Origin: a virus
Lineage: Duplodnaviria > Heunggongvirae > Uroviricota > Caudoviricetes
Virus record (IMG/VR): IMGVR_UViG_2531839146_000012
DNA: 9,403 nucleotides
Direction: 5' to 3' (one strand)
Part shown: positions 1-9,403 of the stretch, one piece after another
How the letters are laid out: each line of letters begins with the position of its first letter
Numbering within the stretch: the first letter of the stretch is position 1
The notes under the pieces: generated by a model
Told to the model about the DNA's origin: nothing
The model's database searches: none
Seen by the model: only the letters and a program-made list of their open reading frames with translations
Program-made: the position numbers and the translations under genes

Positions 1-395
<395 letters not shown>

Positions 396-404
396 ATCAC
401 CAGT

Positions 405-449
405 AGGCGCATAACACATCCAGCGATCAAAGATGTGTTTATGCGCCTG
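405..449. other. Long inverted repeat / stem-loop between the two convergent small ORFs
   Basis: AGGCGCATAACACATC (405-420) pairs with GATGTGTTTATGCGCCT (433-449) across an 11-12 nt loop. No flanking T-run on either strand, so not a canonical intrinsic terminator. Confidence 0.4.
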
Positions 450-461
450 ATAGTGAAATTA

Positions 462-620
462 TTAAAGTCGTTTAGTTAACATCGCCATTGCTTGAGCAAT
501 AATTGCAACAGCGTCCATCTCTTCACTGGAAGCGATGCAAATGCGGTAACTAATAGCCACAATGAATACATCAATAACGAGAAAGTGAATAGTGTGAAGA
601 TGTTTTGAAAGTAAATGCAT
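462..620 (-). CDS. Small hydrophobic hypothetical protein (52 aa), below the ORF-track cutoff
   Basis: Minus-strand ATG (620-618) with GGAGG 5 nt upstream (complement of CCTCC 626-630); translation MHLLSKHLHTIHFLVIDVFIVAISYRICIASSEEMDAVAIIAQAMAMLTKRL; stop at 464-462. One predicted hydrophobic helix. Confidence 0.3.
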   Translation of the reverse strand: MHLLSKHLHTIHFLVIDVFIVAISYRICIASSEEMDAVAIIAQAMAMLTKRL

Positions 621-713
621 AACTTCCTCCGGTTTTGGGATAGGAGGATTAGAACATGCATTAAATGATGTTGCAAGAATGGCAATTTACCCTAATAGTC
701 TACTATTCACCTC

Positions 714-744
714 AATCTACGTCAACCAATATTTGATGTAGATT
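714..744. promoter_or_regulatory. Near-perfect 12-bp inverted repeat (AATCTACGTCAA-N7-TTGATGTAGATT), operator-like
   Basis: Arms at 714-725 and 733-744 with one mismatch, read directly from the sequence. Confidence 0.3.
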
Positions 745-1014
745 TAATTTTCTTTTAAAAACAATATGTTGTTATTTGTTGAATTTTGGGGTTAGGTTGT
801 TTTTTGAACGTTTTCATCAAGTGTAAAGATACGTTTAGCCTTCATAGTGAGTTCAGTTACTGTCTTTTTCTCTGAAATCGGCGCAAACGTGATCATCGCT
901 TGAGGTTGCTGCTCTTACTTCTCAAATTGTGATGGAGAACGATAAAGGTTAGAGGGCACTTTTATTTTTTTAAGCAAGTGTATAGCATAAGAATAATCTA
1001 AAAAGGGAGGTTAT

Positions 1015-1566
1015 ATGCGCAGGTCTGCATTTGTGAGGATGATGATTTTTACAACGTTGTTTGTAGGGGGAACTTCTACCGCAGTTGCTAAAAACTGCAA
1101 AAAAGGAATACCTTGTGGTAACTCGTGTATAGCTGTTGGTAAGACGTGCCGGATTGGCTCTTATGCCCCTTCATCTTATAAAAATCATTCATACTCTTAT
1201 CCTTCATCCTCTATTCGAAGCTCGCAATCAAATAATTCACGAAAAACTGAAGGAGTGAAAACGACTCCTGCTGCCAAAAATTATCTTTGCCAATACTCTA
1301 TTGCATCAATCGAAAACGGACGTTTAGGGGCATTACGTGTTCAGGGATACGCACAAGTAACTTTATATGCAGATAGCTTCAAGGCTAACAGATTAAATGG
1401 AACATATTTGATATCGCCAAAACTGAATGCTAACGGCAAGTTTATGATGGCAGATGATAAAAGCAAGGTTTATGCTTATGATTCTTGGCTATTAAATTTT
1501 GCAATAAGCGATCGTATCACAAGAACGACAGAACAATGGGATCGATGTAAGCTCAATCAAAAATAA
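1015..1566 (+). CDS. Secreted cysteine-rich hypothetical protein (183 aa) with Sec-type signal peptide
   Basis: GGAGG-containing RBS (1005-1010) before ATG 1015. N-terminus MRRSAFVRMMIFTTLFVGGTSTAVA looks like a signal peptide (basic n-region, hydrophobic core, AVA cleavage motif), followed by a 4-Cys cluster CKKGIPCGNSCIAVGKTC, a Ser/Tyr-rich linker and a C-terminal domain with two more Cys. Confidence 0.75.
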   Translation: MRRSAFVRMMIFTTLFVGGTSTAVAKNCKKGIPCGNSCIAVGKTCRIGSYAPSSYKNHSYSYPSSSIRSSQSNNSRKTEGVKTTPAAKNYLCQYSIASIENGRLGALRVQGYAQVTLYADSFKANRLNGTYLISPKLNANGKFMMADDKSKVYAYDSWLLNFAISDRITRTTEQWDRCKLNQK

Positions 1567-1584
1567 CAGTTAGAGAAGCTCTTG

Positions 1585-1641
1585 TAGAGGCATTATTGAG
1601 TTATTGGTTTTAATATTTTTGTGCCTCTATGGGCTTTTTTT
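1585..1641 (+). terminator. Putative terminator region after the secreted-protein gene
   Basis: TAGAGGCA (1585-1592) pairs with TGCCTCTA (1622-1629), followed by GGGC and a 7-T run (1635-1641). The loop is long, so the structure is non-canonical. Confidence 0.35.
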
Positions 1642-1798
1642 GCCTTTTTGCAAAGTAGGAGAGAGCACAGGAATCGTTAAAATTAATTATTGGGGTATTT
1701 AAGGTTATTTTCAGGTGGTTTAAGGGTATTAAACTTGATTTAATTGATTAAAATATAAACAGATAGTCCTGTATCTTATTGATTTATAAGGTTATTTT

Positions 1799-1855
1799 TA
1801 AATAAAGGTAAATAAAAAATAAATAGCCATAAATAGCTATAAATACATCTAAATA
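1799..1855. repeat. Six TAAATA motifs at 10-11 bp (helical) phasing
   Basis: TAAATA starts at 1799, 1809, 1820, 1830, 1840 and 1850. Confidence 0.6.
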
Positions 1856-2275
1856 CCTTTATCCCTTCCCTTATGGCTAGATTGCGAGAAGTGCTTAACG
1901 CGATTTTCAGCGCCCCCCGATCTGGAAAATCCAGAATCCCCAAATATCAGCAAGGAATTTTCTTGCGTAATCAACATCGTTTTTACCTATTAAATCATCA
2001 CACAGAAAGCCTTTCTGTAATGTCTCTCACTAAACTTTCACTAAACACGAGAATGATCGGTTTTATGTCGGATCAGATGCTAGAAACAGCACCACGTCTC
2101 ACAAGGGCTGTAAGCGATGAAACCAGTGTTTATGCGGGTGCAGGTCAAAATATGGGCCAAAATCCATTTAACATAATAATCGTAATATGCACTAAGGAAC
2201 ACATAGAACGCCTTGAATTGATGTATCAGGGGAAAAGTGATGGATTTTTTACGTAGGAGCACGAGAGGGCTTCTG

Positions 2276-2303
2276 TTGACTTTTGTGTGCTATGAAATAT
2301 AAT
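2276..2303 (+). promoter_or_regulatory. Putative sigma70 promoter firing into the repeat region
   Basis: -35 TTGACT (2276-2281), 16-bp spacer, -10 TATAAT (2298-2303). No ORF follows. Confidence 0.4.
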
Positions 2304-2337
2304 TAAAGGTTTTTTGTTTTTATCGTGTGATGTAGTG

Positions 2338-2780
2338 GATTACACAGGGGGATAGATTAAATGGTGTTCTGTTTATACAGGTTTATTTGTTAGATCAACA
2401 ATTTGGCATTTCTAAACAGATGTTTGAACGTTGCCAAATGTATTGACAACACAAGAAAAGGGCTTGCTATGCCACGCATTACACGGAATAAGGCTGTAAA
2501 AACAAAATAAATTTTAAAATTTGCACAAACGAGAAAACTCGTTCAGAAACAAGCAGAACAATTTTTAGCCAACAATTTCTGATGGTGCTCTGTAAACCGC
2601 ATTACACAAGGCTTTGCGAAAGTGATGTAAAAGTGAAGAAAGCTAACATTGCACTTTGAAGCCATTTTTCATTGGATTTTTTAGTAGGGAATTACACAGG
2701 GAATAGAGAGCATTATTCTATGATTTACACAGGGAATATAGGGGATTATGGCACACACATAGAAAGGCATTACACAGAGT
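2338..2780 (+). repeat. Dispersed direct repeats of G(C/G)ATTACAC(A/G)GG (iteron-like), six copies
   Basis: ATTACAC cores at 2339, 2478, 2601, 2691, 2769 and a TTTACAC variant at 2724, each preceded by G(G/C/A) and followed by (A/G)(G/A)G. Confidence 0.6.
2401..2439. promoter_or_regulatory. Nested imperfect palindrome ATTTGGCA...AAACA-GA-TGTTT...TGCCAAAT, operator-like
   Basis: Outer arms 2401-2408 and 2432-2439 are exact reverse complements; an inner palindrome AAACAGATGTTT lies between them. A TTGACA at 2443-2448 follows. Confidence 0.35.
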
Positions 2781-2808
2781 GAGTGCTATGTGATGATTGG
2801 TAGTAACG

Positions 2809-2843
2809 GTAGGTCACTGTGAGCTACCCCCACAGAATTCTGT
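2809..2843. repeat. Isolated copy of the 22-bp repeat core (GGTAGGTCACTGTGAGCTA) followed by CCCCC and a perfect 12-bp palindrome ACAGAATTCTGT
   Basis: 2809-2827 matches the tandem unit at 3028-3135; the palindrome at 2832-2843 is flanked by TACCCC on both sides. Confidence 0.5.
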
Positions 2844-2883
2844 TACCCCTATCAAGTCTGATACCCGATAAGTATAAATAACA

Positions 2884-2981
2884 CCTAGGAAATGATTTCC
2901 GATCTATTTAGGAAGTAACCTAGGAAGTGGTTTCCTACCTACTTAGGAAATGAGTTCCTACCTACCTAGGAAATGAGTTCC
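2884..2981. repeat. Four CCTAGG-GGAAAT-G-A(T/G)TTCC palindromic sites, the last three at 23-bp pitch
   Basis: GGAAATGATTTCC at 2888-2900 is a perfect odd-length palindrome; GGAAGTGGTTTCC at 2923-2935; GGAAATGAGTTCC at 2946-2958 and 2969-2981. Confidence 0.6.
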
Positions 2982-3006
2982 ACCAATACTATAATTAAAT
3001 AATATA

Positions 3007-3022
3007 AATAATATTCTTTATA
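3007..3022. repeat. Exact 16-bp direct repeat AATAATATTCTTTATA, left copy; right copy at 3184-3199
   Basis: Identical 16-mers at 3007-3022 and 3184-3199 bracket the 22-bp tandem array and its AT-rich flank; both continue with similar (C)TATAT sequence. Confidence 0.55.
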
Positions 3023-3027
3023 CTATA

Positions 3028-3135
3028 TAGCTCACTGTGAACTAGGGGGGGTAGTTCACTATGAGCTAGGGGGTAGGTCATAGTGAGCTAGGGGGTAGGT
3101 CATAGTGAGCTAGGGGGTAGGTCACTGTGAACTAC
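3028..3135. repeat. Five tandem 22-bp repeats (unit about TAGGTCATAGTGAGCTAGGGGG), each with a palindromic TCAC-N-GTGA core
   Basis: Units start near 3028, 3050, 3074, 3096 and 3118 with 22-bp period; the first unit is in inverted orientation (AGCTCACTGTGAACTAG). Followed by an AT-rich stretch with (TA)6 at about 3203-3214. Confidence 0.65.
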
Positions 3136-3324
3136 AATAAGACTATTAATAAAACTATATTAGATTATTAATTAGATCATAATAATAATATTCTTTATAT
3201 CTATATATATATATGATCTTTTGCCTTCCGGCGTTAGCTTCACTCTCTGGCAAGCAGCCTTACTCCGCTACCTTTCGGGCTTCGTGGCTGGCCCGTTCCG
3301 CTCACACCGAAAGCAAAGCGTTAC

Positions 3325-3366
3325 TTTCTTCGTGTAACTATCGTGGCGGTAACGCCCACGAAGAAA
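3325..3366 (+). other. Stable hairpin with GNRA-type tetraloop (GGCG-GTAA-CGCC) nested in a 9-bp outer stem
   Basis: TTTCTTCGTG (3325-3334) pairs with CACGAAGAAA (3357-3366); inner GGCGGTAACGCC at 3345-3356. Sits in a locally GC-richer segment (about 3216-3420). Confidence 0.35.
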
Positions 3367-3600
3367 TACTATTGCGCTGTGCGCAGTAAGAGTAATCACC
3401 TAACCAATCATACTGATTGCTTATGTGTTAACTCTCTCTACTCTTAATTACCCTCCTACATATAATAACTCTGTTATTCTCTGTAGTTGTGTAATTACTC
3501 GAAGAGAGAGCGGCTAAAGCTCAATTACACTCTGCTTTCCTCGTGTAATTTCACTAAGCCTCAATACAATTCCACTTCCTACTTCTGTAGTCGTGTAATT
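3330..3600 (-). repeat. Inverted copies of the ATTACAC motif (CGTGTAAT) plus a 20-bp direct repeat CT(C/T)CTGTAGT(T/C)GTGTAATT
   Basis: GTGTAAT at 3489-3495, 3543-3549 and 3593-3599; GTGTAAC variant at 3333-3339; one direct ATTACAC at 3524-3530. The 20-mers at 3479-3498 and 3582-3600 are near-identical. Confidence 0.5.
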
Positions 3601-3640
3601 GTTTTCGGTGGAAAAGCCAGAGGCGACACCGAAAGAGAAT

Positions 3641-3710
3641 TCTGATCTTATTAATCTTATCTATCTTAGTTAATCTTCTTACTTATCTTACTTTATCTAC
3701 TTTATTATTA
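3641..3710. repeat. Pyrimidine-rich cluster of TTATCT / ATCTT motifs (AGATAA on the minus strand)
   Basis: TTATCT at 3657-3662, 3683-3688 and 3693-3698, plus several ATCT variants. Confidence 0.4.
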
Positions 3711-4220
3711 ATAATAGCTTTATAAGCTCTCTGACGCAAGAAACAGCATTCAGGAAGGGAATCACCTTAGAAAAGGTGTTCTTTGCGTCATAATGTGTTT
3801 TATGAGGGATTCAGAGGTGTTTCATAACAGGAATGTATAGAGGATACTTTAGGTAATTAAAAATAAGGGGTCTAAATGCTTCTCTAACAGCATTAAGCAG
3901 GGTAGGGAATGGAAACGCATTGCCTACACATATAGGCTCACTACAGAGCTTTACAGAGCGTTTTATAAAGTGACTCTCTATCTTATATCTACCATCACCT
4001 TTTCATATACCTAACAAATACAAAATAAGCCCCTTAAATAAGCCTCTGGCGAGCTAAACAGCCATTAGATAAGGGAATGTATTGCTTTTATCAAAATCTC
4101 GTTAGAACGCGTTTTAGAGCGTTTTAGACAATAATGAAGAATAGCACTACACAGAAGAGCACGAATAGCTAAGAAAAAATGTAAGTACATGAAAAAGATC
4201 AGATTTTTTGTGAAAAGGTA

Positions 4221-4249
4221 TTGACAAATGTTTCTTTATATGTAATAAT
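4221..4249 (+). promoter_or_regulatory. Putative sigma70 promoter of the early operon
   Basis: -35 TTGACA (4221-4226), 17-bp spacer, extended -10 TGtAATAAT (4241-4249). It lies about 110 nt upstream of the first gene. Confidence 0.5.
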
Positions 4250-4359
4250 AGGTATTAGAGGGACAGAAAAACATTCTTCTCTAAATAATCAAAATCAATG
4301 CACTTTGAAGCCGTCAGGCTTGCAAGGTGTTTTTCTTTTAACTGAATAAGGAGTTTTTT

Positions 4360-4548
4360 ATGAAATGGTTTACCCCGGAGCACGTCATCTCGGCATTTAA
4401 AAAAGGTGAGCTTACACGCCATCAAGTAGTAATGAATCGTAATATGGCAAGGAGTCGAGGTTATCCAGAGCGAGCAGCTTGCTTCAATGAAGCACTCAAG
4501 ATTATTGATGAATTAAGAAAAAATGAAAAAGAATCTGAAACAGAGTAA
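4360..4548 (+). CDS. Small hypothetical protein (62 aa), first gene of the early operon
   Basis: AAGGAG RBS at 4348-4353, 6-nt spacer, ATG 4360. No family recognised. Confidence 0.6.
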   Translation: MKWFTPEHVISAFKKGELTRHQVVMNRNMARSRGYPERAACFNEALKIIDELRKNEKESETE

Positions 4549-4567
4549 AGAATAGAAGGAGAAAACT

Positions 4568-4735
4568 ATGAGCGAAACCAAGAAACCAATTCCGCGCACT
4601 TACCTACACGTTGACCCTGAAATCTTCAAGGTTTTATTTGCTGAAGCCAAGAAAAGGCAAATTATGGTCAGTGATTTGATGTTAGAAATCATTACTGAAG
4701 CAGCAGAGAACATCAAACAAAAAAAGGGTAAGTGA
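4568..4735 (+). CDS. Ribbon-helix-helix (CopG/Arc/MetJ-like) DNA-binding protein, 55 aa; below the ORF-track cutoff
   Basis: AAGGAG at 4555-4560, ATG 4568, stop TGA 4733-4735. Translation MSETKKPIPRTYLHVDPEIFKVLFAEAKKRQIMVSDLMLEIITEAAENIKQKKGK fits a beta-strand / helix / helix layout typical of RHH proteins. Confidence 0.55.
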   Translation: MSETKKPIPRTYLHVDPEIFKVLFAEAKKRQIMVSDLMLEIITEAAENIKQKKGK

Positions 4736-4786
4736 TCCTCATTCACTTTAGTAGCGCATTAAGCGTGATTTATAAGGAGATTTTTA

Positions 4787-5479
4787 ATGATTAATCAACT
4801 AACTTTTACAAAACACTATGACACGTTTGATAATGTATCAAAGATTTATTCTGATAAATTCCCTCAAGGAAAAGATTTAGATCTATTACATATTGTGCTT
4901 TATTTTCGATTCCTTAGTTATCAGGAAAACAACCTTAATTGTTATGAAAGTCACGAAACATTAGCTAAGATTTTTAAGTCTTCAGCGTCAACAATTAAAC
5001 GTAAGATAAACGATCTTAAAGAGATGGGATTATTAGAAACATCCCCACATCCTGATCCGTATATTTCATCTTTGATTTACAATGCTCTCCCTCTCACAGA
5101 TGCACATATTACTCCCCCAGGAGAATCATCACTCTCTGATCTTTCTGAGGCAGAAGAAGCACAGGAACAACCTAAAGGCCATAAACAGCCTTCTTTTGAT
5201 GTTCTTGATGATGATTGGGATGCGCCTTTACCGTGGGAGACGGAAGAAACACCTGTTTCATCAAGTGAAAAGGTAGCTAATGATAATGAGGAGGATGTGT
5301 TAGAGAATTTTGCCTCTCTTATCATCCGGGAGAAACACAGAAGAACAGGAGGATCATCATTTATAGACTTTGCAAATTCACTGGCTTATAGACACGGGCT
5401 AAAACGACCAAATGGTATTGAGGCATATTTTGCTAAGAAACATCCCAAAGTATATGAAGACTTTGATATTCCATTTTAA
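4787..5479 (+). CDS. Winged-HTH protein (HTH_36 / replisome-organizer-like N-domain), acidic linker, C-terminus ending EDFDIPF
   Basis: AAGGAG at 4774-4779, ATG 4787. The N-terminal ...CYESHETLAKIFKSSASTIKRKINDLKEMGLLE matches the usual winged-HTH pattern of phage/plasmid replication organizers. An acidic low-complexity linker (DDDWDAPLPWETEE...) follows; the last residues are YEDFDIPF, stop 5477-5479. Confidence 0.8.
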   Translation: MINQLTFTKHYDTFDNVSKIYSDKFPQGKDLDLLHIVLYFRFLSYQENNLNCYESHETLAKIFKSSASTIKRKINDLKEMGLLETSPHPDPYISSLIYNALPLTDAHITPPGESSLSDLSEAEEAQEQPKGHKQPSFDVLDDDWDAPLPWETEETPVSSSEKVANDNEEDVLENFASLIIREKHRRTGGSSFIDFANSLAYRHGLKRPNGIEAYFAKKHPKVYEDFDIPF

Positions 5480-5490
5480 TAAGGAGGGTT

Positions 5491-5769
5491 ATGATTCAAT
5501 ATTTAGTAAAAAATCAAGTAGACAGAATTCAGTGTAATGACACAGGAAAACGCATCTATGAAACACTTGCTTACCTCTATAAAGGAAAGCCAACACCGCT
5601 AAAATATAGCGATGTGTTACATCGAGCAGGGTGCTCTGAAGATGGTTTAAAATTCTGGCTGAAACAGCTATCAAATTTCGGTGTTATTGAGATTAAAGAA
5701 TTATCTTTCTCTACATTCAATCTCAAAAGACTAAATAGAGAAATAGACTTCATCTATTCCACTCTCTAA
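5491..5769 (+). CDS. Small hypothetical protein (92 aa), possible winged-HTH
   Basis: AAGGAGGG RBS at 5481-5488, ATG 5491; tightly packed after the previous gene. Confidence 0.7.
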   Translation: MIQYLVKNQVDRIQCNDTGKRIYETLAYLYKGKPTPLKYSDVLHRAGCSEDGLKFWLKQLSNFGVIEIKELSFSTFNLKRLNREIDFIYSTL

Positions 5770-5898
5770 AATCTCTCTATGTAATTAAAATATAAAAGGA
5801 AAACATTATTATGATAGTAGCTATGTATTGGTTATTGTTCTTTCTCACGTTAGAAACATATTTCGGGGTGTTTTCCTTTAAAAGAAAAGGAAAAGTAA

Positions 5899-6309
5899 AT
5901 GGCAAAAAGAAAAAACAACGTTGTTAAGAAGATCGGTGATTCAGCTTCTCTTCTAAGTAAACCTAAATCTATTCTAAGACGTAAAGACTTTAAAGAGCTA
6001 GTTACGCTCTCCAAGCAAAATAGCGCCCCTGGCGAATGGAAAACAGAGATCATAGAACATTCTCCCTCTGTGCCTTGTGGAGATGAATTTAACGCCTTAC
6101 AAGAAATCTTATCTTCAACACCTGGCGTATTCTGGAAACCTAGAAAAAGAAAAGAGTATATTGTTGATAGCTCTGATTTACGCAAATACCAGATTTTAGG
6201 ATTTGAAGACTACAACCACTACGTCGGTTATCTCGCCACAAATGGCCTAAATAATTTAGTTCCTGAATTCCAAATTTTAGATAATGCAGATCACTATGGA
6301 GACTTTTAA
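5899..6309 (+). CDS. Hypothetical protein (136 aa) with Lys/Arg-rich N-terminus, ending ...HYGDF
   Basis: Purine-rich RBS (AAAGGAAAAG) before ATG 5899. N-terminus MAKRKNNVVKKIGDSASLLSKPKSILRRKDFKEL. Confidence 0.65.
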   Translation: MAKRKNNVVKKIGDSASLLSKPKSILRRKDFKELVTLSKQNSAPGEWKTEIIEHSPSVPCGDEFNALQEILSSTPGVFWKPRKRKEYIVDSSDLRKYQILGFEDYNHYVGYLATNGLNNLVPEFQILDNADHYGDF

Positions 6310-6310
6310 T

Positions 6311-6649
6311 ATGAACAAAAACACGTATGACACAATTTACTCACTAATTAATTATTATGAGGATGATTACCTCCTGCCTTTAAACCGCGCTGAACTTGAA
6401 GCATACAAAGAAAACACGCCAGCGGCACTAAATGAGGCGTTTAAACACTGGGATTTAGCTGTGAATGCCTTTGAGCACCTCTCTAAGCGTGTAGAGATGC
6501 TCTGTAAGCGTGAGAACGCATATCTAACAGCGGATCAGCTATTTGAGCTATCAAACTGGATAGAAGGTATTGAATCGGACGTTCGCTATGTGGGAGATGG
6601 CCTTGTCGAACTAGCTCAACGCTTAGGCGCTACTATCACAGAAGAATAA
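6311..6649 (+). CDS. Acidic hypothetical protein (112 aa)
   Basis: GGAG at 6298-6301 then ATG 6311. The track start at 6284 would overlap the upstream gene and lacks an RBS. About 21 Asp/Glu versus 10 Lys/Arg by count. Confidence 0.7.
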   Translation: MNKNTYDTIYSLINYYEDDYLLPLNRAELEAYKENTPAALNEAFKHWDLAVNAFEHLSKRVEMLCKRENAYLTADQLFELSNWIEGIESDVRYVGDGLVELAQRLGATITEE

Positions 6650-6678
6650 AAAAAGCAACAAAAAAGTTGTAAAATATC

Positions 6679-6707
6679 TTGACATTTCATATATTGTATG
6701 TTAATAT
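6679..6707 (+). promoter_or_regulatory. Strong sigma70-like promoter ahead of the late genes
   Basis: -35 TTGACA (6679-6684), 17-bp spacer, -10 TAATAT (6702-6707). Confidence 0.6.
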
Positions 6708-6714
6708 AATTATA

Positions 6715-6932
6715 TAGGGTGATTATTTTTCCTTTATTGGTTCGATATTAAAAATTCTTCTTGTCGTTAAAGGGGAGTAAAATCTCCGCTCCCCGCTTCT
6801 CCTCCTTAAGTAATACTGTGTCATTATTACCTCTTTCCTTTGTTATGCATACATCTTGGAGTGTGCATAACATAGGGTAATTACATAGGTACAAGTTAAT
6901 AAAAGGCGGCTTTAAATGCTGCCTTTTATTTT
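6715..6932 (+). ncRNA. Candidate roughly 220-nt leader / small RNA from the promoter to the intrinsic terminator; no ORF
   Basis: Promoter at 6679-6707 and terminator at 6901-6932 with no ORF over 11 codons between them. Alternative hairpins GGGGAG...CTCC...CTCCCC (6772-6794) and a 9-bp stem TGTTATGCA / TGCATAACA (6841-6849 / 6865-6873). Confidence 0.35.
6901..6932 (+). terminator. Rho-independent terminator
   Basis: Stem AAGGCGGC (6903-6910) / GCTGCCTT (6918-6925, one G-U pair), loop TTTAAAT, then TTATTTT. Confidence 0.6.
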
Positions 6933-6994
6933 GCCCGTTATGCAACTTAAAAGTTGTATTTCTTACTTTAAACAAGGTAACAAGGTTTATATAA

Positions 6995-7207
6995 ATGTTG
7001 TTCTTAAATGATAAAGAGCAAATCATCAAGTATCGCGATGAAATGCTAAAGATCAATCCACAAATTACCGAAATGGTAGCTAAATACGCTGGGTGTTCTG
7101 TCGAGGAAGTAGAAAGATGTGTTGAAAAATATTTTTCTCCTTCTTCTCCGTCTACACCTTCCCTTAATGAATTAATCAAATTAAAAGCTAAGGAGATTAC
7201 TAAATGA
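6995..7207 (+). CDS. Small hypothetical protein (70 aa), first late gene
   Basis: ATG 6995 with a weak AAGG RBS; its stop overlaps the next start (ATGA at 7204-7207), suggesting translational coupling. Confidence 0.5.
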   Translation: MLFLNDKEQIIKYRDEMLKINPQITEMVAKYAGCSVEEVERCVEKYFSPSSPSTPSLNELIKLKAKEITK

Positions 7208-7566
7208 TTATTGATTTAGACACTCTGTTTCCAGTTCGAAAGACTTTCACAGATATTGTAAGTTATTGTACTGATCCGTTTGCCTCTGTAGAAAGCAAGG
7301 TTTTTGCTTCTCTTCCTGCTGATGTTGAGTGCGGAGACTTGATCACCAGCACTGGCGCTAAATATGAATCAGGAGATGATATCTATGTTGTTATGAGTGA
7401 ATTTGTAACGGCTGGAGCAAACAAGCCTGTAGATGTGCTACGTAGCAATGCTGGGCTTGTATGCATCAAAGCTGATGCCCTGAATGCTGTAAGTGAAGCA
7501 GCAAAAGCAGCATTAATTAAAAAAGGCTTTCAGCTTGAAGGGTTCCATTCTGTTTTCACTTCTTAA
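7204..7566 (+). CDS. Hypothetical protein (120 aa) immediately upstream of the capsid homolog; possible head accessory (decoration or scaffold-like), unproven
   Basis: AAGGAG at 7191-7196, ATG 7204. The accessory-protein role is suggested by position only. Confidence 0.7.
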   Translation: MIIDLDTLFPVRKTFTDIVSYCTDPFASVESKVFASLPADVECGDLITSTGAKYESGDDIYVVMSEFVTAGANKPVDVLRSNAGLVCIKADALNAVSEAAKAALIKKGFQLEGFHSVFTS

Positions 7567-7584
7567 TAAAAGGAATAATAATAA

Positions 7585-8613
7585 ATGATTCTAGGTAATG
7601 ATTACGTTGATTTAGCTCCTCTGTTCTCTGCGCATAGCACTAGAAATTATCTGCTTTCTACTCTTGATTTTACGGATTCTGTAGGGGTTACATCTCATAA
7701 AGTGGCTGTTAGCCAACTGGTGGAAACTAACGAATCTCTGTTCAACAAAGAAACCTCTCGTTTCTCTTCTGAACATAACGTGACTAAGCGTGAACAAGGT
7801 AAAGAATATCTGATTGAAATCCCGTACTTTTTAAGGGAAGACCTGATCAAACCGCAGGACGTGCAAGGCAAACGTAAACCTGGCACTGATTTTCAGGAAA
7901 CACTCACTGATATTTATGCTGACTATGTTGCTAAACACAATGTTGCATTCCAGCGTACAAAAGAGAGCGTGTTGGCGGCTTCTTTGTTCTCTGGCAAAAC
8001 TTACACGCCTAAAACTGATGATGTTCTTATCGAATGGGGCAAGCTGTTTAACGTATCAGCTATGAAAGCCACTGTGAACGCTTCCAGCACTGACACCACG
8101 AAGATTTTTAAAGAATTTGATCAGATTGCTACTGACATTATCGAGAAAGCACAAAGCCAGGCGGCTGCTGTAGAGCGTATTGTTGTTTTCTGTAAGCCGG
8201 AAGCCTTCTCTGCAATTCGATTCTCTGCTGGTATGGCAAACGCATTCCAGTATGTAAGCCCACTGGAAGAGGGGAACGTTGTGTATCAGCGTCGTGACCT
8301 GCTGCCAGGGGTGACAGCGTTCACTATTCCAGGAACTAACATTGATGTTATTAAACTGGTAGATCCGCTACACCTGGCACATATGACCGCAGACGCTGTA
8401 GCGATTCCGAAGTTTGCTAAAGGCTCTAACGTATATCAGAACATCTACGGGGCTGCTTCCAGCACTTTTGAACTGATTAATGCCGATCCTACTGAGGTCT
8501 ATAGCTACAGCTATGAATCTTCTCGTGGTGATGCTGTGAACGTTGTTACAGAGAATAGCCAGATGGTTGTTAACCACGGTGTAGGCTTCTCCGTTCAAAT
8601 CACTGTTAAATAA
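7585..8613 (+). CDS. Putative phage major capsid protein, T7 gp10-like (342 aa)
   Basis: AAAAGGA RBS, ATG 7585. By eye, the segment AVERIVVFCKPEAFSAIRFSAGMANAFQYVSPLEEGNV aligns with T7 gp10 ...ADRVFYCDPDSYSAILAALMPNAANYAALIDPEKGSI (shared R, C-x-P, SAI, M-x-NA-x-x-Y, P-x-E-x-G) at a similar position in a protein of near-identical length (342 vs 345 aa; T7 sequence from memory). Followed by a strong terminator. Confidence 0.6.
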   Translation: MILGNDYVDLAPLFSAHSTRNYLLSTLDFTDSVGVTSHKVAVSQLVETNESLFNKETSRFSSEHNVTKREQGKEYLIEIPYFLREDLIKPQDVQGKRKPGTDFQETLTDIYADYVAKHNVAFQRTKESVLAASLFSGKTYTPKTDDVLIEWGKLFNVSAMKATVNASSTDTTKIFKEFDQIATDIIEKAQSQAAAVERIVVFCKPEAFSAIRFSAGMANAFQYVSPLEEGNVVYQRRDLLPGVTAFTIPGTNIDVIKLVDPLHLAHMTADAVAIPKFAKGSNVYQNIYGAASSTFELINADPTEVYSYSYESSRGDAVNVVTENSQMVVNHGVGFSVQITVK

Positions 8614-8630
8614 TATTTAACGTGTAATAG

Positions 8631-8664
8631 AGGCGTGGCGTGTATTCACGCTTCGCCTTTTTTT
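8631..8664 (+). terminator. Rho-independent terminator after the capsid-like gene
   Basis: AGGCG-TG-GCGTG / loop TATT / CACGC-TT-CGCCT, followed by a 7-T run (8658-8664). Confidence 0.7.
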
Positions 8665-8698
8665 ATTTATTTTTTAAATTTTGAGAGGTGATTAAAAT

Positions 8699-8902
8699 AT
8701 GGAAGTGATTCTGAAATCAAAAAATGGTGTACACGTACATTTAGATGCTAATGATTCTAGAGGATTGTTAAATCTGAAATATCTATGTTCTCTCCTAGAT
8801 GTTCCATATGAAGGAGTAAAAGCCCGTATGTTCAGACTAAACGAGAGTATTGATCAAGCTCTACACCATTTCTTAAGCAAAGAAGGTGATAAAAATGATT
8901 AA
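8699..8902 (+). CDS. Small hypothetical protein (67 aa)
   Basis: AGAGG RBS, ATG 8699, stop 8900-8902. Confidence 0.5.
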   Translation: MEVILKSKNGVHVHLDANDSRGLLNLKYLCSLLDVPYEGVKARMFRLNESIDQALHHFLSKEGDKND

Positions 8903-8916
8903 TAAGGGGATTTTAA

Positions 8917-9183
8917 ATGTTAGAAATTAACACTTCTAAAATTAAGAACACAGTTACATTTAGTGTAGATAAAGACAGCTTGAAAAAAGCGAAAGACTCT
9001 ATTACAGGCTTAAAGGAATTCGCAGAAAACATCAAGCCAGCTAAATTAAGGTTTGATAATGTCACTAAAGGCTATAAGAAAGCACAAAGTGAAGTAGATA
9101 AGATTACTAAAAAGCAAGCCCAGGCTGATAAAGCTAATGCTAAAGCACAATTAGCCGCTCAACGTGTAGTTGCAAGAGGGTAA
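8917..9183 (+). pseudogene. Lys/Ala/Gln-rich (coiled-coil-like) protein gene truncated by the IS1 insertion
   Basis: AAGGGGA RBS, ATG 8917. The frame runs into the IS1 terminal inverted repeat starting at 9179, and the stop TAA (9181-9183) is supplied by the IS1 end GGTAATGAC. Translation ends ...AQLAAQRVVARG. Confidence 0.5.
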
Positions 9184-9403
9184 TGACTCCAACTTATTGA
9201 TAGTGTTTTATGTTCAGATAATGCCCGATGACTTTGTCATGCAGCTCCACCGATTTTGAGAACGACAGCGACTTCCGTCCCAGCCGTGCCAGGTGCTGCC
9301 TCAGATTCAGGTTATGCCGCTCAATTCGCTGCGTATATCGCTTGCTGATTACGTGCAGCTTTCCCTTCAGGCGGGATTCATACAGCGGCCAGCCATCCGT
9401 CAT
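9179..9403 (-). mobile_element. IS1 right end (partial; continues beyond the window)
   Basis: 9179 onward reads GGTAATGACTCCAACTTATTGATAGTGTTTTATGTTCAG..., the reverse complement of the canonical IS1 right terminus including the GGTAATGACTCCAACTTATTGAT inverted repeat. Confidence 0.9.
9194..9403 (-). CDS. insB: IS1 transposase InsB, C-terminal fragment
   Basis: Track [72 protein letters not shown] is the recognisable C-terminus of IS1 InsB; stop at 9196-9194. Confidence 0.9.

What the first reader, a model, noticed from the sequence alone, without database searches (positions are those of the whole stretch)
6995..9183. Late operon has a capsid gene but no visible portal, terminase, protease or tail genes
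The capsid homolog is accompanied only by small proteins of 70, 120, 67 and at least 88 aa. The short gene upstream of the capsid could be a decoration- or scaffold-like accessory. This minimal make-up fits either a decayed prophage stump or a capsid-forming satellite or phage-plasmid that borrows the rest from a helper. The neighbouring repeat hub and small regulators are compatible with the satellite idea but do not prove it.
Basis: inference. Interest (0 to 1): 0.6.

Follow-up and report, generated by a model that had tools for sequence, protein, structure and literature searches.

The report
Probable satellite of phi92-like phages
The capsid gene cluster belongs to an IS-truncated copy of a widespread 13-14 kb island of enteric bacteria that looks like an undescribed parasite ("satellite") of large virulent phi92-type phages, because it carries its own capsid and two tail-core genes plus a copy of the phage's chromosome-end sequence.

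Summary
The ORFs are real. The 342-aa protein is a genuine major capsid protein. "No tail genes" is only partly right. The 88-aa ORF is the first ~87 codons of a tape-measure gene cut by IS1. Intact copies continue with a 610-aa tape measure, a 227-aa tube-initiator (Dit-like) protein and an integrase.

Intact copies are 13.1-13.9 kb islands with perfect or near-perfect att repeats at three different tRNA genes in E. coli, Klebsiella and Buttiauxella. None has a portal, terminase, protease, sheath or tube gene. All core genes are under purifying selection (median dN/dS 0.05-0.19). It is therefore not a decayed conventional prophage.

Three lines tie the island to virulent ~150-kb Stephanstirmvirinae myoviruses (phi92, phAPEC8 group):
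- The best solved-structure matches of its capsid, tape measure and tube initiator are phi92 gp124, gp134 and gp135.
- A non-coding motif at window 1876-1949 matches the boundary of the phage's 343-bp direct terminal repeat. 26 nt are identical to the last 26 nt of the phi92 chromosome.
- About 240 nt are 99.6% identical to phage muut.

Best reading: a new satellite family, and this copy is disabled by IS100 and IS1. Mobilisation is inferred, not shown. Nine literature searches found no description.

The parts
1..215 (.). Right-end fragment of IS100 (IS21 family, istB end). It replaces the attL-proximal ~600 bp of the element.
   Evidence: 99% matches to IS100 istB on many plasmids. Homology to intact element copies starts at 215/216.
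243..395 (+). Conserved 50-aa ORF at the left end of the element. Function unknown.
   Evidence: Annotated in intact copies and 96-100% identical there. No Pfam or PHROG hit.
1015..1566 (+). 183-aa protein with an apparent N-terminal signal-peptide-like hydrophobic segment (judged by eye). Variable cargo gene.
   Evidence: ORF. The C-terminal half matches PHROGs 2578 and 14768 of unknown function (E 1e-17). The gene is absent or replaced in many copies.
1876..1949 (-). Sequence shared with the right boundary of the direct terminal repeat (DTR) of phi92-like phages. It is a candidate packaging or cleavage signal. The boundary equivalent lies at 1895|1896, inside GTGCT|TAACG.
   Evidence: 46 nt are 93.5% identical to more than 50 Stephanstirmvirinae genomes (BLAST E 2e-8 against 2.3 Gb). 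The match is phi92 positions 318-363, which straddle the annotated end of the 343-bp DTR. Window 1896-1921 is 100% identical to the last 26 nt of the phi92 chromosome. Box A (GTGCTTAACG) and box B (AAATATC) lie exactly 51 nt apart in 7 phage sequences and in elements of 4 genera.
2391..2446 (-). Second segment shared with the inside of the phage DTR (about DTR positions 130-185).
   Evidence: 77-80% identity over 44-49 nt to the Klebsiella phage phi1_175008 end region and to two phi92-like IMG/VR contigs. The order and orientation relative to the first segment are the same.
2808..3135 (+). Iteron arrays: 3-4 copies of a 23-nt unit at 2883-2986, 5 copies of a 22-nt unit at 3026-3135, one more copy at 2808, and an AT-rich stretch at 2985-3014. 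Probable replication origin.
   Evidence: Five or more 22-nt iterons occur only in copies that carry the window-type Rep protein: 5 of 8 such copies against 0 of 9 with other Rep types.
4360..4548 (+). 62-aa ORF, first gene of the rightward gene block.
   Evidence: Conserved in E. coli, Klebsiella, Kluyvera and Citrobacter copies (31-89% identity). No family hit.
4568..4735 (+). 55-aa ORF, possibly a ribbon-helix-helix regulator (inferred from the sequence pattern only). It is nearly identical to a gene of the phages muut and inny.
   Evidence: Window 4556-4797 is 99.6% identical to phage muut, and 4556-4785 is 97.8% identical to phage inny. 53 of 55 residues are identical to inny_185.
4787..5479 (+). 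230-aa HTH protein resembling a replication initiator.
   Evidence: Pfam HTH_36 (E 2.9e-5, 24.2 bits, just below the 25-bit gathering cut-off). PHROGs 270, 428 and 391 (replication initiation, E 2e-9 to 1e-4). 32% identical to phage inny_184. The module is swapped between copies.
5491..6649 (+). Three small ORFs of unknown function: 92 aa (5491-5769), 136 aa (5899-6309) and 121 aa (6284-6649). The 136-aa gene belongs to the conserved core.
   Evidence: The 136-aa gene is found in E. coli, Klebsiella, Buttiauxella, Kluyvera, Scandinavium, Citrobacter and Serratia copies, with median dN/dS 0.16. No Pfam, PHROG or PADLOC hit.
6679..6930 (+). Sigma-70-like promoter (6679-6707: TTGACA, 17 nt, TG, TAATAT) followed by a leader with a strong terminator-like hairpin (6898-6930), upstream of the capsid genes.
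   Evidence: The promoter scan gives 10 of 12 matches, although the total number of sites is no higher than in shuffles. The hairpin folds at -18.7 kcal/mol, z -3.8. Any regulatory role is inference.
6995..7207 (+). 70-aa ORF, overlapping the next gene by 4 nt (ATGA). Function unknown.
   Evidence: 40-46% identical in four other genera, with median dN/dS 0.13. No family hit.
7204..7566 (+). 120-aa protein, probably a divergent head-decoration protein.
   Evidence: It always lies directly upstream of the capsid gene, is 60-69% identical across genera, and has median dN/dS 0.11. Remote homologues P0166 and P0169 (profile E 7e-6 and 1e-5) match PHROG 2680 'head decoration' (E 7e-4 and 2e-5). That is the family of the phage gene in the same position. 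Weak fold and PDB hints point to decoration proteins. Direct hhalign comparisons were negative.
7585..8613 (+). Major capsid protein, 342 aa, intact.
   Evidence: PF03864 (E 7e-15) and PHROG 29. The best solved structure is phi92 gp124 (E 7e-20). Homologues of 342-348 aa and 37-98% identity occur across Enterobacterales. Median dN/dS is 0.11.
8630..8664 (+). Intrinsic-terminator-like hairpin with a T-run after the capsid gene.
   Evidence: -21.2 kcal/mol, z -6.3.
8699..8902 (+). 67-aa ORF that always precedes the tape-measure gene. Function unknown.
   Evidence: 40-54% identical in five other genera, with median dN/dS 0.05. No similarity to the phage gene in the same position.
8917..9177 (+). 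First ~87 codons of the tape-measure gene, truncated by IS1. The ORF reads on to a stop at 9181-9183 inside IS1.
   Evidence: It aligns to the start of the 610-aa protein of intact copies. That protein matches PHROG 16051 (E 4e-52) and phi92 gp134 (E 8e-39).
9178..9403 (-). End of an IS1 element (InsB C-terminus). It replaces the rest of the tape measure, the tube-initiator gene, the integrase and attR.
   Evidence: 99.6% identical to K-12 IS1B and IS1C.

Best explanation
Region 6995-9183 is the head module (70-aa gene, decoration-like 120-aa gene, major capsid gene, terminator) plus the start of the tail-core module (67-aa gene and a truncated tape measure). Both belong to a 13-14 kb tRNA-integrating mobile element found across Enterobacterales.

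The family is most likely a phage satellite that exploits virulent ~150-kb Stephanstirmvirinae myoviruses (the phi92/phAPEC8 group).

Proposed mechanism (inferred):
- On helper infection the element excises with its own integrase.
- It replicates from its iteron origin using its Rep-like protein.
- It expresses its own capsid and decoration proteins, building a shell sized for about 13-14 kb.
- It relies on the helper's portal, scaffold or protease, terminase, sheath, tube and baseplate.
- It is recognised by the helper terminase through a copy of the sequence at the helper's DTR boundary.
- Its own tape measure and tube initiator are built into the tail core.

Shown here: the anatomy, the conservation, the homologies and the shared DNA. 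Inferred: induction, packaging, small capsids and transfer.

The copy in this window is disabled. IS100 removed attL. IS1 removed most of the tape measure, the tube initiator, the integrase and attR.
For: 1. Intact copies are discrete elements. In E. coli strain 1500 the element spans 13,130 bp between 28-nt repeats (25 of 28 identical) at thrW. In Klebsiella it spans 13.9 kb with a perfect 24-nt repeat at tRNA-Gly. In Buttiauxella it spans 13.8 kb with a perfect 44-nt repeat at tRNA-Leu. The integrase and Rep/iteron modules are swapped between copies while the size stays constant.

2. The core order is kept from E. coli to Serratia, where capsid identity falls to 37%: ~120 aa, capsid, a small ORF (~62-67 aa), then a ~610-630-aa tape measure (sequence similarity to the 67-aa gene is detectable in five genera, not in Serratia). 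No portal, terminase, protease, sheath or tube gene appears in any copy.

3. Selection is purifying. Median dN/dS is 0.11 for the capsid, 0.11 for the 120-aa gene, 0.13 for the 70-aa gene, 0.05 for the 67-aa gene, 0.19 for the tape measure and 0.16 for the 136-aa gene. The capsid ORF is intact in all 22 loci compared.

4. The structural genes point to one helper group. Among PDB sequences the best matches are phi92 gp124 for the capsid (E 7e-20), gp134 for the tape measure (E 8e-39) and gp135 for the tube initiator (E 4e-70). The tube initiator is 48-56% identical, and the tape measure 34-37% identical, to ~147-150 kb E. coli Stephanstirmvirinae phages.

5. The element shares the phage's terminal sequence. 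Window 1876-1921 matches more than 50 phages of that subfamily at the DTR boundary. 26 nt equal the phi92 chromosome end. The 51-nt box spacing is kept in phages and in elements of four genera. The Klebsiella element is closest to a Klebsiella phage: 27 of 41 inter-box positions against 15-18 for the other phages, where shuffles give a mean of 12. A DTR of 342-343 bp is annotated for phi92 and was determined with PhageTerm for phage BME3 (PMC12210895).

6. There has been recent DNA exchange. 242 nt are 99.6% identical to phage muut and 230 nt are 97.8% identical to phage inny.

7. A size of 13-14 kb is in the range of known small-capsid satellites such as P4 and SaPIs (established knowledge).
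Against: There is no experimental evidence of induction, packaging or transfer.

No circular or terminally defined copy was found among 29 metagenome matches. Contig ends coincided with the tRNA and att repeats.

Only the right DTR boundary and one internal DTR segment are present. No match to the left DTR boundary was found.

The shared motif can also be read as a short ORF or a regulatory site. The 51-nt spacing equals 17 codons, an ATG lies 6 codons upstream in several sequences, and some substitutions are synonymous. However, phi92, Tr1 and the Klebsiella element lack an in-frame ATG, and the frame ends at very different places.

The motif was not detected in the Serratia, Kluyvera or Scandinavium copies.

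The capsid is only 23-25% identical to known phage capsids, so co-assembly with a helper portal is uncertain.

Why a satellite would carry its own tape measure and tube initiator is unexplained.
Confidence: 0.62

Rival explanations
1. It is a non-transmissible anti-phage island. The capsid, decoration, tape-measure and tube-initiator homologues act as poison or decoy subunits that derail assembly of invading phi92-like phages. The DTR-like motif diverts the phage terminase or serves as a phage-responsive regulatory site. The element spreads only by ordinary horizontal transfer.
For: The same phage links apply as for the satellite reading. The structural set is odd and incomplete: capsid, tape measure and tube initiator, but nothing to join them. 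No packaged or circular form was seen. Interference with helper assembly is a known activity of satellites and defence systems, for example tail-assembly interference (PMC11364771, listed).
Against: No protein of the window matches a PADLOC defence model, apart from weak generic HTH matches. The element has its own integrase, att sites and replication module. Its size is tightly kept at 13.1-13.9 kb despite module swapping, which is what a packaging limit would produce. A full-length capsid under strong purifying selection, paired with a decoration-like partner, suggests that a shell is built rather than only poisoned. Defence and satellite roles are not mutually exclusive.
Confidence: 0.17
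2. It is a decayed remnant of a conventional temperate prophage. Only a few morphogenesis genes survive.
For: The copy in the window is indeed truncated by two IS elements and lacks att sites and an integrase. The gene order (decoration, capsid..., tape measure, tube initiator) mirrors a phage morphogenesis module with the middle section missing.
Against: The same reduced gene set recurs in intact, att-bounded elements at three different tRNA genes in different genera. All core genes have dN/dS of 0.05-0.19 and intact reading frames. The nearest phage relatives belong to a subfamily described as lytic, and no temperate member is known to me (PMC12210895 and my own knowledge). Nothing beyond the att site is shared with the K-12 CP4-6 prophage at the same locus.
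Confidence: 0.05
3. It is a phage-plasmid or plasmid-borne element that replicates as an episome and forms particles with a helper.
For: The element has a Rep-like gene and iterons. A divergent, IS-disrupted copy sits on an IncF plasmid of an avian pathogenic E. coli. The window itself is bounded by IS100 and IS1, which are common on such plasmids.
Against: All intact copies examined are chromosomal and integrated at tRNA genes with an integrase. No partition genes belong to the element. The plasmid copy is a fragment between IS elements, not the plasmid's replicon.
Confidence: 0.03
4. It is a domesticated capsid, such as an encapsulin-like compartment or a gene-transfer-agent-like device serving the host.
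For: A capsid gene without packaging genes is conserved under purifying selection in bacterial chromosomes.
Against: The element is sporadic: 119 of 5,426 complete E. coli genomes hold a copy covering at least 80% of the window. It is mobile, with att sites and swapped integrases. It is linked to tail-core genes and to phage terminal sequences. No cargo-loading or enzyme partner is present.
Confidence: 0.03

Closest known systems
Capsid-forming PICIs (cf-PICIs, e.g. EcCIEDL933; bioRxiv 10.1101/2022.09.08.507074)
   Same: Both are integrative islands of Enterobacteria of roughly similar size, with an integrase and a replication module. Both encode their own major capsid protein, so the shell would be made of satellite protein rather than helper protein.
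   Different: cf-PICIs encode a complete head and packaging set (HK97-type capsid, prohead protease, portal, head-tail connectors, small terminase) and steal only tails from temperate helpers. This element has none of portal, protease, connector or terminase. It carries a tape measure and a tube initiator instead. Its capsid is of the lambda-E/phi92 gp124 type, and its phage links are to virulent 150-kb myoviruses.
P4-like satellites (helper P2)
   Same: Both are tRNA-integrated elements of 11-14 kb. P4 carries the helper's packaging site (P2 cos). Here there is a copy of the helper's DTR-boundary sequence.
   Different: No sid, psu, delta or alpha primase homologues appear among the Pfam and PHROG results. 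P4 remodels the helper's capsid protein instead of encoding one. The helper is temperate and uses cos packaging.
PLE of Vibrio cholerae (helper ICP1)
   Same: PLE is a chromosomal island parasitising a virulent myovirus, with own replication initiator and origin. The helper capsids are distantly related (the ICP1 capsid groups with this capsid supergroup according to PMC12846349).
   Different: PLE uses ICP1 coat protein remodelled by its scaffold TcaP (bioRxiv 10.1101/2023.03.01.530633). It has a serine recombinase and unrelated genes, and is restricted to Vibrio.
SaPIbov5 Ccm / SaPI capsid-size redirection
   Same: A satellite-encoded capsid-protein homologue takes part in building small capsids (my own knowledge).
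   Different: Ccm co-assembles with the helper capsid protein, and the SaPI has TerS or uses the helper's cos. There are no tail genes, and the host and helper are Gram-positive.
Morphogenesis module of phi92/phAPEC8-like phages (Stephanstirmvirinae)
   Same: The order is decoration, capsid..., small gene, tape measure, tube initiator. The matching phi92 proteins are gp124 (capsid), gp134 (tape measure) and gp135 (tube initiator). The DTR-boundary sequence is shared.
   Different: The element lacks the ~5 kb between capsid and tape measure (head completion, sheath, tube, chaperones) and everything else in the phage. It adds an integrase, att sites and an iteron origin. Sequence identity is low for the capsid (23%), moderate for the tape measure (34-37%) and higher for the tube initiator (48-56%).

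Membership tests
Phage satellite (functional class) | A mobile element that lacks a complete set of virion and packaging genes | tested here: met
   No portal, terminase, protease, sheath or tube gene in the window or in intact copies from E. coli, Klebsiella, Serratia and metagenomes.
Phage satellite (functional class) | Own integration and replication functions in a discrete element | tested here: met
   Integrase plus att repeats at three tRNA genes. Rep-like protein plus iterons. The copy in the window has lost the integrase and att sites.
Phage satellite (functional class) | Carries the helper's packaging signal or a device that redirects the terminase | tested here: inconclusive
   A sequence straddling the DTR boundary of phi92-like phages is present. 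Its function as a packaging site is unproven, and an ORF or regulatory reading is not excluded.
Phage satellite (functional class) | Induced, packaged and transferred by a helper phage | not testable with these tools
   This needs infection experiments. No packaged or circular form was seen in metagenome contigs.
cf-PICI | Encodes its own major capsid protein | tested here: met
   PF03864, E 7e-15.
cf-PICI | Encodes portal, prohead protease and head-tail connector or adaptor proteins | tested here: not met
   No such Pfam or PHROG hits in any ORF of the window or of intact copies.
cf-PICI | Encodes a small terminase | tested here: not met
   No terminase hit.
P4-like satellite | sid, psu and delta genes plus an alpha primase-helicase | tested here: not met
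   None appears among the Pfam and PHROG results for all ORFs. The replication protein is a 230-aa HTH initiator-like protein.
PLE | Vibrio island with a large serine recombinase, a RepA_N initiator and the TcaP scaffold, activated by ICP1 | tested here: not met
   The element has a tyrosine integrase (PF00589), an enterobacterial host, its own capsid gene, and no homologous genes detected.
Conventional (or decaying) temperate prophage | Terminase, portal and a full tail module, or their pseudogenised remains with relaxed selection | tested here: not met
   These genes are absent from att-bounded intact copies. dN/dS is 0.05-0.19 and ORFs are intact in 19-22 loci per gene.
Phage-plasmid | Extrachromosomal replicon with partition functions and a complete phage gene set | tested here: not met
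   Intact copies are chromosomal at tRNA genes. The only plasmid copy is an IS-bounded fragment.

The most novel reading that the evidence does not exclude
This is a previously undescribed family of phage satellites in Enterobacterales that parasitises large virulent DTR-packaging myoviruses (phi92/phAPEC8 group).

It would build its own decorated small capsid. Uniquely among known satellites, it would also supply its own tape measure and tail-tube initiator. It would take portal, terminase, sheath, tube and baseplate from the helper. It would be packaged through a mimic of the helper's terminal-repeat boundary.
Probability: 0.45. Interest if true: 0.85.

Novelty: new variant of a known kind. 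Interest (0 to 1): 0.75.

Why it matters
E. coli has no known satellite of a virulent phage. The well-studied case, PLE with ICP1, is confined to Vibrio cholerae.

If this family is a satellite of phi92/phAPEC8-like phages, several things follow:
- It would give a tractable E. coli and Klebsiella model for parasitism of lytic phages.
- It would be the first satellite known to bring its own tape measure and tube initiator, so head genes and tail-core genes could be hijacked in a mix-and-match way.
- It would show how a DTR-type terminase can be subverted.

There is also a practical side. Stephanstirmvirinae phages are used in therapy cocktails and in collections. About 2% of complete E. coli genomes carry an intact-length copy, and those strains may resist or exploit such phages. 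The element would also be a route of gene transfer driven by lytic phages.

Tried and rejected
- **Megablast of the finding region** against phages found nothing. Against plasmids it found only a 100-nt piece. The element is chromosomal and matches no known phage.
- **K-12 CP4-6 prophage** at the same thrW site shares only the att region. It was rejected as a relative.
- **BLASTP** of the 120-aa and 67-aa proteins against the phage genes in the same positions found no alignment. hhalign of the 120-aa family against the phage decoration protein gave 1.4-1.5% probability.
- **AlphaFold2 model** of the 120-aa protein had low confidence (pLDDT 54). The Foldseek hits to decoration proteins (E 0.03-0.09) are therefore only hints.
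- **PADLOC** found no defence system. **Rfam** at gathering thresholds found nothing. No tRNA lies in the window.
- **Left DTR boundary of phi92:** no match in the element. A 22-nt match to a phi92 sequence about 900 nt upstream of the right DTR (window 3855-3876) was left uninterpreted.
- **Excised or packaged forms:** of the 29 metagenome stretches carrying the motif, the 12 held as complete contigs were tested and none has a terminal overlap. The 12.5-14.6 kb contigs end at the tRNA and att repeats, which looks like assembly breaks.
- **IMG/VR copies** come from isolate genomes and are not evidence of particles.
- **Coding reading of the shared motif** was examined and neither proven nor excluded.
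- **Source of the window:** no complete E. coli genome holds the IS100-element-IS1 arrangement, so its own flanks could not be inspected.
- **Literature:** nine full-text searches found no paper describing this element. The library omits most subscription journals, so prior description cannot be excluded.

Full report
**1. The observation**

The five ORFs are present as described: 70 aa (6995-7207), 120 aa (7204-7566), 342 aa (7585-8613), 67 aa (8699-8902) and 88 aa (8917-9183), all on the + strand. The 342-aa protein matches Pfam Phage_cap_E over its full length (E 7e-15) and PHROG 29, major head protein.

The window is E. coli DNA bounded by insertion sequences. Positions 1-215 are the istB end of IS100, and positions 9178-9403 are the end of IS1. 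Nothing in the window resembles a portal, terminase, protease, sheath or tube protein.

One part of the observation needs correction. The "at least 88 aa" ORF is the start of a tail gene cut by IS1.

**2. What intact copies look like**

Megablast against 5,426 complete E. coli genomes finds 119 genomes that hold at least 80% of the window at 92-96% identity, among the copies listed. No copy has the same IS junctions, so the window's own flanks could not be examined.

In strain 1500 (L001) the element lies between tRNA-Thr (thrW) and the yagP'/paoD side. It is bounded by 28-nt direct repeats (25 of 28 identical) that lie 13,130 bp apart. Its gene order is:
- small ORFs and a variable 183-aa protein with an apparent signal peptide;
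- about 2.6 kb without annotated genes;
- ORFs of 62 and 56 aa, then an HTH replication-initiator-like protein;
- ORFs of 92, 136 and 112 aa;
- the 70-aa gene, the 120-aa gene and the capsid gene;
- the 67-aa gene;
- a 610-aa protein (PHROG 16051 'tail length tape measure protein', E 4e-52);
- a 227-aa protein (Pfam Dit_like PF21821, E 1.5e-29);
- a tyrosine integrase on the opposite strand.

A second intact copy, in strain STEFF_1, has the same content. The window aligns to L001 positions 15001-23684. It has therefore lost about 600 bp including attL on the left. On the right it has lost about 520 codons of the tape measure, the Dit-like gene, the integrase and attR.

The element shares only the att site with the K-12 CP4-6 prophage that occupies the same locus.

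**3. A family across Enterobacterales, under selection**

Capsid homologues of 342-348 aa occur in several groups:

| Host | Identity to the window's capsid |
|---|---|
| E. coli | 74-98% |
| Citrobacter, Enterobacter, Cronobacter, Klebsiella aerogenes, Kluyvera, Buttiauxella, Scandinavium | 62-65% |
| K. pneumoniae | 55% |
| Sodalis | 42% |
| Serratia | 37-40% |

In all loci examined the order is kept: ~120 aa, capsid, a small ORF (~62-67 aa), then a ~610-630-aa tape measure. The 136-aa gene lies upstream and an integrase lies at the far end. The replication gene, the integrase and the left-hand cargo differ between copies. The Dit-like gene is present only in E. coli and Buttiauxella.

The Klebsiella element is bounded by a perfect 24-nt repeat at tRNA-Gly and spans 13.9 kb. 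The Buttiauxella element is bounded by a perfect 44-nt repeat at tRNA-Leu and spans 13.8 kb.

Pairwise dN/dS (Nei-Gojobori, pairs with dS between 0.05 and 1.5) has these medians:

| Gene | Median dN/dS |
|---|---|
| capsid | 0.11 |
| 120-aa gene | 0.11 |
| 70-aa gene | 0.13 |
| 67-aa gene | 0.05 |
| tape measure | 0.19 |
| 136-aa gene | 0.16 |

The reading frames are intact in 19-22 loci per gene. This rules out a decaying stump as the nature of the family. A size kept at 13-14 kb despite module swapping is what a packaging limit would give (inference).

**4. Link to one phage group**

By tblastn against 50,697 phage genomes:
- The tape measure matches E. coli and Klebsiella phages of ~145-151 kb, of the genera Phapecoctavirus and Justusliebigvirus in the subfamily Stephanstirmvirinae, at 30-37% identity.
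- The Dit-like protein matches the same phages at 48-56% identity. It matches rV5-like phages at only ~29%.
- The capsid is distant, at 23-25% identity. Its matches are phiWec188 and Pseudomonas Otagovirus/Pakpunavirus-type phages, which belong to the same capsid supergroup (PMC12846349).

Against all PDB sequences the best matches are phi92 virion proteins:
- gp124 for the capsid profile (E 7e-20);
- gp134 for the tape measure (E 8e-39);
- gp135 for the Dit-like protein (E 4e-70). The next matches for this protein are annotated 'tube initiator protein'.

In phage phiWec188 the order is head decoration (PHROG 2680), capsid, about 5 kb of other genes, an 82-aa gene, the tape measure, then the Dit-like gene. 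The element looks like this module with the middle removed.

These phages are described as lytic and have direct terminal repeats (PMC12210895; PMC12695924).

**5. Shared DNA**

A sensitive blastn of window 216-8200 against phages gave two unexpected results.

(a) *A motif at the phage's terminal repeat.* Window 1876-1921 matches more than 50 Stephanstirmvirinae genomes at 93.5% identity over 46 nt (E 2e-8).
- In phi92 the match is at positions 318-363. It straddles the end of the annotated 343-bp left terminal repeat.
- I verified that the two phi92 repeats are identical.
- Window 1896-1921 equals the last 26 nt of the phi92 chromosome.
- BME3, a relative, has a 342-bp repeat determined with PhageTerm.
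- The motif is bipartite. GTGCTTAACG, which contains the boundary, and AAATATC lie exactly 51 nt apart. This holds in seven phage sequences and in elements from E. coli, Klebsiella, Buttiauxella, Citrobacter and a metagenome, although the sequence between the boxes diverges.
- The Klebsiella element is closest to a Klebsiella phage: 27 of 41 inter-box positions, against 15-18 for the other phages. Shuffles give a mean of 12 and a maximum of 22.
- The E. coli element does not discriminate between phages.
- A second segment, window 2391-2446, matches the inside of the phage repeat in the same order and orientation.

(b) *Near-identical DNA.* Window 4556-4797 is 99.6% identical to phage muut, and 4556-4785 is 97.8% identical to phage inny.
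- This stretch covers the 55-aa ORF, of which 53 of 55 residues equal inny_185.
- The next phage gene, inny_184, is a 32%-identical homologue of the element's Rep-like protein.
- Such recent exchange requires the element and these phages to meet in the same cells.

*Caveats on the motif.*
- It can be read as a short ORF. The spacing equals 17 codons, an ATG lies 6 codons upstream in several sequences, and some changes are synonymous.
- Against that, phi92, Tr1 and the Klebsiella element lack an in-frame ATG, and the open frame ends anywhere from 25 to 137 codons.
- It could also be a regulatory site.
- No counterpart of the left repeat boundary was found.
- The motif was not detected in the Serratia, Kluyvera and Scandinavium copies.

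**6. Other anatomy**

The "non-coding" stretch holds iteron arrays: 3-4 copies of a 23-nt unit at 2883-2986, 5 copies of a 22-nt unit at 3026-3135, one more at 2808, and an AT-rich tract. Strain 1500 has different repeats and a different Rep N-terminus. Arrays of five or more 22-nt iterons occur only in copies with the window-type Rep: 5 of 8 such copies, against 0 of 9 with other types. This fits an iteron origin with a matching initiator.

Upstream of the 70-aa gene there is a good sigma-70-like promoter (6679-6707) and then a strong hairpin (6898-6930). After the capsid gene there is a terminator-like hairpin (8630-8664). The head genes may therefore form their own unit behind a leader terminator. 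That regulation is inference only.

**7. The small genes next to the capsid**

The 120-aa protein is restricted to these elements. It is as conserved as the capsid. Its AlphaFold2 model is poor (pLDDT 54).

A profile search of 1.84 billion proteins found full-length remote relatives of 111-117 aa (E 7e-6 to 3e-5).
- Two of them match PHROG 2680 'head decoration' (E 7e-4 and 2e-5). That is the family of the phage gene in the same position.
- One of them again sits directly upstream of a Phage_cap_E gene in a different chromosomal island.

Weak Foldseek and PDB hits also point to decoration proteins. Direct profile comparison with the phage protein was negative. I call this protein a probable divergent decoration protein. 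The 70-aa and 67-aa proteins have no detectable relatives outside the family.

**8. Interpretation**

The best explanation is a satellite of phi92/phAPEC8-like virulent myoviruses. It has its own integrase, origin and initiator. It has its own capsid and decoration proteins for a shell matched to 13-14 kb. It has its own tape measure and tube initiator. It depends on the helper for portal, scaffold or protease, terminase, sheath, tube and baseplate. It carries a mimic of the helper's terminal-repeat boundary for recognition by the terminase. I put this at about 0.6.

That the window holds an IS-truncated copy of a conserved, selected, mobile element family is near certain.

The main rival, at about 0.17, is a non-transmissible defence island that uses decoy structural subunits and a terminase trap. 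It shares most of the evidence and is not exclusive of the satellite reading. A decayed conventional prophage, a phage-plasmid and a domesticated capsid are each unlikely, for the reasons given under the rival explanations.

**9. Comparison with known systems**

It works most like a cf-PICI in having its own capsid, like P4 in carrying the helper's packaging site, and like PLE in having a virulent helper. It fails the defining gene sets of all three:
- no portal, protease, connectors or TerS (cf-PICI);
- no sid, psu, delta or alpha (P4);
- no PLE genes.

To my knowledge, a satellite-encoded tape measure and tube initiator have not been reported. Nine full-text searches found no description of this element. 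The library is incomplete, so the novelty claim is provisional.

**10. Verdict**

The finding is interesting (0.75) as a probable new variant of the phage-satellite kind with a named, testable helper group.

Noticed in passing
window 1876-1949 and 2391-2446: Two non-coding segments are homologous to the direct-terminal-repeat region of phi92-like phages. The first straddles the repeat boundary. They lie outside the coordinates of the finding but became central to the interpretation.
   Followed up: yes
window 4556-4797 (and 5083-5125): DNA is 97.8-99.6% identical to the virulent phages muut and inny. It covers a 55-aa ORF that looks like a ribbon-helix-helix protein, and a 43-nt piece of the Rep-like gene. 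The direction of transfer is unknown. Only 3 phage records carry it.
   Followed up: partly
window 2808-3135: Iteron arrays with 23-nt and 22-nt units and an AT-rich tract. The repeat type differs between element copies, and arrays of five or more 22-nt units occur only in copies with the window-type Rep protein.
   Followed up: partly
window 1015-1566: A 183-aa Cys-rich protein with an apparent signal peptide. Its C-terminal half matches two PHROG families of unknown function (E 1e-17). It is absent from many copies, and a plasmid copy has a 183-aa recombinase on the other strand in its place. Probably a cargo slot.
   Followed up: partly
window 6679-6930: A near-consensus promoter is followed about 190 nt later by a strong hairpin, just before the head genes. 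This resembles a leader terminator that could be read through by an antiterminator. Not tested.
   Followed up: no
L020 (plasmid NZ_CP126938.1, 33323-50475): An IncF plasmid of an avian pathogenic E. coli carries a divergent, IS3-disrupted copy of the same element type next to sopAB. It has ORFs of 65, 127, 343 and 65 aa in the usual order, although tblastn did not detect similarity to the strain-1500 capsid, and a tape measure truncated at 163 aa.
   Followed up: partly
L058 and L059 (Logan contigs, gene at 8001-8342): A different chromosomal island near trpE pairs a 113-aa decoration-like gene with a 338-aa Phage_cap_E capsid. On the opposite strand it has a 720-aa TMP_3 protein and a Phage_phiTE_211 protein. 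It suggests further capsid-plus-tape-measure islands related to phiTE/rV5-like myoviruses.
   Followed up: no
L017 2968-3585, L019 3138-3689, L033 264-845, L035 3816-4394: Element copies outside E. coli carry a second, short (183-205 aa) tyrosine-recombinase gene at the left end, in addition to the full-length integrase at the right end. Its role (invertase, resolvase-like or remnant) is unknown.
   Followed up: no
L028 about 2575-2610 (phi92 positions about 255-290), also L030, L053, L054: In the phages, the motif's box B is followed by GAGAATAATTATCATTTGCATTATCATTC. This resembles a Fur-box-like repeat of ATCATT units (my own reading). It is absent from the elements.
   Followed up: no
window 3855-3876: A 22-nt match (95%) to phi92 positions 147334-147355, about 900 nt upstream of the right terminal repeat (local E 2e-4 to 4e-4). 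It may be chance.
   Followed up: no

Follow-up and report, generated by a model that had tools for sequence, protein, structure and literature searches.

A chromosomal island of Enterobacterales encodes an HK97-fold major capsid protein and may be a satellite of phi92-like phages

The 342-amino-acid protein encoded in a 9,403-nucleotide stretch of viral DNA (IMG/VR record IMGVR_UViG_2531839146_000012; the whole stretch is called the window here) is a phage-type major capsid protein with the HK97 fold, of the lambda gpE/phi92 gp124 type. Its gene belongs to a chromosomal island that is, on balance, probably an integrative phage satellite of ~13 kb, with virulent phi92-like myoviruses (Stephanstirmvirinae) as candidate helpers, a reading built on sequence comparison. 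The island has the general attributes of a satellite, namely a fitting size with an integrase and att sites, replication functions of its own together with a partial virion gene set, and a specific link to a helper. The features of the window are listed in Table 1.

Table 1. Features of the 9,403-nucleotide window, with position, strand and basis.
Feature	Position	Strand	Basis or remark
IS100 right end (istB 3′ end and terminus)	1–214	+	Foreign to element; MS 85-1 annotation (identical chromosome)
Small conserved hypothetical gene, 50 aa	243–395	+	CDS in MS 85-1 and strain 1500
Small conserved hypothetical gene, 52 aa	462–620	-	CDS in MS 85-1 and strain 1500
183-aa protein, signal-peptide-like N-terminus	1015–1566	+	PHROG 2578/14768 (unknown function), E 1e-17
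46-nt copy of phage DTR inner boundary	1876–1921	-	43/46 identical; phage genome positions 363–318
Second DTR-derived motif	2391–2446	-	Phage positions 184–129; collinear with 46-mer
Putative replication origin: iteron arrays between AT-rich repeats	2680–3200		Repeat analysis
Pair of small genes (62 and 55 aa), presumed regulators	4360–4735	+	ORFs, annotation
230-aa winged-HTH protein resembling replication initiator	4787–5479	+	PHROG 270, E 2e-9; HTH_36 (Pfam), E 3e-5
Conserved small gene, 92 aa	5491–5769	+	Annotated CDS
Conserved small gene, 136 aa	5899–6309	+	Annotated CDS
Conserved small gene, 112 aa	6311–6649	+	Annotated CDS
Sigma70-like promoter TTGACA-17-TAATAT with TG (6679–6707), then 287-nt leader	6679–6994	+	Promoter scan
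70-aa protein, first structural-operon gene	6995–7207	+	ORF, annotation
120-aa probable capsid decoration (cement) protein	7204–7566	+	Slot, weak fold match, C-terminus
Major capsid protein, HK97 fold, Phage_cap_E	7585–8613	+	ATG start, 342 aa
Intrinsic-terminator-like hairpin (8630–8654) and T-run	8630–8664	+	3′ of capsid gene
67-aa protein between capsid and tape-measure genes	8699–8902	+	ORF, annotation
Tape-measure-like gene, N-terminal 87 codons	8917–9178	+	Severed by IS1
IS1 partial, insB end (annotated IS1B)	9179–9403	-	Within tape-measure-like gene; foreign to element

The capsid open reading frame, whose extent and ATG start are as the initial annotation gave them, matches the Pfam family Phage_cap_E (PF03864) with an E-value of 7e-15 and a score of 55.3 bits, against a cut-off of 22.9 bits; residues 18–341 align with model positions 13–329 of 329. 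It also matches PHROG 29 (major head protein), PGAP already labels the product “major capsid protein” (WP_000600417.1), and among 53 capsid homologues PF03864 is present in all for which a domain is recorded. The best solved relative, found by comparing the family profile with the PDB, is Phi92_gp124 (1.2e-19, residues 2–341), and alignment with the capsid protein of a phi92-like phage is colinear at 21% identity. The AF2 model of the protein (pLDDT 75.9, pTM 0.76) yielded 210 PDB matches at E ≤ 1e-3 in Foldseek. The top matches are capsids of PhiTE, Bas63, Sf14, ICP1 (the ICP1-linked structure 8g1r) and lambda, with E-values from 1e-17 to 1e-7, and the leading phage capsids reach TM-scores of 0.60–0.66.

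The initial annotation had proposed a homologue of the T7 capsid protein gp10. Fold and phage database searches confirm the HK97 capsid fold and a capsid family; that family is the lambda gpE/phi92 gp124 one and not T7 gp10. T7-like phages account for none of the 198 tblastn matches of the capsid protein, and no T7 capsid chain was recovered in phmmer or family-profile searches of the PDB, even at E ≤ 10. T7 gp10 (3j7w_A) appears at rank 45 of the Foldseek matches, with a TM-score of 0.45 and 10% identity. Given these tblastn, phmmer, family-profile and fold results, a relationship to T7 gp10 was rejected, save for a generic HK97-fold resemblance.

Homologues of the island capsid are full-length (342–348 aa) down to 38% identity, and come from Escherichia, Citrobacter, Klebsiella, Enterobacter, Cronobacter, Serratia and Sodalis, all Enterobacterales. 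Identity to any phage capsid is only about 21–25%, and a tblastn search of 50,697 phage records returned no capsid above about 26%. The island capsids are a clade of their own, confined to chromosomal islands of Enterobacterales. Purifying selection acts on the gene, with a dN/dS of about 0.1 (0.10–0.14 at dS 0.3–1.6). The terminator that had been noted behind the gene is seen as a hairpin and T-run, and the phi92-like phage likewise has a terminator directly 3′ of its capsid gene. The island capsid may form an icosahedral, DNA-containing shell. A domesticated HK97-fold shell, serving the host as an encapsulin-like nanocompartment, is hardly credible: encapsulins do occur among the distant Foldseek matches (ranks 37–48), but at TM-scores of only 0.36–0.40, the nearest sequence relatives are phage capsids, and the gene sits in an integrase-bearing mobile element next to decoration-like and phage tail genes, with no cargo enzyme in the neighbourhood.

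The genes around the capsid gene form a structural operon. Its leader is highly structured (MFE −81 kcal/mol, z −6.2 against shuffles) and holds a terminator-like hairpin. The operon promoter is of the consensus sigma70 type, so nothing points to expression that depends on a helper; a late-promoter motif common to the island and the phi92-like phage was sought, and the promoters in both are only generic, sigma70-like ones. The first gene, for a 70-aa protein with no family match, is conserved in E. coli type-A islands and in the 64%-capsid group. The second encodes a probable capsid decoration protein, as judged from a model of modest confidence (pLDDT 64.7). In Foldseek the decoration proteins of Sf14 and Bas63 rank highest and that of PhiTE comes seventh, all with weak scores (E 0.02–0.1, TM about 0.5). 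In the phi92-like phage KMB37, a 130-aa decoration gene lies directly upstream of the capsid gene, the slot that the 120-aa gene occupies in the island. The 120-aa protein and the phage decoration gene also have a C-terminal VFTS and 17 identical nucleotides in common, and FTS is invariant in the family of the 120-aa protein. Overall sequence similarity between the two proteins is not significant, so the assignment is drawn from fold, position and C-terminal motif only. Downstream of the capsid gene, the slot before the tape-measure gene always holds a gene for 62–87 aa; the 67-aa protein found there in the window has no similarity to the 75-aa protein encoded before the phage tape-measure gene.

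The initial annotation described an island bounded by insertion sequences. IS100 and IS1 have instead simply inserted into a longer element, whose real ends are att repeats outside the window. Island sequence resumes at position 215, the attL-proximal 633 bp lying upstream of IS100, outside the window. At the other end, IS1 (junction sequence GGTAATGACTCC, target duplication TTGCAAGAG) interrupts the tape-measure gene, whose remaining ~500 codons lie beyond it, also outside the window; the window copy is therefore probably crippled for tail function. Intact copies measure 12.4–13.9 kb between exact att repeats of 20–24 nt, one of which lies in a tRNA 3′ end. Att-to-att sizes of 13,130, 13,487, 12,405 and 13,939 bp were found at tRNA-Thr and tRNA-Gly genes in E. 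coli and Klebsiella. E. coli 1500 is one strain whose island is intact (NZ_CP040269, 1913475–1926605). The island sits in a prophage-rich tRNA hotspot, and its neighbour in MS 85-1 is a different element, which encodes a TOPRIM/DUF927 primase and has another integrase.

Intact islands carry a tyrosine integrase (425 aa) at one end, a Rep-like protein with iterons, and a virion gene subset comprising the capsid, the probable decoration protein, a tape-measure homologue and usually a tail-tube-initiator homologue. The capsid gene, called the largest of the island in the initial annotation, is the largest within the window; in intact copies the tape-measure-like (610 aa) and integrase genes are larger. 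The initial annotation rightly found a capsid gene surprising in the company of small regulators and repeats; beyond that first view lay the decoration-like, tape-measure-like and tube-initiator-like genes and the phage terminal-repeat motifs. Pfam and PHROG scans of annotated and unannotated ORFs recognised no portal, protease, scaffold or terminase, no sheath, tube or baseplate gene was found by the same scans and phage comparison, and no island protein beyond the homologues listed matches the phi92-like phage. The island is present in 397 of 5,426 complete E. coli genomes (~7%), always in the chromosome and in up to three copies. All 21 IMG/VR loci lie within contigs of 19–76 kb, with no stand-alone genome of ~13 kb among them.

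Left of the structural operon lie putative replication genes and presumed regulators. The two small genes next to IS100 (50 and 52 aa) had no family matches in Pfam and PHROG scans. The segment at 1015–1566 is a variable cargo slot: the 183-aa gene occurs only in some loci, and a serine recombinase takes its place in L014 and L015. Within the putative origin, the 22-nt iteron GGGGGTAGGTCAyWGTGAGCTA is present in five tandem copies (3026–3135) with one more at 2808, ACCTAGGAA...TTCC occurs three times at 2883–2972, and AT-rich 31-mers lie at 2992 and 3169; strain 1500 has a different iteron sequence in the same place. The presumed regulators of 62 and 55 aa had no family matches, and are preceded by a near-consensus sigma70-like promoter at about 4221–4249 (GGTATTGACAAAT...TGTAATAAT). 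The 230-aa Rep-like protein also matches several other Rep/DnaD/O-like PHROGs, and its gene is the most variable core gene among island variants (29–96% identity). The 92-, 136- and 112-aa genes that follow are kept in most variants and had no significant family matches in Pfam, PHROG or PADLOC. The window contains no Rfam families.

The link to phi92-like phages comes from tail genes and from terminal-repeat sequence. The tail genes of the island are syntenic with those of the virulent phi92-like myoviruses and 35–56% identical to them. PHROG 16051 (tape measure) is matched by the fragment in the window (E 1e-16) and by the intact 610-aa protein (E 4e-52). Compared with the phage tape measure protein (TMP), the N-terminal 66 residues are 55% identical, with near-identity over 23 residues, and residues 173–610 are 28% identical; at the DNA level, 87 nt are 85% identical. 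The tube initiator is 56% identical to that of the phage, and its gene adjoins the TMP gene as it does there.

The phi92-like phages with related tail genes are virulent, with genomes of about 147 kb and direct terminal repeats (DTRs) of 343 bp. DTR-type termini have been reported independently for these phages (PMC12210895, PMC12695924); we found no published description of their packaging signals. The 46-nt motif of the island matches phi92, UAB_1 and others, and is found only in 62 phi92-type phage records. The DTR is annotated at 1–343 in both phi92 and UAB_1, and the boundary 343/344 maps between window positions 1895 and 1896. The same region is the 100%-conserved peak between the terminal regions of E. 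coli and Klebsiella phages. Phage reading frames across the 46-mer are inconsistent or broken, making it non-coding. Its interpretation as a protein start (window ORF 1873–2256) was rejected, as the Klebsiella phage CDS uses another frame and UAB_1 has stops; this ORF has no protein similarity beyond the 46-mer. The secondary structure of the 46-mer is no different from that of shuffles.

The second motif is 75% identical to the phage over 56 nt (E 9e-7, local search), has conserved inverted-repeat arms (TTTGGCA...TGCCAAA) and recurs in many island variants. Both motifs lie in the ORF-poor region of the island and recur across capsid subtypes, and the Klebsiella island has a version closer to a Klebsiella phage. 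DTR-like motifs were undetected in loci L014, L015, L029, L030, L032, L033, L036 and L003 (the Serratia locus), and the ORF-poor region of L014 gave no phage match at all. Only the inner boundary is copied, with no mimic of the outer DTR boundary in the island. We propose that the 46-mer may mimic a packaging or processing signal, and it points to a place at the DTR boundary in phi92-like phages where the terminase may recognise or cleave the DNA; the DTR motifs could have a role in replication or sensing instead of packaging.

These observations bear on whether the island is simply a decaying prophage remnant with a leftover capsid gene, which we consider improbable. Its place in a prophage-rich hotspot, the few structural genes left, and a window copy into which two IS elements have inserted, one of them disrupting the tape-measure gene, would all suit such a remnant. 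Decay is at odds with a compact gene order and size that are found again, together with intact att sites, in Klebsiella and in E. coli subtypes whose capsids are 64–100% identical, and with the low capsid dN/dS. Moreover, related tail genes and the DTR motif are found only in large virulent phages, and none of the 50,697 phage records has a closely related capsid.

For a satellite of phi92-like phages, the following course can be pictured. Infection by the helper would lead to excision and replication of the island. The island capsid and decoration proteins would assemble on the helper portal, with helper scaffold and protease (for which a 371-aa helper protein is a candidate), into shells small enough to fit a 13-kb genome, perhaps about T=4 by analogy with P4, SaPI and PLE. 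With only 21% identity to the helper capsid, the fit with the portal, scaffold and protease is assumed. Helper terminase would recognise the mimicked DTR-boundary site and package island DNA, and the island tape-measure and tube-initiator proteins would replace those of the helper in the tail core, giving tails for the island's own particles, sabotage of helper tails, or both. The net outcome would be island transfer and a lower helper yield. We put at roughly even chances the fuller proposal of an unrecognised, widespread family of satellites of virulent, jumbo-range phi92-like coliphages that supplies its own shell and tail core, steals portal, terminase, sheath, tube, baseplate and fibres, and is packaged by mimicry of the DTR inner boundary.

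An unlikely alternative is that the island is not transferred and acts in defence or interference, its structural homologues being dominant-negative decoys against phi92-like assembly and its DTR motifs titrating or misdirecting the terminase. The structural homologues are indeed aimed at exactly one phage group, the near-identical 23 residues at the TMP N-terminus are what would be expected of a competitor for the same binding partner, and a sigma70-type promoter would permit expression independent of a helper; satellite-encoded interference with tail assembly is documented (PMC11364771). On the other hand, no PADLOC defence model was matched beyond weak wHTH matches, and pure defence needs neither an integrase, intact att sites and an own replicon nor a tight ~13-kb size in two genera. 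Strong purifying selection on the capsid and decoration pair also speaks for a real shell. The same island could both interfere with phages and be transferred.

If the island is a satellite of phi92-like phages, several points follow. Known satellites of E. coli (P4, PICIs and cf-PICIs) exploit temperate phages, and the large virulent myoviruses of this host would gain their first proposed satellite system. Small capsids are known to arise through internal scaffolds (SaPI), external scaffolds (P4 Sid, PLE TcaP) or full head modules (cf-PICI); swapping the coat protein while keeping the helper portal and packaging motor would be a fourth route. No other satellite known to us replaces the tail tape measure and tube initiator, as this one would. 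Stephanstirmvirinae have a broad host range, are often isolated for therapy and are included in commercial cocktails, so that an island present in about 7% of E. coli genomes and parasitising or blocking them would be of practical relevance.

Among phages, the capsids of phi92 (gp124), Pakpunavirus P7-1, PhiTE, Sf14 and Bas63 resemble that of the island in belonging to Phage_cap_E, in the HK97 fold, in size (333–368 aa) and in colinear alignment, the capsid gene lying just after a small decoration gene and just before a terminator. Unlike in those phages, the island capsid gene is not accompanied by portal, protease/scaffold and terminase genes.

Membership of a satellite family already described (cf-PICI, PICI, P4-like or PLE) that had gone unrecognised is highly improbable, in spite of a superficial likeness between capsid-forming PICIs and a ~13-kb integrase-bearing element with a capsid gene. 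Searches of the literature found no publication that links satellites to Stephanstirmvirinae, describes the island or cites the RefSeq accessions of four island proteins. The cf-PICIs encode a PF05065 capsid together with portal, protease, adaptors, HNH and TerS/TerL, and need their temperate helpers for tails only (PMC13230959). Like them, the island is a satellite-sized integrative element encoding its own capsid, from which small particles with borrowed helper parts would follow. It differs in having a PF03864 capsid and decoration protein only, with none of the cf-PICI partner genes in Pfam and PHROG scans of annotated and unannotated ORFs, so that it would need the helper portal and terminase; it also adds tail-core proteins, and the phages that seem to serve as its helpers are virulent.

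PLE of Vibrio cholerae is marked by a large serine recombinase, RepA and the TcaP scaffold. Also chromosomal and of comparable size, it preys on the large virulent myovirus ICP1, whose capsid belongs to the same structural clade; small capsids and helper inhibition would be expected of both elements. PLE is said by Boyd et al. to remodel, by means of an external scaffold, the coat protein that the helper makes, whereas the island brings its own coat protein. No PLE-type protein was found in the island by Pfam and PHROG scans, and its integrase (tyrosine-type) and hosts (Enterobacterales) differ. P4, whose helper is P2, likewise integrates at tRNA genes and has its own replicon, and its dependence on a cis copy of the helper packaging site (P4 cos is identical to P2 cos) is paralleled by the DTR-boundary mimic of the island. 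P4 has no capsid or tail genes, using Sid and Psu to resize and decorate P2-derived capsids; of its hallmark genes (Psu, Sid, Delta and the alpha primase-helicase), none was found in the island by Pfam and PHROG scans. The Streptomyces satellites MiniFlayer and Mulch are described (PMC10690885) as encoding their own encapsidation proteins, exploiting a virulent helper and lacking key replication genes. They would resemble the island in the first two respects; their hosts are different, and the island, for its part, encodes a Rep-like protein, with iterons, as well as an integrase.

The 342-aa product of the ORF is almost certainly a capsid protein of the gpE/phi92 type. It matched Pfam PF03864 (Phage_cap_E, the lambda gpE family) across its whole length with 55 bits, against a cut-off of 22.9 bits, and also matched PHROG 29, 'major head protein'. 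The chromosome of Escherichia coli MS 85-1 contains the window at 100% identity, and PGAP already annotates the ORF there as 'major capsid protein'. Together with the ORF call and the hairpin pattern downstream, these matches confirmed the initial annotation as to the ORF and its size, the terminator and the assignment as a capsid protein. The likeness to T7 gp10 claimed there did not hold. A tblastn search of 50,697 phage records returned only distant capsids of Pseudomonas Pakpunavirus/KIL-type myoviruses (23-26% identity) and none from a T7-like phage. Among PDB sequences, phmmer matched the protein to the Pakpunavirus P7-1 capsid (9zbi, identified via PMC12697256) and to Phi92_gp124. The latter was also the best match (1.2e-19, residues 2-341) of a profile built from 21 family members, which matched neither T7 gp10 nor lambda gpE in the PDB even at E<=10. 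The AlphaFold2 model (pLDDT 75.9) has a predicted HK97 fold, in line with the capsid call, and resembles the capsids of PhiTE, Bas63, Sf14, ICP1, YSD1, Chi and lambda (TM 0.54-0.66); T7 gp10 ranked 45th, with a TM of 0.45 and 10% identity. Since sequence, profile and fold comparisons all favour the gpE/phi92 type, a T7-type assignment was rejected.

Full-length homologues of 342-348 aa, with identities down to 38%, are present in Escherichia, Citrobacter, Klebsiella, Enterobacter, Cronobacter, Dryocola, Serratia and Sodalis. Between E. coli variants the gene has a dN/dS of 0.10-0.14 at dS 0.3-1.6, and on these sequence comparisons it is functional and conserved. Together with its upstream neighbour it is found in 397 of 5,426 complete E. 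coli genomes, always on the chromosome and in at most three copies per genome.

The ORF very probably lies on a mobile integrative element. In strain 1500 the island is uninterrupted, sits between tRNA-Thr (thrW) and the pao genes with a tyrosine integrase at its end, and measures 13,130 bp between copies of a 28-nt repeat (20-nt exact core), the left of which is the tRNA 3' end. Further variants, each flanked by exact att repeats of 22-24 nt, measure 13,487 bp (E. coli) and 13,939 bp (Klebsiella) at tRNA-Gly(CCC) and 12,405 bp at thrW. Contrary to the earlier description of the island as IS-bounded, IS100 and IS1 are simple insertions into it. Directly upstream of IS100 the island continues with its 633 attL-proximal bp, and IS1 lies within the tape-measure gene with a 9-bp duplication; thus the limits of the island are not set by the IS elements, and the tape-measure gene of this copy is broken.

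Gene order was constant across the variants compared. Small genes of the left arm come first, then a variable cargo slot, an ORF-poor region of 1.5-2.8 kb, small regulators, a Rep-like wHTH protein (PHROG 270, 2e-9) and three small genes without assigned function. The structural operon then encodes proteins of 70 and 120 aa, the capsid, a protein of 62-87 aa, a tape-measure homologue of 610-629 aa (PHROG 16051, 4e-52) and, usually, a 227-aa Dit-like (tail-tube-initiator-like) protein (PF21821, 1.5e-29). The integrase gene follows on the opposite strand. No portal, protease, scaffold, terminase, sheath, tube or baseplate family was found in any annotated or unannotated island ORF. In other variants the cargo slot holds a 183-aa serine recombinase or, in Klebsiella, a Dam methylase. 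That the element is the remnant of a prophage is unlikely, as its architecture and size are conserved, att sites are present, the capsid gene is under purifying selection and no temperate relative was found.

Coordinates of features in the window, in island loci (L001, MS 85-1; L002, strain 1500; L037, a divergent variant), in the phi92-like phage KMB37 and on a plasmid
Feature	Position	Description
Cargo-slot gene	window 1015-1566 (+)	183-aa protein, signal-peptide-like N-terminus; PHROG 2578/14768 (function unassigned)
46-nt motif	window 1876-1921	In ORF-poor region; 43/46 identical to phage sequence (local comparison with KMB37)
Counterpart of inner DTR boundary	window 1895/1896	
Second DTR motif	window 2391-2446	Collinear with phage 184-129; 75%, E 9e-7
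Iteron arrays and AT-rich repeats	window 2680-3200	Adjoin the DTR-like motifs
Iterons of strain 1500	L002 17628-17719	Sequence wholly different from MS 85-1
Promoter	window 6679-6707	Near-consensus sigma70-type, upstream of structural operon
Leader	window 6708-6994 (+)	287 nt, promoter to first structural gene; MFE -81 kcal/mol, z -6.2 against shuffles
Leader hairpin	window ~6897-6930	Terminator-like
Capsid ORF	window 7585-8613 (+)	342 aa, ATG start
Terminator	window 8630-8654	Hairpin and T-run fitting the intrinsic-terminator pattern
Tape-measure 5' end	L002 23482-23550; KMB37 67537-67624	87 nt, 85% identical DNA
Motif pair of divergent variant	L037 2691-2821	Spacing ~8 nt
Tandem element	L001 28956-39403	Downstream of island integrase
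Plasmid insert	NZ_CP126938.1 39323-44475	~18% of window, 93% identity

Other mobile DNA was observed around and beyond the island. In MS 85-1 a separate satellite-like element, of P4/PICI type, lies in tandem with the island at the shared tRNA-Thr hotspot; it encodes a second integrase, an HTH regulator, an antA/antB antirepressor, an ash-family protein and a TOPRIM/DUF927 primase. On its upstream side, the MS 85-1 island is preceded by lambdoid tail genes and the toxin-antitoxin pair RnlA/RnlB. Part of the left half of the island also occurs on an E. coli plasmid of 166 kb, in pieces that match between window 216 and 5155 and adjoin an IS3 transposase and a recombinase.

Together with the AT-rich repeats that flank them, the iterons resemble a replication origin. 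MS 85-1 and strain 1500 have entirely different iteron sequences within flanks that are 95-98% identical, in step with variation in the Rep-like protein, the most variable core gene, which suggests swapping of replicon modules between island variants. The operon leader folds into several long hairpins, far more stably than shuffled controls, and had no Rfam match. It may serve the capsid operon as a switch that works by antitermination or processing; its terminator-like hairpin could make read-through into the structural genes conditional.

The tail genes link the island to one phage group. Phage relatives of the tape-measure-like and Dit-like proteins were found only in Stephanstirmvirinae (phi92, Justusliebigvirus, Phapecoctavirus and Klebsiella relatives), virulent myoviruses of ~145-150 kb. 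The Dit-like protein is ~56% identical to the phage 'tail tube initiator', and the two genes are neighbours in KMB37 as in the island. The tape measure shares 55% identity with its phage counterpart over the first 66 residues and 28% over residues 173-610. Residues 1-23 (MLEINTSKIKNTVTF[S/T]VDKDSLK) are nearly identical, and DNA identity here is far above that of the rest of the gene (28%), suggesting an interaction surface under strong constraint or a recent gene conversion with a helper. The KMB37 capsid aligns colinearly with the island capsid at 21% identity, and its gene likewise has a small gene before it, encoding a 130-aa decoration protein, and a terminator after it. Sequence comparison with the phage decoration protein gave no significant match for the 120-aa island protein. 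Its model, of moderate quality (pLDDT 64.7), gave Sf14 and Bas63 decoration proteins as the top five matches among ~350,000 PDB chains, with PhiTE at rank 7, all weak (E 0.02-0.1, TM ~0.5). The same three virions supply capsids that best match the island capsid, and the gene of the 120-aa protein and the KMB37 decoration gene share a C-terminal VFTS, of which FTS is invariant within the 120-aa family, and 17 identical nucleotides. On this fold ranking, the virions in common and the shared terminus, it is a probable decoration protein. When the full set of 16 island proteins was compared by tblastn with the complete KMB37 genome, no further homologues were found.

The ORF-poor region carries DNA from the direct terminal repeat (DTR) of the same phages. 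Among all phage records, the 46-nt motif is restricted to 62 phi92-type genomes and occupies positions 363-318 in those deposited from the physical end. The left DTR is annotated at 1-343 in phi92 and UAB_1, so the motif spans its inner boundary; for BME3, PhageTerm gave a DTR of 342 bp, and such DTRs are stated to occur in the subfamily generally (PMC12210895, PMC12695924). Over the terminal 450 bp, phi92 and a Klebsiella phage are 64% identical, with a 100% peak at positions 330-350. A coding role for the motif was rejected, as reading frames differ or are interrupted among phages. The second motif has conserved inverted-repeat arms. Spacing between the motifs is ~470 nt in the window and ~108 nt in the phage; since the motifs are kept while spacing varies, the intervening sequence is dispensable. 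The boundary motif of the Klebsiella island is nearer the Klebsiella phage version (73% over 75 nt, E 1e-10). In a 26-locus survey, the motifs recurred, in versions that vary, among capsid subtypes sharing 64-100% identity with that of the window and were undetectable in several others; the ORF-poor region of one divergent subtype had no phage match. Four unannotated GenBank records of ~146.4 kb labelled 'Campylobacter phage' (MG065639, MG065645, MG065656 and MG065689) share the Justusliebigvirus tape-measure gene and the DTR motif, and may be mislabelled or contaminant coliphage genomes.

The element thus combines hallmarks of mobility, its own replicon and a selected capsid gene with a minimal structural gene set whose homologues belong to a single group of virulent phages, and with cis motifs derived from the DTR of those phages. 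The most economical reading, which we favour with some reserve, is a satellite dependent on Stephanstirmvirinae. Helper infection would trigger excision and replication of the island, whose coat and decoration proteins would form small shells on the helper portal and scaffold. The helper terminase would package island DNA through the mimicked DTR-boundary site, and the island tape measure and tube initiator would replace the helper tail core, for the island's own particles, for sabotage of the helper, or both. Speculatively, the very divergent capsid (21%) fits a coat protein selected to assemble apart from that of the helper, and the closer tail-core proteins (35-56%) fit a need to match helper parts. 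Counting against a satellite are the absence of DTR motifs from some subtypes, the mimicry of only one DTR boundary and the sigma70-type promoter on the structural operon; no stand-alone ~13-kb contigs of the island were found in IMG/VR. The main rival is a pure defence or interference island, a role compatible with transfer; the element matched no PADLOC model.

The literature searched, whose coverage was incomplete so that an earlier description is possible, held no account of this element or of any satellite of Stephanstirmvirinae. Membership of the cf-PICI, P4-like or PLE families fails, as the island differs from each in lacking its defining genes. Its 13 kb lies in the size range of the satellite genomes that T=4 capsids enclose (P4, SaPI and PLE), and it probably represents a new satellite family, aimed at phi92-like virulent coliphages.

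Follow-up and report, generated by a model that had tools for sequence, protein, structure and literature searches.

An IS1 element splits a tape-measure-like gene of an Escherichia coli integrative island

At the right-hand end of the DNA analysed here (the window, 9,403 nucleotides in full) an open reading frame of 88 codons (8917–9183) runs into an IS1 element, which raises the question of whether a longer gene has been interrupted at this point and, if so, whether the island that carries it has been truncated as well. The window coincides with a complete contig, ADWQ01000066.1 of assembly GCA_000179075.1, which breaks inside a multicopy insertion sequence at both of its ends. The answer that we favour, and hold with high confidence, is a single simple insertion of IS1 (768 bp) in a gene of 609 codons, with the rest of the island kept.

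The boundary between gene and element was read directly from positions 9160–9190, where CAACGTGTAGTTGCAAGAG is joined to GGTAATGACTC. The 5' fragment of the gene (8917–9178, + strand) comprises codons 1–87 and the first base of codon 88, and a Shine–Dalgarno-like motif, AAGGGG (8904–8909, + strand), was read directly 7 nt before the ATG at 8917. No stop codon occurs upstream of the junction. The frame enters the right inverted repeat of IS1 at 9179, with codon 88 (GGG, 9178–9180) made up of one base of the gene and two of IS1, and is closed by the TAA at 9181–9183 (+ strand), which consists of bases 3–5 of the element. The proposal of the earlier note that IS1 lies inside a gene, which takes its stop codon from the inverted repeat, is therefore borne out. 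A stop at this position is not in itself remarkable, since from either end of IS1 every frame stops within 27 codons, one frame in three using the TAA at 9181–9183. The product had also been described as rich in Lys, Ala and Gln; by direct count its 88 residues include 17 Lys and ~13 Ala, but with 5 Gln it is only modestly rich in the last.

The IS1 sequence in the window (9179–9403, − strand) is the right end of an IS1A-like element, within which the contig ends. All 225 nt are 100% identical to the right end of the 768-bp IS1A of E. coli NT1F31, the terminal inverted repeat GGTAATGACTCCAACTTATTGAT (9179–9201) matches that of the same copy, and the 3' part of insB' (9194–9403, − strand) encodes the C-terminal 69 amino acids of the transposase (PF03400 DDE_Tnp_IS1, E=1e-36). 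Matches to IS1 in E. coli genomes number thousands in a nucleotide search. The opposite end of an IS1 is found on a second contig of the same assembly, ADWQ01000027.1, which starts inside the element; its left terminus, ...GGCAGCATCACC, occupies positions 378–389 of that contig and agrees with the 768-bp IS1 of NT1F31, and the InsA zinc-ribbon domain (PF03811 Zn_ribbon_InsA) was found at the equivalent left-end position in L008. The terminal inverted repeats of ~23 bp that characterise IS1 (GGTAATGAC... and GGTGATGCTGCC...) are present. Together the 225 nt of the window and the 389 nt of ADWQ01000027.1 make 614 of the 768 nt of the element visible, the central ~154 nt being unassembled.

The uninterrupted form of the gene is seen in E. 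coli MB06234. In a megablast search of complete E. coli genomes MB06234 matched the window with 100% identity up to 9178, and has no IS1 there; positions 8917–9178 correspond, again with 100% nucleotide identity, to 12318–12579 of the MB06234 locus (L001), the start of the gene for the 609-residue protein WP_000890063.1. The window has ...GTAGTTGCAAGAG followed by GGTAATGAC where the MB06234 gene has ...GTTGCAAGAG followed by AACAAAAAGCC and continues. The intact reading frame is 1830 nt (609 amino acids), with 522 further codons beyond the fragment in the window. All 120 homologues listed are between 602 and 616 residues in length, with the close ones at 608–616, and none ends at residue 88, as intact homologues would if the gene naturally stopped here. 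The original gene was longer, as had been claimed, the window keeping residues 1–87. The gene is present in 485 of 5,426 complete E. coli genomes, on the chromosome every time, and is covered to at least 80% in 298. A divergent tape-measure-like gene, with 72–78% nucleotide identity over positions ~163–1530, was seen in ~166 complete genomes; this second version suggests that the island family may comprise at least two sub-lineages.

The remainder of the interrupted gene lies on ADWQ01000027.1, where IS1 runs into it as ...GGCAGCATCACC followed by GTTGCAAGAG and then AACAAAAAGCC. After the element, therefore, comes a second copy of GTTGCAAGAG, then codons 88–609, a gene for a Dit-like protein, an integrase gene and attR. 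The two copies of GTTGCAAGAG, at 9169–9178 of the window and 390–399 of ADWQ01000027.1, form a 10-bp target-site duplication, which is the longest direct repeat common to both flanks of IS1. A duplication had been predicted at the other IS1 end and was found there, although 8–9 bp had been expected. When window 8917–9178 was joined to ADWQ01000027.1 minus one 10-bp copy, the result was a gene of 1830 nt and 609 codons with zero internal stops, differing from the MB06234 allele by 31 nucleotides and 9 amino acids. Removal of 8, 9 or 11 bp instead gave early stops, the frame being restored by 10 bp only; a duplication of 9 bp was accordingly rejected, as reconstruction on that basis gave 67 stops and the actual repeat is 10 bp. 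Duplications of 8–10 bp are on record for IS1 in a passage of PMC3031569 (citing Iida & Hiestand-Nauer, 1986), so that while 9 bp is usual the 10 bp here is a documented minority outcome.

The IS1 copy of NT1F31 served as a control, being 768 bp in length with a 9-bp duplication. That copy (L002, 12002–12769) is an independent insertion, flanked by CAGACGCTG, and interrupts the gene for the major capsid protein in a related island at tRNA-Gly. The site in the window lies in an AT-rich island (37% GC overall, 43% in the 100 bp around the site), and given the independent insertion in NT1F31 this AT-rich island family has been struck by IS1 more than once.

That the assembly has the remainder, through attR, on a different contig contradicts the claim of the earlier note that the island is truncated on the IS1 side; the apparent truncation is an assembly break, because the short-read assembly broke in multicopy IS1. 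Positions 390–4243 of ADWQ01000027.1 are 97.8% identical to 12570–16424 of the MB06234 locus, the rest of the MB06234 island. A product of 497 amino acids (P0136), which corresponds exactly to residues M113–609, is encoded on ADWQ01000027.1, in GCA_000179135.1 and in SRR088925, the last of which carries the left junction as well, and is found in a cluster of 47 near-identical proteins. A protein search with the expected 3' remainder preceded by a leader encoded in IS1 yielded no truncated cluster representative, and a scan of contigs from species representatives, to which the source assembly does not belong, gave no hit to the expected right junction (the left end of IS1, 6–12 nt, then the continuing gene).

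These observations bear on four other ways of accounting for the junction. Deletion of the right-hand part of the island through IS1 activity, with loss of the 3' part of the gene and of the genes downstream, would explain why the window holds nothing past the IS1 end and stops at 9403; the window is, however, a whole contig ending in a repeat, and the parts supposedly lost, from the 3' part of the gene past the Dit-like gene and the integrase to attR, abut the left end of IS1 on ADWQ01000027.1. The 10-bp duplication is moreover perfect, and a deletion would leave none; we rate this explanation as very improbable. It would be stranger still if the gene were naturally 88 codons long and IS1 merely adjoined it. 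Taken by itself the window does offer a clean reading frame, complete with ribosome-binding site and stop, and nothing more, but that stop codon lies within IS1, the IS-free allele, identical to 9178, runs on for 522 codons, and 120 of 120 listed homologues have 602–616 residues; we consider this extremely unlikely.

Contig ends at repeats are prone to error, and the junction might in principle be a chimera of assembly. Against this, the NCBI assembly encodes the same 88-residue chimeric product as do Logan assemblies made independently from SRR089444, SRR088925 and SRR088909; these three also break at IS1, and the matching right junction was found in three assemblies. The recurrence of the identical chimeric product in independent assemblies indicates that the junction is real, and an artefact is hardly credible. 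In a megablast search with window 8600–9403 the left junction was absent from the complete E. coli genomes searched. The alternative to which we would give a little more room, while still regarding it as unlikely, is that the two junctions bound a larger IS1 structure, either a composite transposon or a pair of IS1 copies enclosing other DNA. Of the 768 nt of the element 614 are seen, on two contigs, with the centre unassembled, and the junctions and the duplication would look no different for a composite IS1 transposon; yet the visible ends are oriented as in one element and between them make up 80% of a single IS1, and short-read assemblies ordinarily break at single IS1 copies.

On the preferred reading, a single simple insertion, one IS1A-like element transposed into codons 85–88 in the orientation opposite to that of the gene and duplicated 10 bp of the target. 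The upstream fragment now encodes a stub of 88 residues (87 native codons, a chimeric Gly and the TAA of IS1), while the other 522 codons and what follows them (the Dit-like/tube-initiator gene, integrase and attR) are present past the left end of the element. In the frame of the 3' fragment a stop lies 15 nt within IS1, and the earliest in-frame ATG, that of M113, has no Shine–Dalgarno motif. With an in-frame stop in IS1 and M113 lacking a ribosome-binding site, the full-length protein of 609 residues would be predicted to be no longer made. IS1 insertions exert polarity on downstream genes, and expression of the Dit-like gene is by analogy probably lowered. The insertion would seem to have arisen once and then to have been inherited in a small clonal group, since several related assemblies and runs have identical junctions.

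The event is a textbook case of insertional inactivation by IS1: it resembles inactivation by IS1A/IS1R-type elements in Enterobacteriaceae in its inverted repeats, transposase fragments, short duplication and premature stop supplied by the end of the element. As a disruption it is routine, and it shows that contig breaks at repeats can mimic truncated islands. It also corrects the annotation, in that two 'hypothetical proteins' of 88 and 497 residues on two contigs are halves of one gene of 609 codons, and it makes the IS1 lineage a natural knockout of a tape-measure homologue that can be compared with IS-free islands.

The identity of the gene was approached through its protein. The 609-residue product matches PHROG 16051, 'tail length tape measure protein', with E=2.7e-53, and the stub by itself matches positions 1–69 of the same family (E=1.1e-16); no Pfam match was found for the 609-residue protein. 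By tblastn, annotated tape measure proteins in 134 phage records are matched, the best with E=8e-33. The closest phage relatives, at 32–38% identity, are the tape measure proteins of Stephanstirmvirinae, virulent myophages of E. coli with genomes of ~145–150 kb, and over residues 1–42 the identity to the N-terminus of the tape measure protein of phage muut reaches 71%. In MB06234 the gene is followed directly by one for a Dit-like protein of 237 amino acids (PF21821, E=3.4e-29), annotated there as 'phage baseplate protein', and then by a tyrosine integrase. In phage PaulScherrer the tape measure gene precedes one for a 'tail tube initiator', also of 237 residues, with which the Dit-like protein shares 60% identity (E=3e-93). 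Judged by these similarities the gene is a tape-measure homologue and the last but one in the structural module. It had been taken for the last late gene, which it is not, as the Dit-like/tail-tube-initiator gene comes after it. The order of tape measure followed by tube initiator is shared with the Stephanstirmvirinae (Justusliebigvirus/Phapecoctavirus; PaulScherrer bas60_0018, muut gp017), whose tape measure proteins are ~660 residues long against 609 in the island. Unlike in those phages, the homologue here sits on an island of ~12–13 kb without sheath, tube, baseplate, portal or terminase genes. An upstream reading frame of 67 codons was considered as a tail chaperone and rejected, as it has no similarity to the frame at the same position in PaulScherrer.

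The left end of the window is likewise an insertion sequence, which causes the other contig break. Positions 1–214 (+ strand) are the right end of IS100kyp, an IS21-family element, with the terminus ...CGTCGTTGACA at 214, and contain the 3' end of istB (3–149, + strand; PF01695 IstB_IS21, E=1.9e-15); the identity to annotated copies of IS100kyp is 97–99%. An IS21-family end had been proposed on this side, and the domain and the identity both support it. Three IS100 copies diverge right after ...GTTGACA at 214, the terminus ending ...CA, and the IS-free MB06234 island matches the window from 215. Some IS100 matches reach 225–239, which was dismissed as run-on of the alignment, as independent copies diverge after 214. 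Seen from the right junction alone, IS100kyp lies 577 bp inside attL in MB06234 coordinates; it is 28 bp upstream of an open reading frame of 50 codons (243–395). The suggestion that insertion sequences have left the element 'trapped or inactivated' is right as far as the tape-measure-like gene is concerned, which is inactivated, but both integrase and attR have remained intact, and the other reading frames are full-length: besides the insertion sequences and the interrupted gene, the island reading frames in the window all have full-length counterparts in MB06234.

The island so reconstructed extends over window 215–9178 and ADWQ01000027.1 390–4234, is ~12–13 kb in length and includes an integrase; in MB06234 it lies at tRNA-Thr (thrW), next to tRNA-Thr/proA. 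A 20-bp att repeat, ACTCCTATTATCGGCACCAT, at position 4215 of ADWQ01000027.1 matches the 3' end of tRNA-Thr. Right after attR, at 4399–11967 of this contig, is a P4-type element with a P4-like integrase, AlpA, AntA, Phage_ASH and a Toprim/DUF927 primase, so that two integrative elements stand in tandem at one att site.

The island itself is of more interest than the insertion of IS1 into it. Its structural homologues are only three, a lambda-E-type capsid protein (PF03864), the tape measure and the tube initiator/Dit, and no terminase, portal, protease, sheath, tube or baseplate gene was found among its reading frames. It also encodes a helix-turn-helix (HTH) protein resembling replication initiators. 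A reading frame of 55 codons (4568–4735) has a product with 100% identity to gp095 of Justusliebigvirus muut, and the DNA around it (window 4556–4797, 242 bp) has 99.6% identity to muut 81027–81268. The next reading frame, for an HTH/rep-like protein of 230 residues, has a weak similarity (26%) to gp094, the adjoining gene of the phage; the 55- and 230-codon pair is thus syntenic with muut, as both resemble the adjacent gp095 and gp094. Within a gene-poor stretch of ~2.7 kb, conserved at 93–96% in two other islands, about five copies of the 22-bp repeat GGGGGTAGGTCAYWGTGAGCTA are found (3026–3135, with one at 2808), together with a second set of repeats (2883–2972) and flanking AT-rich tracts (2992–3022 and 3164–3214). 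On this repeat architecture window 2808–3214 is a candidate iteron-type origin of replication. With Rfam at the gathering threshold no RNA family was found in the window.

Taken together, the island is plausibly a satellite of virulent Stephanstirmvirinae phages, or an element that interferes with their assembly. In its fuller form, that E. coli has a seemingly undescribed family of satellite or assembly-interfering islands which exploit virulent Stephanstirmvirinae (phi92/rV5-like), are carried by ~9% of complete genomes and encode capsid, tape-measure and tube-initiator homologues of their own along with an early gene 100% identical to one of a phage, the proposal is tentative, and we would rate its chances at somewhat below even. 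For Phapecoctavirus, Justusliebigvirus, phi92 and rV5 no account of a satellite was found in the open-access literature, which is a weak negative, and a paper on 'tail assembly interference' (Tai) contained nothing relevant on tape measure or Dit decoys. Were the proposal correct, the IS1 lineage would be a ready-made knockout of the tape measure gene of a satellite.

Two known systems offer parallels. Like PLE, the satellite of ICP1 in Vibrio cholerae, and like the capsid-forming PICIs (cf-PICIs), the island is small, with an integrase, its own replication module (a frame resembling rep initiators, and iterons) and few structural homologues, and, as with these, near-identical DNA is common to the island and a virulent phage lineage, dependence on a helper being putative here. 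The likeness to PLE is one of organisation, with no sequence relationship seen. The cf-PICIs have a full head module (capsid, portal, protease, head–tail connectors and TerS), whereas the island has a capsid gene and two tail genes; assignment to the cf-PICIs was rejected, as only the PF03864 capsid is recognisable and there are no matches to portal, protease or terminase. A P4-like satellite was likewise rejected, no P4 alpha primase/helicase, Psu/Sid/Delta or AlpA being found within the island.

Two further segments of the window were noted. Positions 388–1633 form a segment of ~1.25 kb that is not in the MB06234 island, which has 120 bp instead; it carries a reading frame of 183 codons (1015–1566) whose product has a hydrophobic, signal-peptide-like N-terminus and matches only PHROGs of unknown function (phrog_2578 and phrog_14768), and the segment looks like a variable slot for cargo. 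A stretch of 40 bp at 1882–1921 is 95% identical to a gene-free part of the muut genome (64301–64340), with similar short matches in many phages of the Stephanstirmvirinae, and may be a regulatory, origin or packaging signal that island and phages have in common.
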